Part shown: piece after piece, positions 1 through 64,000 of the stretch | Layout of the letters: every line of letters begins with the position of its first letter | Position numbering within the stretch: position 1 is the stretch's first letter | NCBI GenBank assembly: GCA_030605415.1 | Contig: JAUWIJ010000001.1 | Location: 91,514-155,513 of the forward strand | DNA from: an archaeon | Lineage (GTDB): Archaea > Nanobdellota > Nanobdellia > Pacearchaeales > GW2011-AR1 | DNA length: 64,000 bases | Direction of reading: 5' to 3' | Program-made: the position numbers and the translations under genes | Notes under the pieces: generated by a model | Databases searched by the model: none | The model's input: the letters and a program-made list of their open reading frames with translations, nothing else | What the model was told of the DNA's origin: nothing

Positions 1-7
1 CTTAACT

Positions 8-271
8 TTGCAATGGAAATTATTAATAACTTTTATGTTCGTGCTTTCGTTTATCGCAATTCATGAAATAGGAGAATATTTAATGGATCAACTTTGGGAT
101 GTAAAACTTCAAGGAGTTTATATGGGAGATGGCATAGAATTTAGAAAACTTAATTTAATAATGTCTAAAATAGATGATACAATGATGGACATGATTCTTG
201 GTGTGGTGGGAGCATTTTTATTTGTTACAGGTAAAACAGCCGGCTGGTTTCTTAGAAGAAATAAAAATTAA
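8..271 (+). CDS. membrane protein, DUF2238-like; probably 5'-truncated by the window edge
   Basis: Hydrophobic helices with HEIGEY...LQG...DDTMMDMILGVVGA, resembling the DUF2238 pattern. The ORF begins at a TTG 8 nt from the edge. Confidence 0.45.
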   Translation: MQWKLLITFMFVLSFIAIHEIGEYLMDQLWDVKLQGVYMGDGIEFRKLNLIMSKIDDTMMDMILGVVGAFLFVTGKTAGWFLRRNKN

Positions 272-354
272 AAATGTGAAGTTCGCCTCAGATATTTAAA
301 ATCATCCCATCCCAAAACACAAATATTTATAATGGATGTTTAATTTTTTTGTTA

Positions 355-1857
355 ATGGAAAAGGGATTTGATACGGAAAAATATCTTAAGATTCAATCAA
401 AAGAAATTCTGAACAGAGTTAATAATTTTGAAAAACTTTATCTTGAGTTTGGGGGAAAAATTTGCGACGATTTTCATGCGGCAAGGGTTTTACCGGGTTA
501 CGATGCTAACGCCAAAATCAAGATGTTGCAAATAATAAAGGATGATTCCGATATTATATTTTGTATCAGCGCCAAAGATATTGAAAAAAGCAAAATGCAG
601 GGAAATTTTGGTTTGACTTATGAATCTATGACTTTAAAATCCATAAATGATTTAAGAAGTTTTGGTTTGGATGTTTCTGCAATTGTGATAAACAGATTTT
701 CAGGGGAGAAAAAAGTTTTGAAATTTAAAAAGTATTTGGAGAATATTGGAATTAAAACTTATTTGCAAAAGGAAATTGAAGGATATCCTGCCGATATTGA
801 TAAAATTGTAAGCGATGAGGGATATGGGCAAAATCCTTATGTGGAAACCGAAAAGTCCATTGTTGTGGTTAGCGGAGTGGGACCCGGCAGTGGCAAAATG
901 TCGTTTTGTCTCTCTCAAATATATCACGATAATATCAGAGGAATAGAATCCGGGTTTTCAAAATTTGAAACATTTCCAGTTTGGGATTTGCCCATAGACC
1001 ATCCAATCAATATTGCTTATGAGGCAGCGACGGCAGATATAGGTGATAAAAATATGATAGACTCATTTCATTTGCAAACCCACAACGTGGTCGCTGTAAA
1101 TTATAATAGAGATATTGAGAATTTTCCGATTTTAAAAAGAATTCTTAAAAAGATTGGAAAGGATATTTATTCGTCGCCTACTGAGATGGGTGTGAACAAA
1201 GTTAGTCAGGGTATAATTAATGATGAGATTGTGAGAGAAGCATCAAAACAGGAAATTATTAGAAGATATTTTCGACATAAAAAGGAAAATGTTTTGGGCA
1301 TTGTGAATAAGGAGGTCGTGGGAAAGATTGAAAAATTAATGCAGGAGCTGGAGATAACTGAGGATTGCAGGAAGATGATAGTTTGTGCGAGGCAATCGGT
1401 GGTAGATGCGACGAAGCAGGAGGACAAAGGTAATGGAGGATTTTATTGCGGTTCTGCTATACAAATAAGAGATAAGATAATCACGGGTAAAAATTCGGAG
1501 TTGCTTCATTCGGAATCTGCATGCATCATAAATGCTCTAAAATATATTTCAGGTGTTCCGGATGATATTGACCTTCTCCCAGAATATTTAATTAATAGCA
1601 TTAAAAAACTGAAAGAAAAAATTGTAAAAAGTTCCAAGCCGAGTTTGGATGTAGGCGAAATATTAATTGCTTTGGCAGTTTCTTCTTCGTCAAATCCGAC
1701 GGTTAAAAAATGTATAGATAATATCTCACTTTTGAGAAATTGCGAAATGCACACAACCCATCTGCCGTCGAAGGGAGATGAATTGGGACTGAGAGATTTA
1801 GGAATTAATTTGACAACTGATGCAGAGTTTAGTTCCAAGATTTATTTCAGGGGATGA
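355..1857 (+). CDS. DUF1846 (UPF0371) family protein
   Basis: N-terminal KGFDTEKYL...KLYLEFGGK..DDFHAARVLPG, GPGSGK P-loop-like motif, YEAATAD and VNYNRD motifs. ATG at 355 preferred over the ORF-track start at 349. Confidence 0.88.
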   Translation: MEKGFDTEKYLKIQSKEILNRVNNFEKLYLEFGGKICDDFHAARVLPGYDANAKIKMLQIIKDDSDIIFCISAKDIEKSKMQGNFGLTYESMTLKSINDLRSFGLDVSAIVINRFSGEKKVLKFKKYLENIGIKTYLQKEIEGYPADIDKIVSDEGYGQNPYVETEKSIVVVSGVGPGSGKMSFCLSQIYHDNIRGIESGFSKFETFPVWDLPIDHPINIAYEAATADIGDKNMIDSFHLQTHNVVAVNYNRDIENFPILKRILKKIGKDIYSSPTEMGVNKVSQGIINDEIVREASKQEIIRRYFRHKKENVLGIVNKEVVGKIEKLMQELEITEDCRKMIVCARQSVVDATKQEDKGNGGFYCGSAIQIRDKIITGKNSELLHSESACIINALKYISGVPDDIDLLPEYLINSIKKLKEKIVKSSKPSLDVGEILIALAVSSSSNPTVKKCIDNISLLRNCEMHTTHLPSKGDELGLRDLGINLTTDAEFSSKIYFRG

Positions 1858-1910
1858 AGTGAGAGGTTTATTTCCCCAACACTTTTAAATAACATTTCAT
1901 AAAATATTAC

Positions 1911-2987
1911 ATGAAAAAAATATTATTCGTATTGATGTTTTTATTTTTAACATTTAACGTTTGCGCCGAAAGTATTCCCGTTACGAATGTTTATTATTTT
2001 TATTCTACTGGATGTTCGCATTGTGCCAAGGTTACAGAGTCAGGAATTTTAGACGAAGTTGCCTTGATGGAAAATGTTAATTTAGAGAGATTAAATCTTT
2101 ATAGCAGTCAAGAGAACCGGGATTTGTTTAATAATTTTTGCGATGAGTTTGGTATTACTAATAGGGGTTGGCCGTTTGTTGTTGTTGAATGCGAAAAAAA
2201 ATATGATTATTTAATGGGGGATTCTCAAATAATCGAAAAACTAAAAAAAATAGTTGTAGATTGTAAGGGAATTGATATTGATGTTGGAATTTCAGATACA
2301 GATAAACAAATTACCTTGGGCTCTATTTTAATTGCGGCTTTGATTGATTCTATTAATCCATGTGCTTTCGGAGTTTTGATTTTTCTGATGGCGAGCTTGT
2401 TAAAAATGGGTTCTTCCCGAAGAGCATTACGAGCGGGTCTGATTTATAGTTTTGTTGTTTTCTTAGTTTATTTTTTTATCGGCTGGGGACTTTATAGCGT
2501 AATCGACAACTTTTCTTCATCTTCTTCTTTCTATTATTTTTATTTATTCGTTGCAATTCTTATTTTTATATTAGGACTTTTACAACTGAAAGATGTTTTT
2601 TGGTATGGCAGAGGTGTTACTCTTAAAATCTCCTCAAAAGCAAAACCTATTATTGAAAAATTTATAAACAAAGGAACTTTAATTTCAATTATTATTTTGG
2701 GTGTTATCGTTTCACTTTTCGAGTTACCTTGCACGGGCGAAGTTTACATTGGAATTCTCACACTGATGTCAATTCACCAAACTTTCGGATTAACTTATTT
2801 ATTTATTTACAATTTAATTTTTGTTCTACCGTTAATAATTCTGACTTATCTTGTTTACCGAGGTACATCAACAGATAAAATGCAAAATTGGACGGTCTCA
2901 AATAGAAAATACATGAAACTAGTTTCCGGGCTGTTACTTGTCGGTCTTGCAACCTATATTTTTATAAGGGCAATTGGTTTTGTTTAG
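1911..2987 (+). CDS. thioredoxin-like (CxxC) domain fused to CcdA/DsbD-type transmembrane domain
   Basis: Signal peptide, CSHC motif, then about 6 TM helices with DSINPCAF and ELPCTG Cys motifs typical of CcdA/DsbD-beta. Confidence 0.85.
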   Translation: MKKILFVLMFLFLTFNVCAESIPVTNVYYFYSTGCSHCAKVTESGILDEVALMENVNLERLNLYSSQENRDLFNNFCDEFGITNRGWPFVVVECEKKYDYLMGDSQIIEKLKKIVVDCKGIDIDVGISDTDKQITLGSILIAALIDSINPCAFGVLIFLMASLLKMGSSRRALRAGLIYSFVVFLVYFFIGWGLYSVIDNFSSSSSFYYFYLFVAILIFILGLLQLKDVFWYGRGVTLKISSKAKPIIEKFINKGTLISIIILGVIVSLFELPCTGEVYIGILTLMSIHQTFGLTYLFIYNLIFVLPLIILTYLVYRGTSTDKMQNWTVSNRKYMKLVSGLLLVGLATYIFIRAIGFV

Positions 2988-2989
2988 AC

Positions 2990-3727
2990 ATGAGATTATT
3001 TGATTGGTTGAAAGGCGAAAAAATTTTGTATTATCCAGGATGCTTAACAAAGGGAGTCTTGAAAGAACAATTTGAAAATTATAAAGAAATTTTTAATCAA
3101 CTTAGGATTGATTTTATTTTATTATCCGAGAAAGAAGTTTGCTGTGGTTCACCAGTTTTGAATGCTGGTTATAAAAAAGATGCGCGAAAATTGGCCACAA
3201 AAAATTTGAAACTCTTTAACGAAAAAGGCATTACAAAAATTGTAACAAATTGCCCAGCATGCTACCATGTATTTAAAGAAGTATACCCCGAATTAATACG
3301 AGATTGGAACATTTCGACCGAACATGCAACAGTCACAATTTTGAATGTGCTAAAGCGAAAAAGAATTAGATGGAAGGGAACCGAAGAAAATAGAGAGATA
3401 GTCGCCTATCATGACCCGTGTCATCTTGGTAGATATAGCGGAATTTATGAGGAACCACGAGAAGTGATTAAACTACTAGGAGGAAAAATTATAGAAATAA
3501 AAAACAATCGGGGAAACGCAATTTGTTGTGGTGGTGGTGGTGGAGTTCGCGCAAATTTTCCCGAGATTGCAAAAACGAGTGCAAAGAAAAAAGTTGCAGA
3601 GATTGGGGATGAAGTCGGCAAAATTATTTCGCCATGTGGATTATGTTATGCCAATATTAAATCAGCGACGGACAAAAGTACAGAGTTCTCAGATTTTGTG
3701 CTTGGAAAGTTAAAGGGAATGAAATGA
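2990..3727 (+). CDS. CCG-domain (Fe-S)-binding protein, GlcF/HdrB-like
   Basis: YYPGC...EVCCGSP...VTNCPAC and YHDPCHLGR...CCGGGGG...SPCGLC: two CCG domains. Confidence 0.88.
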   Translation: MRLFDWLKGEKILYYPGCLTKGVLKEQFENYKEIFNQLRIDFILLSEKEVCCGSPVLNAGYKKDARKLATKNLKLFNEKGITKIVTNCPACYHVFKEVYPELIRDWNISTEHATVTILNVLKRKRIRWKGTEENREIVAYHDPCHLGRYSGIYEEPREVIKLLGGKIIEIKNNRGNAICCGGGGGVRANFPEIAKTSAKKKVAEIGDEVGKIISPCGLCYANIKSATDKSTEFSDFVLGKLKGMK

Positions 3728-4848
3728 AAATAAATAAAAATATTATGAAAGTTTATGAAAGTGACGCCTCTCAATTAAAAGGAAATGCGTTAGATGTCGT
3801 TTTCCCAAAGAGTGTTGCGGAAGTTCGTGGAATTGTCGCTAAAGCAAATAGAATTGTCGTTCGTGGAGCTGGAACAGGTTTGGCTGGAGGCTGTGTTCCG
3901 CAAAATGGTTTAGATGTTGTTTTAGATGTATCCAAAATGGACAAAATTTCAGAATTTGATATTGAACGAAAAACCGTTGAAGTTGAAGCAGGAGTAATTT
4001 TGGACGACCTGCAAGATTATATTTCGGAACATAATTTGGAATTTCCAGTTAGTCCCTTTAGTCATGCCGTCTGTACCATTGGGGGAATGATTGCCACTGA
4101 CGCTGTTGGAAGTCGCGCGATTAAATACGGAAAGACTTCAAATTGGATTAAATGGATTGAAATTGTTGACGATGAGGGAAGGTTGCACAAAAAAGGAATT
4201 ACTGAGTTAAGTGACTATTTCGGAATGGAAGGAATTACCGGAGTTATTGTTCAGGCTTGTTTAAAATTATCGCCGAAAAAAGAGAGAACCGCAACTTTGA
4301 TTAGTATTGATAATTATGAGGAGGTTATTTCAATTGTCAGAAACTTGAAAAGAAACTCGGCAATTTCAATGATTGAATTTTTAGGAAAAATAGTTTCTGA
4401 AAAGATTGATCTTGGAAATAATTATCATTTGATTGTTGAATATGAAGATGGCTCAGGAAAATTGTCTGACGGGGAATATAGAAAACTTTTAGCATTGAGA
4501 GGAAAAATGGGAAGCATGATGATTGAAGCGAGACATATTTATTTGGAGGACCCGAAAGTTTTACTTGATAGGTCAGATAAACTGATTGAGTGGTTGGAGA
4601 AAAAAGGGATTCCTGTTTTTGGACATATTGGCGTTGGAATTTTTCATCCAAGATTTAACGAAGAACAAAAGAAATATATTCCAGAAATGATGAAGTTAGT
4701 AAAAAGACTTGGGGGACAAATTTCGGGAGAACATGGTATTGGAATTTTAAAAAAAGAATTTGTTGAAATAAATGATAAGAAGATTTTGATTAATATAAAA
4801 AAACGAACAGACCCCTTAAATAAATTTAATGTTGGGAAGGTAATATGA
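3724..4848 (+). CDS. FAD-binding oxidoreductase, GlcD/D-lactate dehydrogenase family
   Basis: VRGAGTGLAGG, CTIGGMIATDAVG, GHIGVGIFHP, SGEHGIG and DPLNKFNVGK motifs. ATGA overlap with the upstream gene. Confidence 0.88.
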   Translation: MKINKNIMKVYESDASQLKGNALDVVFPKSVAEVRGIVAKANRIVVRGAGTGLAGGCVPQNGLDVVLDVSKMDKISEFDIERKTVEVEAGVILDDLQDYISEHNLEFPVSPFSHAVCTIGGMIATDAVGSRAIKYGKTSNWIKWIEIVDDEGRLHKKGITELSDYFGMEGITGVIVQACLKLSPKKERTATLISIDNYEEVISIVRNLKRNSAISMIEFLGKIVSEKIDLGNNYHLIVEYEDGSGKLSDGEYRKLLALRGKMGSMMIEARHIYLEDPKVLLDRSDKLIEWLEKKGIPVFGHIGVGIFHPRFNEEQKKYIPEMMKLVKRLGGQISGEHGIGILKKEFVEINDKKILINIKKRTDPLNKFNVGKVI

Positions 4849-5048
4849 AAATCTTTGATTTTCAGTTAGTAGTTTGTAGTTCGAAAAACTTTGTTTTTCT
4901 GGTAGTTGGTAGTGGCAAATGTTGCGCAGTTTTTCCGCGATTGGGAGGCAAGGAATGATGAAAAAATTTAAATATATTGGAGAATTAAAATAAGCATAAC
5001 TTCCCCAGTATGACGCAAGGAATGTCGGGAGTCTTTATTTTTTTTAAA

Positions 5049-5459
5049 ATGGTTAACAATAAGAAAAAACCAAGTGAAGCTGACAAAATTGAATCGGCAA
5101 ATTTAATGGAGGAGGCAAGTGAAATTTTTGATTCGTGTGTCCAGTGCGGAATGTGCAAAGCACTTTGTCCTGTTTTTAAAGTCTTAAAAGAGGAACGGGT
5201 TTCAGCGAGGGGAAAGGGAATTATTCTTTCGGATAAGGTAATGGATAAAGTTGTGTTTGAGTGTACTTTATGTAAGGGGTGTGAGCAAAAATGCCCGTTG
5301 GATATAAAGATTTGTGATGCAATCAGGAAAGCTCGGGAAGCGATGGTTTTGAAGTGGAAGGGTTTGAAGTCAAATGAGAAAATGATTGAGAATATTCGGA
5401 AATTCGGAAACCCTTTTGGGAAGGGATATGTTGATGAAAAGAAATTGTATTGTTGCTGA
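5049..5459 (+). CDS. 4Fe-4S dicluster protein (GlcF N-terminal-like)
   Basis: CVQCGMCKALCP and CTLCKGCEQKCP ferredoxin motifs plus GNPFG. ATG at 5049 preferred over 5010. Confidence 0.85.
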   Translation: MVNNKKKPSEADKIESANLMEEASEIFDSCVQCGMCKALCPVFKVLKEERVSARGKGIILSDKVMDKVVFECTLCKGCEQKCPLDIKICDAIRKAREAMVLKWKGLKSNEKMIENIRKFGNPFGKGYVDEKKLYCC

Positions 5460-5461
5460 GC

Positions 5462-5633
5462 CAGAACTGAGAATTCAGAGTTCAGAACTTAGAAGGGACA
5501 ACCGACTATCAATGGAAACAGGGGAAGCGGGGGGATGGCTCTAAGAGCGAATGAAATGAGCGGTCTGAGTTCTCAGAGTGAAACGACCTGAGATCTGGGC
5601 ACAAGAGTGAAACGACCTGAGTTCTGAGTTCTC
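5462..5633. repeat. dispersed heptamer-based repeat element, copy 1 (intergenic), with inverted arms
   Basis: Left arm has AGAACT(G/T/C)AG-type units, then a purine-rich spacer; right arm has CTGAGTTCT units and two GAGTGAAACGACCTGAG copies. Shares motifs with 33173, 39650 and 46905. Confidence 0.75.
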
Positions 5634-5699
5634 ATCAAATTCTAAAATAAGATGACAATCAAGAGATAATTTTATAAGTTGGTTTTTGGTTTGAATATT

Positions 5700-6878
5700 A
5701 TGACAATTTACTCGCACTCTAGAATATCAACTTTTGAGAACTGCCCTTATCAGTATAAACTCAGATACATTGACAAAATTAAAGTAGATGTTCCGACGAC
5801 AATAGAATGTTTTATGGGAGATTTAGTTCACCGAACTCTCGAAAAACTTTACAAAGATAAAAAATTTATGAAAGAGGATTCCAAAAAAGAACTCTTAAAA
5901 TTCTATAAAGATTTATGGAAGAAAGAATATTCTGACGATATTTTAATTGCAAAAGCTGACCAAGGATTGACTTCTGAAAATTATAGGAAAATGGGCTTAA
6001 AGTTTATAGAGGATTATTATGACAAACACAAACCTTTCGACCAGCTAACAATTTTAGGATTAGAAACAATGGACAGAATGACTTTGCCAGACGGGAATCA
6101 ATGGCATGTAAGAATTGATAAACTCGCTTGTGACGACGACGGAAATTATTATGTTTGCGATTACAAGACGAATGCCCGAATGAAAGACCAGGAAGAGGCG
6201 GACGCCGACAGACAGCTTGCTCTTTATTCTATTTGGGTTAAGGATAAATTCAAGGATGCCAAATCAGTTAAGTTGGTCTGGCACATGTTAGCTTTCAATA
6301 AAGATGCGGTTTCAGAAAGAACTGACGAGCAATTAAAAAAATTACAACAGGATGTTTGCGATAAGATAAAAGAGATTGAATCAGCGACGGAATTTCCGAG
6401 AAATCAAAGTGGGCTTTGCAATTATTGTGTTTATAAAAGTATATGTCCGTCGTTTAGGCACGAGTTTGAACTTGAGGAAAAAACTGTTGAGGAATTTAAA
6501 AAAGATGATGGAGTGGTTTTAGTTGATGAGTATTCTGAAATTAAGATGAAGTTGGGGGAACTGAAAAAGAAAGACGAAGAGTTGAAGGTGAAATTGGTAG
6601 AATATGGAAAGCAGTTTGATGTTGATGCTATTTATGGAAGTAATAAGATTGCGAGGCTGAAAGAGTTTGAGAAGATTGTGATGCCTGAAGATAGGGAGAA
6701 ATTTATTGGGTTGTTAAAAGAAAAGGGTTTGTGGGAGGAATATTCTATGGTTTGTTATGGAAGGCTGAATAGTTCTGTAATTGGCGGGAAAGTTGATGAT
6801 TGGGTTAGGGATGCGATTGATGTTGTTAGGGATGTTAGAGTAAGTTTGGGTAAAAGGAAGGATGTTGAGGATGAATGA
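5700..6878 (+). CDS. PD-(D/E)XK nuclease, Cas4/RecB/AddB-like with Fe-S Cys motif and C-terminal coiled coil
   Basis: CPYQY near the N-terminus; H, RIDKL, DYKT, QLALY; C-terminal CNYCVYKSIC (1+3 Cys). ATG at 5700. Confidence 0.85.
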   Translation: MTIYSHSRISTFENCPYQYKLRYIDKIKVDVPTTIECFMGDLVHRTLEKLYKDKKFMKEDSKKELLKFYKDLWKKEYSDDILIAKADQGLTSENYRKMGLKFIEDYYDKHKPFDQLTILGLETMDRMTLPDGNQWHVRIDKLACDDDGNYYVCDYKTNARMKDQEEADADRQLALYSIWVKDKFKDAKSVKLVWHMLAFNKDAVSERTDEQLKKLQQDVCDKIKEIESATEFPRNQSGLCNYCVYKSICPSFRHEFELEEKTVEEFKKDDGVVLVDEYSEIKMKLGELKKKDEELKVKLVEYGKQFDVDAIYGSNKIARLKEFEKIVMPEDREKFIGLLKEKGLWEEYSMVCYGRLNSSVIGGKVDDWVRDAIDVVRDVRVSLGKRKDVEDE

Positions 6879-6913
6879 GATATCTTTTTATACAATAATT
6901 CCTTAAAATATCA

Positions 6914-9283
6914 ATGGACAAGAAGCAACTAACAGAAGCAGACATTAGAACTAAGTTTATACTTCCAGCTATTGAGAAGGCAGGTTGGAATAAAAATAAG
7001 CAAATTCGTGAAGAAAAATATTTTACTGCAGGAAGATTTTATATTTATGGAAAGATTACAAAAAGGGGAATCCCAAAGAAAGCCGACTACATTCTTTATT
7101 ACAAAAACAACATCCCTATTGCTGTTGTGGAAGCAAAAGACAATAAGCACTCGGTAGGTGATGGTTTACAGCAAGCTGTCGATTATGCTGAAATTTTAGA
7201 CCTTCCTTTTGCATTTAGTTCTAACGGAGACGGATTTATTTTACAGGATTTAAAATCCGGAGAGAATAAAGAATATTCTTTAAATGAATTTCCTTCTCCA
7301 AAAGAGCTTTGGGAAAAATACAAGGAATATAATGGAATTACAGAAAATATTGAGGATTTAATTACTACAGATTATTATTTTGAAGCGGATTGGAAAGAGC
7401 CAAGATATTATCAGAGGATTGCTGTTAATAGAATAATTGAAGCAATTGCTAAGGAAAAAAAGAAAATTCTTTTGGTTATGGCGACGGGAACAGGAAAAAC
7501 CTATACTGCTTTTCAGACAATTTGGAGATTAAGAAATCAGTGGAAACCAAAAGGACACAACCCAAGAGTTTTGTATCTTGCAGATAGAAATATTTTAGTA
7601 GATGACCCGATGAACAAAGATTTGAAGCCCCTGAAAAAAGTTATGACTAAAGTTAAAAATAGAAAAGCGGACAAATCTTACGAAGTTTACATGTCCCTTT
7701 ATCAGGGAATCACGGGAAATGAAGAAGAAAAGAATATTTACAAACAATTTTCAAGAGAATTTTTTGATTTAATAATTGTTGATGAATGTCATCGGGGAAG
7801 TGCCAGAGCTGATTCTGCGTGGCGTAAAATTTTAGAATATTTTTCTGGTGCAGTTCAGATAGGGATGACCGCAACACCAAAAGAAACAAATAAAATTTCA
7901 AACATAGATTATTTTGGCGAGCCAATTTACACATACTCCTTGAAGCAAGGAATTGACGATGGGTTTTTAGCTCCTTATAGAGTTATTAAAGTTGCAATAA
8001 ATAAAGATGTTCATGGATACAGACCAAGGAAAGGAGAGTTAGATAAGTATGGAAACGAAATTCCGGACTATGTTTATACGAATAGAGAATTTGACAGAAC
8101 TTTAGTTATTGATGAAAGGACAAAAGTTATTGCAAAGAAAATAACAGAATTTTTGAAAAATACAGACAGAATGAGCAAGACTATTATTTTTTGTGTGGAC
8201 ATAGAACACGCCGAAAGAATGACGAGGGCTTTAATAAATGAAAATAAAGATTTGTATTCTAAAAATAAAAAGTATGTTATGAGAATAACTGGAGACAACA
8301 ATATAGGAAAATCCCAATTGGGTAATTTTATTGACCCCTCTATGAAATATCCTGTTATCGCGACAACTTCAAAATTAATGACCACTGGCGTTGATGCTCA
8401 AACTTGTAAATTAATTGTGCTTGATTCTGTTATTAATTCAATGACCGAGTTTAAACAAATTATTGGAAGAGGAACAAGGATAAACGAAGATTACGGAAAA
8501 ACACATTTTACAATTATGGATTTTAGAAATGTTACAAACCATTTCGCAGACCCCGACTTTGATGGGGAACCTGTCCAGTTAATGACTTTTAATTCGGATG
8601 AGGAAATAAAACCTGAAGAAATATATGAAAAGGAAATCTTAGAAATTGAAAAACTGCAAAAGCCAGATGTTAATATTTATGACGTTGAGGGGAAAATAAG
8701 AAAATTTTATGTTAGAGAAACAGATGTTTCTGTTTTAAATCAGTCAGAACAATATCTTGATTCTTCTGGGAAATTAATTGCAGATAAAATGATTGATTAC
8801 ACTAAAAAAGAAATAAATGGCGAATATAAAACCCTGAACGATTTCTTGAATAAGTGGAATATCCTTGAACAGAAGGGTGCCCTGATTGAAGAGCTTTCGC
8901 AAAAGGGAATAATATTTGATTGTCTAAGAGAACAAATCCCAAATGGGAAAAAATACGACCCTTTTGATTTAATTCTTCATGTTGCATACGGACAAAAACC
9001 TCTTACAAGAAGCGAGAGAGCAAAGAAGGTTAAGAAGGATAATTATTTTGATAAGTATGGCACTCAGGCAAGAGAAGTTATTGATGCCTTGCTTAAAAAA
9101 TATAGCGACGAGGGAATAGAAAATTTAGAGGATGCCGAAGTTTTGAGAGTTGAGCCATTGAATAAATTTGGTCGTCCGATTGAGATTATGAAATTGTTTG
9201 GTGGGCAGAAAGGATATAGAGAAATGGTGAAGGAAATTGAGGCGAGGTTGTATCAGATAAACGGAACAGCGATGGGAAAATAA
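6914..9283 (+). CDS. hsdR: type I restriction enzyme R subunit (EcoAI/EcoEI-like)
   Basis: TEADIRTKFI N-terminus, ADYIL/VVEAK nuclease motif, MATGTGKT, DECHRG, TATPK, QIIGRGTR, EcoEI_R_C-like C-terminus. Confidence 0.95.
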   Translation: MDKKQLTEADIRTKFILPAIEKAGWNKNKQIREEKYFTAGRFYIYGKITKRGIPKKADYILYYKNNIPIAVVEAKDNKHSVGDGLQQAVDYAEILDLPFAFSSNGDGFILQDLKSGENKEYSLNEFPSPKELWEKYKEYNGITENIEDLITTDYYFEADWKEPRYYQRIAVNRIIEAIAKEKKKILLVMATGTGKTYTAFQTIWRLRNQWKPKGHNPRVLYLADRNILVDDPMNKDLKPLKKVMTKVKNRKADKSYEVYMSLYQGITGNEEEKNIYKQFSREFFDLIIVDECHRGSARADSAWRKILEYFSGAVQIGMTATPKETNKISNIDYFGEPIYTYSLKQGIDDGFLAPYRVIKVAINKDVHGYRPRKGELDKYGNEIPDYVYTNREFDRTLVIDERTKVIAKKITEFLKNTDRMSKTIIFCVDIEHAERMTRALINENKDLYSKNKKYVMRITGDNNIGKSQLGNFIDPSMKYPVIATTSKLMTTGVDAQTCKLIVLDSVINSMTEFKQIIGRGTRINEDYGKTHFTIMDFRNVTNHFADPDFDGEPVQLMTFNSDEEIKPEEIYEKEILEIEKLQKPDVNIYDVEGKIRKFYVRETDVSVLNQSEQYLDSSGKLIADKMIDYTKKEINGEYKTLNDFLNKWNILEQKGALIEELSQKGIIFDCLREQIPNGKKYDPFDLILHVAYGQKPLTRSERAKKVKKDNYFDKYGTQAREVIDALLKKYSDEGIENLEDAEVLRVEPLNKFGRPIEIMKLFGGQKGYREMVKEIEARLYQINGTAMGK

Positions 9284-9298
9284 AAGAGTTTATTTCAA

Positions 9299-9955
9299 CT
9301 AATTTGTAAACATTAAATTAAGTAATTCAGGAAATTTGTATTTGTCTTTTGCATAATTAATTTCAAAATGTTCTTTAAGAAATTCATAACCATTTGGATC
9401 CAAGTCTTGCCCGTCTGCTGTTACAAATAAAAAAATATTCATTTCTTCCTGTAATTGTAATGCACTCGCAAGAATTTTACAATCTGCATGATTTGGAATT
9501 ATTTCATAAATTTTATTAACAAGATTCTTATCTATTTGATTAATAGGAACAACTTTTTCATCTACCATTTTTTCAAAAAATACTTCAATCTTTATATCTA
9601 AATTAGTCTCTTCTTCTAAAAAAGCATTAGCAAGAATCTCAATAGAAATATGTTTTTTTAACTCATATGTTTTTGTTGCATAGGCAATATCTTTAGGTTT
9701 AAGAAAAGATGATTCAGTTGAAATCCCAATTTTATAATTTCTATCTTTAACTTTTTCAACTATTTCCTTATGAATTATTTTATTTTTCTTTACAATGTTC
9801 TTAAGTTCCTGTTCTAAAAAATAACAAATTATAAATTTCCCTTTTTTGTTTTTTATATACTCATAGCACTTTTTTATTATTTCTAGTTTTGTATTTTTTG
9901 TAAATTTGCAATAATTAAAAATAACATTTGTATCAAAAAAATTATCTTTTTCCAT
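9299..9955 (-). CDS. PIN-domain ribonuclease-like protein
   Basis: FFDTNVIF first strand, E in LEQE, DCKILASA and FVTAD..D: the PIN acidic tetrad pattern. Confidence 0.7.
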   Translation of the reverse strand: MEKDNFFDTNVIFNYCKFTKNTKLEIIKKCYEYIKNKKGKFIICYFLEQELKNIVKKNKIIHKEIVEKVKDRNYKIGISTESSFLKPKDIAYATKTYELKKHISIEILANAFLEEETNLDIKIEVFFEKMVDEKVVPINQIDKNLVNKIYEIIPNHADCKILASALQLQEEMNIFLFVTADGQDLDPNGYEFLKEHFEINYAKDKYKFPELLNLMFTN

Positions 9956-10978
9956 TTAATCTTCCCCTGTCCAATCTTCCATTATGTCTCTGATTTCCTG
10001 AGCTTCTTTAGATAATTTCAAAGTATCTATGTCAAAATCATCAAGGTTTGAAAAATAAATTGACTCTAAATTTAATATGCCTTCTTTTGCCATGTATTTT
10101 TTTGTTTCGACAACAGGATTAAAGTAAAATTGCATTAACTCATTTTTTTTATATCTCTTGTCTTTAGCTAAAGAATGTATCATTTGATTGAGTGCCATAT
10201 ACTTCCAGAGAGAGTCCAAAGCAAGAGCAATATTTATCACATTCTCTTCCAAAAGTTTTAACAATTTTAATTTCTGAACAACTACACATAATCTATCTGT
10301 TAAGAAAAACATTTCTTCATCTTGTCCTATGGGACATTCTATGTAAAATTTATTAAATAAATCTAATATCTTTTTTGTATCTTTATCTTTTAACGCGGAA
10401 AGTAATCCCTCTTTTATAGTATAAAGCTTTTTGTTATATTTTTCATAATGGTCTAATTTTAATTCTTTAGTGTTAAGATAATTTTGATTATTTACAATTT
10501 TCTCAGATATTTTTTCAATTTCTTTATAGTTGTCTGGTTTAAATTGTGTGGAATAATCTTTTTGAGGATCTGCAATCATTAATGGAATCTGCCCATAGAG
10601 ATACCAAACAACAGGGAGATTAGTGTTAGTTTCATGAATTACATCCACTGCTGATTTTGTAAATTCTGTTCTATTTGGAGTTTTTCCTTTTTTCTTATAT
10701 TCATTTAGCAAAGTTGAAAAAATAAATTTAAACATTTCCTTGTCCTCTTTTTTTAACGGAAGATTGTAATAAGTATCTGTATCTACTTTTTGATATAAAG
10801 TTAATTTATCTGTAGAAATAACTTCCTTAATTTTTCCTTCTTGTTTTAGTTCCTCTGTAAATTTTTCTACTGTAATCCAATTAGAATCAATTTCTTTGCT
10901 TATTTGCTGGATAGTAAAAGGTTTTAGCCATAAGGAATCAAGAATTCTTTCCTTTACATCTTCACCTTTTTGTCTCAT
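9956..10978 (-). CDS. winged-HTH protein with possible SocA/Panacea (DUF4065)-like domain
   Basis: N-terminal HTH (TIQQISKEIDSNWITVEKFTEEL..EGKI) and a WYLYGQ motif resembling the Panacea W-x-x-G-P motif. Its stop abuts the PIN start. Confidence 0.5.
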   Translation of the reverse strand: MRQKGEDVKERILDSLWLKPFTIQQISKEIDSNWITVEKFTEELKQEGKIKEVISTDKLTLYQKVDTDTYYNLPLKKEDKEMFKFIFSTLLNEYKKKGKTPNRTEFTKSAVDVIHETNTNLPVVWYLYGQIPLMIADPQKDYSTQFKPDNYKEIEKISEKIVNNQNYLNTKELKLDHYEKYNKKLYTIKEGLLSALKDKDTKKILDLFNKFYIECPIGQDEEMFFLTDRLCVVVQKLKLLKLLEENVINIALALDSLWKYMALNQMIHSLAKDKRYKKNELMQFYFNPVVETKKYMAKEGILNLESIYFSNLDDFDIDTLKLSKEAQEIRDIMEDWTGED

Positions 10979-11113
10979 ATCTAAACTAAATAAAAAAGGT
11001 ATTTAAATGTTGCGATTATCATTATAAGATGTAATGATTTGTTTGTTTTTTTATAACGAAACATTTAAAAATAAGTAAATCTTACGAGATTCAATTAAAT
11101 TTCGAAAAATAAA

Positions 11114-11365
11114 ATGACAATAAGAAGAAAAGTCAAACGAGTAATAGATAAAGACACCTTCGAAACGCATAGAAAAATTCAGGGAACTAATAGAGTTAGA
11201 ATTGCCGGAATGGATGGAGCGGAATTAAATACAGTGTTAGGGAAAAGGCAAAGAGACCAAATGAAAAGGAAAATTCAGGGGAAGGTTGTAACTCTCAAGC
11301 CCGTCGGAAGAAGTTATGGAAGGGTCGTTGCGAAGGTAAGACATAAGAGGAAGTTGGTGAGATGA
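11114..11365 (+). CDS. small thermonuclease (SNase-like OB-fold) protein
   Basis: VKRVIDKDTF...VRIAGMDGAE...SYGRVVAKV mirrors the SNase motifs VIDGDT, RLxGIDAPE, DxYGRxLA. Only 83 aa. Confidence 0.65.
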   Translation: MTIRRKVKRVIDKDTFETHRKIQGTNRVRIAGMDGAELNTVLGKRQRDQMKRKIQGKVVTLKPVGRSYGRVVAKVRHKRKLVR

Positions 11366-11403
11366 TGATCATAAATAATTAAATAAATGGAGGAAAAATA
11401 AAA

Positions 11404-11535
11404 ATGGTAACAACAGGAGAAAAACCCGGAAAAGGAACATATACTTGTAGGAATTGTGGGCAAAGAATTACGCTTGATGACACGACGGACACAATGCCCC
11501 CTTGCCCGAAATGTGGAAAGACAGAATTTAATTAA
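11404..11535 (+). CDS. 43-aa zinc-ribbon protein (DUF1451-like), absent from the ORF track
   Basis: Translated by hand: MVTTGEKPGKGTYTCRNCGQRITLDDTTDTMPPCPKCGKTEFN*. Two CxxC pairs and an upstream GGAGG SD. Confidence 0.8.
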   Translation: MVTTGEKPGKGTYTCRNCGQRITLDDTTDTMPPCPKCGKTEFN

Positions 11536-11556
11536 AATTTACTTTAATTCTGTAAT

Positions 11557-12633
11557 TTATATTTTTCTATCTATTTTGCATCTTTTCATTTTTTCTTCTA
11601 ATAATTCACAAAGTTTTATATTACGCCTAACAAAAAGACTTTGTTTTCCCTTGCCACAAATAAGGAAGCTGAATTCTAATTTTTCAAGAATACCTTTTCC
11701 AGATGAAACTAATAAAGAATTATTTGTTCCATCCCAATTTTTAACTTCTTTAATTTGGGACAAATCTTTATCTTTTGAATATTTAGAAAAAAATTCTTTA
11801 GACAATTTATTAATTACTTTTTTACTCTCCTCACTTTTATAATAAATATTCAATAAAGATTTATGAAACTGAAGTTTGTTTATATTAAAAATATCTTGTT
11901 CATTTTTTAAATTAAAAGAATTATCTTCATCGCACTTGATATTGTAATATTCGGGATCATACAAAAAAATACAATGTTTTGGAGAGATGGGACAAAAAAC
12001 TAAAAGTCCTGGAGATTGGATGCCTTCAAATGAATGACTAGGATCCCTATAAATTAAATTATAAAAAACAATTGGATTATCACTAAAAATAAATTCTTCT
12101 TTAGTTTTATTCAAAATTAGAATGGGAACCAAATCAGTTAGTAAGATATTTGATTCTAAAGCATAAATAATCCCAAGGAGAAATCCTGCTGGATAAATAA
12201 GTCTCGTTTTGTCTACATCTTCTTCGGAAACTTTACTCATCAATTCTTTATTAGATTTCATTAAAGGTTTTATTGCATTATCATAAAATTTATCTATAAA
12301 ATCATTTGCCCGTTTCTTAGAATATTCCGTCCTACTATATTGAAAAGAAATAAACCTTAACATTTCCAAATAATCTAAATCTTTCATCCCTAAAAAACTA
12401 TCTGTTTCAATAATTTTCTTCAATACGGCGTTAAATCTTCCTTCAATGGGTGAGAAGCTTTTTTCTATTTCAGTATTCTGGCTATAAAAATAATTCTTTG
12501 AAGCTTGATTAGAAAAATGTCCTTTGTAATGTTTTTTGGATTTTAGAAAATATCCCCTGATTGTTTCATCATCTTCGGAAAAAAATTTGAAATAAAATTC
12601 TGGAACAAAATGTTGATTTTTATTTTCAGCCAT
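11557..12633 (-). CDS. DUF4238 domain protein
   Basis: N-terminal NQHFVPEFYFKFF and internal FIFSDNPIV, FCPISPKHCIFL motifs. ATG at 12633 overlaps the hsdS stop by 8 nt. Confidence 0.8.
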   Translation of the reverse strand: MAENKNQHFVPEFYFKFFSEDDETIRGYFLKSKKHYKGHFSNQASKNYFYSQNTEIEKSFSPIEGRFNAVLKKIIETDSFLGMKDLDYLEMLRFISFQYSRTEYSKKRANDFIDKFYDNAIKPLMKSNKELMSKVSEEDVDKTRLIYPAGFLLGIIYALESNILLTDLVPILILNKTKEEFIFSDNPIVFYNLIYRDPSHSFEGIQSPGLLVFCPISPKHCIFLYDPEYYNIKCDEDNSFNLKNEQDIFNINKLQFHKSLLNIYYKSEESKKVINKLSKEFFSKYSKDKDLSQIKEVKNWDGTNNSLLVSSGKGILEKLEFSFLICGKGKQSLFVRRNIKLCELLEEKMKRCKIDRKI

Positions 12634-14116
12634 TCCCAAAAACCTCCCCCAACACAGCCCCCATCAACCTCTCACTACCTTCCCTATTCTCCTTAATCCT
12701 CAACTCCAACTCATCACAAAACTTCATAAGAGCATCAACCTTTTCAACAATCCGACGCTGTTCGACGAGAGGGGGGAGGGGAAAAAGAGCCATCTTCCCA
12801 TCAGTAGTTCCTAATCGAGGCATCTTAACCCCATAAGTTAAGGAATTTACATAGTCCAAAAAGTCAGGACTTTTTAAAAAATATCTAAAATATTTATTAA
12901 TAATTAAATTTTTATAAATTCTCAAAGGAATTATTTCGGTTGTGCAAACCCCATTTTCATCAGCAATTATAACCTTGTCTAAATAAGGTCTTAATTTCCC
13001 ATAAAGAACATCTCCTTTTGAGAAAATATTTTTTGTGCTTTTCGATCTGTAATCTTTAAATCTCTTTTTAATTAATAATTTTGAGGTTGTCTTTTCTATA
13101 TCTTCTAAATCTAAAATCCATGTTTCAGGAGAAATATTTTTTGATTCAATTTTTTCTGATGAACCATATTCACAAACATCCCCCAACCTACACCAAACCC
13201 AACCCTTCGGCAACTCATAAGGAATTTCATCGTCGGAAATCGCAGGCAAATCTTTTCCCTTCCTAATCTTTCCTTCTTTAATCAATTTCTCTTTTTCTTT
13301 CTTAATTTTTTTCAATAATTCAACAGCAGATTCATCCGACGGATTTTGCGGAACAAGTTTTCCCTGAACCGCTTCGGAAAGGATTGCTTGTTTGAGTTTT
13401 GTTAAGAGAGTTTTATTATCTTTTGAATTTTCTAAAACTTGAAACAAATTTTCTCCCAGGTCTTGTAATTTTAAAATTTTCTTTTCTGTTTTGCTATCAA
13501 AATTTTTTTGATTATCTAAACAATTATCCCTAAGACCTTCTAAAAAATTAATAATTTTTTCCTGAGTTTTTTTGTCTGGGATTGGAAACTCTAATTCTTC
13601 AATCTGTTTTCCACTAATATTGGGCTGAGCTCCACCATAGCCAAAACTTTTAACTCTCTCCTGAACTCCCCTTGCCAACCAATAAACATACCTATTAAAA
13701 AATTCTTCCGGTTTTAAAATATGAAATTTCCCAACTCTTTGATTTAAGTAAAGTTTTCCTAATCCTTCTTGAACAATGCCTAATTTTCCGATTGTTCCTC
13801 CCGTCATCGCAATTAAGATATCTCCTTCAAGTAGTTGGTATTTATCATATTCGGATTTTTCCTCATAACATCTAACCCCCGACAAATCTATTTTTTCATT
13901 TTGAAAATCTGAAATTCTTATCACCGGAATTCCCTCTTTTTGATATTGAGAACTTTTGAAAGCATAACCCCCAAAAATTTTTATATGCTTTCCTAATTTT
14001 CCTGTTTTAATTTTTTTAGATAAATAATTATTAATTAATTCCAAATAAATTGAAAGATTATTATAGAATACTCTCTGTTTTTGATTTTCTCCAATTGTTA
14101 TCTGTTTGCCTTTCAT
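12626..14116 (-). CDS. hsdS: type I R-M specificity subunit
   Basis: Two TRDs (GYAFKS...GGAQPNIS...IP; KGDVLYGKLRPYL...PLPPLVEQRRIV) joined by LKQAILSEAVQGKLVPQ...YELPKGWVWCRLG. Confidence 0.93.
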   Translation of the reverse strand: MKGKQITIGENQKQRVFYNNLSIYLELINNYLSKKIKTGKLGKHIKIFGGYAFKSSQYQKEGIPVIRISDFQNEKIDLSGVRCYEEKSEYDKYQLLEGDILIAMTGGTIGKLGIVQEGLGKLYLNQRVGKFHILKPEEFFNRYVYWLARGVQERVKSFGYGGAQPNISGKQIEELEFPIPDKKTQEKIINFLEGLRDNCLDNQKNFDSKTEKKILKLQDLGENLFQVLENSKDNKTLLTKLKQAILSEAVQGKLVPQNPSDESAVELLKKIKKEKEKLIKEGKIRKGKDLPAISDDEIPYELPKGWVWCRLGDVCEYGSSEKIESKNISPETWILDLEDIEKTTSKLLIKKRFKDYRSKSTKNIFSKGDVLYGKLRPYLDKVIIADENGVCTTEIIPLRIYKNLIINKYFRYFLKSPDFLDYVNSLTYGVKMPRLGTTDGKMALFPLPPLVEQRRIVEKVDALMKFCDELELRIKENREGSERLMGAVLGEVFGNG

Positions 14117-14253
14117 CTCCCGCCCCCAATAAAAACATCCATCAACTCTTTATGCTCTCCCAAATCAAATCCGAAATAATGTCTGGGCTTAAACTCAACA
14201 TACCAATCAAAACCATTTTCTCTCTCAATCTCATCAGTACTTTTTCCTATCAT
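14113..14253 (-). CDS. 46-aa hypothetical protein, absent from the ORF track, coupled to hsdS
   Basis: Hand translation MIGKSTDEIERENGFDWYVEFKPRHYFGFDLGEHKELMDVFIGGGR*. Its TGA overlaps the hsdS ATG (ATGA). Confidence 0.45.
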   Translation of the reverse strand: MIGKSTDEIERENGFDWYVEFKPRHYFGFDLGEHKELMDVFIGGGR

Positions 14254-14286
14254 TTTTTTCCCTCTGAAATTTCCCCTTTCCTCATC

Positions 14287-14856
14287 TCACTCAAAATCCT
14301 CCTTAACTAATCTTTCCCATCGAGAAGCGACCTTCAATAACTGATTTGATGTAGAAAATTTTGAATCTCTCTTCCTGTCAAAATAAGTATAAATAATAAC
14401 TTCAAAACCTTTTTGTTTCATTCTTTCAATAACCGGAACAAAGTCAGAATCCGAAGCAATTAGAATTATTTTCTTAATATTTTGATAATTCTCTTTAATA
14501 TCAAACATATCCATAATAATCAAAGCATCAACCCCTTTCTGTTTATAATCTTCATGCCCCTTTTCATTAATTATTTTTTGACATCTTCCCTCTCTCAGGG
14601 TAATCCACTTTTTTCTCCTTAACATCTTTGTCATACTTTGATATCTACTCATCAAGAAATCTTCTTTTTCAGTAGGTTTCGGACTTTGGAAGGGCGGGGC
14701 AGTATAAATATAAAGATGTTTCAAATTAAGATTTTCCTTCTTGCAAATATTCCTAAATGTCTGAAGATATTTTTTTGGTTTCCCATCTTCTTTTGAAAAA
14801 TGTTTCTTGACTAATCCAAAGAACCCATCATCAATAAATAGTAAGGCATCATCCAT
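14287..14856 (-). CDS. NYN domain (LabA/DUF88, PIN-fold) ribonuclease
   Basis: LFIDDG, QKGVDALIIMDM and LIASDSDFVP motifs. Confidence 0.9.
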   Translation of the reverse strand: MDDALLFIDDGFFGLVKKHFSKEDGKPKKYLQTFRNICKKENLNLKHLYIYTAPPFQSPKPTEKEDFLMSRYQSMTKMLRRKKWITLREGRCQKIINEKGHEDYKQKGVDALIIMDMFDIKENYQNIKKIILIASDSDFVPVIERMKQKGFEVIIYTYFDRKRDSKFSTSNQLLKVASRWERLVKEDFE

Positions 14857-14956
14857 TAGAAACTACCTCAAAAAAATAAAAACATCTGGCAACCCTAAGA
14901 TCACCAGGGATCATACTCACAATCCGAAGATTGCTATTACTACTACTACTTTTTAA

Positions 14957-14964
14957 TTTATAAA
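14957..14964 (-). promoter_or_regulatory. archaeal TATA box upstream of the NYN gene leader
   Basis: TTTATAAA preceded on the minus strand by purine-rich AGAAAG (BRE-like), about 100 nt upstream of the NYN start. Confidence 0.5.
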
Positions 14965-14977
14965 CTTTCTGGTTCAT

Positions 14978-16402
14978 CTAAACCTCCCCCTTAATCTTCT
15001 CGATTAACTCTTTTGATTTCTCAAAACTATTTTCTAACTTCTCCAAAATCTCCTTAGAACTCAAACTTTCTTCCTCGACTTTTCCGTTTGGATTATTTAT
15101 ATCAAGATTAAAATTTCTTTTCTCTATTTCTTCAATAGAAACTTTCCAGCAATTATTTTTAAATTTTTTATTGTCCCTATCATTCCACCATTCTTTCTCA
15201 AAATCAAATTCCTTTATCCTAATAGGTTTTCCCTTATTGTAAGTTTTATATCCTTCGGGAAGAGGATGCTCAAAATACCAAATATCTTTAGTTGGTTTTC
15301 CCTTTTCAAAAAATAATAGATTCGTCCTAATCCCCGTATAAGGATTAAAGACTCCATTAGGCAAACGGACAATTGTGTGCAAATTAAATTCAGATAATAA
15401 TTTTTCTTTTATTCTTGTCTTGACACCCTCGCCAAATAAAAATCCGTCAGGCAAAACAATTCCACACCTTCCTTCATCTCTTAATAATTTGGTAATTAAA
15501 ATTAAAAATAAATCTGCTGTTTCTCTCGTCTGGAATTCAGTCGGGAAATTTTTTTCTATCCCGTCTTCTTCTGCTCCGCCAAAGGGGGGATTCGTCACAA
15601 CGCAATCAACCATATCTTTTGAAAAATATTCCCTTAAGGGCTTAGATAAAGAATTATCGTGTTTAATATTTGGTTCCTCTATATCATGCAAAATTAAATT
15701 AGTCATACAAAGCAAATGAGGCAAGGGCTTTTTCTCAATCCCACGAATATTCTTTGCTAACGTTTGTAATTCCTCGACATTATCAACTTCTTTTCTCATA
15801 TTTTCCAAGGATGAGATTAAAAAACCTCCAGTGCCACAAGCGGGGTCTAAAACAATTTCCCCCAACTTGGGATTAACCATATCAACAATAAATTGAGTAA
15901 CTGCCCTCGGTGTATAAAACTCCCCTGCACTTCCGGCACTTTGCAATTCTTTTAAAATTGTCTCGTAGATATCATTGAATAAATGCCTGTCTTTTGAAGA
16001 AGTAAAATCAATCTTATTTATCTCATTAATAACTTGTCTCATCAAAACTCCATTTTTCATATAATTGTAGGTGTCCTCAAAAACCTGACGAACAATCATT
16101 GCCTTCCTGCTTCCCTCAATATCAAGAGCCTTAATTTTATCAAAAACTTCTTCGTTAATAAAATCCAATAATTCATCTCCTGTAATACCTTCATCATCTG
16201 ATGCCCAGTTTCTCCATCTAATTTCTTCTGGCAAGGGAGATTTATACTTAGAATCTTCCGCTTCTTTTTCCTCTTCCATAGCATCAAAAACTTTTAAGAA
16301 AATCATCCAAGTCATTTGAGAAATTCTTTGTGCATCGCCATCTACTCCCGGGTCTTTTCTCATTATGTTTCTTATAGAGTGAATTATATTTCCTACTGCC
16401 AT
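14978..16402 (-). CDS. hsdM: type I R-M methyltransferase (m6A) subunit
   Basis: MRKDPGVDGDAQRISQ N-terminus, GEFYTPR, LDPACGTGGFL and TNPPFGG. ATG at 16402 preferred over 16441. Confidence 0.95.
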   Translation of the reverse strand: MAVGNIIHSIRNIMRKDPGVDGDAQRISQMTWMIFLKVFDAMEEEKEAEDSKYKSPLPEEIRWRNWASDDEGITGDELLDFINEEVFDKIKALDIEGSRKAMIVRQVFEDTYNYMKNGVLMRQVINEINKIDFTSSKDRHLFNDIYETILKELQSAGSAGEFYTPRAVTQFIVDMVNPKLGEIVLDPACGTGGFLISSLENMRKEVDNVEELQTLAKNIRGIEKKPLPHLLCMTNLILHDIEEPNIKHDNSLSKPLREYFSKDMVDCVVTNPPFGGAEEDGIEKNFPTEFQTRETADLFLILITKLLRDEGRCGIVLPDGFLFGEGVKTRIKEKLLSEFNLHTIVRLPNGVFNPYTGIRTNLLFFEKGKPTKDIWYFEHPLPEGYKTYNKGKPIRIKEFDFEKEWWNDRDNKKFKNNCWKVSIEEIEKRNFNLDINNPNGKVEEESLSSKEILEKLENSFEKSKELIEKIKGEV

Positions 16403-16503
16403 GAAATCAGAAAACTTAAGAGATATATAAAGATTGTCCATTTCAACTTCATTCTTTACGTATACATATTATGTCGAACGATTTGGGTGAATATTCTGAA
16501 AAT

Positions 16504-17166
16504 CTAACCCTTCTCAGCCCAACTCCAAAACTTCCCATCTCCAATAATTACATGGTCCAAAACCTTAATTCCCAATTCTTCCCCATTTTTTACCAGCCTT
16601 TCGGTTATCTTCAAATCCTCGTCGCTCGGTGTTGGGTTACCACTAGGATGATTATGAACTAAAATAATTTTGGAAGCAGAGTTCCTTATTGCAGGTCTAA
16701 AAATTTCCCTCGGATGAATGATAGAGGCATCTAAAATTCCCTTACTAATAAATTGTTCCCCGACAATATTATTTTGCGTATTCAGCATCAAAACATAAAA
16801 GCACTCTTCCCTTTTGTCTCTCAATTTTTCGTGAAATAAATTGAAAATATCTTCGGCACAGCTAATTTTTTTTATCAGTTTTTCAGACTGAATTCGCCTT
16901 TTGCTAATTTCGGCAATTGATAAAATTTGCATCGCTTTCGCAGGACCAATTCCCTTGATTTGCTGAAGTTCTTTTAGCGAGCATTCAAAAAGTTTGTTTA
17001 ATCCATATTCGCTGATTAATCTGTTTGACATATCAACCACATTTTCACCAGAAAAACCCGTCCTCAATAAAATCGCAAAAAGTTCGGCGTCACTTAATCT
17101 TTCTGGTCCATGTTTTAGAAATTTTTCTCTCGGTCGCGAATCCGGGAGGAGCTCTTTTATTTTCAT
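16504..17166 (-). CDS. radC: RadC family JAB-domain protein
   Basis: RPREKFLKHG..LSDAELFAILLRTG, GIGPAKA HhH, HPREIF, HNHPSG..TPS.ED, LDHVIIG. Confidence 0.95.
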   Translation of the reverse strand: MKIKELLPDSRPREKFLKHGPERLSDAELFAILLRTGFSGENVVDMSNRLISEYGLNKLFECSLKELQQIKGIGPAKAMQILSIAEISKRRIQSEKLIKKISCAEDIFNLFHEKLRDKREECFYVLMLNTQNNIVGEQFISKGILDASIIHPREIFRPAIRNSASKIILVHNHPSGNPTPSDEDLKITERLVKNGEELGIKVLDHVIIGDGKFWSWAEKG

Positions 17167-17196
17167 AAGAATTAAAGATTTTGTGAAGTTATAAAA

Positions 17197-18909
17197 TCAT
17201 CTATGCGCAAACCAAAATTCTAATTTCATTTCATTTTTATCATATAATTTCATTTCATTTTTATCATATAATTTAACAAAACCAAATCTCTCAAATTGTA
17301 TAACAGTTCCAACTTTTAATTTTGATAATTCGGGCTCACCAAGCCCTCTCACGACAGTTCCGTCAGGCATTGTAATCTTCACATCAATATTTTTTGTATT
17401 AGCCGGAAGCCACTGAAGAAATTTTGTTTCCAATTTATTGTCCGGCTCTTCAGATATAAAAGAGAGAGTCCTTGGTTTTGTTATTTGAAGATTGTCTGAC
17501 TTAAAATTGAGAAGATGCATTAGCCGATAATTGCCACTTTTCATCATATCAAGGTCCCAATTTGAAATCAAAAAATCTTGAGTTGTCTTGTATTTTCGCA
17601 CACCCAACTTTCCACTTGGATGAAATGGAATTTTCGCAATCAGTTCAGGACATCCTTTGATTGTAATTTTTTTCGGATTCTCCACAAAGAAATATCGCGG
17701 AACATCTTCAAGAATTTTTTTATTTAAAACATAAAGAGCTTCAACCGGAACAGTTATACTTGTTTTCCGCATTCCAAGACTTAAGACGAATTGCCTAATC
17801 GCTTCCGGCTGAATACCTCGGTCCCGGAGAGATTGTAACGACCATGTTCGCGGATCATTCCAACCGGTATAATTTCCCGTTTTGACTTTTCGGGCATCTC
17901 TAGATTTTGATATTTTTACAGTTTCAACTGCAAAGTGACCATTGTAAATACTTTCAGGATTTGCCCAGCCGAAGATTTTACGGATAAAATTCTGAACTCG
18001 CGTCGACATATAATGGTCAACTCCCCTTAAAACATGAGTAACTCCAAGAAGATGGTCATCAATTGCCCAGGAAAATTCCATTGAAGGATATACCCTGAAT
18101 TTTGTTTTTGTTTTCGGATGAGGTCGGTCAGAAATCTTAAACATTACTCTATCCCGAAAAGCCGGGTCTGGGTCTTGCATATTTGTTTTTAGCCGAACCG
18201 TCATCGCACCCTCTTTTGCCCTGAACATTTCTTTCCATTTTTCTATCTGCTTCGAGGCAGAAAGTTGCCGACACGAACATTCAACACCTTTAACTTTTAA
18301 TTTGTGCATTTTTTCTTGGTTACAATTACAAACATAAAGGTATCCCTTTTTTAACATCTCTTCCGCATAAGCGTAATATTTTTCGGTTCGGTCAGATTTA
18401 TATATTATTTTTTTATCATAGTTGATGCCGAGCCATTTGATTCCTTCTTCGATGAGTTTGTAAGCTGCGGGTTCTATCTGTTTTATTTCAGAGCCAATCG
18501 TGTCGTCCATAACAATCAAAAGTTTGCCCCCATACATTCGAACATATTCATCGTTAAGAATCACCGTTCTGGCATTCCCAATATGCAAGGGTCCCGAGGG
18601 AAATGGCGCCATCCGCATCACCACCTGTCCCCTTTTTGCATTCGGCAATTTTTTCAGTCCTTTTCTAATTTTCCTCTTAGAAGTTTTAGTATCCAGCTTC
18701 GAAAATTGCTCCTCCTGCTTCTTTTGAGAAAGTGCATTCACCTCTTTGAGAACTTTTTGAATTAACGGCATAACATCTTTTATTTCCGACTTTTCCAAAC
18801 CCTCTGCAAACAATCCCGCCAAAACCGCACCCTGATTTGCCTTACCCTTATGTTTAATTGCGTTCTCGAGAGCATAAGCCCTTATCACATCTTTCGATAT
18901 TTCTGTCAT
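17197..18909 (-). CDS. gltX: glutamate--tRNA ligase, archaeal type
   Basis: RMAPFPSGPLHIGN (HIGH), THVLRGVDH, KISKS (KMSKS), QFERFGF; archaeal N-terminal extension. Confidence 0.95.
   Translation of the reverse strand: MTEISKDVIRAYALENAIKHKGKANQGAVLAGLFAEGLEKSEIKDVMPLIQKVLKEVNALSQKKQEEQFSKLDTKTSKRKIRKGLKKLPNAKRGQVVMRMAPFPSGPLHIGNARTVILNDEYVRMYGGKLLIVMDDTIGSEIKQIEPAAYKLIEEGIKWLGINYDKKIIYKSDRTEKYYAYAEEMLKKGYLYVCNCNQEKMHKLKVKGVECSCRQLSASKQIEKWKEMFRAKEGAMTVRLKTNMQDPDPAFRDRVMFKISDRPHPKTKTKFRVYPSMEFSWAIDDHLLGVTHVLRGVDHYMSTRVQNFIRKIFGWANPESIYNGHFAVETVKISKSRDARKVKTGNYTGWNDPRTWSLQSLRDRGIQPEAIRQFVLSLGMRKTSITVPVEALYVLNKKILEDVPRYFFVENPKKITIKGCPELIAKIPFHPSGKLGVRKYKTTQDFLISNWDLDMMKSGNYRLMHLLNFKSDNLQITKPRTLSFISEEPDNKLETKFLQWLPANTKNIDVKITMPDGTVVRGLGEPELSKLKVGTVIQFERFGFVKLYDKNEMKLYDKNEMKLEFWFAHR
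17221..17274. repeat. 24-bp in-frame tandem duplication in the gltX 3' end
   Basis: TAATTTCATTTCATTTTTATCATA x2 plus a partial third copy; gives KLYDKNEM-KLYDKNEM-KL. Confidence 0.9.
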
Positions 18910-18939
18910 AGTATTATAAGGAAGACTGGGTTTTAAATG

Positions 18940-19338
18940 TTACCAGCCCATAACTCCGACAGGCGCGTCAGGCGATTGGTCAATGTTAAGCTTTTTTTCT
19001 AAGACTTCAATTCGATTTTCAAGTTTGTAAATTTTATTATCAAGTCCTGTTATTTTTTCATCTACCTCTCTTTTATTGTAACCATTAGATTCAGGAGAAA
19101 AAGAATTTTCAGACGAAGTCGAAGTTGTTGGAGACGCCGTGTCTACAAAACCAAAGAACTCTGTATTGGAGTTGACCGGTGTTTGATTGTCTGCCGTCGA
19201 CGATTTTTGATTATTACCAATTTCCACAAAACCTTCCCGATTTGTCGGAACTACAATGTCACTCTTCGGAATCCGCACCACTCCTCTCCGCTGAAGTTCC
19301 CGCACATCAATCATTCTTTTTTTCTTTTTAAAAAACAT
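18940..19338 (-). CDS. hypothetical protein with S/T-rich linker and C-terminal coiled coil
   Basis: Open ORF with upstream TATA-like TATATAAA; heptad pattern ITGLDNKIYKLENRIEVLEKKL. Confidence 0.6.
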   Translation of the reverse strand: MFFKKKKRMIDVRELQRRGVVRIPKSDIVVPTNREGFVEIGNNQKSSTADNQTPVNSNTEFFGFVDTASPTTSTSSENSFSPESNGYNKREVDEKITGLDNKIYKLENRIEVLEKKLNIDQSPDAPVGVMGW

Positions 19339-19562
19339 AATTAACTAAAGAATTTGGAGTATATAAAATATTTGATTAGATGTCACAATAGATAATTAAT
19401 TACTCTGTGTAAACTTATTTTTTACTTGTGGATGATAAGATTTAAAGCTTTCACTATTCTGTCTTGAACATCCTTTTCAATTAACTATATAAAACACAAA
19501 ATAATTATACTAACATGAAAAACAAAAAAGCAAGACTCAACAATCTTCCATGTTTTCCTCAG

Positions 19563-21020
19563 ATGAATTTTCGGAAAAGAGGATGGATATTAATTTTGGA
19601 AGCGACGATTGCAATTTTAATTGTGAGCGGAGCGTTGCTGGTAGTTTATTCTCAACAGGCAGACGAAGTAGTTTCACCAGAAGAATATTTTGAAAGTTTA
19701 CAGGGGCAAATACTGGCGGACGTTTCAGCAAGTAGCGATTTGCGGTTGAATGTTTTAAACGTCGAAGAGGAAAATTTTGGCGATGCCAATTTTAATATAT
19801 TAAATAATTTCATCGGCACAAAAATTCCGAGTGGGTTTGGGTATTCAATCAGAGTGTGTGAACTTAACGACACGACAGATTATTGCAGAATGGACACACC
19901 GACCTATATCGCGACGGTAGATAAAGATATTTACACCGAAGAAATTATAGTTGCCTCCGAGATAGGTGACGGAACCGACGCAATCTACAATCCCACAAAA
20001 TTAAAGTTATTCGTCTGGGAAGGCGAATCTTTCGGAACAGATTGCAACAATACCTGCTCACCAGCGGGCACGGTTTATAATTGCTCCAACGATTTATCAC
20101 AAGTCCTAAAAAGAACATGCGGAAATTTCGACGAAGACTATTGTCTGGAATGGGAAGGCGTGGCAGAAGTATTTGAAACTTGTGAAGAGGGATGGGAATG
20201 TGTCGAGGGTTTGGGAATATGCACTGAAGTTTCCGAATTTTTTAATTTGACTTGTGAAAAAACAACGGTAAGTGAAACGGGATGTGTGCATAATTTTGAT
20301 GACGAGTGTGATGAGTGGAATGGAGGAGGGGTGGAAACGGGAGGTTGTGGTTTTTTGGATTCTAAAGATGAGTATGTCTGTTATAATATTGAAACCATCG
20401 AGACAGATTGTCTCGAAGATCCAGAGTGTCCCGACGGTTATACCGAGGTAGAAAAAAGAGGTTGCAGTGTTTTCGTCGAAGAGTGCGAGGATGATTGCTC
20501 GCCGGCGGGACCAGTTTATAGTTGTAGTGGAGATGATGCGAAAATTTTAATAAGAACATGCGGGGACTTTGACGACGACGATTGTTTGGAGTGGGATGGA
20601 AATTTTAAGGTGTTTAAGGCATGTGGTGTGAAAGAGCAATGTGAAGAGGGGAATAGTGAGTGCGTGTCGACGTGGGCTGAGTTGAGTTTGGATTTTAGCT
20701 TACAGTCTATAATAGACGATGACCCATACACACGTTATATACATACGAGGACGTTCGAGGAAACTAACGGGGTTGGGGTGACCTTGACGGAGGGGCAGTT
20801 GTGTTATCAGGTAGAAGGAAGTTGTAATTCGGCTTCTGTAAACTATAGAATTGAGGGAGATGATGAACTGATAAGAACAAATGAATGGTTTAATACACTT
20901 CATGATTGGGAAAAATTTACTCTTAAATACTGGGGTACCGACGATAATGGGAATTCTGTTTATGTAGAGCAGACAGTGTGCGTAGAAAAAGGAACTTTTT
21001 TGTTTGATGTTGATTGTTGA
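19563..21020 (+). CDS. membrane-anchored Cys-rich surface protein with class III (pilin)-like signal
   Basis: RKRG|WILILEATIAILIVSG N-terminus and two ~60-aa Cys-rich repeats. ATG at 19563 preferred over 19515. Confidence 0.65.
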   Translation: MNFRKRGWILILEATIAILIVSGALLVVYSQQADEVVSPEEYFESLQGQILADVSASSDLRLNVLNVEEENFGDANFNILNNFIGTKIPSGFGYSIRVCELNDTTDYCRMDTPTYIATVDKDIYTEEIIVASEIGDGTDAIYNPTKLKLFVWEGESFGTDCNNTCSPAGTVYNCSNDLSQVLKRTCGNFDEDYCLEWEGVAEVFETCEEGWECVEGLGICTEVSEFFNLTCEKTTVSETGCVHNFDDECDEWNGGGVETGGCGFLDSKDEYVCYNIETIETDCLEDPECPDGYTEVEKRGCSVFVEECEDDCSPAGPVYSCSGDDAKILIRTCGDFDDDDCLEWDGNFKVFKACGVKEQCEEGNSECVSTWAELSLDFSLQSIIDDDPYTRYIHTRTFEETNGVGVTLTEGQLCYQVEGSCNSASVNYRIEGDDELIRTNEWFNTLHDWEKFTLKYWGTDDNGNSVYVEQTVCVEKGTFLFDVDC

Positions 21021-21141
21021 AATATCCCAAATGTTTTGTTATTTTTAAATATTTTTTGTTAGTTGTGCGACACAGCATGTTTTGAAGTTTATCAGCTTCG
21101 ATATAGGCAGATTTATAAACTTGGGCAACTCATATTTATTA

Positions 21142-21159
21142 TGAGGTGTTAGCACCTCA
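21142..21159. promoter_or_regulatory. perfect 7-bp inverted repeat (operator or leader hairpin) upstream of the GT2 cluster
   Basis: TGAGGTG-TTAG-CACCTCA, between a TTTATAAA box (about 21112-21119) and the ATG at 21187. Confidence 0.45.
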
Positions 21160-21186
21160 AGATGCTTAATTCTTGGAAAGATAAAA

Positions 21187-22125
21187 ATGAAAATACCAAA
21201 AATAAGTATCGGAATACCAATCTATAATGAAAAAGATACGCTAAAGCAAACGCTGATTTCTGTGTCTCTTGCTCTGAAAAAAATCAGCTTAAAATATGAA
21301 ATATTACTCTGTTTTAATGGAACTACTGATAATGGAATACAAGTTGCAAAAGAAATGAAAAATCATGAACCTAACATTAAAATTCTTGAAAGTGAGAATG
21401 GAAGAACTAAAGCAATGAAAAAGATAATTAATACGGCTAAAGGAGAGATGATTATTTTTTGCGATGCGGATATTATTGTAGACGAATATTGTTATTTCAA
21501 CATATTAAAAAAATTTCAAAATGAGAAAATTATAGCAGTTGTAGGTAACCCTATCCCCATAGAGAAAAAAGGAGTTTTATATCATATCTTAAATGCTCGT
21601 ATGATGAATTTTGGTTCAGAAATTTCTAGAAAACCCATTGATGGTTTCAAACATAAACCATTTGTCCATGGAAGAATTTTTATAATTAAAAGAGAATTCT
21701 TTATTAACAATTACTTATTTGAAGAAAGATTTGAAAATGCAATTAATGACGATATGTTTATAACACATTTAATAATATTGCAACATGGCAGAAAAGCAAT
21801 TACACATGAAGAGAATGCTAAAGTTAAATATTTACCTGTTCAATCCATAAATTCTTGGTGGCAAAAATGGGTTAGATTATGGGGAGATTTGGATTACCTA
21901 TACATTCAAAATCCAGAATTTAAGAAATTGAAATCCTTGATGAAAACAAAAATAGATTGGAATCTTATATCTAATAAACCCATATCATCCAGATTTTATT
22001 TTATAGCAGAAAGGTGTCTTCATTATTCAGGAAGATTTTATTTTAATATAACTAAAAAAGTTTATAGGAGGAAAAGATGTCTAAGGTTAAACGAGACAAA
22101 GAAGGAATTCCAGATAATGCAATAA
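21187..22125 (+). CDS. glycosyltransferase family 2
   Basis: IGIPIYNE, FNGTTDNG, IIFCDADI (DxD) and NDDMFI: GT-A fold motifs. Confidence 0.88.
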   Translation: MKIPKISIGIPIYNEKDTLKQTLISVSLALKKISLKYEILLCFNGTTDNGIQVAKEMKNHEPNIKILESENGRTKAMKKIINTAKGEMIIFCDADIIVDEYCYFNILKKFQNEKIIAVVGNPIPIEKKGVLYHILNARMMNFGSEISRKPIDGFKHKPFVHGRIFIIKREFFINNYLFEERFENAINDDMFITHLIILQHGRKAITHEENAKVKYLPVQSINSWWQKWVRLWGDLDYLYIQNPEFKKLKSLMKTKIDWNLISNKPISSRFYFIAERCLHYSGRFYFNITKKVYRRKRCLRLNETKKEFQIMQ

Positions 22126-23237
22126 AAATGACTGCTGGTCTTTCTTTGACAGAAAAATGCAATCTAAAATGTAAGCATTGCTACATTGGAGAGAAAGATT
22201 TATGGTTTGAAAAAGGATATAAGCCAAAAGAAATTACTATAGAACAAATAGAAAAATTAATACCAAAACTTCACCAAGTCAATGTTAAAAGAATTAATTT
22301 TGGCGGAGGGGAAGTTCCATTACATAAAGATTTTATTTTAATAGCAAAGAAATTGAATAATGCAGGTTTTGATATAGGACTAACAACCAACGGAACGACA
22401 TTCGAGATATACCGAGATTATTTACATTTATTTAATGACATTGGGGTAAGTATAGATTTTCCCGACGAAAGACATTCAAAATGGAGAGGCAGAAAAAATG
22501 TATTCAAAAGAGCGGTCAAAACATTAGAAAAACTTGTTGAAAGTAATATTAGAACTGAAATGAATACTTGTATTATGAATGTTAATTATGAAACTTTGCC
22601 TCAGTTGTACAAGCTTGCAAAAGATATTGGGGTAGATATGTGGAGGCTGAATAGGTTTCATTCATCAAAAAACGACGCACTAAGGTTTGGTGCAGATAAT
22701 TTGCCTAAAACAAAGGGATGTAGAATTAATAATAACTTGTCTTGTAGCATAGAGCAACTTAAAGAAACATTTGAATATTTGGCGAGCGTAACTCCAAGAA
22801 ATCAAAACTACGCTATCCCTGACCCACTATTTAGAACTTATGTAAATGGCAAAGGTGTTGTTAGGGGCAGTCCTTCTGGTAAAATTGCATTTAGAATTAT
22901 GTCTGATGGAGGAATAACCCCTAATGTATTCACTGATCAAATCGCAGGAAATATATTTTCAGATGAGCTTTCAGAAATAGTTCAAGGAGAAGTGTTTTCG
23001 CAATATCAAAAAAGAACTCCATCAGGCAAGTGTATAGGCTGTGCAAGTTATAATAATTGTGAAGGTGGAGATAAAACGGATTCATATTTAATTAAAGGAA
23101 ATATGAATTCTCCAGACCCGTATTGTTTTTTAGATACAAAAAAAAGAAATGACTTTAAATCAATTAAATTCGAGGATACAAAGTTTGTTCATGAAACATA
23201 TCTTGGAACAATTTATGTCCCAATTAAAAATGGTTAA
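22077..23237 (+). CDS. radical SAM protein with atypical SPASM domain
   Basis: CNLKCKHC, FGGGEVPL, TTNGT, VSIDF; C-terminal CIGCASYNNCEGGD...PDPYC. AGGAGG SD before ATG 22077. Confidence 0.9.
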   Translation: MSKVKRDKEGIPDNAIKMTAGLSLTEKCNLKCKHCYIGEKDLWFEKGYKPKEITIEQIEKLIPKLHQVNVKRINFGGGEVPLHKDFILIAKKLNNAGFDIGLTTNGTTFEIYRDYLHLFNDIGVSIDFPDERHSKWRGRKNVFKRAVKTLEKLVESNIRTEMNTCIMNVNYETLPQLYKLAKDIGVDMWRLNRFHSSKNDALRFGADNLPKTKGCRINNNLSCSIEQLKETFEYLASVTPRNQNYAIPDPLFRTYVNGKGVVRGSPSGKIAFRIMSDGGITPNVFTDQIAGNIFSDELSEIVQGEVFSQYQKRTPSGKCIGCASYNNCEGGDKTDSYLIKGNMNSPDPYCFLDTKKRNDFKSIKFEDTKFVHETYLGTIYVPIKNG

Positions 23238-23838
23238 AATAATTACTTTTGAAGGCTCAGATTATTCAGGAAAAACCGCTACGTTAAACCATTTAGCGAA
23301 AAAATTTAAAGAAGATAACAAATATTATTTTAATGAAGGAGCAGTCTATCCAACTGGGTTGTCCGCAAGGTTATCCTCAATCTCAAATCAATGTAATTCG
23401 TTTGAGAAAGAGTTTATTTATACTATGGGATATGTTTTAGATAGCGTTCAATCAGCCACAAATCATCCTCAAGATGAAAGGGTATTTTTTCAAGATAGAT
23501 ATTGGCCAAGTGTCGTTGCATATGGGAGGTTTTTTCATGATAGCAATTCTATACATAATAAGCAAGATTTCAGACCATTATTTTTATATCCTACTTCAAC
23601 AATTCTTCTTAGTTGTTCTTATCAAGAAAAGATTAATAGAAGTAATACTAGAGGGAGAAAATCTATTATAGATAAGTTTTTACTTAAAGACCCTTCAAAA
23701 TTAATTCAACTGGAAGATCAAATCGAAAAGTCTCTTGAAGGGCTTCCAAATATTTGCAGAATAGATACAACTGGAATACCAATCGAGGATGTAGCTTCAA
23801 AGATTAAACTTTATCTAAAAGATAATAAAATAATATGA
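23230..23838 (+). CDS. thymidylate (dNMP) kinase-like P-loop protein
   Basis: ITFEGSDYSGKT P-loop and FQDRYWPSVVAYG (TMPK DR motif). ATG at 23230 overlaps the upstream stop; ORF-track start 23149. Confidence 0.75.
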   Translation: MVKIITFEGSDYSGKTATLNHLAKKFKEDNKYYFNEGAVYPTGLSARLSSISNQCNSFEKEFIYTMGYVLDSVQSATNHPQDERVFFQDRYWPSVVAYGRFFHDSNSIHNKQDFRPLFLYPTSTILLSCSYQEKINRSNTRGRKSIIDKFLLKDPSKLIQLEDQIEKSLEGLPNICRIDTTGIPIEDVASKIKLYLKDNKII

Positions 23839-23875
23839 GAGAAACCTTTAATAAACAAGATAAATATAAAATCAT

Positions 23876-24346
23876 ATGGAAAAAAGAACGACAATTAGAA
23901 TTGGCGTAGTAATTTTGGATGGCTCTAGAATTCTAATTACAAAAATGCACAGGGAAAATTCAGAAGACATATATGTTTTGCCTGGCGGTGGAGTGGAACA
24001 TGGAGAAAGTTTGATTGATGCAGCTATTAGAGAAGTAAAGGAAGAAACTTGTTTAGATATTGAGGTTGAAAAAATTTTATACTTAAAAAATTTATATACT
24101 GATGAGGGACATTTTACCGAAGTGATAGTATTAGGTAAAATTATTGGTGGAAAGTTAGAAAAAGGAGTTGACCCAGAAGAAAAAGGAGTTGAAAAATTAA
24201 AAGCTGTTGAATATATCGATTTAAAGGATTTGGAAAATATAAATTTTCATCCAAGACAACTTAAAACACTTTTAAAAAAACATCATGAAGATAGCTTTAA
24301 TGGAGATGCCCAATATCTCGGTATATTCAAATATCCGGAGGATTGA
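23876..24346 (+). CDS. NUDIX hydrolase
   Basis: Nudix box GGVEHGESLIDAAIREVKEETCL. Confidence 0.92.
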   Translation: MEKRTTIRIGVVILDGSRILITKMHRENSEDIYVLPGGGVEHGESLIDAAIREVKEETCLDIEVEKILYLKNLYTDEGHFTEVIVLGKIIGGKLEKGVDPEEKGVEKLKAVEYIDLKDLENINFHPRQLKTLLKKHHEDSFNGDAQYLGIFKYPED

Positions 24347-25362
24347 TATTATTTAAAATGAAACATATAGTTACCGACAAAGAAAAATGCTTTACTTCTA
24401 CTGGAGAAAAATTACTATATCATACGGAAGAAATGAAAAAATTTCAAAATGAAGCGAAAGCGACTCCCATCGTTCTTCATATTATGCCTACAAGCGTTTG
24501 CAACCTTAAATGTGAATTTTGTTCAGTAAAAGATAGAAAAGTTTGTGAAATATTAAACCTAAAGACACAAATAATTCCCTTAATAAAAGAACTAAAAAGT
24601 AGAGGACTAAAAGCAGTTATTATTAGCGGAGGGGGAGAACCTTTACTTTATGAACATTTTGAGAAATTAATAGAATTTCTTTATAATAATAACCTCGATA
24701 TAGGACTAATTACAAATGGAACATTGTTATACAAATATGATAAAGAATTATTTGAAAAACTTACATGGATACGTGTTTCTATTAATTCAATTGAATATGG
24801 TGGGAAAGTGAATATTCCCAAATTAAGAAATCCGACTATGGGACTTAGCTATATTGTAACAAAAAAAACAACCAATCAAATGTTAAATAAAATTAAAAAT
24901 TTAGCTTTAGAAAATAATCTTGAATATGTAAGATTACTCCCAGATTGTGTACAACCACAAGATAAGATTATTGAATGGCATAAAAAAATTGAGAAAATTG
25001 TGAAGGAATTTGGCTCACCATTTTTTCATCAATACAAAGTTCCATCTTGCCCGAAAAATTGTTTTTTAGGATATTTTCACCCAGTTCTTTATTGTGATGG
25101 GAATATTTATCCTTGTGATTCTTTAGTTTTGAATGATCATGACAATCAGCAATTTAAAGAAAGTTTCATGATTTGTAATGCAAAAGATATAGGGAAAGTT
25201 TACGATAATTTAGCAAACAAGAGTTTAGTAGAAACGAAGACTCAATGTCCTAATTGTGTATTTGAAAGACAAAACAATCTTTTGGTTGATATAAAAAATA
25301 AGAAAATAAAAATTTCAAAAAAGAATGAATTAAAAGATATGAAACATATTAATTTTATATAA
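24343..25362 (+). CDS. radical SAM protein with Twitch/SPASM-like C-terminus
   Basis: CNLKCEFC, ISGGGEPLL, LITNGTLL, WIRVSIN; C-terminal CFLG...DGNIYPCD...CPNC. Confidence 0.9.
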   Translation: MILFKMKHIVTDKEKCFTSTGEKLLYHTEEMKKFQNEAKATPIVLHIMPTSVCNLKCEFCSVKDRKVCEILNLKTQIIPLIKELKSRGLKAVIISGGGEPLLYEHFEKLIEFLYNNNLDIGLITNGTLLYKYDKELFEKLTWIRVSINSIEYGGKVNIPKLRNPTMGLSYIVTKKTTNQMLNKIKNLALENNLEYVRLLPDCVQPQDKIIEWHKKIEKIVKEFGSPFFHQYKVPSCPKNCFLGYFHPVLYCDGNIYPCDSLVLNDHDNQQFKESFMICNAKDIGKVYDNLANKSLVETKTQCPNCVFERQNNLLVDIKNKKIKISKKNELKDMKHINFI

Positions 25363-26013
25363 ATGAAATCTCAAAAAATTACTGATAATTGTGAAGATTA
25401 TGATGAAGACTATTTCGAAAGAGGTTTATCCTCTGGGAAATCTGGATATGATAATTATAGATGGTTGCCGGAATTAACTATTAAGTTTGCATATAAAATA
25501 ATAAAAAAATTAAATTTGAGAGAAGGTGATAAGGTTCTTGATTATGGGTGTGCAAAGGGATTTCTTGTTAAGGCTCTTAGGATATTAGATATTGATGCGT
25601 ATGGTTGCGATATTTCTAATTATGCAATTAGAAATTCAGATATGGAAGTTAGAGAATATTGCAAACTAATAAGAAATAAAATTCCGTTTGCAGACGAGTT
25701 TAAGTGGGTTATAGCTAAGGATGTTTTTGAACATTTACATGAAAAAGAATTGGAGACTATATTAAAAAATATTTTAAAAACCAATAAGAATCTATTTGTT
25801 ATTGTTCCATTTGGAAAAAATAATAAATTTATTGTTCCAGCATATGATTTAGACATTACTCATAAGCTGGCTAAACCTTTGGATTGGTGGGAAAAGAAAT
25901 TCGAGAGCTGTGGTTGGAAGGTCGATAAATTTTCATATTTAATAGATGGAATGAAGGATAATTGGAAAAAATACAGTGAGGGGAATGGATTCTTTTTTTT
26001 GAAGAAAAGTTAA
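25363..26013 (+). CDS. class I SAM-dependent methyltransferase
   Basis: YDEDYF, VLDYGCAKG (motif I), YGCDIS, DVFEHL. Confidence 0.88.
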   Translation: MKSQKITDNCEDYDEDYFERGLSSGKSGYDNYRWLPELTIKFAYKIIKKLNLREGDKVLDYGCAKGFLVKALRILDIDAYGCDISNYAIRNSDMEVREYCKLIRNKIPFADEFKWVIAKDVFEHLHEKELETILKNILKTNKNLFVIVPFGKNNKFIVPAYDLDITHKLAKPLDWWEKKFESCGWKVDKFSYLIDGMKDNWKKYSEGNGFFFLKKS

Positions 26014-26138
26014 TTTCTCCAGAAACAGTCTAAAGTGCCAACCACCTCTGAACATATATTAAAATTAAAGTTTATAAGTTTTATTGCGATTGAATTTTTA
26101 TGTAACTCTGTTAACTATTCTACAAATCAATCAAAATC

Positions 26139-26588
26139 TTAAATACTTCCACTACTACCAGGTCCAACTGGCGCAGGTGCCGGTTCACTCGTCGCTGGCG
26201 CACTCGTCGCCGGCGCACTCGGGCTATCAGAACCACCACTACTTCGAGTAAGTCCATAAATAGCTCCACCAAGTAAAATTACACCGCCAATTGTTAAATA
26301 AGGATGTCTCTTTACCCAAGAATCCTCGCCCTTTTCCTCAGATGATTGTTCAGCTCCTTGATTTCGATTAACAGGAACTCCATTAACACTGCCCAAGCTT
26401 GCGCATCCACCCGCTGAAACCATCGAAAGTAATGCTAAACCAGCAACCCCGCCAGTGACATATTTTCCAGGTCTTGTATTTCTAACATAATTAAATAATC
26501 CACCTGCCTTGTAACCTCTGCCATCGACGTCATCCAAAACTCGCGACGTTCCATCGCTTGCCATCGTTTCTAAATATTCTTTTCTCAT
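26139..26588 (-). CDS. hypothetical membrane/lipoprotein-like protein with Pro/Ala/Ser-rich tail
   Basis: Hydrophobic segment ending AGGC (lipobox-like), a second TM helix, and an SAPAT repeat encoded by a 15-bp tandem at about 26186-26220. Confidence 0.55.
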   Translation of the reverse strand: MRKEYLETMASDGTSRVLDDVDGRGYKAGGLFNYVRNTRPGKYVTGGVAGLALLSMVSAGGCASLGSVNGVPVNRNQGAEQSSEEKGEDSWVKRHPYLTIGGVILLGGAIYGLTRSSGGSDSPSAPATSAPATSEPAPAPVGPGSSGSI

Positions 26589-26670
26589 GTCATCTACTAA
26601 TAATTTAACTATTTAAATCTTTCGGTTGTCGTATTTTTAGAGGGACGACGGGGAGGGGGAAGGATTAAAA

Positions 26671-27288
26671 CTAGACTATAATTAAATCGTGATCCATTAA
26701 GCAGAGATTCCACGCTTTCTGAAATCTACTTTTTGAAATTTTTTTATTTAGTCCTGCCTTATAGGGACCACTGTCATGATAAATTATTTCATCATTCCTA
26801 AATTCAGTTAAAATAATGTAGTGTCCAGAAAATTTATTAGGTTTTTTATTAAATACATCCCAATTAACTAAACATATAGGAATTTTTTCTTGTTGGATTT
26901 TTCTTTCAAGGGTTTCTATTGGTAGCTTATCTTTAATCGCAATTATTCCCGAAGAATTTTGGACTTCTTTGATAGATTTATTTAAAGCAATAAAATTCAT
27001 ATTTGAAGTTACTTTAGAACCATAAGCCTTTTGTGTGTAATTTTGTATATTCGGAGACTGAGCAAAAGTTAATCCCTCAGGTTTAATATAATACTCAAAA
27101 GGAACTTGTAACTGATGGAAACCATAAGCTATTTGAATTGGAAGAGTAATTTGTGGATCTTGATGTAGTGTCAAATTATCTAATTCCTCAAAAGTAAAAT
27201 TTCTATTTGGCAATCTTACTTTTAAGACAGATTTCATTGTAGCTTGAGCACATCTATGCCCATAGTTTTTATGTAAAGGGGTAATCAT
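26671..27288 (-). CDS. C39-like (papain-fold) cysteine peptidase
   Basis: Cys in GHRCAQATMKSVL, His in SGHYIIL, Asp in IYHDSG: the Cys-His-Asp order of C39-type peptidases. TAATG overlap with the upstream peptide gene. Confidence 0.75.
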   Translation of the reverse strand: MITPLHKNYGHRCAQATMKSVLKVRLPNRNFTFEELDNLTLHQDPQITLPIQIAYGFHQLQVPFEYYIKPEGLTFAQSPNIQNYTQKAYGSKVTSNMNFIALNKSIKEVQNSSGIIAIKDKLPIETLERKIQQEKIPICLVNWDVFNKKPNKFSGHYIILTEFRNDEIIYHDSGPYKAGLNKKISKSRFQKAWNLCLMDHDLIIV

Positions 27289-27626
27289 TATTTAGGCCCA
27301 AAATCTTTATGGCCTCCATAATATCTATCTCCCCATCCTCCTCCACCCGTATCGCTATAATCGCTATGTTTTGTATGATCCACATGTCTTCTTGGTGCTG
27401 ATTTAGTGCAGTCGCTATGACTACTTCTTTCAGAATAATTCTCTCCAGTATAATAATCGCTATGTTTTGTTCCACTATCACTATATGTCTTATTATCACT
27501 ATAGTTAAATATAAAACCGCCTCTCTCTTTCACAGCTCTTAGAATATGTGGATTTTTAATTTTATCAAATTCAATTTTATGTCCCATTATTTCACATTTT
27601 TTTGGTAACCCGTTTTTTTCTTTCAT
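27288..27626 (-). CDS. putative RiPP precursor peptide with [Y/H]-x-[D/E] repeats
   Basis: 112 aa; leader ends ..KNPHILRAVKERGG, followed by nine YSD/HSD/YSE/HVD/HKD motifs. GGAG SD; TAATG overlaps on both sides. Confidence 0.75.
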   Translation of the reverse strand: MKEKNGLPKKCEIMGHKIEFDKIKNPHILRAVKERGGFIFNYSDNKTYSDSGTKHSDYYTGENYSERSSHSDCTKSAPRRHVDHTKHSDYSDTGGGGWGDRYYGGHKDFGPK

Positions 27627-28723
27627 TATTTCTTGTCTCCTTTTATTTCGGCCTTTGTTAATTCTGTATGTACTTTTGATTCAATGTGCTTAAACATCAT
27701 TTTATATCCCACACAATAAGGATCTTTCCCCATTATATCTCCGCCAATTAAGGCATTATGTTGACATCCGCTATTACAAATCGGACCATACTCGCATTGT
27801 TTACATTCTGTTATTTTTTCCAATCCTCTTTCCTTGAGTTTCTTTCGTATATCTGATTCAAGTGCCTTTGCCATATCATTTTTCTCATTTACATTTCCCA
27901 TCCAATAATTTTTTAGTCCATCAAATCTTCCACAAGGATAAATGTCTCCTTGGGGTCCTACTGAAATAAAACTATCTTGACAAGATTTTGAGTAATTACA
28001 TCCATTCGGTCTGCCAGACATTAAATTTCCCATAATCTGACTAAATGGGTCCACTTCAATTGCATCATAATCATCTATCCATCTATCAAATAACGTATTC
28101 ATTGCTTTCGCATATTCTATTGGAGAGATTCCGAAGTTTGTATCTTTTGTATCAATTATATGATTTAATTTTAATCCTATTTCGTTTTTATTAAAAAATT
28201 CATAAATTTGGTCAAGGTGTGGTAAGTTATGTTTGTTAACTACAGCTATTGCACCACTTCCCACAAAAGCTTTTCTATCTTGTGCCATTTTTATTCCTCG
28301 AAAAATATCTCTAAATGCCCCATCTCCATTTGCGTAAATTCTGGTTTTGTTGCTTATATCTTCAGGTCCATCAAGACTAAATCCTAAATAAAAATCTTTT
28401 TCTTTTTCTATAAAATCCAATAATTCCTTAGATACAAGAGTTCCGTTGGTTTGTATGCTGTTTGAGAAACCCTTATTTTGTTTTTTAAACTCATGCGAGA
28501 GTAAAGATATTTCTTTGAAAAAATTTAATCCTGCCAATAATGGCTCTCCTCCATGCCATATAAAATGCGCTTCTTCTTTATTTGAATTTTCTACAACTTG
28601 GTCTATTGTATTATGAAGAGTCTCTTTTGACATCATACCTTTCTCTGCACCTTTTTCTATGTAGCAATATTTACATCTAAGGTTACAATTATGAGTAGGT
28701 TTTACAATTGCTGTTAATCCCAT
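27626..28723 (-). CDS. radical SAM/SPASM peptide maturase (anSME-like subfamily)
   Basis: IVKPTHNCNLRCKYCY, WHGGEPLL, IQTNGTL, SLDGP; SPASM CNYSKSC...GDIYPC...CKQCEYGPICNSGC...DPYC (8 Cys). Confidence 0.92.
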   Translation of the reverse strand: MGLTAIVKPTHNCNLRCKYCYIEKGAEKGMMSKETLHNTIDQVVENSNKEEAHFIWHGGEPLLAGLNFFKEISLLSHEFKKQNKGFSNSIQTNGTLVSKELLDFIEKEKDFYLGFSLDGPEDISNKTRIYANGDGAFRDIFRGIKMAQDRKAFVGSGAIAVVNKHNLPHLDQIYEFFNKNEIGLKLNHIIDTKDTNFGISPIEYAKAMNTLFDRWIDDYDAIEVDPFSQIMGNLMSGRPNGCNYSKSCQDSFISVGPQGDIYPCGRFDGLKNYWMGNVNEKNDMAKALESDIRKKLKERGLEKITECKQCEYGPICNSGCQHNALIGGDIMGKDPYCVGYKMMFKHIESKVHTELTKAEIKGDKK

Positions 28724-28806
28724 TGTAACTTTATAATTACGACAGACTATATAAGTTTTACGGTGATTTGCGTTAATATTAAATACTCTTTGAGATAAAT
28801 ATTTTT

Positions 28807-30477
28807 ATGAATAAGAAAGAAGATGAAAAGAAAAAAGAGAAAGATGAAAAGAAAAAAGTAAAAAAGTATTCTTTTTTAGATAAAAGTGCTGAGAAGCAAG
28901 ATATAAATTATACCATCAAGGAAGTCATGACCAAGGCTCACAAACCAGGAGAATTAGCAGCTATGGGAATGTGGGAATGGCTTTATGATGATAAAGATGA
29001 CAAGATAGGAAAATTTAAGCCAATCTCCTCGCACAGATTGGGTTTTGATTCACAACAGAACCAGTTGGAGCCAACATATTATTGGCTATTAGACTGGTTG
29101 GGCGAGAGAGGCTGGGATTTAAAAAAGATTATTGATAATTTTATGGCATCACCTGGGTCAGGACAATTTTCCGAAATGAATATGAAAGCAACAAAAATGC
29201 AAGAGGAAGGAATGAAAATTCTTGGAGGTATGAATCAGGTTGTGAAATCCGTTCTGAATTTGATTTATGATTTGAAAGAGTTTGAGTTGAGATTGGAGCA
29301 TTACGATGATGCTAACAATAAGGACGATAAACAAAAGAGAGAGGAAGGGATGTTAGCATTAAAACAAATATGGCTGGATAATGTTGACCTAAAGAGAGGC
29401 CGAGGCTCAGTTCATCAGATGGCGGCAGAGCTTGGTTTTACGACGCTAAGAGAAGCGTTTATGATGGCTAATTCTATTGAAGATTTGAAAAAAATGAATA
29501 AGGATGAAGAAGGCGGAATGATTAATGACCAGGTCATGAGAATTTTGATTCCAAGAATTAGCGAATTTTTAAAATGGACAGACTATTCAGAAAAAGAATT
29601 AAGAAAAAGATTCAGCATAGAAAAAAATTATTTAAAGTCTCAGGTTGAAACGATTAAATTATATTCTGCATGGATGAAGCCATACTTAGTTGCGGCGGAA
29701 AAATTGAGACAAAAAGGTTTTGACAACCATTCAGCTTTGGTTAACGCATTTTCGACCTCGATGTTTGAGTTGCAATTATTCGGGAAACAACCTGTAAAAC
29801 TCACAGATGTTTATGACGGAAACTATAATATAAAAAGAGAATATAATGCAGTTCTAATTATCGGGCTCGAATTTCGCGGACATGTTTCACAAAGGGTAAC
29901 GCAAAAAGGAGACTACGGATTTGCGATGGGAGGAAAAGTTGATATGACTTTCGATTGTTACGCTTTGAATGATGAAGAATTAGCGACGGCAAATAAATTG
30001 TTGGAAGATACAGATGTTGAAAAAAGTCTGGAGTTTTCGGCAGATATCGCAGGAGATGCTTTGACAGATTTGAAAGAAGATTTGGATTATTTTTTGACAA
30101 GCAAAGAAGATAAAGATAAGATAGATGCCAAAGACAAAAAGAAAGAGAAAAAATCCCAAGATATTAATCCGTTTGCGGCGTTATTTGGATTAGATAAGAA
30201 AAAGAACAAGAAAACGAAAAATGAAGAGGAAGTTATAATTTTAGCGCCAGAAGATATTAAGAAAGATAATTTCGTTGAAAAAATGATGAGGGGTGCAGCG
30301 GCTAAAAGTGCTGCAGATTGGTTATACTTGGCTTATGATATATATAAGAAAGCCCACAAAATGGCCTCAGCACCTGGTGAAGGATTTGATAAGCTCGACG
30401 AAGAAGCTGTAGAACGTTATGAAGAGGGTGGCAATGTAGGATTCACCGGAGCTTTCAAAAGCAAAAAAAGTAATTAG
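28807..30477 (+). CDS. hypothetical protein (largely helical, Lys-rich ends)
   Basis: Long 556-aa ORF with normal coding composition; no recognisable motif. Confidence 0.7.
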   Translation: MNKKEDEKKKEKDEKKKVKKYSFLDKSAEKQDINYTIKEVMTKAHKPGELAAMGMWEWLYDDKDDKIGKFKPISSHRLGFDSQQNQLEPTYYWLLDWLGERGWDLKKIIDNFMASPGSGQFSEMNMKATKMQEEGMKILGGMNQVVKSVLNLIYDLKEFELRLEHYDDANNKDDKQKREEGMLALKQIWLDNVDLKRGRGSVHQMAAELGFTTLREAFMMANSIEDLKKMNKDEEGGMINDQVMRILIPRISEFLKWTDYSEKELRKRFSIEKNYLKSQVETIKLYSAWMKPYLVAAEKLRQKGFDNHSALVNAFSTSMFELQLFGKQPVKLTDVYDGNYNIKREYNAVLIIGLEFRGHVSQRVTQKGDYGFAMGGKVDMTFDCYALNDEELATANKLLEDTDVEKSLEFSADIAGDALTDLKEDLDYFLTSKEDKDKIDAKDKKKEKKSQDINPFAALFGLDKKKNKKTKNEEEVIILAPEDIKKDNFVEKMMRGAAAKSAADWLYLAYDIYKKAHKMASAPGEGFDKLDEEAVERYEEGGNVGFTGAFKSKKSN

Positions 30478-30510
30478 TAAAGTAGATAAAGTTTGTTTCT
30501 ATTGAATTAT

Positions 30511-31125
30511 ATGACAAAAAAGAAATCGGAAACCAAAAAAGACACCAAAACCAACGAAGAGAAAAACATCTTAATAGAAGAAAGTGTCAAGGAGAAAGAT
30601 GCCGACAAAAACAGTAACTCAGAAGAAGCCGGAATTTTTGATGAAGATTTAAATGATATTGACGAAACTGTCGACGACGTTAGTGATTTTTCTATTGGAA
30701 ACACAATTTTATCGTCGGCGCCATTGGCACATGGGCAACACGGACGAAGGGGACATAATTTAGAAGAACTTGCCGAGAGGAAAAAAACTGAAGATTCTAA
30801 GTGGAATGATTCTGGCGAATTTGACAAAAAAGAAAATTTAGGAAGAGATTTTTACGGAACAACTCAAAAAGTAAACGACTTATATAAAAATGGAAACAAT
30901 AACCAGGATTTGTACAACGAAAGAAACGGCGATTTATATTCCGGCGAAAACAATAAGACCGATGTTTACGATGTTAAAAAAAGTAACATTAAAAATTATG
31001 GGGCACTGGTGGACAATCGACATTCGGGTCGTTCAATGTTAGAAGTTGCCGGATTTGAAGACAAGGAAAAACAAAAACAAAGAAACATGCGAGGACTCGT
31101 CAAATATGAAGGAAAGGAAGAATAG
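30511..31125 (+). CDS. hypothetical acidic, low-complexity protein
   Basis: Open ORF rich in D/E/N; ATG at 30511. Confidence 0.6.
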   Translation: MTKKKSETKKDTKTNEEKNILIEESVKEKDADKNSNSEEAGIFDEDLNDIDETVDDVSDFSIGNTILSSAPLAHGQHGRRGHNLEELAERKKTEDSKWNDSGEFDKKENLGRDFYGTTQKVNDLYKNGNNNQDLYNERNGDLYSGENNKTDVYDVKKSNIKNYGALVDNRHSGRSMLEVAGFEDKEKQKQRNMRGLVKYEGKEE

Positions 31126-31168
31126 AGTTATATTTAAATAATAAGTTTCATTTATTTCTTGAGGTGAT

Positions 31169-33145
31169 ATGGCATACAATACTACGAATTACGAATCTTT
31201 TTACGGCGGAGGAACAAGTTCGCTCAGTCCCGATTATGGAAATTTTACCGGCTATCGAATGAGCGCTGCGCAATTGGGTTTTCCGGGTTCGCCACAAACG
31301 GCAAATCAATTAGGGGAAACGGTCAATGCAATAAAACAAGGCGTAAAAGCATTTGAGGTTACAATGCTTATGCCAGAAACAGCTGAAGTAATTCCCACAC
31401 AACATTTTCAAGAAATGAGAGCACTAATGAAACTTAGCGGAGTTAAACCGTCGGTGCACGGTCCTTTGATTGATGCGGCGGGCTTTAATGATAAAGGATG
31501 GGGAGGCGAAGAAGGGCAGGCAGACAATGAACGAAGAATGTTTGACGCAATTGAGAAAGCGCATATATTAGATCCCAAAGGAAACATCCCCATTGTTTTT
31601 CATTCTTCCAACGGAACACCTGGCGCTGAATGGAAACCGGGCGATAAATCTCTTGGAGAAGATAAATTTGTAATGGAAAAAGGCTCCGCAATTAATCGAG
31701 AAACCGGGCAAATGATTGCGATTAAAAGAGAATATAAATTTCGACTGGACCAACCTGAATATTTAGAAAAGGGACAAGTTAAGGGAGGACCAAAAGGTGT
31801 TTTGTTTGATGCCGAAGGAACTGTCGGCTCCGCGAATTTGGGCGAGTGGGAAAACAAAATGACCGAGATTGCGCAAATGAATAAACACGCAGAGGAAATT
31901 ATTGGAGCTGCACCTATAAATTTGGAAGGATACGAAAATGCTGCGATTAGAAAAGATGGTGAAGTTATTGTTGATATGAGGACAGGAAAGACATTAGCTC
32001 CTTTTAATAGTGAAGGAAGAGAAAATCAGGTTGAGGCATATAATAAAATGAGGAAGGCGGGGCTTTTTCTTGAAAATTCAGAGCTGTCTTTTAATACGGC
32101 ATTTCATCAGGCATATAAATATGGCACCGATAAACAGAAAAAAGAATTGAAAGAATTGTCCAAGGAGTATACTACAGCGATGTATGGAGATAAAAAAACT
32201 TTAGGGGCAAAGCAGGTTGATGAAAAATTTATTTCTATTTATGGACCACAGAAGAGAATACATATTTTGAATGCGACATTGGAAAAGATGGGAGAAATTA
32301 CTGAAAATAAAATGGTCGTTAAAGATGGAGAATATGTTCTTAAAAATGGAAAGAGGTTTAAAGATAAAGATTACGGGACACCACAAATTTTTCAAGAAAC
32401 TGAAAAATTTGCTATGGGAAAAGCATCTCAGACTTTTGGGAATTTGGCTATGAAATCTTATGATAAGTTTGAGGAAAATGCTCCGGTAATTGCAATTGAA
32501 AACATGTTTCAGGGAATGGCATTTTCGCGAGCAGAAGATATGAAGAAATTAGTTGAGATGTCGAGGAAGAATTTTATTAAGCAATTAATTTCTAAGAAAG
32601 GAATAGACGAAAAAAAAGCCAAGAGTATTGCGGATAAACATTTGGGTGTGACTTGGGACGTCGGACATATTAATGTGATGAAAAAGAAAGGATTTACAGA
32701 TAAAGATGTTATTGAACAAACGAAAAAGATTGCACCGATGGTTAAACATATTCACCTGACGGATAATTTCGGCTATGCAGATACACACTTGGCACCAGGA
32801 ATGGGAAATGTTCCGATTAAGGGAATTTTGGAAGAGTTAGAAAAGACTGGGCGATTTGACGAAATGAGAAAAATTACAGAAGCCGGAGGTTTTGTTCAGC
32901 AATTTAAAAAGTCTCCCCACCCAATGACAATGGCCGCGTTTGGCTCACCAATTTACGGAATGAAATCTGCTCCTTACTGGAATCAGGTGATGGATATTCA
33001 GGGCTCGTATTTTGGAGGCTACGGAACAGTTAGTCCTTCTCAACATCATTCAATGTATGGCTCGGGGTTTACAACAATGCCGGTTGAGTTAGGCGGACAG
33101 ATGCCTGGTGGGCAGTCGCGGTTTGGCGGAACACCGATGGCGTAG
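31169..33145 (+). CDS. xylose isomerase/AP endonuclease 2-like TIM-barrel protein with large insertion
   Basis: Metal-binding motifs SVHGP, IAIENM, TWDVGH, HIHLTDN..DTHLAPGMG. GAGGTGA SD. Confidence 0.75.
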   Translation: MAYNTTNYESFYGGGTSSLSPDYGNFTGYRMSAAQLGFPGSPQTANQLGETVNAIKQGVKAFEVTMLMPETAEVIPTQHFQEMRALMKLSGVKPSVHGPLIDAAGFNDKGWGGEEGQADNERRMFDAIEKAHILDPKGNIPIVFHSSNGTPGAEWKPGDKSLGEDKFVMEKGSAINRETGQMIAIKREYKFRLDQPEYLEKGQVKGGPKGVLFDAEGTVGSANLGEWENKMTEIAQMNKHAEEIIGAAPINLEGYENAAIRKDGEVIVDMRTGKTLAPFNSEGRENQVEAYNKMRKAGLFLENSELSFNTAFHQAYKYGTDKQKKELKELSKEYTTAMYGDKKTLGAKQVDEKFISIYGPQKRIHILNATLEKMGEITENKMVVKDGEYVLKNGKRFKDKDYGTPQIFQETEKFAMGKASQTFGNLAMKSYDKFEENAPVIAIENMFQGMAFSRAEDMKKLVEMSRKNFIKQLISKKGIDEKKAKSIADKHLGVTWDVGHINVMKKKGFTDKDVIEQTKKIAPMVKHIHLTDNFGYADTHLAPGMGNVPIKGILEELEKTGRFDEMRKITEAGGFVQQFKKSPHPMTMAAFGSPIYGMKSAPYWNQVMDIQGSYFGGYGTVSPSQHHSMYGSGFTTMPVELGGQMPGGQSRFGGTPMA

Positions 33146-33148
33146 GGA

Positions 33149-33236
33149 AATAAAACGACCTTGTTTTATTACCAGAGCTTAGAACTCAGAACTTAGAGGG
33201 GAAGGGGATTTGATGAGTCGGTTACAAACTGTAACC
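33149..33236. repeat. convergent intergenic hairpins plus short copy 2 of the heptamer repeat element
   Basis: AATAAAAC-GACCTT-GTTTTATT (33149-33170), AGAGCTTAGAACTCAGAACTTAGAGGGG (from about 33174), GGTTACA-AAC-TGTAACC (33220-33236). Confidence 0.65.
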
Positions 33237-33279
33237 AGTTGAAATTTTAATCCAATAATCCAAATCATCAAATAAGTTT

Positions 33280-33800
33280 TTATGTCTCCAATATCTCTCT
33301 CATTAATTCAAAAAACTCTTTTGCTCTATTTAAAGATGTTTGAGCTTTTGATTCTTTTATATTTTCAGTAGTTTCATATTGAAAACTTGCTCTTTTGGCT
33401 TTTTCTCTTTCGTAATTATCTAAATAATTATCTACTACAATTAATGCCTTTTGTTTTTCTTCAGAATAATTTTCTAAAAGATGATTTTTTATTTTATGTC
33501 TTCCCTGAACAATCAACGATTCATTCACAACTTGGTGAACAATTTCATTTCCTGGCTTATAGCCTAATTTGTAAAGATATGCGCAAGCCATATAAAACAT
33601 AGAATAATAACTTGTTACAACAACCCACAACGAAGAAGTTTTGTTTTGAGATAATTGAGTCGCAGAGTTCAAACTTCTCTTGCATTCCTTAGATAAGTAT
33701 TGTATATCAATTCATTAAACTTATCTATTTTCTTAATTTTATTATCTCTTATGTAATTTATAAAATTATTCTCCGCCTGTTTTATTCTTTTGTTGTCCAT
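33280..33800 (-). pseudogene. HEPN-domain protein interrupted by a 1-nt deletion frameshift near 33675
   Basis: The frame from ATG 33800 reads MDNKRIKQAENNF...YLRNAREV*. Restoring one A (GAA[A]GT TTG AAC) gives ..RESLNSA.. and joins the 33280-33672 frame containing WVVVTSYYSMFY, the HEPN YY-x-M-F-Y motif. Confidence 0.8.
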
Positions 33801-34378
33801 TTTGATATGAGATTATAATAATTCTCTATTCCATAAAGAATAATATTGCTTTTAATTATTTCGTGACCCAAATTATTTCGCTTTTTTTCTATCATTGAAA
33901 CGAATTCTTTAGTGGTGAATTCCTGAACTTCAATTTTTAGACTGAATAAGTTTAACATTTCCATTAGTTTGCCTATTTTTATTTTATTATCAGAGATTAT
34001 ACAAATATCTAAATCTGATGTCCGGGTATTTTTTCTATTTGCAAAAGAGCCAAAGATAAGGACAATCATAAACGGATAATTAATTTCATTAATATCTTTA
34101 ACTATTAATTTTATTTTAGGATTTTTAGATAAAAATTCTTTTGTTCTTTTTTCTTCAATGGAGAGAGTTTCAATATTATTACCCTGATTAAATTCAATCA
34201 AGCAGGTATTTCCCTGTTTTTTCTTAGAATGTGTCTCGGGATTTAAATTTCCAAGTGCCTGAGAGGTATTTTTATAATCAGCTTTTAATTTTTGAGAGAT
34301 TTCTCTTATGGAATGTGGGGAATCTTTGTTTTCAATTAAAAATTTTAGTATTTTTTCCTTTAGGGTATATGCTACCAT
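33782..34378 (-). CDS. HTH-fused minimal nucleotidyltransferase (MNT antitoxin-like)
   Basis: N-terminal HTH (SIREISQKLKADY), LIFGSFA...SDLDICIIS (GS..DxD) and IILYGIE. Overlaps the HEPN start. Confidence 0.88.
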   Translation of the reverse strand: MVAYTLKEKILKFLIENKDSPHSIREISQKLKADYKNTSQALGNLNPETHSKKKQGNTCLIEFNQGNNIETLSIEEKRTKEFLSKNPKIKLIVKDINEINYPFMIVLIFGSFANRKNTRTSDLDICIISDNKIKIGKLMEMLNLFSLKIEVQEFTTKEFVSMIEKKRNNLGHEIIKSNIILYGIENYYNLISKWTTKE

Positions 34379-34390
34379 AGTATTATGGTA
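34373..34390. promoter_or_regulatory. inverted repeat over the MNT start codon (putative autoregulatory operator)
   Basis: TACCATA-GTAT-TATGGTA, perfect 7-bp arms, covering the ATG at 34378. Confidence 0.5.
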
Positions 34391-34676
34391 TTAATAGCCA
34401 TATTTAAATGTTTTGATGGTTGTGATTGGTTTCTACCGCAAACTAATAATACTCAATCTTTTCCCACCCAAAAATAGACATTAAATCCATTTCAATTATT
34501 TCTTTTACAAATTTGTCTCTTATTTTTGAGATTAATTATTTTTTATACTAAATTAACTTCTTTATGTTTTATATTGTTTTTTAGTGAATTTTCCTGACAT
34601 ATTTATTAATTAACTTTAAAATCCCTAATCTTTTAAATAAAATAAGGTGACTATTTTTATTGTCAATTATATTAAT

Positions 34677-36473
34677 ATGGAAAATAAAAAAACAACAAAC
34701 CCTTTATGGAATGTTCTCAAAACAGAGTGGAAATATTTGGGCGACCGGAAGAAAATTTTCGTTTTGTATATGTCTATGTTCGTGATAGCTGGCGGAATAA
34801 GTTTACTTAATCCCTTAGTTATCGGACTTATTTTTAATTCAATCCAACAAACTATTAGCTCGGAAGCAGAATTAATGAATTTAATTTTTATGATATTTTT
34901 ACTTTTAGCACTTACGATTGGATTTCGGATTTTTCATGGAATAGGAAGAATTCTTGAGGGGCTAACCGGATTTAAGGTCCAAAGAAACTATACTAATTCA
35001 AAAATTAAAAGAGTTTTAGAATTGCCCGTGAAATGGCATAAGTATCATCATTCGGGAGACACAATTGATAAAGTTAACAGGGGAAGAGAATCCATCGGTT
35101 CTTTTGCGGAATCTGCAACCTATTCAATTGTTTATACAATTTTAAATATTTTTGGAGCTTTAATAATTTTATTTTTTATAGATAAAAAAATAGCTGCTTT
35201 TGCAATGATATTTTCTTTTTCAGTTTTATTTATAATAATGAAAATTGACAAAAGATTGTCTGAATATTATAAGCAACTGAACAAATATAGTAACAATCTT
35301 TCTTCTGCAGTTTTTGATTATTTGAGTAATATTCTAACAGTCATCACTTTGCGTCTGAAAAAAATAGTATCACGGGAAATTGATGAGAAGTTTACGGCAG
35401 CATGCGAAATAAATAAAAAAAGTGTGTTACTAAATGAATTCAAATGGGGATTTGCGAGCATTGCAATATCACTTATGACAGTTTTAGCTTTGAGCTATAG
35501 AGCATATTCTGACTATTATGCAACGGGAATTATTTTAATTGGAACTCTTTATATGCTGTATGGTTATTTAAAAATGGTAGGTCAAACCTTCTACGAATTT
35601 GCTTATTCATATGGAAAAATTATTAGGTATGATGCGAGAATTCAGGGAGCATATCCTATCGATGAAGCGTTTGAAGAAATAGAGAAAAAAATTAAAGGAA
35701 AATTGCCCCGTGACTGGAAAGATATTGAATTGAAAAATTTGAATTTCAAGTATGATTTTTCTATCGAGAGAAGTAATCTTGTCGATGTTAATGTTAAGTT
35801 CAAGAAGGGAAAGAAAATTGCTTTAGTCGGAGAGAGTGGCTCAGGGAAGAGTACTATTTTGTCAATTATCAGAGGACTCTATACTCTCAGCGAGGGGAAA
35901 ATTTATTGTGACGGAATAAAAGTAAAAAACGGCATTGATGGACTTAAGCAGAGTGTTAGTTTAATTCCGCAGGACCCTGAAATTTTTAATAATACACTTA
36001 GGTATAATATGACAATGGATTTGAAAACCAGTCGAGAAGAATTAATTAAAGCAATTAAGATGGCGCAATTTGGTGACGTAGTTAATAGATTAGAAAAAGG
36101 ATTAGATACCAATGTCTTAGAAAAGGGAGTTTCTTTAAGTGGCGGAGAGAAACAAAGACTCGCATTGGTTCGGGGTTTGCTCGCTGCGAAAAAGAGCGAC
36201 ATTGTTTTGTTAGACGAACCGACCAGTAGCGTCGACAGTTTAAACGAAATGAAAATTCACGATAATATATTCGAGGAGTTCAAAGATAAGACAATTATTT
36301 CTTCAATTCACAGACTACATCTTCTTGACAGATTTGATTATATTTATATGTTCGAAAACGGACGAATCGTTGCAGAGGGAAATCTGGAAGAAATTAAAAA
36401 GAATTTTAAATTCAAACATATTTGGAGAAAGTACGGAGAGAGAAGAAAATCAAATTCACAACAACCTTTATAA
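34677..36473 (+). CDS. ABC transporter, fused permease/ATP-binding (exporter type)
   Basis: Six TM helices, GESGSGKST, LSGGEKQR, LLDEPTSSVD, SSIHRL. ATG at 34677. Confidence 0.93.
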   Translation: MENKKTTNPLWNVLKTEWKYLGDRKKIFVLYMSMFVIAGGISLLNPLVIGLIFNSIQQTISSEAELMNLIFMIFLLLALTIGFRIFHGIGRILEGLTGFKVQRNYTNSKIKRVLELPVKWHKYHHSGDTIDKVNRGRESIGSFAESATYSIVYTILNIFGALIILFFIDKKIAAFAMIFSFSVLFIIMKIDKRLSEYYKQLNKYSNNLSSAVFDYLSNILTVITLRLKKIVSREIDEKFTAACEINKKSVLLNEFKWGFASIAISLMTVLALSYRAYSDYYATGIILIGTLYMLYGYLKMVGQTFYEFAYSYGKIIRYDARIQGAYPIDEAFEEIEKKIKGKLPRDWKDIELKNLNFKYDFSIERSNLVDVNVKFKKGKKIALVGESGSGKSTILSIIRGLYTLSEGKIYCDGIKVKNGIDGLKQSVSLIPQDPEIFNNTLRYNMTMDLKTSREELIKAIKMAQFGDVVNRLEKGLDTNVLEKGVSLSGGEKQRLALVRGLLAAKKSDIVLLDEPTSSVDSLNEMKIHDNIFEEFKDKTIISSIHRLHLLDRFDYIYMFENGRIVAEGNLEEIKKNFKFKHIWRKYGERRKSNSQQPL

Positions 36474-36502
36474 AATATAATCGCTACTAATTATCAGTAA
36501 AG

Positions 36503-37402
36503 ATGGTGAAAAAAAAATCTAAGAAAAGGAAAGTTAGCAGTTCTGTGCATCCCAAAGTAAAAGAGGAATGTCCAAAGCAAATAACAAAAAACATGAAAAA
36601 ATTGTCGCCAACCTTAATGATTGCGGGCGAGCGTGAGATTGCTTCGGATTTTGCGACGAAAGTTTATGATAAATTTGACCAAATGATTAAGTCAATTGTC
36701 CTGTTCGGGTCGTCAGCGAAACAGGTTGCAACTGCGGATTCCGATATTGATATTATTATTATTATCGACGATGTCTCGATTAAATGGGACCAGGAATTAA
36801 TTGCCTGGTATCGCGAGGAACTTGGAAAGATAGTTAAGACTAATCCTTATGCGAAGGCGTTGCATATTAATACAGTTAAATTGTCGACGTGGTGGGACGA
36901 TATGATGAGAGGCGACCCCGTCGTAATTAATATTTTGAGATACGGCGATGCACTAATTGACTTTGGTGGATTCTTTAACCCGCTGAGAATTTTATTAAAA
37001 GAAGGAAAAATTCGCTCGACACCAGAATCAATTTACACCTTATTGCAAAGAGCACCCGGACATCTCACTAGGGCAAAACAATCTATGCTCGCGGTTGTCG
37101 ACGGACTTTATTGGACAATGGTTGACTCGGCACATGCTGCTTTAATTGCTGCAAATATTATGCCTTCTTCTCCTGAAGCAATTCCCGATGTTTTAACTAA
37201 TCAATTTGTCAGGACAAAAAAGTTAAATAAAAAATATGTTAATTATTATTCTGAAATTCACGAGGTTGCTAAAGAAATTATCCATGGGAAACGGACTTCT
37301 GTTAAAGGTGAGGATTTAGATGATTGGTTTGAAAAAGCAGACGAATTTTTAGGTGAGATGGCTAAGCTAATTGACGATTTGATTGATAGTAAAGGAAAGT
37401 AG
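36503..37402 (+). CDS. nucleotidyltransferase domain fused to HEPN-like helical domain
   Basis: IVLFGSSAK...DSDIDIIIIIDD; C-terminal LYWTMVDSAHAAL helix. Paralog of part of 53071-54921. Confidence 0.8.
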   Translation: MVKKKSKKRKVSSSVHPKVKEECPKQITKNMKKLSPTLMIAGEREIASDFATKVYDKFDQMIKSIVLFGSSAKQVATADSDIDIIIIIDDVSIKWDQELIAWYREELGKIVKTNPYAKALHINTVKLSTWWDDMMRGDPVVINILRYGDALIDFGGFFNPLRILLKEGKIRSTPESIYTLLQRAPGHLTRAKQSMLAVVDGLYWTMVDSAHAALIAANIMPSSPEAIPDVLTNQFVRTKKLNKKYVNYYSEIHEVAKEIIHGKRTSVKGEDLDDWFEKADEFLGEMAKLIDDLIDSKGK

Positions 37403-37522
37403 GACTGGATTATTTTTTAATATTTTTTAAACTCTCGCTTTTTATACACTCGTCCGATTGGGTATATACCTACATTTTAACAAAAACGATAAATTTATAA
37501 ATATGTAGATACATTAGTTCTT

Positions 37523-38413
37523 ATGGTAGAAATTAAAGAAATTGAAAAAGGTAGTAAGAGATATTTTTATCTTGTGCATAGTTATAGGGAAGGAAAATCT
37601 GTAAAAAAGAAACAACTTTATTTGGGAGAGAAACTCCCTAAAGATATTGAAGCAAAGAAAAAAAAGTTCATGCAGGAATTTTACAAAGAGAAATTTTTAG
37701 TAGATATTGATAATCTAAGGAAGAATTTTAATAAAGAGTATAACGCAATGCCTGTTTCTGCTAAGAAAAAATCCAAAAATAATTTTGCAGTTAAGTTTAC
37801 TTATAATACTCAGAAGATTGAAGGAAGTACGCTTTCGTTAAAGGATACCGCCAGACTGCTCGATGAAGGGATAACTCCTTCGTCAAAACCGATTAGGGAT
37901 ATAAAAGAAGCAGAGACACATAAAAAAGTTTTTTTTGAAATGATAGATTATGATAAAAATTTAAACTTACAGGTTGTTCTGAAATGGCATAATGAACTTA
38001 TGAGCCAGACCGCAAAAGATATTGCAGGAAAAACCAGAAATCACAATGTCGCAATTTCTCAATCAAAATTTAAACCACCGATGCATATTGAAATAGATTT
38101 TTTACTAAAAGAATTTTTTGATTGGTATCACAAAGAAAAGAAAATCACGCATCCAGTTGAGTTAGCCGCTTTGGTTCATTTGAAATTTGTGACTATTCAT
38201 CCTTTCACCGACGGAAACGGCAGAATCTCAAGATTAATGATGAACTTTGTTTTAAAGAAATTTAATTTTCCTATGTTAAATATACCTTATACGAAGAAAA
38301 ATAGTTATTATAACGCCTTAGAAAGATCACAAGTCAATGAAGATGAAAATATTTTTATCCAATGGTTTTTTAGGAGATATTTAGCAGAATATAAAAGGTA
38401 TTTTAAAAAATGA
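37523..38413 (+). CDS. Fic family protein (AMPylase motif)
   Basis: HPFTDGNGRISR canonical Fic motif; FTYNTQKIEGSTL N-terminal Fic helix. Confidence 0.92.
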   Translation: MVEIKEIEKGSKRYFYLVHSYREGKSVKKKQLYLGEKLPKDIEAKKKKFMQEFYKEKFLVDIDNLRKNFNKEYNAMPVSAKKKSKNNFAVKFTYNTQKIEGSTLSLKDTARLLDEGITPSSKPIRDIKEAETHKKVFFEMIDYDKNLNLQVVLKWHNELMSQTAKDIAGKTRNHNVAISQSKFKPPMHIEIDFLLKEFFDWYHKEKKITHPVELAALVHLKFVTIHPFTDGNGRISRLMMNFVLKKFNFPMLNIPYTKKNSYYNALERSQVNEDENIFIQWFFRRYLAEYKRYFKK

Positions 38414-38515
38414 GAATGGAAGATAGGTTAAACTCCTAAACAGCCTCCCTACGTTCTTCTTCCACAGAATCTTCTCGCGTAGGAAAATTTATAACTTGTC
38501 CATTCTTGTCAGATT

Positions 38516-39367
38516 TTATTTCTTCTCTCTTTCTCGAATTGCACCAACTGCTTCTTTAACAACCGTATCTGCTATTCCAGAAAGCATCTTGATTTGCTCT
38601 GCTCTTTTTGTGAGTTCAACCTTTTTCATTTTGATTCCTGCAAAATATTCCACCGATTCGTCTGTATCTAAACTGTCCGGAATAATTTTCTTTTCTAATT
38701 CTTTTTCTTCTTTAGACAGAGCTTCCATATCTACACGATATGCAGATTGCAACGTCTCCAGAGATTTATGTGTCTCAGTTATAAATTTAGCAGAACCATA
38801 CTTACTAATCGCCCCAAGTGTTTTCCCTTGTGCATATCTTATATCAATATCACAAACTTCTTTGGGAAACATTGCAATAACTCCCCTCATCCATTCCGGA
38901 GCCTTTTTTATTTGTTCGCTCACATAAGCCATTGGGTTTTCTTGAATTTTTTCAACTGTTTTTTTCGCCGTGTTAATTTTATCCATTACAATATTGTAGT
39001 CGTCTGAGCCTTTATGTTTCGACTCCGCCGTCGGGCAAAAACTATATACTATATTCGACATTTTAGTTTCTCCTAACTCTTTCGCTATCGGTTCAAGATG
39101 TTCAATTGCATATTCCCTTAATCCCTCGGCTACCTGCGCATATGCTCCTTTGTGACCAAGCGCTGTCATCTTGGGATGCACACCCTTCGTTGGAAACCCC
39201 GTAATATCCCTATATTTCTTAAGTCCCTCTTGAGTTTCAATATCCACTTCTCCTAAATCGTCAAGATATTCATCTACAGAAGTAAGTACTTTAGAATTAT
39301 ATTTAGGATTAACTTTCCCATTCTCTCCTATAACCCCCAGCCCCTTTACAATATTTTCTAATGTCAT
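38516..39367 (-). CDS. hypothetical protein
   Basis: 283-aa ORF with upstream TTTATAAA; no recognised motif. Confidence 0.6.
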   Translation of the reverse strand: MTLENIVKGLGVIGENGKVNPKYNSKVLTSVDEYLDDLGEVDIETQEGLKKYRDITGFPTKGVHPKMTALGHKGAYAQVAEGLREYAIEHLEPIAKELGETKMSNIVYSFCPTAESKHKGSDDYNIVMDKINTAKKTVEKIQENPMAYVSEQIKKAPEWMRGVIAMFPKEVCDIDIRYAQGKTLGAISKYGSAKFITETHKSLETLQSAYRVDMEALSKEEKELEKKIIPDSLDTDESVEYFAGIKMKKVELTKRAEQIKMLSGIADTVVKEAVGAIREREKK

Positions 39368-39440
39368 GATTTACATAGGCATTCAAAGTTTATAAAGCTT
39401 TCTCTCTGTTGTATCTTCCAAGAGGTAACAAAGTAAGCAA

Positions 39441-42080
39441 CTAATCAAAAATATTTTCTTTCTTCGGCTCTTCTGCAACCTCAATATTATCTTCTGAATT
39501 TTCCATCAAAACCTCTTCAACCACTTCAGGGTTTTCTAATTTATCTTTCGTTCCCTCGTCAGCATTCTTTATCTCTTCAATTTTCTTTTCAATCTCCTTC
39601 TTATTATCAAACGACTCAATTTGCAATTTTTCTGAGATTTGGGAGTTAGGTCCTGAGTCCTGAGTTCCTGCCTCGTCGGTAGTCGGTAGTCGGTTGCTCC
39701 CATTTCCCCTCTGAGTTCTGAGAGCGAAGCGGTCTGAGTTCTGAGTCGGCGTGCCCCAACCTGTCTCCCTTTTGTATTTGTGAGGGTATCTTATTGGAGT
39801 TCTGAGTTCTGAGTTCTGAGAGGATGAATCCTCACTCTCCAATTCACGAACCAATTCAGAAATTTCTTTCGCAACATCCGCATTCACAGAAATCGAATCA
39901 ATTCCACATTTAACTAAAAATTTTACCATCTCTTTTTTAGAACCCGCCTGCCCGCAGATTGAAGTTTCAACACCTTGCTTTTTACACTCTCGAATTACCC
40001 GCGAAATTTGTTTCAAAACCGCCCAATTCATTTCATCGTAAATATTTTGGACACCCTCATTACCTCTATCAATCGCCAACGTATATTGCGTTAAATCGTT
40101 CGTTCCAAAAGATATAAAATCAATTCCCTCGGCACATATATCTTTAATCATAATCGTTGCCGCTGGCGTTTCTATCATGACACCAAATTGGACATTATCA
40201 ATTTTCAGCTCATTAAATACTGCTCTTGTTTTCTTGACCTCATCAACCGAAATAATTTGCGGAAACATTATCCCGAATTTGTGTCCCTTATCTGCAAGTT
40301 CTTTAACCGCTAACAACTCGGCTTTCAAAATATCAGGATGCTTCAGTGAAAAACGAATTCCATGGTCGCCAAGCATCGGATTTTTTTCAATTTCTTTAGG
40401 TGCACCTTCCAGGTTCGCATACTCATCACTTCGAATATCAGAAGTTCTAACCCAGATTGGTTTACCGACAAAAGTCTCTGCTATTTTACCAAGTCCATCT
40501 TTTAACATTTTCTTATATTCATCTATCTTTTTTTCTTTTTCATAAGCAATCGGATGCTTGCCTGCCGATGCAATTAATCCTTCAATTCTTACCAATCCTA
40601 TCCCATCAGCCTTTGTTTTTGCAGCTCGCTCAGCAAACTGTGGAAGGTCAACCATAACCTTAATTTTTGTTTTTGTTTCAACAATTGGCAAAATCTCGAC
40701 CGATTTGTTTTCGGCTTTTCCTGCAAACACCTTTCCGTGAAACCCGTCTACCGTGATTTCATCACCTTCATGTAAAACATCAAGTGCATTTTGCGCACCA
40801 ACAATTGCTGGTATACCCATTTCTCTGGACACAATTGCCGCATGCGCCGTTACTCCGCCCTCCGATGTTACAATTGCCGCAGCTCTCTGCATCGTAACGA
40901 CCATATCAGGATTCGTCATTGTTGTCACCAAAATATCTCCCTGTTTAATTTTCCCAAGATCATCCATCGACTGAATTATTTTTACAACACCCGATGCAAC
41001 CCCCGGCGACGCCGCAACTCCTTCGGTCAATATTTGCCCATCCAAATCCGCCTCCTTTTCGCCAGATACCGATTTCTTAAGAGTCGTAATTGGCCTCGTT
41101 TGCAAAATATAAATATTCTCATCTTCAATTGAAAACTCTATATCCTGCGGTTTATCATAATGCTCTTCAAGTTTAATCGCATATTCAGCCAACTGTTTTA
41201 GCTCGTAAGTTTTCAAAACCCGACTGTTTGATTTCTCTGGCGTCAGTTGAATTGTCTTTGTTTGTCCCCCTGCGGTTCTGACAATCGCTAACTTTTTATC
41301 GGAAATTTTTTCATCTGTAATTTCCAAGTCCCTCGTTAGCACATACTGATCCGGTTTTATTTTCCCCGACACAATTCCCTCGCCCTGTCCGAAAACAGCT
41401 TCCATCAAAATTTCGTCATTATTCTTAATTGGATTCCGAGAAAATATTACACCCGACTTGTCAGAATTAATCATTTTTTGAATTATCACCGCAATACCAA
41501 CTAAATCATCGAAACCCTTTTTCCTTCGGTAAAAGATTGAACGTGCAGTAAAAATCGAGGCGAAACATTGCTTTACTTTTTGAATTAATTCAGAGTTCCC
41601 TTTTACATTAATAAAAGAATCTTGTTGCCCTGCGAAAGATGCATCGCCGAGGTCTTCTGCCGTCGCCGACGAACGAACCGAGACAAAAACTGGCTCCCGT
41701 GAAGATTTCAAAATTGCCAATGCTCCCGGCGAATTCTCAAGTCCGGTAAGGTCTATATTAAAATGGTCGTATGCTTCAAGAATCGCACCCTTCAAATCCT
41801 TCGACATGTCCGCACTAATTATTACCTCGCGAATTTCTCCAGCTTTTTTAGTAAGACCATCTGTATCATCAACATCTATTTTATTTAAAATCAATTTTAT
41901 TTCATCTTCAATTTTCGCTTCTTTAAGAAAATGATAAAACGCATCAGTTGTTATCACGAACGCCTGAGGCACCGGAAATTTCGAGTTAAACATCTCGCCC
42001 AAATTCGCCCCCTTGCCCCCCGCAAGATTCAGGTCTTTTTTAGAAAGATTCGAAAGCCACGCAATATATTTATCACTCAT
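39441..42080 (-). CDS. ppsA: phosphoenolpyruvate synthase with low-complexity C-terminal extension
   Basis: GGKGANLGEM, VRSSATAEDL..SFAGQQ, GGVTAHAAIVSREMG phospho-His, VRTSD, NPMLG, SFGTNDLTQY, ICGQ. Confidence 0.95.
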   Translation of the reverse strand: MSDKYIAWLSNLSKKDLNLAGGKGANLGEMFNSKFPVPQAFVITTDAFYHFLKEAKIEDEIKLILNKIDVDDTDGLTKKAGEIREVIISADMSKDLKGAILEAYDHFNIDLTGLENSPGALAILKSSREPVFVSVRSSATAEDLGDASFAGQQDSFINVKGNSELIQKVKQCFASIFTARSIFYRRKKGFDDLVGIAVIIQKMINSDKSGVIFSRNPIKNNDEILMEAVFGQGEGIVSGKIKPDQYVLTRDLEITDEKISDKKLAIVRTAGGQTKTIQLTPEKSNSRVLKTYELKQLAEYAIKLEEHYDKPQDIEFSIEDENIYILQTRPITTLKKSVSGEKEADLDGQILTEGVAASPGVASGVVKIIQSMDDLGKIKQGDILVTTMTNPDMVVTMQRAAAIVTSEGGVTAHAAIVSREMGIPAIVGAQNALDVLHEGDEITVDGFHGKVFAGKAENKSVEILPIVETKTKIKVMVDLPQFAERAAKTKADGIGLVRIEGLIASAGKHPIAYEKEKKIDEYKKMLKDGLGKIAETFVGKPIWVRTSDIRSDEYANLEGAPKEIEKNPMLGDHGIRFSLKHPDILKAELLAVKELADKGHKFGIMFPQIISVDEVKKTRAVFNELKIDNVQFGVMIETPAATIMIKDICAEGIDFISFGTNDLTQYTLAIDRGNEGVQNIYDEMNWAVLKQISRVIRECKKQGVETSICGQAGSKKEMVKFLVKCGIDSISVNADVAKEISELVRELESEDSSSQNSELRTPIRYPHKYKRETGWGTPTQNSDRFALRTQRGNGSNRLPTTDEAGTQDSGPNSQISEKLQIESFDNKKEIEKKIEEIKNADEGTKDKLENPEVVEEVLMENSEDNIEVAEEPKKENIFD
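39650..39822 (-). repeat. heptamer repeat element copy 3, in-frame inside ppsA
   Basis: (CAGAACT)n runs, GAGCGAAGCGGTC, CAGAACTCAGAGGGG and (CCGACTA)n; translated as SQNSELRT...TQNSDRFALRTQRG...TQDSG. Confidence 0.75.
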
Positions 42081-42244
42081 ATATTTTTTTAGAAGAAAGA
42101 ATATATAAAGATTTGTGTTGATTTGTTTAACTTGTGCAACTATAATTTTAAGAAATAAAAAAGAAGTGTAATATATATGTTTAAATATAGTATGTCAGAG
42201 TATATAGATTGGAACAAATAAAAAAAGTGGTTGGAATTTTTTGG

Positions 42245-42282
42245 AAAAGAGCCCCTGTGGAAGCGAGCTCTTTTTTGGTTGA
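42245..42282 (-). terminator. intrinsic-terminator-like hairpin, copy 1
   Basis: AAAAGAGC-CCCTGTGGAAGCGA-GCTCTTTTTT-GGTTGA, just downstream of the 42297 stop; near-identical to 42667-42706. Confidence 0.6.
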
Positions 42283-42296
42283 ATAGATTAAAAGAA

Positions 42297-42641
42297 TTAC
42301 CTTCTTCTTTTGTGAGCATTCCACATTCTGCCAAACATTTCCCATGAGATAACATCACATAAATATAATGCATTAAATGCGTCAAATGGAAATTTGGACC
42401 GATCTGCCATCCTGAAAAGTTCATCATCAGAAAAATCTTCAGTGCGAATAATTGTTTTTAAAAGAAGAATTGATCCACATTCTAAAAACATTTTCCTCAA
42501 GGTATCTTTATCGATTGAGTTTGCTTCTTCCTGAGAGATTTCTTGACAGAGGTTGTCTAACTCCTTTTGTTCCCCCGCCAAAACTTCCTGTCCAAAACTT
42601 CCTATAAGTAAAATTATCAAGACAATAATAACATTTTTCAT
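42297..42641 (-). CDS. hypothetical secreted protein
   Basis: MKNVIIVLIILLIGSFGQEVLA signal peptide; AAGGGG SD before ATG 42641 (ORF-track start 42668). Confidence 0.6.
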   Translation of the reverse strand: MKNVIIVLIILLIGSFGQEVLAGEQKELDNLCQEISQEEANSIDKDTLRKMFLECGSILLLKTIIRTEDFSDDELFRMADRSKFPFDAFNALYLCDVISWEMFGRMWNAHKRRR

Positions 42642-42666
42642 AATATCCCCTTTTATTTTTGATTTC

Positions 42667-42706
42667 AAAAAGAGCCCCTATGGGAGCGAGCTCTTTTTTT
42701 GGTTGA
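42667..42706 (-). terminator. intrinsic-terminator-like hairpin, copy 2
   Basis: AAAAAGAGC-CCCTATGGGAGCGA-GCTCTTTTTTT-GGTTGA, just downstream of the 42718 stop. Confidence 0.6.
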
Positions 42707-42717
42707 GTCAATCGGAT

Positions 42718-43077
42718 TTATTTTTCTGTCTTGGTTTTCAATTCGTTCAAAATTTCTTGTTTTATTTCTTTTCGCATATCTGCTATTTCTTGTTTTTTCT
42801 TCTCCTTTTCTCGTTTCTCCTTTTCAATTCTTTTTGCTTCTGAAGAATTTATCCCCTTGCCGGACATAAATGCAATCAATGCAGTTATAAAAAAGGAAAT
42901 AGCGATTACCCTACCAATCAATATACTGATTCCATTACTATGACTGTCTCCAATCCATAAATTTACTGCTATAATAAACAATATTATAGATGCAACAATC
43001 AATTTATTGCCAGTCTTCGTAAGCATCACCATTAATTTATTGCCAGTCTTCTTAAGCATATTATTTATCTCCATCAT
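42718..43077 (-). CDS. small membrane protein with C-terminal coiled coil
   Basis: Two TM helices, a KTGNKL repeat at the N-terminus and a charged helical tail. Confidence 0.6.
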   Translation of the reverse strand: MMEINNMLKKTGNKLMVMLTKTGNKLIVASIILFIIAVNLWIGDSHSNGISILIGRVIAISFFITALIAFMSGKGINSSEAKRIEKEKREKEKKKQEIADMRKEIKQEILNELKTKTEK

Positions 43078-43123
43078 AAAATTAATTAAAGATTAAGCTA
43101 AATATTTTTTTATCTACTTTACT

Positions 43124-43981
43124 TTATTTTCCTTCCCTCGGGATGAGACTCCTAATCATCCCGACAATAATCAACAGATAGCAACTGATAAAAAGTATCC
43201 GTGGATTTCCCATAATCATGTGTGCAAATTCAGGGAAAAAAATATAGTCAATCATTTCATATTCAATCAACTGGACAATAAATAATCCCAAAAAAATTCC
43301 CGCCCAAATAAACTTGGAAAACTTAAATTTAAGACGACAGAGTCCTGTTATAAATATAAGTAGCAGAACAACGGTATAGATTGGACAAACTACAAAGGGC
43401 AGTCCGTGATGTAAATAAGGACTAAAATCATCAACGTAGTTTTCAAGAAAAGTTGTTCCCAGTCGTTTATTGGAATTAACCCTATCTCTTGTTATAATCT
43501 TTCGAAAGTTTTCTTTCGCATTAATACTTGCAAAAGATAAATAAGATTTTTCAATTACGATTTTGTATGCTATGGTGGCGGTCTCGTATTTTCCCATTTT
43601 CTCTAATTTCTGGGCATGGGATAAAACCTTTTGGGCATTTATTTCGTAAATGCTCATTGTAACGACTAAAAATATAAACGTCAATCCTAACCCAATTCTA
43701 AGCCATGGGATTTTTCTTTTTGTGACATTTTTCTTCTTGGGAATTTTTTCTTTTTTCTCTTCTTTTAGAACGAGCCATTTATCGCAATGAGGACACTGCT
43801 TGACCCATGCCATAATTTCATTGTGACAATACGGACATTTTTTTGCTTCATTCAGTCTTTTTATAATCGGTTCATTAATTTCTTCCTTATCCTTGAGCCA
43901 CTCACCACAATGACAACATTTTTTTGCTACTTCTAAAATCTCTTCGCCACAAAATGGACAAGTTTTCGTATTTTCTGACAT
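43124..43981 (-). CDS. double zinc-ribbon membrane protein
   Basis: CPFCGEEILEVAKKCCHCGEWL and CPYCHNEIMAWVKQCPHCDKWL, a TM helix, a TPR-like segment and C-terminal TMs. GGAGGTGA SD. Confidence 0.75.
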   Translation of the reverse strand: MSENTKTCPFCGEEILEVAKKCCHCGEWLKDKEEINEPIIKRLNEAKKCPYCHNEIMAWVKQCPHCDKWLVLKEEKKEKIPKKKNVTKRKIPWLRIGLGLTFIFLVVTMSIYEINAQKVLSHAQKLEKMGKYETATIAYKIVIEKSYLSFASINAKENFRKIITRDRVNSNKRLGTTFLENYVDDFSPYLHHGLPFVVCPIYTVVLLLIFITGLCRLKFKFSKFIWAGIFLGLFIVQLIEYEMIDYIFFPEFAHMIMGNPRILFISCYLLIIVGMIRSLIPREGK

Positions 43982-43992
43982 AAAATCACCTC

Positions 43993-44613
43993 CTATCTGT
44001 TAGCTATATCAATGGTATTAAAGATATTAATCATTGCATCGCCTATATCGTCAGCAAAAGCAGTACCTTCTATTGCCCCAGAAATTTTCAAATATTCAAT
44101 TATTTTAGAAGCATTAAAAGGAGAACTCTCTTTGATGGCACTATATACTGACATATTTCTTCCATCTTTCTTAATAATTTTAATTTTATTTAGGAAATAT
44201 TTATAGTTATAGCACATGAAAGCTATGGCCATAACTGTAGTATTATTGAATAGAGTGGTATCTTTTAACTTAGGAAATTTTTTAAAAAGAAGGGAATTTG
44301 CAATATCCTCAAGTCTATTTCCATCAACGTGAAGCGAAGCTAGAGAATTAATTTTTGCATGCAAATTTTTATATTTTCTTTCTTCAATTTTCCGTTGTAT
44401 TTTTATGATTTTTGTAATAATATCTCCATTTCGTTTTCTCCAAGAGGTTTTCTTTTTCTCCTTCTCTTTATTGTTTTTCTTTTGGGCACGCATAATTCTT
44501 TCATTTGTGCCATCAAATTTATTTTTGAATTTTTCTATTTCCCAAAATATACCAGCATCAACATTCCCCACCGAAAATAGAATTATAACTACTGCGATAA
44601 TGAAATTTTTCAT
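43993..44613 (-). CDS. secreted protein, paralog of 44623-45468
   Basis: Signal peptide; C-terminal ~100 aa align by eye with the neighbour (KFP.L..T.LF...SVY.AI..SS.FNASK.I.YL.I.GA.EG.A.ADD.G.AMI.IFN.ID.A.R). Confidence 0.7.
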   Translation of the reverse strand: MKNFIIAVVIILFSVGNVDAGIFWEIEKFKNKFDGTNERIMRAQKKNNKEKEKKKTSWRKRNGDIITKIIKIQRKIEERKYKNLHAKINSLASLHVDGNRLEDIANSLLFKKFPKLKDTTLFNNTTVMAIAFMCYNYKYFLNKIKIIKKDGRNMSVYSAIKESSPFNASKIIEYLKISGAIEGTAFADDIGDAMINIFNTIDIANR

Positions 44614-44622
44614 AACCCCCCC

Positions 44623-45468
44623 CTATCTACTCGCTGCATCTATAGCATTAAATATACCAATCATCGCTCCGCCAACATCATCTGCAGAAGCAATTCCTTC
44701 CGTCGCCCCAGCAATCTGTAAATATTTAATTGTCTTAGAGGCATTAAAAGAAGAGCTACTTTCAATGGCACCATATACAGACATTCTCTTTCCGTTTTTT
44801 TGAATAATATTAACTTCACTTAAGAAAAATTTGGAGTCGTGACAGACTAATGCTGTTGCAGCTTCAGCAGGATCATCGAACAAACCAGTTCTTCCGAGTT
44901 CAGGAAATTTTCTAGAAAGTTTTTCGCTGGCAAGTTCGCCGAGCGTGATTCCGCCAATAGGGATTTTTGCAAGTGAATCAAATCCTGCGTTAACTCCTTT
45001 TTTCTTGGTGTCCCTAATTTTTTTACGAATTTCAATAATTGTAGATATAGTCTCGGTTGCTTTTCTGCGGGTCTCGGGATCCCGGATTCTGTTAAGAGTT
45101 TTGTTATAATTTTTCTTAACAGAATTATATATCTCCCTTCTTTTGTCGCGACCATTATCCCATTTTGTCTTCGCGCTAGAGGTTTTCTTTTTCACACTTT
45201 CACTAAATTTCCTACCTTTTTCTTTCACAATCTTGGCTTGACATCTAGCGCACTTAGTGCCAACATGAATAATTTTACCGCATTCAGAACACGTTCTCTC
45301 TCTCTGTTTCCAGTTCTCTTTTGCTCTTTGAGTTCCACTTCTCACTTTCTCCGTAGTATTTTTTACTCCATCTCTAAAGTTATTTAATTTATCTCGCCAG
45401 TCTGCATCGGCATTACTGGCGACGAGAGCGAATATAATTACTACGATTAGAAACCATTTTTTTAGCAT
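44623..45468 (-). CDS. secreted protein with CxxC...CxxC motif, paralog of 43993-44613
   Basis: Signal peptide, CSECGKIIHVGTKCARC, Lys/Arg-rich helix and the shared C-terminal domain. Confidence 0.7.
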   Translation of the reverse strand: MLKKWFLIVVIIFALVASNADADWRDKLNNFRDGVKNTTEKVRSGTQRAKENWKQRERTCSECGKIIHVGTKCARCQAKIVKEKGRKFSESVKKKTSSAKTKWDNGRDKRREIYNSVKKNYNKTLNRIRDPETRRKATETISTIIEIRKKIRDTKKKGVNAGFDSLAKIPIGGITLGELASEKLSRKFPELGRTGLFDDPAEAATALVCHDSKFFLSEVNIIQKNGKRMSVYGAIESSSSFNASKTIKYLQIAGATEGIASADDVGGAMIGIFNAIDAASR

Positions 45469-45689
45469 GCTCCCTCCCGCTCATATAGAGGTTGGTCTTG
45501 TGTGAATAACAAAATACTTCCGATTACTACCAAGAGCACTCCGATTACCACTCCTATGTCTGTCAGATGAGCAACTGCTCCCAGTATTATGATAAGAAAA
45601 CCCATTAGTTTTTTTAAGGGTTTCATAGTAATGGCTATAATAGATAAAGCCATCCCGATTATTACATATGCGTAGAATTCTGAAGCCAT
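45462..45689 (-). CDS. small hydrophobic membrane protein
   Basis: Three short hydrophobic segments; overlaps the downstream start; GGAAAACGAG precedes the ATG. Confidence 0.5.
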   Translation of the reverse strand: MASEFYAYVIIGMALSIIAITMKPLKKLMGFLIIILGAVAHLTDIGVVIGVLLVVIGSILLFTQDQPLYEREGAC

Positions 45690-45932
45690 CTCGTTTTCCT
45701 TTCATTTTTGAAGTTAAGGTCATTAATTATTTTTTTCGATTATTTCTTTTCCCTCCTTCGCAATCCTTACATAACTTTTTTCCGGGATTCTTTTCTCTTC
45801 CGCATCTACAAAAATTTCCTTTAAAATTCCCCGACGGCTTTGGTATCCGTGACATACTTCCTCCTTTCCGAAATAAATTTGTAAATTATTTTCTTTATTT
45901 TGAAAATACAGCAAGTTTTTCCGAGGTGAACA

Positions 45933-46181
45933 TTATTTATCCTTTCGCAAGCCTTTCTTTTTCAGAGATTTCTTACTCCTTTTTGTCTTGTCTATACCCC
46001 CAATTATGATATTTTCCCTTTTTTCTTTTCGTATACAGAGCCGACCGTTCGAACTATTTCTTTTACTCATGACGGATTTTCTCCTTTCAAAATAAATAAA
46101 TTTATTTTCCCCTGTATGCCTTGGTTTTATTAACAAATCTTTTACTATCTCTTTTCCTCTCCTTCCTCTTTTTTGTGCCAC
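45933..46181 (-). CDS. small basic hypothetical protein
   Basis: GTG start after AAAGGGGG; very K/R-rich. Confidence 0.35.
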   Translation of the reverse strand: MAQKRGRRGKEIVKDLLIKPRHTGENKFIYFERRKSVMSKRNSSNGRLCIRKEKRENIIIGGIDKTKRSKKSLKKKGLRKDK

Positions 46182-46467
46182 GATTTCCCCCTTTGTTTGA
46201 GTTATTCCATCAAATTCATATTTGAAATACCTCTCAATTAAGATATTTCAGTTTATATTCAAGAATTTTACACAGTTTTCTCTATTATTTTTTTCTTTTA
46301 AACTACCTATTCCGTGGAAAATTTTAGGTTTTCCGCTAGGTATTTTTCTTTTATCCACAATGTTTGTAATCTTTGGAGTGTCGTTAAATTCAGCATTTCT
46401 GTAAAAAATGACGAATTGTAGTCAGTTGTTATATATGGATTTTTGTTTTGTTTTTGTGTAAATGTGA

Positions 46468-48495
46468 TTAGTTGGATAGTTTGATTAATTTCTTCCAACC
46501 TTTGCTGTATTTAATTTCTTCAATTCTAATTAATCCTTTTTCTTCCAAATTTTTCTTTATACCCGTTCCCTTTCTTGCCGAAAGCCCAATTTGTTGGTAT
46601 ACCTCAGTTGTGCTTAAATTATGCCCTGGATTTTTTTGCAAGAATTCCATAAAGACTTGCTCATCTGACTCTAAATCATCATACTTAACAGTTTTTAAAT
46701 TTTTAGGTGTCGCCAATTGATTTTCAAAAATTGAATTAATAACTAATATTATATCTGATGTTGTATAATCTCCCTGAGTTTTGCTTTTCTCTAAAATTTT
46801 TTCAATCTCCCCCAACTCTACACCCGCATCCAAATGCGATATAACAAAATCATATATTGTTTGCTGAACTTCCGTTAAATTGTCAGAGGAAAACAAGTGC
46901 TCCTTCCGAGTTCCCAGGTCGCTTCGCTCTAAGACCGCTTCGCTCTCAGATCTCAGCTCCCCTCCCCTGCCCCCGTTCCCCTTTCCCGCTCCCCTCTGAG
47001 TTCTAAGCTCTGAGCTCTGAGCTCTCGTCGAGTTCTGAGTTTCTAAAACCGGAACGGTGGCTACTCCAGGATTTTCAATCGCTTCATTAAATTCCAGATC
47101 GATTTTATTTTCATAACTCTGACCTAACATTATCGCTTGCATTCTCACCTTGATATATTCATCCGTTATGTTTTTGTTCCTCATCTCGATATACTGAGCC
47201 TCAACCAAAAATGGCATTGCATATCGTTCTGCAAGTTTTACAATCGCACTTCCTACGGATAGTTGAGAAAAATAATGTCTATTTTCCCTAAGATTCATAA
47301 TCTCGCTTACATCATAAATATCCTGAGGCAACTGTTGCTGGAATGCAATGTGACATGCGCTATTACCCTTAACCGTGTCAGAAATTTTCGAGATATGCTG
47401 GTCAAGACAGATAAGACTCGTTCCGTATTCTCGCATTTCCCTATATATCATATCCGTTGTGGACTCGTTGGTAAAATTTGTAGGCTTTTTTAAAAAAATA
47501 TTATGTGCCTCGTCGACAATAATCGCATGATCAAATTTGCCATTCGCTTCGTTTTGCCTTGCCTTTTTTAACTTGTAAATATATGTCAAAATGAATTCAC
47601 AGAAAAAACTTTTCTCTACACTACCCAACGAATTTAATTCCATAACTACCCTCTTGTCCAATAATTCCTCGACTGTAAAACTATTATCACCCTTATAATT
47701 TACCGTTTTACCAAATTCTCCAAATGTCATCACAGTCGCAATTCTTAACGCAGATTCCAACCAGCCTGCCTCTCGACCATGAATCTTATCTAGCTTTTCT
47801 TCCAATCTCCATTTAATATGATTCCATGTTGGATAATTATTTGAGTCACTGTAAATTCCCCATTCTTTAAATGCCTCATCAAGTGTTTCTAGAATTACTT
47901 TATGGACGCCGAACGATGCGGAAAAACATTCAGTTAAAAGGTCAGACAAAACATTAATCCATTCTTTTGGAGCCACACCTTTGGGCGGCTGATTTATATT
48001 TGTCTTAAATAAATTGCTTACTTTCTCATCACCAACAGTAAAGGTCATAATTGAATTATCTTCTGCCGAAAGTGGCCGGAAAGATTTCTTCCAATCAAAA
48101 ATTAAATAGGGTTTATTGTGTTTATTTAATGCTTCAATTATTTTAAATGCGAAAGTCGTTTTACCAGAACCAGACATGCCCGTGACACAAATATGCCGTG
48201 GCCAATCTTGCTCTCTCAATGTAAAATCAAAAAGTTTTTTCTTTGCATAACTAATCGTTGCAAGATTATATGTTCCATCAATTAGTTCCTTTCTCGGAGG
48301 TTCTAACAAAACACCCTTGTCCAGCAACTGATTCAAATATTTTTGATAAAGCGTATTTAAAACATGAGCAATTTCTTCCCGCTCTTCTCGCCCATCTGCT
48401 ACAGCATACTGAAAATAAATCTCATCAATCTTCTTTCCAAAAACCGGCCTAAGTTTATTACAAATTTCCTCTATAGCTAATGGTCTCTGTATCAT
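46468..48495 (-). CDS. HerA/FtsK-TraG/VirB4-superfamily ATPase (DUF87-like) with C-terminal HTH
   Basis: ICVTGMSGSGKTT Walker A, IIVDEAH Walker B, LDQHIS; C-terminal LSTTEVYQQIGLSARKG..LEEKGLI wHTH. Confidence 0.85.
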   Translation of the reverse strand: MIQRPLAIEEICNKLRPVFGKKIDEIYFQYAVADGREEREEIAHVLNTLYQKYLNQLLDKGVLLEPPRKELIDGTYNLATISYAKKKLFDFTLREQDWPRHICVTGMSGSGKTTFAFKIIEALNKHNKPYLIFDWKKSFRPLSAEDNSIMTFTVGDEKVSNLFKTNINQPPKGVAPKEWINVLSDLLTECFSASFGVHKVILETLDEAFKEWGIYSDSNNYPTWNHIKWRLEEKLDKIHGREAGWLESALRIATVMTFGEFGKTVNYKGDNSFTVEELLDKRVVMELNSLGSVEKSFFCEFILTYIYKLKKARQNEANGKFDHAIIVDEAHNIFLKKPTNFTNESTTDMIYREMREYGTSLICLDQHISKISDTVKGNSACHIAFQQQLPQDIYDVSEIMNLRENRHYFSQLSVGSAIVKLAERYAMPFLVEAQYIEMRNKNITDEYIKVRMQAIMLGQSYENKIDLEFNEAIENPGVATVPVLETQNSTRAQSSELRTQRGAGKGNGGRGGELRSESEAVLERSDLGTRKEHLFSSDNLTEVQQTIYDFVISHLDAGVELGEIEKILEKSKTQGDYTTSDIILVINSIFENQLATPKNLKTVKYDDLESDEQVFMEFLQKNPGHNLSTTEVYQQIGLSARKGTGIKKNLEEKGLIRIEEIKYSKGWKKLIKLSN
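46905..47045 (-). repeat. heptamer repeat element copy 4, in-frame inside the ATPase gene
   Basis: AGAGCTCAGAGCTTAGAACTCAGAGGGG and GAGCGAAGCGGTC/GAGCGAAGCGACC; translated as TQNSTRAQSSELRTQRG...LRSESEAVLERSDLGTR. Confidence 0.75.
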
Positions 48496-49079
48496 TTTAA
48501 ATTTCTCCCCATTATTTCATCTACTCTTTGTCCTTCCCAAGATTCAAAATCGTAAAAATAAAGTCTCTTTTTCTTTCCATCCCATCCGCAATTATGATAA
48601 AGATTTGTATCTATAGTTTGATATCCCAAATCGTAAATTACCCGCATCTGTTTATTATTATGATAAAGAGTTGTATCTATAGTTTGATATCCCAAATCGC
48701 GAATTACCCGCATCTGTTTATTAAATTGTTTTATTGCTTTTATTTTTTGATAATGTTTTGTTTCAACTAAATCTAATTTTTCCATTACCAAAAATGGCTT
48801 TTCATCTTCCTGCCCAATAGCTAACGCATACATTTGAGGAACATTGACACCATTAACCATTAAATCTATTCCAATAAAATATTCTTTTTTTAAATTATTC
48901 CTTCTTGTTTCCATGTGATATTCAAATTTAGGATACTTGATTGCATGGTTTCTATTATCAGAAAATATAATATTGTGTCTATGTCCTTCTTTATTGTTAA
49001 CAACTTCTTGTTCTACAAGGTTTCTATAATGTTCCATCAGCTTCGGTTCTAAATTTCTAATATAATCTTTTTGCATCAT
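48492..49079 (-). CDS. protein-kinase-like fold protein (APH/RIO/Kdo-like)
   Basis: AIKYP (beta3 Lys), KEY (helix C Glu), NVPQMY, FLVMEKL hinge, D..LYHN catalytic-loop-like segment (duplicated), YFYDFE. Confidence 0.5.
   Translation of the reverse strand: MMQKDYIRNLEPKLMEHYRNLVEQEVVNNKEGHRHNIIFSDNRNHAIKYPKFEYHMETRRNNLKKEYFIGIDLMVNGVNVPQMYALAIGQEDEKPFLVMEKLDLVETKHYQKIKAIKQFNKQMRVIRDLGYQTIDTTLYHNNKQMRVIYDLGYQTIDTNLYHNCGWDGKKKRLYFYDFESWEGQRVDEIMGRNLK
48591..48722. repeat. 66-bp in-frame tandem duplication, 3 mismatches
   Basis: Units 48591-48656 and 48657-48722; protein NKQMRVIRDLGYQTIDTTLYHN / NKQMRVIYDLGYQTIDTNLYHN. Confidence 0.92.
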
Positions 49080-49513
49080 TATTCCGTTAAGATTTTCCCA
49101 AGCATATCAGCTCGGCTTTCTTTTTCATTTAGCTCTTTAGTATTTTCCCTCAGCTCTTTTTTCAATAGAGAAATATCCCTCCAGCATCCTATTTTTTCGT
49201 TAAGTTGAAGTTCCGATATCTCAATCTGCTTTTTTCGAAGCTCTGCCCTTTCTCGTGTAAATTCAGAATCGTTCTCGCCCTTAGGCGCATTTTCCAAAAG
49301 AAAATTGTGAATTTTCACTTTCATATTTTCACCCTCCCTAATAAACTTCCTGCCAAGAGATTTCCGCTCTTCAATCATATCTTCAATTTCTAAAACAATA
49401 TCCTTAAGAGAATCTATCTTTGCTTTACCAACAGAACTGAATTCCTGAGAGGTATCCCACACATTTTCCGCCTCGGAAATTTGAGGTATTTCACTTTCAT
49501 TAGGGTTTTCCAT
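49079..49513 (-). CDS. hypothetical coiled-coil protein
   Basis: E/K-rich heptads; TAATG overlap with the kinase-like gene. Confidence 0.65.
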   Translation of the reverse strand: MENPNESEIPQISEAENVWDTSQEFSSVGKAKIDSLKDIVLEIEDMIEERKSLGRKFIREGENMKVKIHNFLLENAPKGENDSEFTRERAELRKKQIEISELQLNEKIGCWRDISLLKKELRENTKELNEKESRADMLGKILTE

Positions 49514-49615
49514 GCAGAAATATGTAAATTTCGGTATATAAAGCTTTCGATTTGTTGTATTTTATTAGGAGTAACAGGTAGAAAGGTTTAAAAATGGCAA
49601 GTAACAAGTTCTATT

Positions 49616-50158
49616 ATGAATGAAATGATTTTACAAGCTAATCAGATAATTGTTCCTAGAATTAGCGAGATAAGAAATTTACATATACTTGGAGTTTATT
49701 TTAATATATTTAAGAATGGTCATGGCGACGATTTGCCTCCGTGTGTTATAACTCATAAAGATAAAATTGAAAGAGGAGCATTAGGTAACTATGCAGACAA
49801 AGATAAAATTCGTAGTATTTATGAAAAATTGGAGAATTCTAAAGCGAAATATTTACTTTTAGACGGGAATCATAAATCGGTTGCCGGAACTTTGTGCCAT
49901 CATCCTGTAAATTATTTTGAGCTTTGCTCTAATAGAGATTTAGAAACCCTTTCCGTGATGGCAGAGCGGGGAGAAATATTTAATTTTCCACATAACGAGG
50001 ATAGTATTACTAAGATAGCAAATAAGTTTATAGATTACACTTTCGATAGTACTCCTACTGAAAATATTTTAACTCTTCAGGATATGGTTGATAGTCTTGT
50101 CTCAAATAAAATATTGCCTCAATATATGATTGATAGGCATCGTCAGAATATTTACTGA
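49616..50158 (+). CDS. hypothetical protein, weak ParB/sulfiredoxin-like motif
   Basis: YLLLDGNHKS resembles the ParB-N DGxHR motif; nothing else supports it. Confidence 0.4.
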   Translation: MNEMILQANQIIVPRISEIRNLHILGVYFNIFKNGHGDDLPPCVITHKDKIERGALGNYADKDKIRSIYEKLENSKAKYLLLDGNHKSVAGTLCHHPVNYFELCSNRDLETLSVMAERGEIFNFPHNEDSITKIANKFIDYTFDSTPTENILTLQDMVDSLVSNKILPQYMIDRHRQNIY

Positions 50159-51315
50159 AACACAACAATATCTCGTGAGATAAACTGGTCAGGGCGAGAT
50201 TCCAATATTGGACCGAGATAAATTTTTAACCCAGTTTTTTCAGCAATTTTTTGAACATTCACGCGAAATAATCGTATTGTCGGAAATGTTATCGCAATTT
50301 TCGCAAATGGTTTTTTAATCACTTTCAACCTTCTCAAAATCGGAATCATATAAGCTTCAAAATTCAAAATAATTTGTTTCACTTGCTTGTCACTTACTTT
50401 TTCTCTAAGAATTTCTCCGAGCGGTGTCTCAGTTGCAATTGCACTAAACTGTAAATCTGAAGCACGTCTGGAATCGCTGTTTTCAATTGTATACCTATTT
50501 CCAATTTTATATTGAGTTGCAAGCCATTTCAAGTTAGTTTCAGCACCAATCGTAGCCCGCTTATCTTTATCAATACCATGAACATTTATCCGTTTCAAAA
50601 GAGCTTCCTGAAGTATACCACCTATTCCACAGAAAGGATCTAACAATAAATCATGAGGTTTTGCCCCAGAAAGATTAATTAATATTTTCGAAAGTCGCGG
50701 AGAAATTGCAAGAAACTCTCTCCTGACAGGCTTATTCATATCCCGATTTTTAACTTCCGTATTATCATAACTTTGCGTTGCCGTGCCAAAATAAATTGTA
50801 CCATTATATTCGTAATAAAAAATATAAAAATCAACTTTTGGCAATTCGTGTTTTTCGCCACTTTGAAACTGAATTTGTTTTCGACCGTGTTTTATCATCG
50901 CTTTCTTCTTTTCTCCCTTAAACTTATCCTTTAAAACTTGCGCATCTTGATTTCCAAATACTGCATACGAAAATTTATCTGCTGGAACAATTTCATTTTG
51001 GTTAATATATTTCATGAATTTCTGCTGTGTTCCTTCAAAAGTAACTTGCCCAAGCCACATCACCCCGCCAAACTCTTGAATGTCAAATTTCTCGTTCTCA
51101 TTTACTTCTATAACTAAAAAGTTTTCTTCAAATAAAATTTCTTTGTGGGGTCTGTTTCGAGCTTTCAGAAATTCTAAAACTTCTGCCCTTGATAACTCCG
51201 GATTTCTGCCTAAGATAAAAAATACCCTCACTGATTTATTTTGATTATTGGTTGGGGCACGCTGTACCCTCACTGATTTATTATTATTATTGGTTGGGGC
51301 ACGCTGGGTTTTCAT
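50152..51315 (-). CDS. Trm11/TrmG10-like RNA (guanine-N2) methyltransferase
   Basis: FILGRNPELS.AE N-terminus, LLDPFCGIGGILQEA motif I, GIDKD, ATETPLG (NPPY-equivalent). Confidence 0.75.
   Translation of the reverse strand: MKTQRAPTNNNNKSVRVQRAPTNNQNKSVRVFFILGRNPELSRAEVLEFLKARNRPHKEILFEENFLVIEVNENEKFDIQEFGGVMWLGQVTFEGTQQKFMKYINQNEIVPADKFSYAVFGNQDAQVLKDKFKGEKKKAMIKHGRKQIQFQSGEKHELPKVDFYIFYYEYNGTIYFGTATQSYDNTEVKNRDMNKPVRREFLAISPRLSKILINLSGAKPHDLLLDPFCGIGGILQEALLKRINVHGIDKDKRATIGAETNLKWLATQYKIGNRYTIENSDSRRASDLQFSAIATETPLGEILREKVSDKQVKQIILNFEAYMIPILRRLKVIKKPFAKIAITFPTIRLFRVNVQKIAEKTGLKIYLGPILESRPDQFISRDIVVFQ
51223..51306. repeat. 42-bp in-frame tandem duplication at the methyltransferase N-terminus
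   Basis: Two 42-bp units with 2 mismatches; QRAPTNNNNKSVRV / QRAPTNNQNKSVRV. Confidence 0.9.
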
Positions 51316-51344
51316 AAAAATAAAATAGATTTTGAGTTAATAAA

Positions 51345-51878
51345 TTATACCCTAAGAGTCTTGGTCGCAACCTTACATGCTAATCTCGCTTTTACTGACT
51401 TGACCAATTTTCGTGCTTCAACTTCTGCTTTCGGAGTTTTTAAACCGAGAATGTAAAGTACCTGATTCGGTTTTACCAATGCCGCCCGTCCTATTGTTTT
51501 TCCGAACGCTCGGCTCATACCAGTTTGCATACGGTCAGCTCCCGCACCAGTAAGCATTTTATTTTCCCTTAAAATATGATGCGGATAAATTTTTACTTCG
51601 AGATAAAAATCTTTCCCAAGTTTGACCTGAAGAAAACGATTAAGAAATTGCCGAACCGCCTCAATTGAATTATCCCGGATTTGACAATTTTCTTTTGAAA
51701 TTATTTGAATTTGAATTGGATAATCGCCCGCGTCAAAACCCCTGATGTCGCCCATTTTAAACTTTACAATTTTAGAATTAGGAACTGTTTTGATATATGA
51801 TTTTGTTCGTTTTTTGGAAACTCTGGCGTAGGGTCGCGCGTAACGTTTACTATATGCGGATGCTTTTCTTAGTGCCAT
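51345..51878 (-). CDS. rpl10e: 50S ribosomal protein uL16 (L10e)
   Basis: QIRDNSIEAVR, YPHHILRENKMLTGAGADRMQTGMSRAFGK.IGRAA.V signature. Confidence 0.97.
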   Translation of the reverse strand: MALRKASAYSKRYARPYARVSKKRTKSYIKTVPNSKIVKFKMGDIRGFDAGDYPIQIQIISKENCQIRDNSIEAVRQFLNRFLQVKLGKDFYLEVKIYPHHILRENKMLTGAGADRMQTGMSRAFGKTIGRAALVKPNQVLYILGLKTPKAEVEARKLVKSVKARLACKVATKTLRV

Positions 51879-51955
51879 GATTTCTTTCTTTTAGAAAAAG
51901 AAATTTCTCGCAAGTAGAAAACTTGTATTGAGAAACTCCGTTTCTATATTTAATT

Positions 51956-52222
51956 TCATTTTATTTCCACCTCAGTGCCGATTGCCTGCCCTGGCAAACC
52001 TTTCTCAAAGATTGCTCGAACAATACCATTTCCACCATGCGCCGAAGAAATTTTACCTGTAATTATTTTTGGCTCTTTCCCCGGAGATTTCCATTTAACT
52101 ATTTTACCGACGAATTCTTTTGCTTTTTCTCGGGAATCAATTTCCGGAATCTCAATAAGGAAGTGTCTGGGGGTATAATTTTTTCGTCCTCTGCGAAATT
52201 GAATAACCTTTGCAATAACCAT
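51956..52222 (-). CDS. rpl35ae: 50S ribosomal protein eL33 (L35Ae)
   Basis: FRRGRK, GKI..AHG.NG.VRA.F.KGLPGQAIG signature. Confidence 0.95.
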   Translation of the reverse strand: MVIAKVIQFRRGRKNYTPRHFLIEIPEIDSREKAKEFVGKIVKWKSPGKEPKIITGKISSAHGGNGIVRAIFEKGLPGQAIGTEVEIK

Positions 52223-52293
52223 GTTAGTTATTTGAAAAATTGCTTTATAAAGATTTAGTTTTGAAATTTAAAAAAGTTATTTTATTAAAAGAG

Positions 52294-52998
52294 CTACCCT
52301 TTTTTACTTTCTTCTGTGTCTTTACATACCCCAAAAGCATAACCATCATCAATGTCGCCCCAGCCATCAATAAGCAACTTGCTCAAGCCCAAGTGGTCGT
52401 TCAATATCGACATCTTTGTTTTCCCATCCCTATCAAAAGATTCATCAACAAATTCAAAATTCCCGAGAAAAGGATTTTTTTTGTATTTACCAGCAACTTC
52501 AGCTATTTTTTCAGCTCCTTCTTCTCCATATCTTGCAATCATATAAGGATTTTTCCTTAATTCAGAATTTGTTTGTTCTCCTATTTTATATCCGAATGGA
52601 ACAAATTTCACTAAAGAATCATTATCTTGTAATCTTTCAATTAAAGATTTTCTATTCATGTTTAATCTTCCATTTGTAATTTTGGGATTAGTTTCTAAAA
52701 TAACTCCGTTGTTTATTTCTTCATTTGATTTTGGAAGATATAAATTTCCAGTAAATTCCCATAACCATCTATCTTTTAGAATTTTAATTATTTTTGACTC
52801 ATATTCCCCTTTTGGATTTTGAAAAGCATCATAAACTAATGAAGCTGTTTCTGGAGATGTTGGTCTTTGTAAACCATCTTTATCAATTTGCTCGGCAACT
52901 TTTCCATATCCTCCTCTAAATGCAGGATACTGAAAACTACGCGTTCCTTCTTCATGTGGAATTTCTGTTAAATATGGTTTTCCTATTTTTGATTTCAT
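52294..52998 (-). CDS. hypothetical protein
   Basis: 234-aa ORF with upstream TTTATAAA; no recognised motif. Confidence 0.6.
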   Translation of the reverse strand: MKSKIGKPYLTEIPHEEGTRSFQYPAFRGGYGKVAEQIDKDGLQRPTSPETASLVYDAFQNPKGEYESKIIKILKDRWLWEFTGNLYLPKSNEEINNGVILETNPKITNGRLNMNRKSLIERLQDNDSLVKFVPFGYKIGEQTNSELRKNPYMIARYGEEGAEKIAEVAGKYKKNPFLGNFEFVDESFDRDGKTKMSILNDHLGLSKLLIDGWGDIDDGYAFGVCKDTEESKKG

Positions 52999-53070
52999 AA
53001 AAGAATTAGAAATTTAGACTTTATAAATCTTTCTATTTTGTTACTTTTTAAAAATAGTTACAATCTATTC

Positions 53071-54921
53071 TCAATAAACCAAATCAAATTTACCAAATAC
53101 TTTTTTAAGAATTTTAAAAGAGCCAAGATCAATTTTCGTTTCTTTGCCTTTTCTGGCAACAAGTTGCTCCTGTAATTCTTTTGGATTTGACCTTACTAAT
53201 TTATTACCCGATATTTTTTGAATTTTTGAACCCTGAATTATAAAAGTATTTGCGAGAAAAAATATTTCGGCAGTTGTTTCTCTGGTTTTAACCAAAAACC
53301 GAGATTTCTCCATCGCTGCCAATTCGCATCGCTGAGTATATTCCGCTAACGCCGTTGTAATTTCGGTCGCCAATTTTCTCGCGTTATCAACATTCTGACT
53401 TTGCTTTAATGTTAAATTATCTTTTTTCTTGCTGTTTTTTGTTTTAACAACATTTTGTTTAGTTTTAGAAATTAATTTTAAATTATCTAAAAATCTTGGA
53501 GGAAATCGTCCTTCTTGAATTATCTTTTCATTAAATTCTTTCAAAATTGATGCTTCAGATTTTTTCTTCAATAGTGCTCCCAACATTCCAAAAACATCAT
53601 TATAAATTTGTTCAATTGATTTTTCCTGAATTCGTTTTTCAATCTGTTCTCTTAATTCTTTTAATCTCTGAATATAATCAACAGCATTTTTTGAAAGCCT
53701 ATCCAATTCCTTACCGCTAATATCCCCTGGCTTTAATTTCCCATGCTCGTATTTTTTCCAAACTTTAATAATAATTTCTTCAAGAATATCCGCATACTTT
53801 TGTTCAACTAACTTTTCTTTATTTACAAAGACTTCCTTGAACTGCTTTACAGTCTCATAAACATTTGGAGGAGCAAGCCCATAAAGCATCAGCACTCCCT
53901 GCGTCGGCGTTGAGATTCCCCAGAACAAATCAAGAGTTGCCACATCAAAAATTCGTTTCTCAACAGTTTCCTTAAGTTTATTTCCCGAAGACATAAACAT
54001 ATCAATTGCTTCCGGACTTGGCTTAATTTTCCCCATCCGCAATAAAGATTTCCACGGAAGAAAAGTGCCTCTGTCATAAAGCGGTATACCATCCCTAATA
54101 AATGTGAACATTACCGGATGAGCGTCCTTCACCGCCTCCCAAAACTCTGTCATTAAATAAACCTGAACATTCAGTGTATTTTTATTTACACCCGCAATTG
54201 CCTCAGCTTCCTGAATATAAGAATATATTATTCCCCTTAATTTTTCCTTCAACTCCAATCTCGGCATTCGTTTCACGTCGGTGTCATCTATAACTATAAA
54301 CACATCAACGTCTGAATCTTTTTTTGTCGTACCTGTTGTTAACGAACCACCGACAACATACGAAGTTACGTATTTTTCAAATTTCTTTAAAACGAGAGAC
54401 TTATGAATTTGGGCAACTCGTATATGACTCAGAATTCCCTTGTCTGCAATTGGATAAGACATTGCGATTGCCTCCATAACTTCAAATTTTGAATCAAGAC
54501 CCAGGTTCCAAAAATCAACCGGCGTCATCACGTGCAACCAAAACTTGTCATTGATTTTTTTTGCAATTGTAATCGCATCCAAACGAATTTGCCCAATGCT
54601 CTTGAATTGTTTCTCCGGAATAATCGCCAAAATATGAATTAATCCTTTTTTTGCATCTTCTTCAGAAATCTCGTATTCTTCTTCTATTTTTTTTGCAGCT
54701 TGCGCCGGAATAATTCCAATAGCTTCTATCGACTTATGTTTCTTTAAAAATTCCGTTTTAAATTTCTCAATTTCTTTTTGCGTTTTATCCATCTTTTTCT
54801 TCAACGCATCATCAATTTGATTGGGCATTGGTAAACTTCCGAGTTTGGATTTCGACACATAATCTTTTGCCAAATTTTGCTCTACCGACTTTTCTTCAGA
54901 ATTACTTTTGTGCTCTGCCAT
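53071..54921 (-). CDS. nucleotidyltransferase-domain protein with HEPN-like domain (long paralog of 36503-37402)
   Basis: VVGGSLTTG...DSDVDVFIVIDD, IRDGIPLYDRG..GKIKPSPEAI; a degenerate NTase-like repeat at the N-terminus. Confidence 0.78.
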   Translation of the reverse strand: MAEHKSNSEEKSVEQNLAKDYVSKSKLGSLPMPNQIDDALKKKMDKTQKEIEKFKTEFLKKHKSIEAIGIIPAQAAKKIEEEYEISEEDAKKGLIHILAIIPEKQFKSIGQIRLDAITIAKKINDKFWLHVMTPVDFWNLGLDSKFEVMEAIAMSYPIADKGILSHIRVAQIHKSLVLKKFEKYVTSYVVGGSLTTGTTKKDSDVDVFIVIDDTDVKRMPRLELKEKLRGIIYSYIQEAEAIAGVNKNTLNVQVYLMTEFWEAVKDAHPVMFTFIRDGIPLYDRGTFLPWKSLLRMGKIKPSPEAIDMFMSSGNKLKETVEKRIFDVATLDLFWGISTPTQGVLMLYGLAPPNVYETVKQFKEVFVNKEKLVEQKYADILEEIIIKVWKKYEHGKLKPGDISGKELDRLSKNAVDYIQRLKELREQIEKRIQEKSIEQIYNDVFGMLGALLKKKSEASILKEFNEKIIQEGRFPPRFLDNLKLISKTKQNVVKTKNSKKKDNLTLKQSQNVDNARKLATEITTALAEYTQRCELAAMEKSRFLVKTRETTAEIFFLANTFIIQGSKIQKISGNKLVRSNPKELQEQLVARKGKETKIDLGSFKILKKVFGKFDLVY

Positions 54922-55041
54922 AATTAAAGGTTGGGTTTTTCGTTTTTAAATGTTGTTACTTTTAATTAATAAGAAAATTAATCTCCGCCTGCACACTTCG
55001 TGAGTACCCTTCGGGTAAATCTCCTTGGTACCCAAGTTCTA

Positions 55042-55112
55042 TGATTCCGCCAGGAATCGGACCTGGGTATCCTCGGTGTAAACGAGGTGTTCTACCATTA
55101 GACTACGGAATC
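55042..55112 (-). tRNA. tRNA-Val(TAC), no intron, CCA not encoded
   Basis: Folded by hand: acceptor GATTCCG/CGGAATC+A73, anticodon stem CCTCG/CGAGG with loop TT-TAC-AC, T arm CCAGG-TCCGATT-CCTGG; 71 nt. Confidence 0.88.
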
Positions 55113-55203
55113 AATGAAACTTAAAGAAAAAATTTGTTTTTAAAACTTGCTAATGATAATTTACTATAACAATTTTTATAAAGTAGCTTAACAGTAAATA
55201 TTT

Positions 55204-55608
55204 ATGACTTTGAAAAAAATTATTAGGGAGAAAAATAAGATTATAGAAAAATATTCTATTGAAGCTCCATTCTTAAGTTCATGTAAAATTCCTGAGGGAT
55301 ATAAGGATATCACTGATGCGATTTCTTCAAAACTAAAAGATTACTGTGTATTCGATAAAACAGATAAAAAATTACGCTCTACGAGAAACATTATAGGAGG
55401 ACCTATTCCGAATAGTATATGGAATGGCATAATTGAAACCACAGACGGAAGAAATATTGACTTAGAAATTGTTCAAAGTTACGAACAACCTTATGCACAT
55501 TTATCCCGAGTCAATGTTGAAATGAAATATGCTGATAAAGTTTCTGAAGAAGATTTGAATATTATTAGAAAAGCTTTTACGAATTCTGGGTTGGAGAGGA
55601 TTGATTAA
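55204..55608 (+). CDS. hypothetical protein
   Basis: 134-aa ORF downstream of a TTTTATAA box. Confidence 0.55.
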   Translation: MTLKKIIREKNKIIEKYSIEAPFLSSCKIPEGYKDITDAISSKLKDYCVFDKTDKKLRSTRNIIGGPIPNSIWNGIIETTDGRNIDLEIVQSYEQPYAHLSRVNVEMKYADKVSEEDLNIIRKAFTNSGLERID

Positions 55609-55683
55609 AAAATTAATTTTGAATTTTGTAATCCAAAGGTTTATAAGGGAATTTTTGAATCTAATTACGTATAAGTTAGAGTC

Positions 55684-55715
55684 CTTGGACGTGAGTCGTG
55701 GGGATTCAGTCCGAG
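55684..55715 (+). promoter_or_regulatory. stable hairpin in the 5' UTR of the DEAD-box helicase gene
   Basis: CTTGGAC-G-TGAGTC-GTGGG-GATTCA-GTCCGAG: 13-bp stem with one bulge and two G-U pairs. TTTATAA box at 55640-55646. Confidence 0.5.
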
Positions 55716-55737
55716 ATTTTTCTTGGGATTTATTAAA

Positions 55738-57156
55738 ATGGAACAATTCAAAGATTTAGGTCTTTGCGAACATGTTTTGAAAGTAGTTTCAAATAAAAAG
55801 TTCGAAAAGCCTAGCGAGATTCAGAAGAAGACGATACCGTTAATTCTTGAAGGAAAGGATGTCATAGCTGGCTCAGCGACGGGTTCGGGTAAAACTTTGG
55901 CATTTGGTGCCGGAATAATTAAAAATGTAGAGAAGAATGAAATCATCAATGGATTAATTTTAACACCAACTCGTGAACTAGCTGAACAGGTTGCTGGTGC
56001 CATAGAAGAATTCGCTTATTATAAAAAACTGGAAGTTGTCTCGGTATACGGCGGTGTATCCATGGTAAACCAAATTAAAAAATTGGCTTATGCTGATATT
56101 GTTGTTGCAACACCCGGTCGTTTACTTGATCACATAAGAAACAATTCCATTAATTTAAACAAGGTTAAATTTTTAGTCTTAGATGAAGCAGACAGAATGT
56201 GGGATATGGGATTCAAAAATGATGTTTCTAAAATCGTAAACGCATGTCCAAAAAATAAACAAACCCTTTTGTTTTCAGCGACGATTAGTGGAGAGTTAGC
56301 AGATTTTGCAGAAAAACACATGAAGTCGCCGATTGAAATTTCAGTTGAAAATTATGTCGATACTTCAAAATTAAAGCAAATCTATTACGATGTTAGGGAC
56401 GATGAAAAATTTTCGCTATTGGTTCACTTGTTAAAAACCAAGAAGCCATATTTATCTATGATTTTTTGCAATACTCGTAGAAATGTTGATTTTGTTGCAA
56501 AAAACTTGAAAGAAAATGGAATCAATACGCAGGCGATTCATGGCGGAATGGAGCAAAATAAAAGGACCCGTGTCTTGAAGAGTTTTGATAGTGCGCAAAC
56601 CAACGTTTTAGTTTGCACCGACGTTGCCGCGAGAGGATTGGATATTCAGGGAGTTTCACATATTTATAATTATGACTTACCAAAAGATGCCAACGATTAC
56701 ATCCACAGAATCGGACGAACTGCACGAGCCGGTGCCGAAGGTATTGCAGTAAATATTTTAGCAAGCAGAGACTACAATAGCTTTTCAAATATTTTAAAAC
56801 ATAATGAGGGACTATCCGTCAAGAGAGAAATGACACCAAGGTTCGAGAAAATTTATGTTAAATTCGATACACCAAGAAGAGAGAGTGGATTTCGTGGCAG
56901 AGGAAGACCGGTAAGAAATGCTTCAAGAGGTGGACGAAATAACAGCAGAAGTCCAAGAAGAAACATTCCCGCCGGCGGAATTCGAAGACCTGCCGGAAGA
57001 GACACAAGAGGCCCAAATAGAAGACACATAAACAAAAGAAGCGATTCAAGTTCTCCGAAGAGTAGAGGTGGATATAGAGACAAGAGAGGTGCTTCAGATT
57101 CTCCGAGGAGTAGAAGTAGGGTTAGAAGTGATGGGCAAAGGGCGAGGAGAAGGTAG
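55738..57156 (+). CDS. DEAD-box RNA helicase (CshA/RhlE-like) with Arg/Gly-rich tail
   Basis: Q motif, ATGSGKT, PTRELA, TPGRL, DEAD, SAT, ARGLD, HRIGRTAR. ATG at 55738. Confidence 0.96.
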   Translation: MEQFKDLGLCEHVLKVVSNKKFEKPSEIQKKTIPLILEGKDVIAGSATGSGKTLAFGAGIIKNVEKNEIINGLILTPTRELAEQVAGAIEEFAYYKKLEVVSVYGGVSMVNQIKKLAYADIVVATPGRLLDHIRNNSINLNKVKFLVLDEADRMWDMGFKNDVSKIVNACPKNKQTLLFSATISGELADFAEKHMKSPIEISVENYVDTSKLKQIYYDVRDDEKFSLLVHLLKTKKPYLSMIFCNTRRNVDFVAKNLKENGINTQAIHGGMEQNKRTRVLKSFDSAQTNVLVCTDVAARGLDIQGVSHIYNYDLPKDANDYIHRIGRTARAGAEGIAVNILASRDYNSFSNILKHNEGLSVKREMTPRFEKIYVKFDTPRRESGFRGRGRPVRNASRGGRNNSRSPRRNIPAGGIRRPAGRDTRGPNRRHINKRSDSSSPKSRGGYRDKRGASDSPRSRSRVRSDGQRARRR

Positions 57157-57227
57157 TAGGTTTTGAAGAGATGTATTGGATTACAAAAAATAAGAAGATA
57201 TTTAAGGAAGCAAAGATTTGATTTTTT

Positions 57228-57842
57228 ATGGTAAGAATTTGTGTTTGGGGAGATAGTATAACTTATGGAGCCAGCGATAGCGAAAAGGGTGGATGGGTTA
57301 ATCGCTTGAATCTTTCTTTTGGAGGAAAAGACGAGGATATAAATGTTTACAATGTTGGGATTTCTGGAGATAGAACTTATGATTTAATTGAAAGATTTGA
57401 GATTGAATGCAAAAAGAGAAATCCGGATTTAATTTTGTTTGCTATTGGAACAAACGATTCTCAGTATACAGGAAATAGAGATAACCCTAGTACATCTTTA
57501 GAGAAATTCAGAGATAATTTACAATGGTTAATTGATAGTGCAAAAAAATATTCCGACAAAATTGGTTTTGTTGGATTAACCAGAGTAGATGAATCGAAAG
57601 TTATGCCGATTCCTTGGAGAGAAAATACATATTATGACAATGAGAATATAGAGAAATACGATTTGATAATAAAGGATGTTTGTATATCAAACAAAATTTT
57701 TTACCTGCATATGCTTGACTTACTAAATAATAGTTTACTTAATGATGGTTTACATCCAAATAGTTTGGGACACGAAAAAATGTTTTTGAAGATTAAAGAT
57801 TTCATTGTAGGTATGATGACAACCGACATTAAATCACAATAA
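57228..57842 (+). CDS. SGNH/GDSL hydrolase
   Basis: WGDSITYG, GISG, IGTND and DGLHP (blocks I, II, III, V). Confidence 0.92.
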   Translation: MVRICVWGDSITYGASDSEKGGWVNRLNLSFGGKDEDINVYNVGISGDRTYDLIERFEIECKKRNPDLILFAIGTNDSQYTGNRDNPSTSLEKFRDNLQWLIDSAKKYSDKIGFVGLTRVDESKVMPIPWRENTYYDNENIEKYDLIIKDVCISNKIFYLHMLDLLNNSLLNDGLHPNSLGHEKMFLKIKDFIVGMMTTDIKSQ

Positions 57843-57873
57843 TAATTATAAAGAAGTTTTCGCGTTTTGGTTT

Positions 57874-59604
57874 ATGAAAGAAAAGTTGATAAAATTTATT
57901 TTGGAAAATAATCTGTCGCCGTTCGGCTCTGGTAAATCCTTAATTAAAAGTAGTGGCAATTCTATTTACAAAACGCGGGATGCAAAAGCGATTCATGCAA
58001 AAGTTTTGTCTAAAATTTCCTCGAAGTTTGTTTTCAGCGAAACTGCCAATCTTTGGAATTGTTTTGATTTTACTGACAATATAAATACAATTCAGCAAAG
58101 ACAGGAATTTTTTAGGAGTTTGAATTTGAAAGATTCGGAATTTTTGAAAGAAATCGATAAACCAAGAGCAAGTTGGAAACCGCGTTATGATATCGTCGCT
58201 GTTACCGAGGACGAATCAACTTTCATCGCATTGAATAAATTAGGATGCGGAGCACAGTTATTAGTTTCAGAAAACGACGTAATGGATTTAGAACGGTACG
58301 ATATTATTCAGGTCGTCGATTGCAGTGATTTTAAAATTTTATTAGAACGATTACCTCAGAGCGTTTTTGTAGATTCAATTGAAAATATTTATCTTGAAAG
58401 ATACCTTGAAAAGTTGTCGGGATGGCGAGAGAATTTTGCCGTTTTAAATAGAAGCGATGTATCAGAAAATATACGAAGTTTGTTGAAAGAAATTGAACCG
58501 ATGTTTAACTTACTGGAAAATAAAGAAGGAAAAATTATTACAGAAAGTGAAGTTGAACGAATTGTAGAAGAAGTCAATGAAGTCGTTGCTGGAAAAATTA
58601 AAGAGATGACAATTTCGGGTGAGGGATTAATGAAGATATTGTCGGAAGGAAAAATGCCGCCTAATATTTTAGAGATTGTTCGTGGAGCGATTGAAGCATC
58701 GGGTTTGTCAGAGCATATTTTTAATTTGCAAATTCCGGTGACGATTGATTACAAAGAACTAGAAGAGCAAATTAAACGACAAAGTGCTTCGGAGTTTACA
58801 GATTTGGCTGAGAGGATAAAGCGAAGTGCGGAGGAGCTAAAAAAAGTATCTGGAATTTTAGATAGACTTTCAGCGTTGTTATTAGTTGAGGATTTTTGTA
58901 TGGAAGTTTCGCAATGGATTAATTCAGGCAGTGAAAATAAAGAAAAACAATATCCGACTCATTCGAAAAATTTACATTTTAGCGATGCATCAAATATGTT
59001 TCTGGATAACGCACAGTCAATTAGTTTTCAATTAGATAATTTTAATCGATGTTCAATTTTAACTGGAGCTAATTCCGGCGGGAAGACAACTTTGTTGGAA
59101 CACGTGCTACAAGACATCAGTTTATTTCAGTTGGGATTACCTGTTTGCGGAGAAATTCATTTACCGATGTTTACCGATGTTTATTATTTTGCGAAGAGTA
59201 AAGGCTCGACTTCGAAGGGAGCGTTTGAAACTTTATTGACGCAAATGTCTAAAATTCAACCTGGAAATAAAACACTAATCCTTGCAGACGAAATTGAGGC
59301 CGTGACTGAGCCGGGTGTTGCAGGAAAAATAATTTCAGCGACAGCAGAATTTTTTATTGAAAAAAATTGCTTTATGATTCTGGCAACGCACCTCGGAGCG
59401 GAAATCCAAAAAAACTTACCCAACGGAGCAAGAATTGATGGGATTGAAGCAAAAGGACTTGACGAAAATTTTAATCTAATTGTAAACCATAATCCTGTTC
59501 TCGGCAGATTGGCACATTCAACGCCCGAACTAATTGTCGAAAGAATGGCAAATAACTATCCCGAAGAATATTTTAAACATTTACATGAAAAGATGAAAAG
59601 TTAG
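57874..59604 (+). CDS. MutS-family ATPase lacking mismatch-binding domain (MutS2/MutS5-like)
   Basis: LTGANSGGKTT, KGAFE, LILADEIE and ILATHLG: MutS domain V motifs. No GxFYE motif seen. Confidence 0.8.
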   Translation: MKEKLIKFILENNLSPFGSGKSLIKSSGNSIYKTRDAKAIHAKVLSKISSKFVFSETANLWNCFDFTDNINTIQQRQEFFRSLNLKDSEFLKEIDKPRASWKPRYDIVAVTEDESTFIALNKLGCGAQLLVSENDVMDLERYDIIQVVDCSDFKILLERLPQSVFVDSIENIYLERYLEKLSGWRENFAVLNRSDVSENIRSLLKEIEPMFNLLENKEGKIITESEVERIVEEVNEVVAGKIKEMTISGEGLMKILSEGKMPPNILEIVRGAIEASGLSEHIFNLQIPVTIDYKELEEQIKRQSASEFTDLAERIKRSAEELKKVSGILDRLSALLLVEDFCMEVSQWINSGSENKEKQYPTHSKNLHFSDASNMFLDNAQSISFQLDNFNRCSILTGANSGGKTTLLEHVLQDISLFQLGLPVCGEIHLPMFTDVYYFAKSKGSTSKGAFETLLTQMSKIQPGNKTLILADEIEAVTEPGVAGKIISATAEFFIEKNCFMILATHLGAEIQKNLPNGARIDGIEAKGLDENFNLIVNHNPVLGRLAHSTPELIVERMANNYPEEYFKHLHEKMKS

Positions 59605-59616
59605 TTTGAAATAAAG

Positions 59617-60408
59617 TTACGCTTTCTTCTTTTTTGCCAATCTTCTTTCTACAAAAACTAAAACAGTCAAAATTCCTACTACTAAAACAAAGACTAAAGA
59701 AAGGGGCAGTTTACTTAGAGAGATGGGCTGGCTATCTTCATTTGCTGGGTCGCTCACTCCTGCGAATCCAGTATATCCCACTAAATCTCTATCTATTGCA
59801 CCTACAACATTCCCTGTTCCAAATAATTGCACGTTTTCTCTCTTGATTGTGGTTGTCCCGTCTGTAACTTCAATATTATAAATTCCGTCCGCAGAAATTA
59901 ACTTCAGAATTTTTTCATCCCCCGCTTTAATATTCTGAGCGTAAGTATTTGTTTTATCGCCAATCATAATTTGTATTGTTTTTACATAACGAACATTCCC
60001 TGTGTTTCTAATTATTAATTTGTCATTTTCAATTATGAATTGCACTTCCGATTTTTCTCCGACAAGAAAAGTTCTTTCAACTTTTGAATCAGAATAATTT
60101 GCCACGATTGTCCATAGCCCACTCAGAAAATCTTCTTCTACTTTTATTGATACATCCTCGTTGGAATTTGCCTTCCCGACAATTTCTTTTTTCCCTAATG
60201 CATCAGATATTTTGTAGTAGACTTGTTGACTTATCGGAACTCCCTCGTCTAAAAGAATTACTTTGAACACAATTTCTTCTCCTATATTATATTCCTCACT
60301 ATTTAAGCCCGAAATATCTATAGAATATTCTTGTGCGGATACTGTTGAGAAAGTCAAAAATAAAACAAAAAGCATTCCGGCCAAGAACCTTAAATTATCA
60401 CCCCTCAT
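59617..60408 (-). CDS. membrane-anchored surface protein (Ig-like beta domains)
   Basis: Signal peptide, beta-rich body, C-terminal TM helix followed by KKKA. Confidence 0.7.
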   Translation of the reverse strand: MRGDNLRFLAGMLFVLFLTFSTVSAQEYSIDISGLNSEEYNIGEEIVFKVILLDEGVPISQQVYYKISDALGKKEIVGKANSNEDVSIKVEEDFLSGLWTIVANYSDSKVERTFLVGEKSEVQFIIENDKLIIRNTGNVRYVKTIQIMIGDKTNTYAQNIKAGDEKILKLISADGIYNIEVTDGTTTIKRENVQLFGTGNVVGAIDRDLVGYTGFAGVSDPANEDSQPISLSKLPLSLVFVLVVGILTVLVFVERRLAKKKKA

Positions 60409-60483
60409 AAGAAATTAAAATAGAATATCTATTTAAATGTTTTGATAGAAAATATTTAAATAGTAATGGTATTACATTGATAT

Positions 60484-63400
60484 ATGAGGGATAAAAAATT
60501 TTTAGTGATAACTATGGGACTATTCATAGTCGGCATTTTCATTTTCTCGACAATGTATTCTGGTTTCGATTTTAAATTGACAGGACACGCTATTTTTGAA
60601 AATGATGAACAAGTCGAATTTGATTTGGGAACATACGATAATACCGAGTGGAATGGAAGTGCAGTTACCTTAGATTCTGGTCAGGTTTCTGGAACATACA
60701 CAAGTCGAATTTTTGATGCAGGCAGCAAGGCGGATTGGAATGAGTTAACTTGGGAAGGGGAAACATCCATAGACTCTGATTCTTTTTTAACATCTGCAAT
60801 ACATGAAGGAGATAATGCAACAGAAGTTTTTGTTTTAGATGAAATATATTATTTAGCAGACATGAAAGATTCTTTCAAAAATATTTATCTTAATTTTTCA
60901 GACAATTTGATTAACAACTCTGTTTTGAAAATATATGCCAAGAAAGATAATGGAGTAACAATCGGTGTATATTCATCGTCTGATTCTTCAGGAACTAATC
61001 CCCTTGAAACATTTACAATTTTATCTGAAACAGGAGAATGGTACAACATAACTCTAAATATAACTACTTTAACAAATTCTATTTGGATAGGCGAAGGTGC
61101 CGGGAGCGGAACAGACCCCAAAGATTATTTTGATTATATTTATGCAGAAATTCCTGGAACCAACTTATCTTTCCAAATAAAAAATTGTTCTTCTTCCGAC
61201 TGCAGTGACGGGACATGGCAAGATGCAGATTTGGCTAATTTAAATTTGCAGTCGAGATATTTTCAATATAGGGTCGATTTTACCACGCCCGACTCAAACA
61301 CAAGTCCAGCCTTAACGAGTGTCAATATCGATTACGATTTATTAGATTCATTTCCTCCGCAAATTTCTTTTTCGTCTTCAACAACTGCAACAGGAGAGTA
61401 TAATCAAGAAAATATTTTTATTGATGTTGAGGTTGCAGATGAAAACCAGATTTATAGTTTTATTAATTTTGATAACTCCCTTGTTGGTTTTTGGAAAATG
61501 AATGATACTGGAAATGTGGCTAAAGATTATTCGGGATATGGGAATGATGGAGCTATTAATGGCTCAGGTTCCACAGCTGGAAAGTTTGGCGGTGCCCTAA
61601 GTTTTGATGGGACTGAGGTAATAGAAATACAACATCATGCTTCTATCAGTATCAACACACCATATTCTATAAGTGCTTGGATAAAACCAAGTGATGTAAG
61701 TGGGATGAATATAATAACTTCTAAAGATGAAGCAGTTTGGGAAATGATGATGCTGATTTCTAATGGAGGACTTTATGTTGGTTTTGAAAATTGCGCGGAT
61801 GATAATTTCTTAGGTTTGGGGGGAATAATTACAGTTGATAATTGGCAACATATTGTTTATATTTATAATGGAAGCAGAGTATTGGGTTATATAAATGGAG
61901 TTGAAGTTATTAATGCTGATGGCTCTGGGACACCATGTGTTAGCGGGTATTCATTAGGAATTGGAGATTCTAAACATGGTATATCATACCCTTTTAACGG
62001 CGTAATTGACGAAGTTCTTATTTTTAATAGAGTTTTATCCTCTGCTGAAATTTCTGCTTTATATTCTTCAAGTTCTTATGCCAATAATTTTACCAGTTTA
62101 GAAGATGAAAGTTATGAGTTTTATTCTTATGTTCAAGATACTTCTGGAAATGAAAATCAGACAGAAACAAGGACGGTTAATTTAGTTAGCAATGTTGCTC
62201 CATCAATAACTTTGGTTGAGCCACAAAATATTTTATATGTGACAAATGAATCTCTTGCTTTAGATTTTTTTGCTTCAGATAGTGATGGCAACTTAGATTC
62301 ATGCTGGTATAATTTAGATAATGGAAAAAATATAACTCTAGAAAATTGCACAAATACAACTTTTAATGTTCCCATGGATGGGACTTATATAATTAATCTG
62401 TTTGCAAATGATAGCGAGGAATTAGAGAAAAGTGATAGTGTTAGTTTTAATGTTGATGTAACTGGAGTTTCAGTGGCTCTTTCTGAACCAACAGAAACAA
62501 AATCATCAAGAGTAAATATCCCATTAATTTTTACAGCGACTGGAAACAATTTAATTTGCTGGTATAATTTACAAACATCTATTGGAGGAAGTGTTATTGA
62601 AAATACAACTCTTGGGAATTGCTCAAATTCAAGTTTTGATGTTTCTGCTGACGGGGATTATGTTTTAAATTTATATGCGAATAATACTTTGGGTTCTTCT
62701 GATTTTGATAGTTCTGGATTTTCTGTTGATACATCTTCTGGGAATACCGTTGTGATTAGTAGTAGCGGCGGAGGAAGCAGCGGCGGAGGAAGTATTATTA
62801 TTCCTCGCGTTTCTAATCTTGCAACATTGGAAATTGAAAAAATTGATGTAGTTGCCTCAGTAGGAGAGGAAAAAAATTTATTGGTTAATGTAAAAAATGC
62901 GGGTGGTGTCTCAGCCAACAAATGTAGTTTAGTTGCTGGAGAGGGTTACGAAGAATATATTGATTCTAGTGATTTACTTAATATTGGCGTCGGTGAAATT
63001 GTAGAGTTTATGTTTGTACTTAATGTTTTGGACGAAGACGCCGAAGAATTAGGCTTGAGTGTTAAGTGTTTAGAAAATATTTCCGCAGAGGTTCCGATAG
63101 AAATAATTATTTGGAAACCAGATTTAGACGTTTCAATTGTTGAGATTTCTTTCAAATCTGACGACAAACTTTTAGTTGCGTATAACATTGAACCCACAGA
63201 TAATTCTACCCGTTCTTTACTTTTTAAGATTTTAAATTCAGATGGTGAAGTCGTTGCAGAAATTTCTAAAGATGTTGAATTAATTTTTGGCCAACTTTAT
63301 ACTGGCGAAATTCTAATTGATATTTCTGATGTCGAAGAGGGAATGTTAAAAGTTGCAATTACAGATAAGAATAAAGTTAATTTTATCGAAGAGAATTTTG

Positions 63401-63540
63401 TTTATGGCAGAAGCCCAGGCATAACCGGGTTTTCTTTAGCTAACTTGGACGCCGAATCTTCTTACATTGGAATTATTCTTGTCTTATTTTTGGTTTTAAC
63501 AATCTTTCTGGTAATCCGAATTTGGAAGTTAAGGAAATAA
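60484..63540 (+). CDS. large surface protein with LamG-like jellyroll and Ig-like domains
   Basis: N-terminal TM; LVGFWKMND...GKFGGALSFDG...WQHIV...FNGVIDEVLIFNRVLS.EI (LamG_3 pattern), SSSGGGSSGGGS linker, C-terminal TM anchor. Confidence 0.85.
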   Translation: MRDKKFLVITMGLFIVGIFIFSTMYSGFDFKLTGHAIFENDEQVEFDLGTYDNTEWNGSAVTLDSGQVSGTYTSRIFDAGSKADWNELTWEGETSIDSDSFLTSAIHEGDNATEVFVLDEIYYLADMKDSFKNIYLNFSDNLINNSVLKIYAKKDNGVTIGVYSSSDSSGTNPLETFTILSETGEWYNITLNITTLTNSIWIGEGAGSGTDPKDYFDYIYAEIPGTNLSFQIKNCSSSDCSDGTWQDADLANLNLQSRYFQYRVDFTTPDSNTSPALTSVNIDYDLLDSFPPQISFSSSTTATGEYNQENIFIDVEVADENQIYSFINFDNSLVGFWKMNDTGNVAKDYSGYGNDGAINGSGSTAGKFGGALSFDGTEVIEIQHHASISINTPYSISAWIKPSDVSGMNIITSKDEAVWEMMMLISNGGLYVGFENCADDNFLGLGGIITVDNWQHIVYIYNGSRVLGYINGVEVINADGSGTPCVSGYSLGIGDSKHGISYPFNGVIDEVLIFNRVLSSAEISALYSSSSYANNFTSLEDESYEFYSYVQDTSGNENQTETRTVNLVSNVAPSITLVEPQNILYVTNESLALDFFASDSDGNLDSCWYNLDNGKNITLENCTNTTFNVPMDGTYIINLFANDSEELEKSDSVSFNVDVTGVSVALSEPTETKSSRVNIPLIFTATGNNLICWYNLQTSIGGSVIENTTLGNCSNSSFDVSADGDYVLNLYANNTLGSSDFDSSGFSVDTSSGNTVVISSSGGGSSGGGSIIIPRVSNLATLEIEKIDVVASVGEEKNLLVNVKNAGGVSANKCSLVAGEGYEEYIDSSDLLNIGVGEIVEFMFVLNVLDEDAEELGLSVKCLENISAEVPIEIIIWKPDLDVSIVEISFKSDDKLLVAYNIEPTDNSTRSLLFKILNSDGEVVAEISKDVELIFGQLYTGEILIDISDVEEGMLKVAITDKNKVNFIEENFVYGRSPGITGFSLANLDAESSYIGIILVLFLVLTIFLVIRIWKLRK

Positions 63541-63628
63541 TAAATTTTTAAAGTCATTTTGTTTTGTTATTTTATGATTAGAGTAATATTAAAAATATTT
63601 CACGTACCCATTTTCGGAGGATTTAAAA

Positions 63629-64000
63629 ATGGTTAGAGTACGTTATAGTTTTGGTTGTCGGCATACCGGTCGAATTGAAAACATCAAGAAGCAGAGGGGA
63701 AAGTATCCCGACGTAATAAGGGATGTAGTTCGGATTTCGGATATTGTACTGGAGGTTTTGGACGCGCGATTTATTGAGGAGACGCGGAACCTGGAAATTG
63801 AAAAAGATATTTTAGATAAAAATAAAATTTTGGTTTATATTCTAAATAAGATAGATTTAGTCGATGCTGATAAAATTAAGAAAACTTTGCCGAAATGGAT
63901 GAAGCCGTATGTTTTGGTTTCGGCGACGAAGGGAGCCGGTTTGAAAGATTTGAAAGCGCGAATTAAAATGGAGGCGAAGCGGATTTTGGCTTTGCGGACT
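63629..64000 (+). CDS. circularly permuted GTPase (YlqF/RbgA/GNL family), 3'-truncated by the window edge; absent from the ORF track
   Basis: Hand translation: ...SDIVLEVLDARF..TRN...ILNKIDLV...VSAT.G.G (G4 NKxD first, then G5). GGAGG SD; no stop before 64000. Confidence 0.85.
   Translation, partial: MVRVRYSFGCRHTGRIENIKKQRGKYPDVIRDVVRISDIVLEVLDARFIEETRNLEIEKDILDKNKILVYILNKIDLVDADKIKKTLPKWMKPYVLVSATKGAGLKDLKARIKMEAKRILALRT

What the first reader, a model, noticed from the sequence alone, without database searches (positions are those of the whole stretch)
5462..5633. Dispersed heptamer-based repeat family (CAGAACT)n, REP/MITE-like, four copies in 64 kb
Seen: related elements at 5462-5633 (+, intergenic), 33173-33207 (+, intergenic), 39650-39822 (-, in ppsA) and 46905-47045 (-, in the ATPase). 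They share an AGA(A/G)CT(C/T)AGA(A/G)GGG-type core and, in three copies, GAG(C/T)GAA(G/A)CG(G/A)(T/C)C. Copy 1 has AGAACT-type left arms and complementary CTGAGTTCT right arms, so it can fold back. A related (GGTAGTN)n run sits at about 4865-4915. The copies are patchworks of 7-mers rather than identical repeats. Inference: an unnamed non-autonomous or slippage-propagated element; no transposase is in the window.
Basis: partly seen in the sequence, partly recalled or inferred. Interest (0 to 1): 0.65.

Follow-up and report, generated by a model that had tools for sequence, protein, structure and literature searches.

The report
Heptamer-mosaic mini-insertions in DPANN archaeon
The four look-alike stretches are real copies of a genome-wide family of small GC-rich insertions in a tiny-genome (DPANN) archaeon, built from 7-base tandem repeats that host even smaller discrete inserts (16, 24 and 42 bases); they sit after genes and, in frame, inside genes, and resemble cyanobacterial and Rickettsia repeat DNA that I found no report of in archaea.

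Summary
Observation confirmed. All four copies exist, and both shared motifs are far above chance: 4 hits against 0.11 expected, and 5 against 0. The family is genome-wide. The genome is an 888-kb, 35% GC Pace-/Woesearchaeota-type MAG. CAGAACTCAG occurs 96 times (1-2 expected), and about 265 repeat regions cover 2.8% of the genome.

The copies are not one element with fixed ends. They are mosaics: heptamer arrays carrying discrete nested inserts of 16 nt, 24 nt and a 42-nt unit (TACCCTCAC-N18-GGTTGGGGCA, about 90 copies), plus hairpins and G-rich tracts.

Close relatives have empty sites for three window copies. The fourth is shared with one relative but has different modules. One orthologous pair shows a clean 42-nt gain with no target duplication.

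Between same-direction genes the G-rich strand is nearly always the sense strand (26:2; 32:1 for G-quadruplex motifs). The ppsA, ATPase and one further gene read through their inserts in frame.

No Y1/RAYT, TnpB, DDE, rve or IS110 transposase was found, so this is not a REP/RAYT or classical MITE system. Closest analogues are cyanobacterial STRR/SDR repeats, G-rich heptamers of Xanthomonas/Nostoc, and Rickettsia RPEs. I call it a new variant of a known kind. What moves it is unknown.

The parts
5461..5633 (+). Copy 1, intergenic, starting 2 nt after the TGA stop (5457-5459) of the Fer4 gene. Layout: left CAGAACT-type arm 5462-5489; junction CTTAGAAGGG 5488-5497; G-rich core to about 5540; 24-nt-type module 5544-5566; two AGAGTGAAACGACCT modules 5575-5589 and 5604-5618; right arm GAGTTCTGAGTTCT 5619-5633.
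   Evidence: Sequence and module coordinates. G024 and G007 have empty sites (TGCTGAG|AGATAATTTTATAAG); the window carries 203 extra nt, 5461-5663.
5634..5663 (+). Non-repeat tail (CATCAAATTCTAAAATAAGATGACAATCAAG). Like the mosaic, it is absent from the empty sites of G024 and G007.
   Evidence: Alignment. Its origin is unknown.
33173..33207 (+). Copy 2, intergenic. Three CAGAGCT/TAGAACT/CAGAACT heptamers plus TAGAGGGGAAGGGG. It lies 28 nt after a TAG stop (33143-33145) and directly after the hairpin AATAAAAC-GACCTT-GTTTTATT (33149-33170).
   Evidence: G024 has the same site filled, with an extra GACGGACAGGAAGTCC hairpin plus two heptamers. G241, G004, G018 and G007 lack it.
39650..39822 (-). 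Copy 3, in frame in the C-terminal tail of PEP synthase (ppsA). On the coding strand it reads: (CAGAACT)3, the 42-nt unit, a heptamer, the 16-nt module, AGAGGGG plus a G-rich stretch, (ACCGACT)3, then (CAGGACT)-type heptamers.
   Evidence: The closest relative L009 (87% aa identity) has only CTCAGAACTCAGAC at this site; the window has 156 extra nt (52 codons).
39747..39788 (-). 42-nt unit TACCCTCACAAATACAAAAGGGAGACAGGTTGGGGCACGCCG, nested in the CAGAACT array of copy 3 and translated as YPHKYKRETGWGTP.
   Evidence: Removing it restores the junction CCAATAAGA|ACTCAGAAC, which recurs elsewhere in the genome.
46905..47045 (-). Copy 4, in frame in an inter-domain linker of a HerA/DUF87-type ATPase. 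It contains heptamers at 46999-47026, a G4-capable G-rich core (C-rich on the + strand, 46959-46981), and two 16-nt-type modules at 46916-46946.
   Evidence: Orthologues in G241 and G018 lack 132-135 nt here.
4861..4915 (+). A further family member: GTTAGTA/GGTAGTT heptamers on both sides of the hairpin GAAAAACTTTGTTTTTC (4883-4899), just after the stop of the FAD-oxidase gene (3724-4848).
   Evidence: GGTAGTT arrays occur 22 times in the genome.
51223..51306 (+). Two head-to-tail 42-nt units (95% alike). They lie antisense inside the first 30 codons of the gene at 50152-51315 (-) and are translated as APTNNNNKSVRVQR and APTNNQNKSVRV.
   Evidence: G241 shares both units. G018 lacks them and its protein starts MESTFFILGRNP.

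Best explanation
The four copies belong to a lineage-specific, non-autonomous mosaic repeat family of a Pace-/Woesearchaeota-type DPANN archaeon.

The scaffold is short tandem arrays of heptamers. CAGAACT and its complement are the commonest. GGGATTT, GGGAGTT, GGTAGTT, CGGAGTT and others also occur. The arrays probably grow, shrink and exchange by slippage and by recombination between arrays.

These arrays are landing pads for a few very small discrete inserts:
- a 16-nt module (GACCGCTTCGCTCTCA type);
- a 24-nt module (CCGCTCATTTCATTCGCTCT type);
- short hairpins;
- a 42-nt unit, TACCCTCAC-N18-GGTTGGGGCA-N5, whose ends can pair.

The 42-nt unit enters precisely and without target duplication. 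Its hosts are heptamer arrays, other modules, copies of itself and genes. Composites then spread as larger blocks.

Copies persist only where they do little harm. One place is just after stop codons, with the G-rich strand as the sense strand. The other is in frame and stop-free inside disordered tails and linkers of proteins, where they are translated.

Shown:
- the family exists and is modular;
- inserts have exact lengths;
- relatives have empty and filled sites;
- elements are polar with respect to local genes;
- in-gene copies stay in frame;
- five transposase families are absent.

Inferred:
- slippage and recombination as the engine of array turnover;
- selection as the cause of polarity;
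- an unidentified host or trans-acting activity as the mover of the small units.
For: Scale:
- 265 repeat regions total 24.8 kb, or 2.8% of the genome.
- Their GC is 50% against 35% for the genome. Intergenic gaps holding elements have a median of 358 nt against 62 nt for gaps without. 23 of 44 contig ends lie in or near repeats.

Modularity:
- Module motifs occur 14-377 times each, and none (apart from the strand-symmetric G-rich pattern) occurs in the reversed genome.
- There are about 90 copies of the 42-nt unit. In 68 listed copies the two conserved 9-mers are exactly 18 nt apart (36-nt core).

Discreteness:
- Deleting exactly 42 nt restores an 18-mer junction that recurs elsewhere in 39 of 68 copies. 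Any other deletion length does so in at most 2.
- The same test gives 16 nt and 24 nt for the two smaller modules.
- Nested and tandem copies exist.

Before/after pair:
- G024 carries one extra 42-nt unit inside the unit it shares with G000 at C1:64179. Flanks are 93-100% identical and there is no target duplication.

Empty sites for window copies:
- copy 1;
- ppsA;
- ATPase;
- the N-terminal tandem.
- Copy 2 differs by one hairpin-plus-heptamer module between G000 and G024.
- G004 has a different, 42-nt-like insert after the same Fer4 stop codon.

Polarity:
- In gaps between same-direction genes, 26 marker clusters are sense and 2 antisense.
- There are 98 G4-capable motifs against 2-6 in shuffles. 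Their orientation is 32:1 in such gaps and 33:7 inside genes.
- Where local and regional gene direction differ, orientation follows the local genes in 6 of 6 cases.
- 18 of 47 downstream elements start within 30 nt of the stop codon.

No mobilising enzyme found:
- No Y1_Tnp, TnpB, DDE_Tnp_1, rve or IS110 transposase in G000.
Against: - No enzyme or mechanism for the precise insertions was identified. The genome is only 89% complete and fragmented at repeats, so a mobilising gene could be missing.
- Many 42-nt copies share both flanks and centre. The number of independent insertion events is therefore much smaller than the copy number. I count about 7-11 distinct target contexts.
- Gene conversion between arrays could account for most of the spread.
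- The polarity counts treat motifs and clusters as independent, and my gene model is a simple ORF caller.
- Polarity in intergenic DNA could reflect function or a transcription-coupled mechanism rather than passive tolerance.
Confidence: 0.6

Rival explanations
1. Functional punctuation. The mosaics are kept by selection as orientation-dependent signals at gene ends. Candidates are G-quadruplex or hairpin structures in the transcript or the non-template strand, acting in 3'-end formation, mRNA stability or insulation between genes. This is the role proposed for BIMEs and for the G-rich heptamers of Xanthomonas and Nostoc. In-gene copies would be by-products.
For: - Strong sense-strand polarity in intergenic DNA (26:2 and 32:1).
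- Orientation follows local transcription direction in 6 of 6 discordant cases.
- 98 G4-capable motifs in a 35% GC genome, against 2-6 expected.
- Many elements start close to stop codons.
- Copy 1 folds as RNA better than 199 of 200 shuffles.
- The same placement rule is published for GGGNATC repeats: within 50 bp of the stop, on the coding strand (PMC4692102).
Against: - Most close relatives manage without the elements at the same sites.
- CAGAACT arrays are nearly private to one genome: 68 hits, against 0-7 in 40 relatives.
- Composition and length differ at every locus.
- A third of the regions are inside ORFs.
- There is no oligo-T tract of the kind archaeal terminators use in the sense strand of the arrays. 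That criterion comes from my own knowledge and was not tested here.
Confidence: 0.2
2. Pure patchwork by replication and repair. No unit is mobile in its own right. Template switching or microhomology-mediated repair at breaks copies short pieces from other repeat loci. Heptamers act as the microhomology, so mosaics arise and homogenise by gene conversion alone.
For: - Inserts lie almost only inside other repeats, with no target duplication.
- Junctions are ambiguous by 1-4 nt, which is microhomology.
- Units with identical flanks and centres recur as blocks.
- The near-empty ppsA site of L009 already carries two heptamers.
- No transposase was found.
Against: - The 42-nt unit keeps exact length and invariant ends in at least 7 unrelated target contexts, including unique coding sequence and non-repeat flanks in many metagenome contigs.
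- The clean 42-nt gain inside an existing copy needs a defined unit rather than random patch lengths.
Confidence: 0.15
3. Retro-insertion through an RNA intermediate. The small units are copied by a reverse transcriptase, as was proposed for cyanobacterial SDR elements. The only RTs in the genome are the two diversity-generating retroelement (DGR) RTs.
For: - G000 has two DGRs, each with RT, bAvd and a CLec-type target.
- In both, a 42-nt unit lies on the template-repeat strand downstream of the template repeat. In one it sits 85 nt after the template repeat, in the spacer before the RT gene.
- Sense-strand polarity of the family fits an RNA origin.
Against: - Only 1 of 80 other loci carrying the unit (423 kb) has an RT within reach. 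The control gave 0 of 80.
- The orthologous RT locus of G241, and the RT loci of G018, G042 and G024, have no unit nearby.
- Variation in the unit is not confined to adenines.
- Units occur in both orientations inside genes.
Confidence: 0.05
4. Assembly or binning artefact: chimeric or mis-joined repeats of a metagenome-assembled genome.
For: 23 of 44 contig ends lie in or next to repeats. Three contig ends carry the same sequence.
Against: - The window copies lie in the middle of a 162-kb contig.
- They keep long ORFs open in frame.
- They are flanked by DNA that aligns to independent MAGs.
- The same units occur at orthologous sites in MAGs from other studies, and in 68 metagenome stretches.
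Confidence: 0.01

Closest known systems
STRR heptamer arrays and SDR 'very small mobile repeated elements' of heterocystous cyanobacteria (Elhai et al. 2008, Genome Res 18:1484). The paper is not held in the library. It is cited in PMC3116915 and PMC4390886, and the details here are from my memory of the abstract.
   Same: - Several families of dispersed tandem heptamers.
- Tiny discrete units inserted precisely into those arrays, into other small elements and into copies of themselves.
- No transposase.
- Lineage-restricted.
   Different: - The host is an archaeon with an 0.9-Mb genome, not a multicellular cyanobacterium.
- Units are 16, 24 and 42 nt, not 21-27 nt, and are unrelated in sequence.
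- Many copies are translated in frame inside genes.
- There is strong sense-strand polarity.
- No compensatory-mutation support for a structure was obtained.
G-rich GGGNATC / GGGGA(C/T)T heptamer repeats of Xanthomonas and Nostoc (Rehm et al. 2015, PMC4692102)
   Same: - G4-capable heptamer arrays.
- Over-represented between co-oriented ORFs.
[quoted passage not shown]
- Here: 98 G4 motifs, 32:1 sense in such gaps, and 18 of 47 within 30 nt of the stop.
   Different: - The bacterial repeats are simple arrays.
[quoted passage not shown]
- They are not reported to host nested inserts.
- Here the G-rich tracts are one module of a mosaic with inverted CAGAACT arms.
REP / BIME / REPIN elements with RAYT (Y1 HUH) transposases (PMC3116915, PMC3733652)
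   Same: - Short, high-copy, non-autonomous repeats.
- Combined into mosaics (BIME-like), mostly after genes.
- Hairpin potential.
   Different: - No RAYT/Y1 gene in the genome.
- No REP-type palindrome heads the units.
- About a third of the regions lie inside ORFs.
- The scaffold is heptamer-based.
Rickettsia palindromic elements (RPEs), as summarised in PMC10969869
   Same: - Selfish repeats inserted in frame into unrelated housekeeping genes and translated.
- In the window these are ppsA, the ATPase and one further gene. Genome-wide there are many more.
   Different: - RPEs are about 150-bp elements of fixed sequence families in an alphaproteobacterium.
- Here the inserts are variable mosaics of 7- to 42-nt pieces in an archaeon.
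MITEs (PMC10969869, PMC11602168)
   Same: - Small, non-autonomous and multicopy.
- The 42-nt unit has imperfect inverted ends (6 pairs).
   Different: - No target-site duplication.
- No parent IS or transposase.
- At 42 nt the unit is below the usual MITE size.
Intergenic TAACTGA direct repeats of marine Beggiatoaceae (MacGregor 2015, PMC4679880)
   Same: Abundant intergenic tandem heptamers of unknown origin in a restricted lineage.
   Different: - A single AT-rich heptamer.
- Bacterial.
- Not described there as mosaic or as translated.

Membership tests
REP/BIME-RAYT | A RAYT (Y1 HUH, Pfam Y1_Tnp) gene in the genome | tested here: not met
   A six-frame search with PF01797 gave 0 hits in G000. 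Controls gave hits, and genus members G315, G218 and G262 have 1-10 copies yet few or no elements. The genome is 89% complete.
REP/BIME-RAYT | Units are 20-40-nt imperfect palindromes with a conserved GTAG/CGTC head | tested here: not met
   No unit starts with GTAG or CGTC. The 16- and 24-nt modules are not palindromes. The 42-nt unit has only 6 invariant end pairs around a 19-nt loop, at -4.3 kcal/mol.
REP/BIME-RAYT | Extragenic location | tested here: not met
   Of the repeat regions, 131 are intergenic, 96 are inside ORFs and 38 overlap ORF edges. Three genes in the window carry in-frame copies.
REP/BIME-RAYT | Mosaic combination of a few motifs (BIME) | tested here: met
   The same modules recur in different orders at 66 or more loci.
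MITE | Target-site duplication | tested here: not met
   Removing exactly 42 nt restores the host sequence with no duplication. The G024/G000 before/after pair shows none.
MITE | Terminal inverted repeats | tested here: inconclusive
   The ends of the 42-nt unit match as TRCCCYMAC (6 of 9) and can pair. Whole mosaics have inverted heptamer arms but no fixed termini.
MITE | A parent IS with transposase in the genome or lineage | tested here: not met
   No Y1_Tnp, TnpB, DDE_Tnp_1, rve or Transposase_20 in G000. No long element is bounded by the unit's ends. Other transposase families were not searched.
STRR/SDR type (cyanobacteria) | Dispersed tandem heptamer arrays of several sequence families | tested here: met
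   TRF finds CTGAGTT 56, GGGATTT 27, GGGAGTT 24, GGTAGTT 22, CTAAGTT 22 arrays, and more.
STRR/SDR type (cyanobacteria) | Very small discrete units inserted precisely into arrays, other elements and themselves | tested here: met
STRR/SDR type (cyanobacteria) | Conserved secondary structure supported by compensatory changes | tested here: inconclusive
   All 6 predicted pairs are invariant in 27 diverse copies, and the covariation term is 0.
STRR/SDR type (cyanobacteria) | Sequence homology to, or lineage of, the described elements | tested here: not met
   The host is a DPANN archaeon. The units' sequences do not match the SDR or STRR sequences as I recall them. No direct comparison with the published sequences was possible.
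Rickettsia palindromic elements | In-frame insertion into unrelated protein genes, translated with the host protein | tested here: met
   ppsA gains 52 codons, the ATPase 44-45 codons, and the gene at 50152-51315 gains 28 codons. About 24 in-ORF marker clusters were counted genome-wide (15 sense, 9 antisense). Translation itself is inferred from open frames.
Rickettsia palindromic elements | About 100-150-bp palindromic unit of a conserved sequence family | tested here: not met
   Inserts are variable mosaics with no conserved full-length consensus.
G4-forming heptamer repeats (PMC4692102) | At least four G-tracts, enriched near stop codons on the coding strand between co-oriented genes | tested here: met
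   98 motifs against 2-6 in shuffles; 32:1 sense in such gaps; distances to stop codons. G4 folding itself was not tested.
Known RNA families (Rfam 15) | A match at or near the gathering score | tested here: not met
   Only tRNA-Val reaches gathering score in the window. The best hits on the elements have E about 1-3, at 14-20 bits against thresholds of 43-55.

The most novel reading that the evidence does not exclude
These DPANN archaea have a transposase-independent, transcription-coupled way of writing tiny sequence units into DNA. The units are the 42-nt hairpin-ended module, the 16- and 24-nt modules and the heptamer arrays. They would be written into the non-template strand at gene ends. 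Alternatively or additionally, the resulting G-quadruplex/hairpin mosaics have been domesticated as orientation-dependent punctuation of transcripts. Either way this would be an archaeal system with no described counterpart, and the 42-nt unit would be among the smallest self-nesting mobile elements known.
Probability: 0.15. Interest if true: 0.85.

Novelty: new variant of a known kind. Interest (0 to 1): 0.6.

Why it matters
- DPANN archaea have some of the smallest and most streamlined cellular genomes. Yet about 3% of this one is fast-turning-over mosaic repeat DNA, including in-frame additions to central enzymes such as PEP synthase.
- The family combines traits so far described separately and, as far as my literature searches went, only in bacteria: cyanobacterial heptamer arrays with nested mini-elements, polar G-rich heptamers, and Rickettsia-style in-frame inserts.
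- It offers a clean natural system (42 nt, exact ends, no duplication, no transposase) for asking how very small DNA units move.
- Practically, these repeats break MAG assemblies (half the contig ends here), lengthen ORFs and can mislead annotation.

Tried and rejected
- **Known RNA family:** none. Rfam gathering search on the window and permissive searches on two elements.
- **C/D-box sRNA:** only E about 1 hits. Rejected.
- **CRISPR-like array (24-nt repeat, 18-nt spacer):** rejected. Neighbouring centres in tandem arrays are near-identical, and single units are dispersed and nested.
- **BHB (bulge-helix-bulge) intron removed by the splicing endonuclease:** rejected by reasoning. The central helix would need pairing with the flanks, which differ at every site, and in-gene copies are kept in frame and stop-free.
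- **Deletion derivative of a longer element with the same ends:** no such pair of ends was found in the genome.
- **Viral origin:** the single IMG/VR hit is a GC-rich chance match.
- **tRNA-derived:** only tRNA-Asp shares the 9-mer GGTTGGGGC. Treated as chance.
- **DGR/RT link:** both DGR loci of G000 hold a unit near the template repeat. The association does not generalise.
- **Fold-back as DNA cruciform:** copy 1 is not better than shuffles.
- **Replication-strand explanation of polarity:** elements follow local genes where local and regional directions differ. This was 6 of 6 cases, a small number.
- **Archaeal TATA-like promoter in the AT-rich centre of the 42-nt unit:** considered. Orientation relative to downstream genes gives no support (27 of 43). 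Not tested further.
Full report
**Observation.** The four stretches are in the sequence as described. GAGYGAARCGRYC occurs 5 times, in three copies, against 0 expected. The ppsA ORF (39441-42080, -) and a HerA/DUF87-type ATPase ORF (46468-48495, -) read straight through copies 3 and 4. The (GGTAGTN)n run near 4865-4915 is real; it consists of heptamers on both sides of a small hairpin. Copy 1 folds back convincingly only as RNA (z = -2.68, with an 18-bp stem from the two arms). As DNA it does not (z = 0.10).

**Organism and scale.** The window is part of an 888-kb, 22-contig, 35% GC assembly. Its ppsA is closest to MAGs labelled Pacearchaeota, Woesearchaeota or Nanoarchaeota, so the host is a DPANN archaeon.
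- CAGAACTCAG occurs 96 times genome-wide, where about 1-2 are expected.
- A self-comparison finds 265 repeat regions totalling 24.8 kb, or 2.8% of the genome.
- These regions are 50% GC.
- They widen the intergenic gaps that hold them: median 358 nt against 62 nt.
- They sit at or near 23 of 44 contig ends, so the true copy number is probably higher.

**Anatomy.** The copies are mosaics rather than one element with fixed ends.
- The scaffold is tandem heptamers. TRF finds CTGAGTT/CAGAACT in 56 arrays, GGGATTT 27, GGGAGTT 24, GGTAGTT 22, CTAAGTT 22, and others. Most fit NNNNGTT.
- A typical full element reads, on one strand: (CAGAACT)n, then AGAGGGG, then G-rich heptamers, then (AGAGCGAAGCGGTCT-GAGTTCT)n. 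The two outer arms are therefore inverted.
- Discrete units sit inside the arrays. The most striking is a 42-nt unit, TACCCTCAC-N18-GGTTGGGGCA-N5, with about 90 copies. The motif does not occur in the reversed genome.
- Deleting exactly 42 nt restores an 18-mer junction that recurs elsewhere in 39 of 68 copies. Deletions of 38-46 nt other than 42 do so in at most 2.
- The hosts restored in this way are CAGAACT arrays (CAGA^ACT), GGTCGG and TGGGATT arrays, the module AGACCGCT^TCGCTCT, and other 42-nt units. There are also head-to-tail tandems with a 42-nt period.
- The same deletion test shows that the smaller modules are 16-nt and 24-nt inserts in CAGAACT arrays, with 1-4 nt of junction ambiguity.
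- The ends of the 42-nt unit can pair (6 invariant pairs around a 19-nt AT-rich loop). The pairs never vary, so there is no covariation evidence either way.

**Evidence of gain and loss.**
- *Copy 1.* G024 (85-88% identical flanks) and G007 have TGCTGAG|AGATAATTTTATAAG. The window has 203 extra nt at that point. G004 has a different, 42-nt-like insert right after the same stop codon.
- *Copy 3.* The closest ppsA (L009, 87% aa identity) has only CTCAGAACTCAGAC where the window has 156 extra nt. The site lies in a variable acidic C-terminal tail that ends in a conserved KKEDIF[ND].
- *Copy 4.* Orthologues in G241 and G018 lack 132-135 nt in an inter-domain linker.
- *Copy 2.* It is shared with G024, which has an extra hairpin-plus-heptamer module. 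Four other relatives lack it.
- *Tandem at 51223-51306.* The two units lie in the first 30 codons of a gene. G241 shares them and G018 lacks them.
- *Cleanest case.* At C1:64179 both G000 and G024 carry a 42-nt unit inside a 620-aa ORF. G024 has a second unit of exactly 42 nt nested in the first, with near-identical flanks and no target duplication.

**Placement and polarity.**
- Half of the repeat regions are intergenic, although only about 14% of the genome is intergenic. 96 regions lie inside ORFs.
- Using orientation-specific markers, 47 of 61 intergenic clusters have a co-oriented gene upstream. In gaps between same-direction genes the count is 26 sense to 2 antisense (binomial p about 3e-6 by my arithmetic, assuming clusters are independent).
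- G4-capable motifs number 98, against 2-6 in shuffles. They are 32:1 sense in such gaps and 33:7 sense inside genes.
- Where the local gene direction differs from the regional majority, the element follows the local genes in 6 of 6 cases. The rule is therefore tied to transcription rather than to the replichore. The number of cases is small, and GC skew co-varies.
- 18 of 47 downstream elements begin within 30 nt of the stop codon.
- Inside genes, the CAGAACT strand has no stop in any frame, while its complement gives TGA in all three frames once three units are present. This follows from the sequence and explains the sense orientation of arrays in genes. It does not explain the intergenic polarity.
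- The 42-nt unit is found translated in three sense frames and two antisense frames.

**Search for a mover.** Six-frame searches of G000 found no Y1_Tnp/RAYT, TnpB, DDE_Tnp_1, rve or IS110-type transposase, while positive controls gave hits. Y1 genes are present in genus members that have few or no elements. No long element bounded by the unit's ends exists in the genome. The only reverse transcriptases belong to two diversity-generating retroelements, each with RT, bAvd and a CLec-type target. Each of these holds a 42-nt unit on the template-repeat strand downstream of the template repeat. However, only 1 of 80 other unit-bearing loci has an RT nearby, and the orthologous RT locus of G241 has none. 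I treat this as a weak lead.

**Distribution.**
- The CAGAACT 18-mer (up to 1 mismatch) occurs 68 times in G000. It occurs 6 and 7 times in two genus members and not at all in 38 other relatives.
- The exact 42-nt pattern occurs in 5 of 301 genomes of the order, all in the same genus: 73, 12, 6, 1 and 1 copies.
- Looser BLAST matches to the unit appear in all 11 genus members examined.
- 68 metagenome stretches of 30-44% GC carry it. These are mostly a T-rich-centre form, often in 42-nt tandems and often in unique flanks.
- The family is therefore genus-wide and old enough to be shared at some orthologous sites, for example C2:5163 with G241. It has expanded, together with the CAGAACT arrays, in this genome.

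**Comparison with what is known.**
- The closest match in behaviour is the combination of STRR heptamer arrays and SDR 'very small mobile repeated elements' of Nostoc-type cyanobacteria (Elhai 2008). That paper is not held in the library. Its existence and the precise insertion of SDR5 are confirmed by PMC3116915 and PMC4390886; other details are from memory.
- The polar, stop-codon-proximal, G4-capable tracts match the GGGNATC repeats of Xanthomonas and Nostoc (PMC4692102).
- The in-frame gene inserts match Rickettsia RPEs (PMC10969869).
- Membership in REP/RAYT fails on the RAYT gene, the palindrome type and the extragenic rule.
- Membership in MITEs fails on target duplication and a parent transposase.
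- A full-text search found no paper that links Pace-, Woese- or Nanoarchaeota with heptamer or interspersed repeats. Archaeal MITEs listed in the 2024 review are from Sulfolobus, haloarchaea and a few others.

**Mechanism.** I commit, at about 0.6, to the following.
- Heptamer arrays turn over by slippage and inter-array recombination.
- They act as permissive landing pads for a handful of tiny units.
- Those units insert precisely through an unidentified activity and then spread further as parts of composites.
- Selection removes copies that introduce stops or that place the C-rich strand in transcripts.
- What remains is sense-oriented elements after genes and stop-free, in-frame copies in disordered protein segments.

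The alternatives are listed with their tests: functional punctuation, pure repair patchwork, and RT-mediated copying. They are not mutually exclusive with this picture.

**Limits.**
- The gene model is a simple ORF caller.
- Counts of motifs and clusters are not fully independent.
- The assembly is 89% complete and breaks at repeats.
- Earlier notes of this scan on other windows of the same genome reached similar readings. I used them as leads only. I re-derived the 42-nt unit, its duplication-free insertion, the in-frame copies and the polarity from my own analyses.

Noticed in passing
window 4849-5009 (compare L102 552-1121): G024 and at least 10 other genus members carry a 189-aa NYN/LabA-like gene between the FAD-oxidase gene and the Fer4 gene. 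G000 lacks it and has the (GTTAGTA/GGTAGTT)-plus-hairpin element there. The starts of the NYN and Fer4 genes look alike (MVKKK...), which suggests deletion between similar sequences.
   Followed up: partly
window 39441-39640 and loci L009-L062: ppsA of this clade has a variable, acidic, low-complexity C-terminal tail of 50-135 aa. It always ends in KKEDIF[ND] (or NIF[NE]), which could be a conserved C-terminal tag of unknown role.
   Followed up: no
G000 C9:43122-46608 (L220) and C11:1-4616 (L221): There are two diversity-generating retroelements, each with RT and bAvd. The targets carry FGE-sulfatase/CLec and Lcl_C domains. In both, a 42-nt unit lies downstream of the template repeat on the same strand. 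In C9 it sits in the spacer between the template repeat and the RT gene.
   Followed up: partly
whole genome (TRF): Most abundant heptamer units share the form NNNNGTT: CTGAGTT, GGGAGTT, GGTAGTT, CTAAGTT, CGGTGTT, CGGAGTT, GGGGGTT. They look like variations on one theme rather than independent microsatellites.
   Followed up: no
window 48591-48723: A 66-nt unit is repeated twice (95% alike) inside ORF 48492-49079 (-). This duplicates the peptide NKQMRVI(R/Y)DLGYQTIDT(T/N)LYHN.
   Followed up: no
G004 locus L107, downstream of the Fer4 orthologue: A 42-nt-like unit (TACCCTCACATATTTATATTTTAATTTGATTGGGGCAGGCTC, with GATTGGGGC instead of GGTTGGGGC) sits a few nt after the same stop codon where G000 has copy 1. 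This looks like a recurrent insertion spot.
   Followed up: partly
G000 C12:68813-68884: The 3' acceptor end of tRNA-Asp contains GGTTGGGGC, the conserved 3' block of the 42-nt unit. Partial copies of this tRNA end recur at C12:82185 and C14:108. The match is probably chance.
   Followed up: no
G000 C7:89889 (- strand index) and C15:34044 (- strand index): There are two copies of a shorter form of the unit, with a 14-nt instead of an 18-nt centre. Their flanks are similar to each other (aactaag.ttcc.aa ... cata.taacttcgttt).
   Followed up: no
window 33149-33170: An AT-rich hairpin, AATAAAAC-GACCTT-GTTTTATT, lies directly between a stop codon and copy 2. It is conserved with G024.
   Followed up: no

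What the first reader, a model, noticed from the sequence alone, without database searches (positions are those of the whole stretch)
21187..26013. Six-gene nucleotide/sugar-tailoring cluster (GT2, 2 radical SAM, dNMP kinase, NUDIX, methyltransferase)
Seen: six co-oriented genes, mostly overlapping or abutting (22077/22125, 23230/23237, 24343/24346, 25362/25363), visibly more AT-rich than the flanking genes and behind one promoter with an inverted repeat. Established: dNMP kinases and NUDIX hydrolases act on nucleotides, and combinations of nucleotide kinase, NUDIX, glycosyltransferase, radical SAM and methyltransferase occur in modified-base and nucleoside-product pathways. Inference: a horizontally acquired pathway making a modified nucleotide, either for DNA/RNA hypermodification (possibly anti-restriction or anti-phage) or for a nucleoside-type small molecule. 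This is unexpected in a metabolically minimal archaeon. It lies about 650 bp from the RiPP operon, forming a three-radical-SAM biosynthetic island.
Basis: partly seen in the sequence, partly recalled or inferred. Interest (0 to 1): 0.72.

Follow-up and report, generated by a model that had tools for sequence, protein, structure and literature searches.

The report
Mobile radical-SAM nucleotide-sugar tailoring operon
A tiny symbiotic-type (DPANN) archaeon carries a discrete, horizontally moving 4.9-kb six-gene operon (sugar transferase, two iron-sulfur radical enzymes, a nucleotide kinase copy with an altered base pocket, a nucleotide pyrophosphatase and a methyltransferase) that recurs as a block in a few related archaea, matches no described pathway, and most likely makes an unusual nucleotide-linked sugar or glycosylated nucleotide.

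Summary
The six genes are real, co-oriented and tightly packed at the stated coordinates, and their domain calls are right. The block is AT-rich: 29.3% GC against 35.3% for the genome, in the lowest ~2% of 4.8-kb windows.

Comparison with a close relative shows a discrete unit, window ~21093-26016, with its own promoter/leader and unrelated flanks. Three congeners have an empty site: GluRS-p132-p556 are adjacent there. So the cassette lies in a ~9.4-kb strain-specific island.

GT2, rSAM/SPASM, the Tmk-like kinase and NUDIX are syntenic in roughly ten other DPANN loci. The cassette-type rSAM, kinase and GT2 occur only in the same 3 of 401 genomes sampled from the phylum.

The kinase is a paralog of the genome's own Tmk and has lost the thymine-contacting residues. 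The second rSAM and the methyltransferase are a swappable two-gene module. Elsewhere that module sits in CPR/DPANN glycan or NDP-sugar loci and in two marine myophages.

The neighbouring RiPP operon is not associated with the cassette in any other locus.

Best reading: a cytoplasmic pathway that tailors a nucleotide or nucleotide-sugar. The product and its role are unknown. No literature description was found.

The parts
21093..21186 (+). Cassette-borne promoter/leader: TATA-like TTTATAAA (21113-21120) and inverted repeat TGAGGTG-ttag-CACCTCA (21142-21159). This is the left edge of the mobile unit.
   Evidence: Read. Homology to L116 begins abruptly at ~21093 and covers the TATA-like box and the inverted repeat. 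No Rfam match. Not conserved in distant cassettes. Hairpin fold z = -1.7, which is weak.
21187..22125 (+). Soluble GT2 (GT-A) glycosyltransferase, 312 aa. It has DxD (D93/D95), DD (188/189), HGR, and a Trp-rich SWWxKWxRxW segment that resembles the (Q/R)xxRW motif.
   Evidence: PF00535 at 76 bits and Glyco_transf_21 at 30.7 bits. Family invariants in A3. AF2 pLDDT 80, with Foldseek best hits hyaluronan synthases (TMq ~0.6), RmlT, PcManGT, GtrB, TarP and the nucleoside GT2 AvpGT (TMq 0.53). No TM segment. Orthologs above 500 bits occur only in G000, G138 and G210.
22077..23237 (+). rSAM1, the signature radical SAM enzyme with a C-terminal auxiliary-cluster (SPASM/twitch-type) domain, 386 aa. 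An alternative start at 22128 is possible.
   Evidence: PF04055 at 95 bits. Invariants are CX3CX2C, GGGE, C319/C322/C328/C350 and a conserved tail FVHExYLGTIYVP. AF2 pLDDT 90, with Foldseek hits SuiB/anSME/SkfB/BlsE first and viperin/MoaA next. The family is small and restricted to DPANN.
23230..23838 (+). Tmk-fold P-loop kinase paralog, 202 aa, with a remodelled acceptor-base pocket.
   Evidence: PF02223 at 37 bits, above the Pfam cut-off; TIGR00041 at 46 bits, below its 83-bit cut-off. The alignment to S. aureus Tmk keeps the P-loop, E8, D89-R90, the lid Args and the stacking aromatic, but the 'AYQ' Gln is an invariant Gly99 and the base-contact Arg is lost. The genome has a separate Tmk that keeps the Gln. 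The cassette type occurs only next to rSAM1.
23876..24346 (+). Small MutT/NUDX1-type NUDIX hydrolase, 156 aa, with an intact Nudix box (G38x5E44x7R52E53VxE56E57).
   Evidence: PF00293 at 55 bits. The best PDB matches are plant NUDX1, an 8-oxo-dGTP and geranyl-PP hydrolase, at 41 bits. The Nudix box was read from the translation. Orthologs at 43-92% identity occur in the other cassettes.
24358..25362 (+). rSAM2, a radical SAM enzyme of 334 aa (the ORF opens at TTG 24343). It has four invariant C-terminal Cys, which implies an auxiliary cluster. It is the first half of a swappable rSAM+MTase module.
   Evidence: PF04055 at 57 bits. 831 homologs, mostly in CPR and DPANN. Invariants are C48/52/55 plus C235/C253/C297/C300. 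It is always followed by the MTase and usually lies in glycan or NDP-sugar loci. It also occurs in two myophages.
25363..26013 (+). Class I SAM methyltransferase, 216 aa, the obligate partner of rSAM2. The right edge of the mobile unit is at ~26016.
   Evidence: Methyltransf_23/25/11. phrog_27380 at E = 9e-40. 54-78% identical partners lie directly after rSAM2 homologs. Homology to L116/L117 ends 3 nt after the stop codon.
19339..28806 (.). A ~9.4-kb strain-specific insertion island holding the cassette, a 501-aa Cys-rich secreted protein, a 149-aa high-GC ORF and the RiPP operon.
   Evidence: In congeners G324, G375 and G085, the genes p132 (w18940-19338) and p556 (w28807-30477) are only 54-120 bp apart. 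GC is a mosaic of 41%, 29%, 47% and 29-32%. No flanking direct repeats were found.

Best explanation
The six genes are one discrete, horizontally mobile operon encoding a cytoplasmic small-molecule pathway that works on a nucleotide scaffold. Only the gene content and linkage are shown; every biochemical step below is inferred.

The MutT-type NUDIX and the Tmk-fold kinase set the phosphorylation state of a non-canonical nucleotide. The NUDIX trims a tri- or diphosphate form to the monophosphate. The kinase, whose thymine-edge contacts are replaced, re-phosphorylates the modified monophosphate.

rSAM1, the family-defining SPASM/twitch enzyme, performs the committing radical C-H chemistry on the nucleotide or its attached sugar. 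The rSAM2+methyltransferase pair is borrowed from NDP-sugar/glycan loci and adds a second radical step plus a methyl group on a sugar moiety.

The soluble GT2 joins sugar and nucleotide. Either it uses the tailored NDP-sugar as donor, or it glycosylates the nucleoside, as the GT2 enzymes NucGT and AvpGT do.

The product is a modified nucleotide-sugar or glycosylated nucleotide. Its biological role (antiviral or antimetabolite, surface sugar donor, or nucleic-acid building block) is unresolved.
For: Discrete unit: homology with L116/L117 runs from ~21093 to ~26016 and the flanks are unrelated. Three congeners show an empty site.

Conserved linkage: GT2-rSAM1-Tmk-(second rSAM)-NUDIX, with or without an MTase, occurs in L007, L008, L009, L010, L025, L026, L116, L117 and L132-L137.

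Strict co-occurrence: the cassette-type rSAM1, kinase and GT2 are found only in G000, G138 and G210 among 401 phylum genomes.

Nucleotide link: the kinase is a second Tmk-fold gene alongside a canonical Tmk. It keeps the phosphoryl-transfer, sugar-contact and stacking residues but has lost the base-edge contacts. The NUDIX is of the MutT class with an intact box. In more distant rSAM1-type operons the partners are a Tmk-like kinase, HD or NUDIX, a 5'-deoxyadenosine/guanine-deaminase-like amidohydrolase and PfkB.

Sugar link: the rSAM2+MTase pair lies among NTP_transferase, 4,6-dehydratase/epimerase, DegT, Wzx, Wzy and GT genes and in phage heptose/GT regions.

Localisation: all six proteins lack TM segments.

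Precedent: soluble GT2s of ~300 aa that glucosylate nucleosides are described in PMC11959488, and one of them is a structural hit.
Against: No substrate or product is known, and every enzymatic step is inferred from family membership and gene neighbourhood. Both rSAMs give only generic superfamily-level matches. The cassette has no nucleotidyltransferase or dehydratase that would make an NDP-sugar. The GT2's best structural matches are glycan- or lipid-directed enzymes, not nucleoside GTs. The closest non-cassette relatives of the kinase and NUDIX sit with a polyprenyl-synthetase-like gene, so the duo's substrate might be a prenyl (di)phosphate. Transcript evidence for a single operon could not be obtained.
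Confidence: 0.45

Rival explanations
1. An ordinary surface-glycan supply module. The nucleotide is only the carrier of a sugar that is radical-tailored and methylated, then transferred by the GT2 to a lipid carrier or glycan that ends on S-layer or pilin proteins via AglB. The kinase and NUDIX merely recycle the released NDP/NMP in a nucleotide-poor symbiont.
For: The rSAM2+MTase pair is embedded in glycan or NDP-sugar loci in 7 of 8 sampled loci and in two phage LPS-type regions. The GT2's best structural matches are HAS, RmlT, PcManGT, GtrB and TarP. The genome encodes STT3/AglB. The island neighbours are secreted or membrane proteins. A NUDIX in a glycan locus has a precedent from my own knowledge: WcaH/Gmm of the colanic acid cluster.
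Against: The cassette has no flippase, initiating phosphoglycosyl transferase, nucleotidyltransferase or dehydratase, and none is nearby. All six proteins are soluble. Most cassettes use a different second rSAM (rSAM3) and sit among housekeeping genes, not glycan loci. Distant relatives keep the kinase and two rSAMs but lack any GT. The NUDIX is of the MutT/NUDX1 type, not the NDP-sugar type. The kinase's altered base pocket is unexplained by simple recycling.
Confidence: 0.25
2. A nucleic-acid hypermodification pathway with phage-T4-like logic. The NUDIX converts a canonical (d)NTP to the (d)NMP, the rSAMs and MTase modify the base or sugar at monophosphate level, the dedicated kinase re-phosphorylates the product for incorporation by the polymerase, and the GT2 glycosylates it, so that DNA or RNA is protected from nucleases.
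For: The gene logic parallels T4 dCTPase, dCMP hydroxymethylase, dNMP kinase and glucosyltransferases (my own knowledge). The kinase pocket is opened at the base edge by the Gln-to-Gly change. The cassette is mobile and patchy, like defence or anti-defence cargo.
Against: There is no thymidylate-synthase-like hydroxymethylase, DNA glycosylase/transglycosylase, polymerase or DNA-binding gene in any cassette version. rSAM1 and the kinase are absent from IMG/VR viral contigs. The GT2 is unrelated to known DNA glucosyltransferase families as far as was tested. The rSAM2+MTase module is sugar-pathway associated.
Confidence: 0.1
3. A prenyl-phosphate pathway. The NUDX1-like NUDIX and the Tmk-fold kinase interconvert a polyprenyl or isoprenyl mono- and diphosphate. 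The GT2 loads a sugar onto the polyprenyl phosphate, and the rSAMs and MTase tailor the lipid-linked sugar or the isoprenoid.
For: The closest non-cassette relatives of the kinase (49-59% identity) sit in tight operons of small rSAM, NUDIX, polyprenyl-synthetase-like protein (DDYYD motif kept) and kinase, with or without a B12-rSAM or MTase, in at least 8 contigs. The NUDIX's best PDB matches include geranyl-diphosphate hydrolases. Structural hits for the GT2 include the polyprenyl-phosphate GTs GtrB and PcManGT. Radical SAM enzymes are common in archaeal lipid tailoring, for example GDGT-MAS, which was hit.
Against: The kinase keeps the Tmk residues that contact the deoxyribose and the stacking aromatic, which fits a nucleotide better than a lipid. 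The GT2 has no TM helices, unlike GtrB, ArnC and DPMS. Other relatives carry nucleoside-type partners such as a deaminase-like amidohydrolase, PfkB and HD. No P-loop Tmk-fold prenyl-phosphate kinase is known to me.
Confidence: 0.1

Closest known systems
Viperin / prokaryotic viperins (pVips) with an adjacent Tmk/CMPK2-type NMP kinase
   Same: A radical SAM enzyme is genetically linked to a Tmk-family nucleotide kinase. Viperin acts on nucleoside triphosphates. Both cassette rSAMs hit pVip models weakly (PADLOC 86 and 67 bits; NF038283 78 and 54 bits), and viperin is a structural neighbour of rSAM1 (TMt 0.70-0.79). Distribution is patchy and accessory.
   Different: Scores are far below the pVip cut-off of 180 bits. 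rSAM1 and rSAM2 carry auxiliary-cluster Cys motifs that viperin lacks. The cassette adds a GT2, a NUDIX, a second rSAM and an MTase.
Tunicamycin biosynthetic cluster (TunB radical SAM, TunM methyltransferase-like, TunN NUDIX, TunD glycosyltransferase); recalled from my own knowledge, not compared by sequence here
   Same: It has the same four enzyme classes acting on a uridine or UDP-sugar scaffold, with a radical SAM paired with a class I MTase-like protein.
   Different: The cassette lacks the TunA/TunF sugar dehydratase/epimerase, TunC acyltransferase, TunE deacetylase and the transporter genes. It has a Tmk-like kinase and a second SPASM-type rSAM instead. No sequence comparison with Tun proteins was possible with these tools.
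Nucleoside-specific GT2 glycosyltransferases NucGT/ScaGT/AvpGT (PMC11959488; PDB 9JN3)
   Same: They are soluble GT2 enzymes of about 300 aa that glycosylate a nucleoside. AvpGT is a significant structural match to the cassette GT2 (E = 1.2e-10, TMq 0.53).
   Different: It is only rank 39 among the fold hits. Hyaluronan synthase, RmlT and GtrB-type enzymes match as well or better, and sequence identity is ~15%. The acceptor of the cassette GT2 is untested.
Radical SAM tailoring of nucleoside or nucleotide sugars: BlsE (cytosylglucuronate decarboxylase, PDB 7VOB), and DesII/AprD4-type enzymes
   Same: BlsE is among the best sequence and structure matches of rSAM1 (64 bits with the profile; Foldseek rank 2). 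The rSAM2 module sits in NDP-sugar loci.
   Different: The matches cover the generic rSAM core. TIGR04466 (BlsE) and the other equivalog models score far below their cut-offs. There is no BlsD/BlsM-type partner.
Phage T4 hydroxymethyl-dC pathway (dCTPase, dCMP hydroxymethylase, dNMP kinase gp1, alpha/beta-glucosyltransferases)
   Same: It follows the same logic: an NTP pyrophosphatase, modification at the NMP level, a dedicated NMP kinase, then a glycosyltransferase.
   Different: The enzyme families differ at every step. There is no thymidylate-synthase-like enzyme, the cassette is cellular rather than viral, and no evidence for modified DNA exists.

Membership tests
Prokaryotic viperin (pVip, NF038283) | Whole-protein score at or above the curated cut-off (180 bits) of the viperin equivalog model | tested here: not met
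   rSAM1 scores 77.7 bits and rSAM2 scores 53.6 bits. The PADLOC pVip models give 86 and 67 bits with partial coverage.
Prokaryotic viperin (pVip, NF038283) | A single [4Fe-4S] radical SAM core without an auxiliary cluster, plus a C-terminal NTP-binding extension | tested here: not met
   rSAM1 has invariant C319/C322/C328/C350 and rSAM2 has invariant C235/C253/C297/C300. The best fold matches for rSAM1 are SPASM/twitch enzymes.
dTMP kinase (TIGR00041 equivalog) | Score at or above the 83.25-bit cut-off, and the thymine-recognising residues (the Arg after the stacking Phe; the Gln of the AYQ motif) | tested here: not met
   The score is 46 bits. The Gln is replaced by an invariant Gly99 and the Arg is lost. 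The genome's own Tmk scores 76 bits against Pfam and keeps the Gln.
Thymidylate_kin fold family (PF02223) | Pfam gathering score, P-loop GxxGxGK(S/T), DR(Y/H) motif and lid arginines | tested here: met
   37.4 bits against a cut-off of 27. G9...G14 K15, D89 R90 Y91, R137 and R141 are invariant or nearly so.
SPASM/twitch radical SAM enzymes | CX3CX2C core plus a C-terminal Cys-rich auxiliary-cluster domain | tested here: met
   The core motif and four invariant C-terminal Cys are present in both rSAM families. Pfam SPASM is below cut-off for the window protein (17.7 versus 21.5), but homologs carry PF13186. Foldseek hits to SuiB and anSME have TMq 0.60-0.65.
GT2 (GT-A inverting glycosyltransferases, PF00535) | Pfam gathering score, a DxD metal/nucleotide-sugar motif and the GT-A fold | tested here: met
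   76.4 bits against a cut-off of 23.3. D93-x-D95 is invariant. The AF2 model matches GT-A enzymes at E ~1e-11.
NUDIX hydrolases (PF00293), MutT-like subclass | Nudix box GX5EX7REUXEEXGU with the catalytic Glu residues | tested here: met
   55 bits. The box reads G38-x5-E44-x7-R52 E53 V x E56 E57 x C L, taken; only the final Gly is replaced by Cys. The best PDB relatives are NUDX1 and MutT-type enzymes. Substrate not tested.
Surface-glycan (S-layer/LPS-type) biosynthesis locus | Presence of a flippase or polymerase, an initiating phosphoglycosyl transferase and NDP-sugar synthesis genes in the locus | tested here: not met
   The cassette, its island and the other type I cassettes have none of these. 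Such genes do surround the rSAM2+MTase pair in CPR/DPANN loci.
Tunicamycin-type nucleoside antibiotic cluster | TunA/TunF NDP-sugar dehydratase/epimerase, TunB, TunC, TunD, TunE and TunH | not testable with these tools
   No Tun protein sequences or models were available. By domain content, the cassette lacks the epimerase/dehydratase, acyltransferase and deacetylase.
T4-type DNA hypermodification pathway | A base-modifying thymidylate-synthase-like enzyme, and modified bases actually present in DNA | tested here: not met
   No such domain is found in any cassette version. The DNA modification state itself is not testable here.

The most novel reading that the evidence does not exclude
DPANN archaea exchange a mobile pathway that makes a non-canonical nucleotide by two auxiliary-cluster radical SAM enzymes at the monophosphate or nucleotide-sugar level. 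A dedicated Tmk-fold kinase with an opened base pocket re-activates it, and a soluble GT2 glycosylates it. The product acts either as a viperin-like antiviral or anti-host chain terminator, or as a building block of hypermodified cellular DNA or RNA. This would be a new class of nucleotide-based conflict system. The second-rSAM+MTase slot is swappable, so different lineages would make different products.
Probability: 0.15. Interest if true: 0.85.

Novelty: new variant of a known kind. Interest (0 to 1): 0.6.

Why it matters
DPANN archaea have tiny genomes and depend on hosts for nucleotides. A 4.9-kb accessory operon that spends two Fe-S radical enzymes, an extra nucleotide kinase and a pyrophosphatase on one metabolite therefore implies a product of real selective value.

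The signature rSAM family has no characterised member. The kinase is a natural example of a Tmk fold retargeted away from thymine. The cassette also shows modular evolution, with two unrelated rSAM+MTase pairs filling the same slot, and one of those pairs is shared with CPR glycan loci and marine phages.

Identifying the product could reveal a new nucleotide or nucleotide-sugar chemistry. It could also clarify how episymbiotic archaea defend themselves or decorate their surface. Related rSAM/Tmk-like/NUDIX-or-HD operons (types II and III here) appear to form a wider uncharacterised family in ultra-small archaea.

Tried and rejected
1. A housekeeping role for the kinase was rejected. A better-scoring Tmk lies on contig 1 and keeps the canonical Gln.

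2. A functional 'three-rSAM island' with the RiPP operon was rejected. No RiPP-operon gene lies near any of 22 other cassette loci, including the 80-93% identical L116/L117. The adjacency reflects a shared insertion hotspot.

3. A viral origin of the whole cassette was rejected. rSAM1 and the kinase are absent from IMG/VR. Only rSAM2+MTase has phage copies.

4. A riboswitch or other known RNA in the leader was not found. There is no Rfam hit at E <= 1, the leader is not conserved beyond the closest relative, and the hairpin is only marginally more stable than shuffles.

5. att-like repeats or an integrase bounding the island were not found.

6. Heme/Ahb-NirJ identity of rSAM1 was rejected. The nearest non-DPANN relatives are NirJ/AhbC-like, but rSAM1 scores 114 bits or less against cut-offs of 500-650. 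A tandem AsnC/NirDL-like neighbour occurs only in some relatives.

7. rSAM2 and rSAM3, and the two MTases, are not orthologs. They share only superfamily-level similarity.

8. Literature searches for the gene combination found nothing (searches gave nothing specific).

10. Codon-usage deviation as a sign of horizontal transfer was not seen. Only GC is low.

Full report
OBSERVATION. The GT2 is at 21187-22125 and rSAM1 at 22077-23237, overlapping the GT2 by 49 nt. The kinase runs from 23230 (the ORF opens at 23149, but homologs of 199-207 aa support 23230) to 23838. The NUDIX is at 23876-24346. rSAM2 is at 24343/24358-25362; homologs of 330-334 aa, including the database copy of this protein, start at the ATG at 24358. 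The methyltransferase is at 25363-26013.

Pfam, NCBIfam, PHROGs and PADLOC confirm the six domain classes. No NCBIfam equivalog cut-off is reached by any of the six, so only superfamily or family-level identities are established.

The cassette is AT-rich. Its GC is 29.3%, against 35.3% for the 888-kb genome, which places it in the 1.8th percentile of 4.8-kb windows. Its immediate neighbours are 41% and 47% GC. Codon usage is unremarkable.

A TATA-like box (21113-21120) and a perfect 7-bp inverted repeat (21142-21159) precede the GT2.

THE CASSETTE IS A DISCRETE MOBILE UNIT. A metagenomic contig, L116, carries the same six genes in the same order at 80-93% protein identity. At the DNA level, homology begins abruptly at window ~21093, so it includes the TATA-like box and the inverted repeat. 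It ends 3 nt after the methyltransferase stop at ~26016. Beyond both points the sequences are unrelated, and the downstream genes of L117 differ from those in the window.

Three congeneric genomes lack the cassette. In them, GluRS, p132 and p556 are adjacent, with only 54-120 bp where the window genome has ~9.4 kb (19339-28806). That island also holds a 501-aa Cys-rich secreted protein, a 149-aa ORF of 47% GC, and the RiPP operon that earlier agents studied. Its GC mosaic and the absence of bounding repeats suggest stepwise accretion at a hotspot.

The RiPP operon is not found beside any of 22 other cassette-type loci, including L116 and L117. The 'three-radical-SAM island' is therefore a physical coincidence of this genome, not a conserved functional unit.

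SYNTENY AND DISTRIBUTION. The rSAM1 family is small: about 20 close homologs among 5.8 billion proteins. It is confined to records titled Nanoarchaeia, Pacearchaeota, Woesearchaeota or 'archaeon'. The next relatives, at 31% identity or less, are NirJ/AhbC-like enzymes.

In L007, L008, L009, L025, L026 and L132-L137 the order is GT2, rSAM1, Tmk-like kinase, a 288-294-aa rSAM/SPASM (rSAM3), and NUDIX, often with a methyltransferase (MTb). In the window, L010, L116 and L117, the rSAM3(+MTb) slot is filled instead by rSAM2 plus its methyltransferase. rSAM2 and rSAM3, and the two methyltransferases, share only superfamily-level similarity. This is a module swap, not divergence.

Across 401 genomes of the phylum, rSAM1 relatives at E <= 1e-30 occur in 10. 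They occur in none of five congeners and in none of the other same-family genomes listed. The cassette-type kinase (>250 bits) and the cassette-type GT2 (>500 bits) occur in exactly three genomes, G000, G138 and G210, which belong to three different families, and in each case they lie next to rSAM1. The cassettes sit among housekeeping genes such as EF-1alpha, ribosomal proteins, IF5A and RuBisCO, not in glycan loci.

WHAT THE PARTS SAY.

Kinase. The genome has a separate Tmk that scores higher against Pfam (76 versus 37.5 bits) and retains the canonical ...DRY...GHQG motif. The cassette family keeps the P-loop, Glu8, Asp89-Arg90, the lid arginines and the stacking aromatic residue. However, the Gln of the 'AYQ' motif that reads the thymine edge is an invariant Gly, and the Arg that follows the stacking residue is lost. 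I infer a nucleotide-type acceptor with a different or bulkier base. This rests on a profile alignment only.

NUDIX. The Nudix box is intact (sequence). The nearest solved relatives are small MutT/NUDX1-type enzymes, which act on (d)NTPs and also on geranyl diphosphate.

rSAM1. It has CX3CX2C, GGGE, four invariant C-terminal Cys and a conserved C-terminal tail. A confident model (pLDDT 90) resembles SuiB, anSME, SkfB and BlsE, and then viperin and MoaA. This is a generic SPASM/twitch fold that does not reveal a substrate.

rSAM2 and its methyltransferase. rSAM2 has 831 homologs, mainly in CPR bacteria and DPANN archaea. In all eight non-phage loci sampled, the rSAM is followed directly by the ~210-240-aa methyltransferase. 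In seven of those loci the pair is surrounded by STT3, Wzx or Wzy, Bac_transf or Glycos_transf_4, GT1/GT2/GT4, NTP_transferase, 4,6-dehydratase/epimerases or DegT. The pair is also adjacent in Pelagibacter phage HTVC008M and in a Synechococcus myophage, next to heptose-pathway, glycosyltransferase, carbamoyltransferase and UDP-glucose-dehydrogenase genes. Radical SAM cassettes in the variable host-recognition/LPS region of pelagimyophages are noted in PMC7029224. rSAM2 also has four invariant C-terminal Cys. This module is therefore a sugar or NDP-sugar tailoring unit by association.

GT2. It is soluble, with DxD, DD, HGR and a Trp-rich SWWxKWxRxW motif. Its model (pLDDT 80) matches hyaluronan synthases best (TMq ~0.6), followed by RmlT, PcManGT, GtrB and TarP. 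It also matches the nucleoside-specific GT2 AvpGT (TMq 0.53). According to PMC11959488, AvpGT, NucGT and ScaGT are GT2 enzymes that glycosylate nucleosides. The acceptor class of the cassette GT2 is therefore open.

WIDER FAMILY. More distant rSAM1-type genes (~40% identity) form a 'type II' operon of (HD)-rSAM1'-rSAM/SPASM-Tmk-like. It lacks a GT2 and often has a divergent tandem AsnC-like gene. Variants carry a 5'-deoxyadenosine/guanine-deaminase-like amidohydrolase, B12-rSAMs, PfkB or NUDIX.

The closest non-cassette relatives of the kinase (49-59% identity) form a 'type III' operon of small rSAM, NUDIX, a polyprenyl-synthetase-like protein and the kinase, with or without a B12-rSAM or MTase, in at least eight contigs.

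Second-tier relatives of the GT2 (128-169 bits), one of them in a congener, sit in a module of GT2, GT4, a 288-aa protein and an MTase, with a related NUDIX and an HAD phosphatase nearby.

Earlier notes of this scan describe type II-like and other rSAM/kinase/NUDIX/GT2 cassettes in other CPR and DPANN genomes. I treat those notes as leads. They agree with what I found independently, but they are not independent evidence.

INTERPRETATION. The invariant theme across types I to III is radical SAM enzymes, a Tmk-fold kinase and a nucleotide (pyro)phosphohydrolase (NUDIX or HD). Together with the retained sugar and phosphate contacts of the kinase, this favours a nucleotide scaffold. In this window the slot-filling rSAM2+MTase pair and the GT2 add a sugar dimension.

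I therefore commit to a cytoplasmic pathway that produces a radical-tailored, methylated nucleotide-sugar or glycosylated nucleotide, with the NUDIX and kinase gating the phosphorylation state (confidence 0.45). What is shown is the gene content, the linkage, the mobility, the paralogy of the kinase and its altered motifs, and the sugar-locus association of rSAM2+MTase. What is inferred is every substrate, the order of steps and the product.

The rivals are as follows.
- An ordinary surface-glycan donor pathway (0.25). It is favoured by the rSAM2+MTase contexts and the GT2 fold matches. It is disfavoured by the lack of any membrane, flippase, priming or NDP-sugar-synthesis gene, and by the housekeeping contexts of the other cassettes.
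- T4-like nucleic-acid hypermodification (0.10). The logic fits, but there is no base-modifying or DNA-associated gene and no viral copy.
- A prenyl-phosphate pathway (0.10). It is suggested by type III and the NUDX1 similarity, and opposed by the kinase's retained nucleotide-contact residues and by the soluble GT2.

COMPARISON WITH KNOWN SYSTEMS. The closest analogies are pVip plus an NMP kinase, the tunicamycin cluster (rSAM, MTase-like, NUDIX and GT on a uridine/UDP-sugar scaffold; from my own knowledge and untested here), the nucleoside GT2s of nucleocidin and tubercidin producers, BlsE-type nucleoside-sugar rSAMs, and the T4 hmC pathway. Membership fails for pVip and for the dTMP kinase equivalog. 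It is met only at the superfamily level for GT2, NUDIX, the Tmk fold and SPASM/twitch rSAM. No paper in the searchable library holds the gene combination.

VERDICT. Horizontal acquisition, synteny and a nucleotide link are supported. The glycan-locus origin of two genes and the non-conserved RiPP adjacency weaken the specific 'hypermodification island' picture. The cassette is an undescribed variant of nucleotide or nucleotide-sugar tailoring clusters, built around an uncharacterised rSAM family. Its function needs experiment.

Noticed in passing
window 19339-28806: A ~9.4-kb strain-specific island inserted between p132 and p556. Three congeners have these two genes 54-120 bp apart. Its GC is a mosaic (41/29/47/29-32%) and no bounding repeats or integrase were found.
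   Followed up: yes
window 19515-21020: A 501-aa Cys-rich protein with an N-terminal hydrophobic, pilin-like signal (ILILEATIAILIVSGALLV). It contains an internal duplication 441 nt apart (20107-20158 and 20548-20599, 81% identity) encoding a repeated RTCG(N/D)FD(E/D)D(Y/D)CLEW(E/D)G motif. No Pfam hit. GC is 41%, well above the genome mean.
   Followed up: partly
window 26139-26588 (-): A 149-aa ORF with 47% GC (99.9th percentile of genes). It has hydrophobic segments and a Ser/Pro/Ala-rich tail encoded partly by three 15-nt tandem units (26179-26223). It looks like foreign cargo lying between the cassette and the RiPP operon.
   Followed up: no
L118, L120, L123, L125-L128, L131 (e.g. L125:203-2963): 'Type III' operon: a small radical SAM (234 aa), a NUDIX (150 aa), a polyprenyl-synthetase-like protein (335-342 aa, DDYYD motif kept, second Asp-rich motif degenerate) and a Tmk-like kinase (203 aa), with or without a B12-binding rSAM or MTase. 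These kinases are the closest non-cassette relatives of the window's kinase.
   Followed up: partly
L027-L031, L037, L038, L040: 'Type II' operon: (HD)-rSAM1'-rSAM/SPASM-Tmk-like without a GT2, often with a divergent tandem AsnC/NirDL-like gene of 307-338 aa. Variants carry a 5'-deoxyadenosine/guanine-deaminase-like amidohydrolase, B12-rSAMs, PfkB or NUDIX.
   Followed up: partly
L034 (KC465899.1 126811-128893); L035 (MT408532.1 167225-168956): The rSAM2+methyltransferase pair is present and adjacent in Pelagibacter phage HTVC008M and Synechococcus phage SynMITS9220M01. It lies next to carbamoyltransferase/UDP-glucose dehydrogenase genes in the first and heptose-pathway/glycosyltransferase genes in the second. 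The rSAM genes are annotated as hypothetical in both records.
   Followed up: partly
L163 (G085:C5), L164, L166, L167: Second-tier relatives of the cassette GT2 form another recurring module of GT2, GT4, an unknown 288-aa protein and a methyltransferase, with a related NUDIX and an HAD phosphatase nearby. One copy is in a congener that lacks the cassette.
   Followed up: partly
L117:3668-4302: Immediately downstream of the cassette in the closest relative is a pair of small overlapping ORFs (95 and 116 aa) that looks like a toxin-antitoxin pair. No family search was run on them.
   Followed up: no
window 26073-26091 and 28750-28768: A 19-nt motif, TATAAGTTTTA(T/C)(T/G)G(C/T)GATT, occurs in both intergenic regions that flank the 149-aa ORF/RiPP block. 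It may be a shared promoter element or a remnant of an insertion boundary.
   Followed up: no

What the first reader, a model, noticed from the sequence alone, without database searches (positions are those of the whole stretch)
26671..28723. Candidate archaeal RiPP operon: radical SAM/SPASM + [Y/H]xD-repeat precursor + C39-like peptidase
Seen: three minus-strand genes joined by two consecutive TAATG 1-nt stop/start overlaps (27626 and 27288). They are an anSME-type radical SAM enzyme with a complete 8-Cys SPASM domain and no N-terminal RRE, a 112-aa peptide full of aromatic-x-acidic triplets, and a Cys-His-Asp peptidase. No sulfatase, the usual anSME substrate, is in the window. Established: anSME-like SPASM enzymes (XyeB/GrrM/FxsB-type triceptide maturases) crosslink aromatic residues to the +2 residue in Omega-x-x motifs, including Tyr/His-initiated motifs, and C39 peptidases remove leaders. 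Inference: this is a self-contained multi-cyclophane RiPP pathway in a reduced-genome DPANN archaeon, a lineage not known for peptide natural products.
Basis: partly seen in the sequence, partly recalled or inferred. Interest (0 to 1): 0.93.

Follow-up and report, generated by a model that had tools for sequence, protein, structure and literature searches.

The report
Archaeal His/Tyr-x-Asp ring-peptide operon
A tiny-genome archaeon carries a three-gene operon (radical SAM enzyme, repeat peptide, cysteine peptidase) that very probably makes a peptide stitched into many small rings, an undescribed and mostly archaeal branch of the known bacterial "triceptide" natural products.

Summary
Three minus-strand genes (27626-28723, 27288-27626, 26671-27288) are joined by two TAATG overlaps. 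They encode an RRE-less radical SAM/SPASM enzyme, a 112-aa peptide with ten [H/Y/W]-x-[D/E] triplets, and a C39-like Cys-His-Asp peptidase.

The RiPP reading is supported by comparison.
- The peptide belongs to an unmodelled precursor family of 184 clusters. It has a conserved leader, an F-[LMI]-F-x-Y junction and a variable triplet core (aromatic to acidic at +2, z = 57).
- In 19 of 20 lineages the precursors (1-4 in tandem) directly follow an orthologous rSAM. In 8 of 20 the peptidase follows them. One database protein fuses enzyme and precursor.
- These rSAMs form their own clade apart from true sulfatase maturases and lack the anSME catalytic Asp. The genome has no sulfatase.

The closest described chemistry is YxdB, which links Tyr-C3 to Asp-Cβ on YxD, and the His-C2 to Cβ triceptide synthases. 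The chemistry here is inferred, not shown.

- The Gly-Gly site is not a family feature.
- The peptidase is optional.
- No exporter is linked.
- One bacterium (a Kiritimatiellae MAG) carries a horizontally acquired copy.

Verdict: a new member of a known kind, of moderate interest.

The parts
28748..28754 (-). TATA-box-like TTATATA, 24 nt before the rSAM ATG, inside the 83-bp divergent intergenic region 28724-28806. It is a likely archaeal promoter of a near-leaderless operon transcript.
   Evidence: Read directly from the sequence. This is inference only. The sigma-70 and terminator scan is not informative for archaea.
27626..28723 (-). Radical SAM/SPASM peptide maturase, 365 aa. It has no RRE, a CX3CX2C motif at C13/C17/C20, and 8 auxiliary-cluster Cys.
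   Evidence: Pfam gives Radical_SAM plus SPASM. In NCBIfam the best hits are DynA at 280.8 bits (cut-off 450), anSME at 240.5 (cut-off 349) and TIGR04083 at 205.7 (cut-off 300). It forms a clade of its own with 14 other precursor-linked rSAMs. Family-specific residues are K185, R266, R299, H57 and G265.
27516..27626 (-). Leader of the precursor, residues 1-37: ..EIMGHKIEFDKIKNPHILRAVKERGG.
   Evidence: The leader is conserved across families (EI[ML]GH.[IV]....I.NP.[IL][RK]RA[IV]..R). N25 is nearly invariant in 150 sequences.
27288..27515 (-). Core of the precursor, residues 38-112 plus the stop. It holds the junction F38-I-F-N-Y42 and then ten [H/Y/W]-x-[D/E] triplets: YSD42, YSD48, HSD55, YSE64, HSD70, HVD81, HSD87, YSD90, WGD98 and HKD106.
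   Evidence: F40 is nearly invariant in the family. The family-wide +2 register has z = 56.7.
26671..27288 (-). Stand-alone C39-like papain-fold cysteine peptidase, 205 aa, with catalytic C13/H156/D172. It has no signal peptide or transmembrane segment by eye.
   Evidence: PF09778 scores 35.2 bits, above its cut-off. The triad is conserved (H156 also). The AF2 model has pLDDT 89.8, and its best PDB fold match is the ComA peptidase domain 3k8u (probability 1.0, TMt 0.77), followed by the PCAT1 C39 domain. It lies directly after the precursors in 8 of 20 lineages.

Best explanation
This is a triceptide-type RiPP operon.

Proposed steps:
1. The 112-aa peptide is a precursor. Its conserved N-terminal leader (about residues 1-37, an NP.[IL][RK]RA[IV] helix) docks it onto the RRE-less radical SAM/SPASM enzyme.
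2. For each [His/Tyr/Trp]-x-[Asp/Glu] triplet, the enzyme cleaves SAM reductively. The 5'-deoxyadenosyl radical abstracts the Cβ hydrogen of the acidic residue.
3. The carbon radical adds to the aromatic ring two residues upstream (Tyr-C3 or His-C2). After oxidation through the auxiliary Fe-S clusters, this gives a three-residue cyclophane, at -2 Da per ring and up to ten rings in this peptide.
4. The cytoplasmic C39-like cysteine peptidase then trims the leader near the F-x-F-x-Y junction.

Shown here: the gene structure, the conserved enzyme-precursor-(peptidase) linkage, the strict +2 register of the motif, the enzyme's separation from sulfatase maturases, and the peptidase fold and triad.

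Inferred: the bond type, the cleavage site, export, and the biological role. The role is probably an accessory conflict, interaction or metal-binding peptide, given the patchy distribution and the His/Asp/Glu/Tyr-rich core.
For: Precursor family. A profile search of 1.84 billion representatives finds 184 clusters, nearly all 56-132 aa. They share the leader and junction and have hypervariable triplet cores.

Motif register.
- An acidic residue at +2 of H/Y/W occurs 1291 times against 401 expected (z = 56.7).
- The +1, +3 and +4 offsets are depleted.
- 75% of His and 71% of Tyr in cores obey the rule, but only 4% of Phe.

Linkage.
- An rSAM of 32-74% identity lies immediately upstream in 19 of 20 independent lineages, with 1-4 tandem precursors.
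- The peptidase lies downstream in 8 of 20.
- P0144 is a single 475-aa protein that fuses the rSAM to a precursor.

The rSAM is not an anSME.
- The precursor-linked rSAMs are monophyletic and separate from anSMEs.
- True anSMEs pass TIGR03942 and this enzyme does not.
- The anSME Asp277 and Tyr24 equivalents are lost. Invariant basic residues K185, R266 and R299 are gained; they could pair with acidic X3 residues, which is inference.
- The genome has no sulfatase.

Precedent.
- YxdB forms Tyr-C3 to Asp-Cβ on YxD (PMC11002830).
- HaaB, YhhB and HtkB form His-C2 to Cβ (PMC11499958).
- Characterised triceptides are cleaved just before the first ring motif (PMC12912966).
Against: - There is no biochemical or expression evidence.
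- The enzyme fails every curated 3-CyFE model: YhhB 143/445, GrrM/OscB 128/310, FxsB 102/370 and AmcB 112/425. Its best hit is DynA, which also makes a C-N link.
- The most conserved part of the core is the F-x-F-x-Y junction, not the triplets. The true or additional site of modification could therefore lie there.
- The peptidase is absent from 12 of 20 lineages. In one relative it survives alone, with no precursor anywhere in the genome.
- No conserved cleavage motif exists: GG precedes the junction in only 12 of 137 precursors.
- No exporter is linked.
Confidence: 0.65

Rival explanations
1. The gene set is the same and it is still a RiPP, but the chemistry differs. Options are a dynobactin-type C-N link (His-N to Cβ), daropeptide-type ether or C-C links on the conserved Ω-x-Ω junction F-x-F-x-Y, or a non-crosslinking change to Asp/Glu such as hydroxylation or epimerisation.
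For: - The best curated model is the dynobactin maturase DynA at 280.8 bits, above all 3-CyFE models.
- The junction F-[LMI]-F-x-Y is the most conserved core element (F40 at 90% or more), and it matches the Ω1-X2-Ω3 pattern said to typify daropeptides (PMC12912966).
Against: - The DynA score is far below its cut-off of 450.
- The strict +2 register, with 75% of His and 71% of Tyr paired with Asp/Glu, points to the triplets as the repeated substrate unit.
- Tyr-Asp and His-X3 C-C links have direct precedent.
Confidence: 0.2
2. The product is not a secreted natural product. It is an intracellular or cell-bound functional peptide, such as a rigidified metal-binding peptide or a source of a redox cofactor in the manner of PqqA/PqqE. 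The papain-fold enzyme would then act as a processing peptidase or transpeptidase in that role.
For: - The core is 14% Asp, 12% Tyr, 9% His and 8% Glu, all metal ligands.
- There is no signal peptide and no linked exporter.
- The peptidase fold also matches phytochelatin-synthase-like Alr0975 and CtaG.
- PqqE, an rSAM/SPASM enzyme, links Glu to Tyr; this rests on established knowledge.
Against: - The cores are hypervariable in length and motif number (0-18 triplets). Distribution is patchy: 2 of 37 genomes in the genus and 9 of 401 in the phylum sample. One copy was transferred horizontally to a bacterium. These traits fit an accessory RiPP better than a cofactor.
- This rival concerns the role. 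It does not exclude cyclophane chemistry.
Confidence: 0.12
3. The enzyme is an anaerobic sulfatase-maturating enzyme (anSME) or another protein-maturing rSAM, and the small ORF next to it is incidental.
For: - The closest solved structure by sequence is anSMEcpe (4k37, 141.9 bits).
- TIGR03942 is the second-best NCBIfam hit.
Against: - The score is below the anSME cut-off, whereas true anSMEs score 393-484.
- It sits in a separate clade.
- The catalytic Asp is replaced by Gly.
- The genome has no sulfatase.
- The small ORF is conserved and syntenic in 19 of 20 lineages, and once it is fused to the enzyme.
Confidence: 0.02

Closest known systems
YxD-type triceptides: maturase YxdB (WP_226048651.1) with its YxD precursor. 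Source: Sugiyama et al., JACS 2022, as summarised in PMC11002830.
   Same: Both pair an RRE-less rSAM/SPASM enzyme with an adjacent precursor that carries Tyr-x-Asp motifs. YxdB is shown to link Tyr-C3 to Asp-Cβ (i to i+2). That is exactly the register seen here (YSD, YGD, YDD and similar).
   Different: - The motifs here are as often His-x-Asp/Glu as Tyr-x-Asp. Glu is frequent at X3. There is a median of 9 and up to 18 motifs per precursor.
- The leader family is matched by no Pfam or NCBIfam model.
- The hosts are mostly tiny-genome archaea.
- Orthology to YxdB could not be tested, because its sequence and the original paper were not on hand.
His-type triceptide synthases: HaaB (HAA), YhhB (HNR/YxR), HtkB (HTK) and MicB (YSK/HAS/FTK).
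   Same: They form a His-C2 (or Tyr-C3) to Cβ cross-link on Ω1-X2-X3 motifs. One enzyme installs several rings per precursor. A charged active-site residue tunes X3 specificity (D214 in HtkB for Lys).
   Different: X3 here is acidic, so the family-specific basic residues K185, R266 and R299 may play the mirror role; this is inference. The NCBIfam YhhB model scores only 143 bits against a cut-off of 445.
Dynobactin maturase DynA (NF041298) and daropeptide maturases (DarE).
   Same: DynA is the best-scoring curated model, matched end to end (280.8 bits, residues 3-353). These enzymes also make i to i+2 links from an aromatic or His side chain to a Cβ (PMC11002830).
   Different: The score is well below the cut-off of 450. 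Dynobactin precursors are short and carry one core. The C-N and ether links of that group are not required by the motif seen here.
Anaerobic sulfatase-maturating enzyme (anSMEcpe, PDB 4k37; TIGR03942).
   Same: It has the same fold and the same two auxiliary [4Fe-4S] cluster Cys sets. It is the closest solved structure by sequence.
   Different: The score is below the family cut-off and the clade is separate. The Asp277 and Tyr24 equivalents are missing and no sulfatase substrate exists.
C39 double-glycine leader peptidases (ComA and PCAT1 peptidase domains).
   Same: They share the papain-like fold and a Cys/His/Asp triad with the same 16-residue His-Asp spacing as ComA. The ComA residue numbers are from memory. 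They are the best PDB fold matches.
   Different: The peptidase here stands alone and is not fused to an ABC exporter. It carries an insertion of about 70 residues and matches Pfam PF09778 rather than PF03412. The Gly-Gly site is present in this genome's precursor but in only 9% of the family.

Membership tests
Triceptide pathway (three-residue cyclophane-forming rSAM enzyme, 3-CyFE, plus precursor) | An rSAM enzyme with CX3CX2C and a SPASM domain binding two auxiliary clusters, and no RRE domain | tested here: met
   C13/C17/C20 lie at the very N-terminus. Eight conserved C-terminal Cys are present. Pfam finds Radical_SAM plus SPASM only.
Triceptide pathway (three-residue cyclophane-forming rSAM enzyme, 3-CyFE, plus precursor) | An adjacent precursor with conserved Ω1-X2-X3 motifs (an aromatic residue, then the partner at +2) | tested here: met
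   The window peptide has ten triplets. Across the family, the +2 enrichment has z = 56.7 while +1, +3 and +4 are depleted. Precursors are adjacent to the rSAM in 19 of 20 lineages.
Triceptide pathway (three-residue cyclophane-forming rSAM enzyme, 3-CyFE, plus precursor) | An aromatic-C to Cβ bond at each motif (-2 Da each) | not testable with these tools
   This needs co-expression with MS/MS and NMR.
Triceptide pathway (three-residue cyclophane-forming rSAM enzyme, 3-CyFE, plus precursor) | Sequence membership in a curated 3-CyFE model (YhhB NF041707, GrrM/OscB TIGR04261, FxsB TIGR04269, AmcB NF041718) | tested here: not met
   The scores are 142.9/445, 128.4/310, 102.5/370 and 112.2/425.
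YxdB (YxD triceptide) family | Orthology to YxdB (WP_226048651.1) | not testable with these tools
   The reference sequence and the JACS 2022 paper are not held. No NCBIfam model named for YxdB appears among the top hits.
Anaerobic sulfatase-maturating enzyme | Passes the TIGR03942 / NF010321 / NF010308 cut-offs | tested here: not met
   The scores are 240.5/349.45, 182.5/441 and 146.4/484. Control anSMEs score 393-484 on TIGR03942.
Anaerobic sulfatase-maturating enzyme | Catalytic Asp277 (and Tyr24) of anSMEcpe | tested here: not met
   Asp is present in 100% of 36 anSME-clade sequences; the family has Gly265. Tyr is present in 97% of the anSME clade and is variable in the family. The role of these residues is from memory of the anSMEcpe structure paper.
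Anaerobic sulfatase-maturating enzyme | A sulfatase substrate encoded in the genome | tested here: not met
   PF00884 gives 0 matches in the 0.89-Mb genome, which is 89% complete.
Dynobactin/daropeptide maturases | Passes the NF041298 (DynA) or NF038005 (DarE) cut-off | tested here: not met
   The scores are 280.8/450 and 150.6/650.
Dynobactin/daropeptide maturases | An Ω1-X2-Ω3 motif in the core | tested here: inconclusive
   The conserved junction F-x-F-x-Y fits the pattern, but the repeated unit is Ω-x-[D/E].
Peptidase C39 (double-glycine leader peptidase) | Papain-like fold with a Cys/His/Asp triad | tested here: met
   C13, H156 and D172 are conserved (H156 also). The ComA peptidase domain is the top PDB fold match, with probability 1.0.
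Peptidase C39 (double-glycine leader peptidase) | Passes Pfam PF03412 | tested here: not met
   The score is 12.8 bits against a cut-off of 22. PF09778 passes instead, at 35.2 against 28.1.
Peptidase C39 (double-glycine leader peptidase) | A Gly-Gly (or GA/GS) cleavage site at the end of the leader | tested here: inconclusive
   The window precursor has RGG just before F38. Across the family, GG occurs in only 12 of 137 precursors and any small-small pair in 23 of 137. Lineages that have the peptidase also show KPC, EKD, WKS and ANH at that position.

The most novel reading that the evidence does not exclude
This could be the first radical-SAM RiPP family centred in DPANN-type archaea. It would make poly-cyclophane peptides (median 9 and up to 18 rings) through bond types not yet described: His-C2 to Asp/Glu-Cβ and Tyr-C3 to Glu-Cβ. 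The rigid His/Asp/Tyr-rich product would serve the symbiont as a metal-capturing or host-interaction factor. The cassette has moved from archaea into at least one bacterium.
Probability: 0.3. Interest if true: 0.7.

Novelty: new member of a known kind. Interest (0 to 1): 0.52.

Why it matters
RiPPs made by radical SAM enzymes are hardly documented in archaea, and DPANN archaea are thought to have almost no secondary metabolism. This work defines a coherent family with clear boundaries.
- It has 184 precursor clusters, a dedicated rSAM clade, and often a dedicated peptidase.
- Public annotation calls the enzyme only 'radical SAM protein' and often misses the peptide.
- No Pfam or NCBIfam model covers the precursor.

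The family offers a simple two-gene test in laboratory E. coli: does triceptide chemistry extend to His/Tyr-x-Asp/Glu poly-motif substrates and to archaea? It also gives a candidate molecule for DPANN-host interaction or metal handling. The class itself (triceptides, including YxD) is already known, so the advance is one of breadth rather than a new principle.

Tried and rejected
Searches that gave little or nothing:
- The word-index homologue search with the peptide alone found only itself.
- The same search with the 150-sequence profile returned only 8 proteins.
- The genome-contig scan with the rSAM alignment was swamped by generic anSME-like and SCIFF enzymes. It yielded one true family member (L028) plus distant analogues (L075, L030, L035).
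- The 150-sequence precursor alignment was too diverse for the search for related loci.
- A narrower alignment found only 4 metagenome loci.
- Weak order-level hits L016 and L022 were false positives. L003 and L004 are rSAM paralogues without such a peptide.
- NCBIfam and Pfam scans of 150 precursors gave only scattered chance hits.
- PADLOC gave only generic rSAM-level similarity to viperins.
- A PDB sequence search with the peptidase found nothing, so a fold search was used instead.

Ideas considered and rejected:
- The 'leader-GG-core' idea was tested and rejected as a family rule.
- An anSME function was rejected.

Sources and tools not available:
- The JACS 2022 triceptide paper and the supplement of PMC11499958 are not held, so YxdB orthology is untested.
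- The rSAM-precursor fusion P0144 could not be folded, because only window or locus proteins may be submitted.
Full report
**What is there.** Three minus-strand ORFs occupy 27626-28723 (365 aa), 27288-27626 (112 aa) and 26671-27288 (205 aa). Both junctions read TAATG, so each stop shares a base with the next start. An 83-bp divergent intergenic region precedes the first gene. It holds a TTATATA box 24 nt before the ATG (28748-28754, read). That fits an archaeal near-leaderless transcript, but this is inference. The genome is archaeal: a partial 16S scores best on SSU_rRNA_archaea at 962 bits. It measures 0.89 Mb at 89% completeness, and its relatives are 0.5-1.3 Mb. This is consistent with a DPANN archaeon.

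**The enzyme.** The 365-aa protein starts directly with CX3CX2C and has no RRE. Pfam finds Radical_SAM, Fer4_12 and SPASM. In NCBIfam it scores as follows, below every curated cut-off:

| Model | Bits | Cut-off |
|---|---|---|
| DynA | 280.8 | 450 |
| anSME TIGR03942 | 240.5 | 349.45 |
| TIGR04083 | 205.7 | 300 |
| YhhB | 142.9 | 445 |
| GrrM/OscB | 128.4 | 310 |
| FxsB | 102.5 | 370 |

- Control anSMEs from Bacteroidota and Clostridia score 393-484 on TIGR03942.
- In a maximum-likelihood tree of 96 related enzymes, the 15 that sit next to a precursor of this type form one clade (support 97/94). A 56-row clade containing the control anSMEs and a SCIFF-maturase clade lie elsewhere.
- All 36 anSME-clade sequences have Asp at the anSMEcpe Asp277 position; the family has Gly265. 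The Tyr24 equivalent is also lost.
- K185, R266, R299 and H57 are invariant in the family only.
- The whole genome has no sulfatase. An anSME function is therefore rejected.

**The peptide.** The window peptide has ten [H/Y/W]-x-[D/E] triplets in its last 75 residues. Shuffles give 2.2 +/- 1.2, and none of 20,000 reaches ten. There is no DNA tandem repeat beneath it. It is not an orphan.
- A same-genus genome has a 71%-identical rSAM followed by two small ORFs with the same N-terminal half and different Tyr/His/acid-rich tails.
- A profile of nine such peptides, searched against 1.84 billion representatives, gave 184 clusters at E <= 1e-3 and 33 at E <= 1e-10. All those listed were 56-132 aa except one.
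- The common plan is a leader (..EI[ML]GH.[IV]....I.NP.[IL][RK]RA[IV]..R..), a junction F-[LMI]-F-x-Y(GD), then a variable core.
- Over 134 cores, an acidic residue two positions after H/Y/W occurs 1291 times against 401 expected (z = 56.7). Offsets +1, +3 and +4 are depleted.
- 75% of His and 71% of Tyr obey the rule, but only 4% of Phe. The commonest triplets are HTD, YGD, YSD, HSD, YSE and HSE.
- The median is 9 triplets per precursor and the maximum is 18.
- No Pfam or NCBIfam model covers the family. Public names for the linked enzyme are just 'radical SAM protein'.

**Linkage.** I collected 20 independent lineages that carry such a precursor:
- from related genomes;
- from contigs encoding peptidase or precursor relatives;
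- from a metagenome scan;
- from one bacterial MAG.

An rSAM of 32-74% identity lies immediately upstream in 19 of them, usually overlapping the first precursor. There are 1-4 precursors in tandem. The 205-aa-type peptidase follows directly in 8. The exception among the 184 clusters, P0144 (475 aa), is an rSAM of this type fused in one chain to a precursor.

Distribution is patchy.
- Only 2 of 37 genomes of the genus have the cassette.
- Only 9 of 401 genomes sampled from the phylum have it, all in one class.
- One Kiritimatiellae MAG has an rSAM (44% identity) plus a 97-aa precursor. Its rSAM nests inside the archaeal clade, and none of 300 other genomes of its phylum has the precursor. This points to transfer from archaea to a bacterium.

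**The peptidase.** PF09778 passes its cut-off, whereas the C39 models give only weak hits. C13, H156 and D172 are conserved (H156 also). An AF2 model (pLDDT 89.8) best matches the ComA C39 peptidase domain (3k8u, probability 1.0, TMt 0.77). Next come PCAT1, a C39-like peptidase, phytochelatin-synthase-like Alr0975, CtaG and PeiR. It is thus a stand-alone C39-like papain-fold enzyme.

Its cut site is unknown. The Gly-Gly pair in front of F38 in this genome occurs in only 12 of 137 family members, and lineages with the peptidase show other residues there. In one relative the peptidase (63% identity) survives alone at the same genomic position, with no precursor anywhere in that genome. It may therefore be a remnant or have a second role.

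**How it most likely works.** Triceptide synthases are RRE-less rSAM/SPASM enzymes that link an aromatic side chain to Cβ of the residue at +2 in Ω1-X2-X3 motifs (PMC11499958).
- YxdB makes Tyr-C3 to Asp-Cβ on YxD.
- HaaB, YhhB and HtkB make His-C2 to Cβ (PMC11002830).
- OscB accepts Asp at X3.
- Characterised triceptides are cut just before the first ring motif (PMC12912966).

The family here fits this scheme with X3 = Asp/Glu and Ω = His/Tyr/(Trp). The family-specific basic residues could pair with the acidic X3, mirroring D214 of HtkB for Lys; this is inference. I put 0.9 on 'rSAM-modified precursor peptide', about 0.65 on the full cyclophane-plus-leader-peptidase model, and 0.2 on other chemistry. 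Other chemistry would be a dynobactin-type C-N link or modification at the conserved Ω-x-Ω junction. The biological role is open. The acidic, His/Tyr-rich core and the lack of an exporter allow a metal-binding or cell-bound function. The patchy, mobile distribution fits an accessory conflict or interaction peptide.

**Comparison and novelty.** The class (triceptides) and even the YxD bond are described. Archaeal sequences have been noted in networks of related cyclophane enzymes (PMC11851443). I found no paper on archaeal or DPANN triceptides. New here are a delimited, mostly archaeal enzyme clade, an unmodelled poly-motif precursor family, and a PF09778-type peptidase partner. Earlier unchecked notes of this scan describe similar archaeal loci in other genomes. 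They agree with this reading but are not independent evidence. I rate the finding a new member of a known kind, with interest about 0.5.

**Limits.** There is no expression or chemical evidence. YxdB orthology is untested. The taxonomic make-up of the 184 clusters is unknown.

Noticed in passing
window 28807-33145 (+): Three genes: 556 aa with no Pfam hit, a 210-aa acidic protein, and a 658-aa protein with a xylose-isomerase-like TIM barrel. Homologues lie next to the cassette in several lineages in two arrangements: divergent upstream (window, L138, with a p556 homologue also in G279 and G127), or co-directional downstream (L115 group, L121, G708). Next to the lone peptidase in L111 lies a gene array of similar sizes, but its homology was not checked. 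Earlier notes of the scan call this a conserved Nanoarchaeota/DPANN core array, so the adjacency may be positional rather than functional.
   Followed up: partly
window 21187-26013 (+): A co-oriented cluster of GT2 glycosyltransferase, rSAM/SPASM, thymidylate-kinase-like protein, NUDIX, a second rSAM and a methyltransferase. The two rSAMs and the kinase give weak PADLOC hits to prokaryotic viperins and associated kinases. This may be a nucleotide-modifying or defence module next to the RiPP operon.
   Followed up: partly
P0144 (475 aa): A single database protein joins an rSAM of this clade (about residues 40-400) to a precursor of this family (401-474). It is either a natural fusion or a 1-nt assembly error at an overlapping stop/start. 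Either way it links the two families.
   Followed up: partly
L028 3498-4890 (Kiritimatiellae MAG JAQULY010000002.1): A high-GC bacterial copy of the cassette: an rSAM (44% identity) plus a 97-aa precursor, with no peptidase. The rSAM nests inside the archaeal clade, and none of 300 other genomes of the same phylum has the precursor. The precursor is not annotated in NCBI.
   Followed up: yes
L030 2735-4613, L035 2221-4631, L075 571-2768: Gut bacterial sister or analogue rSAMs also sit beside small Tyr/His-x-Asp-rich peptides, with unrelated leaders.
- Paludibacteraceae (L030): two peptides upstream, ending ..YADYNDYDD.. and ..YDYSDYHSDYADYD.
- Pumilibacteraceae (L035): two peptides ending ..HRDTYADSDCCC.
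- A Bacilli MAG (L075): a 73-aa Y-x-D peptide after a ClpP/SDH-type protease.

The Ω-x-Asp theme is wider than the archaeal family.
   Followed up: partly
L111 5001-5618 (GCA_964601675.1): A 63%-identical peptidase stands alone beside a gene array like the window's conserved one. No rSAM or precursor lies next to it, and no precursor is found anywhere in that 0.9-Mb genome. It is either a remnant of a lost cassette or a sign of a second role for the peptidase.
   Followed up: partly
window 34647-36473 (+): An ABC exporter (ABC_membrane plus ABC_tran, 608 aa) without a C39 domain lies about 6 kb from the operon. It is the only nearby export candidate, and it is not conserved next to the cassette elsewhere.
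   Followed up: no
L127 (G468:C1) 374-2985: Four tandem precursor genes (118-129 aa) follow one rSAM. Their leaders are near-identical and their triplet cores diverge, which is the extreme case of precursor amplification in the family.
   Followed up: partly
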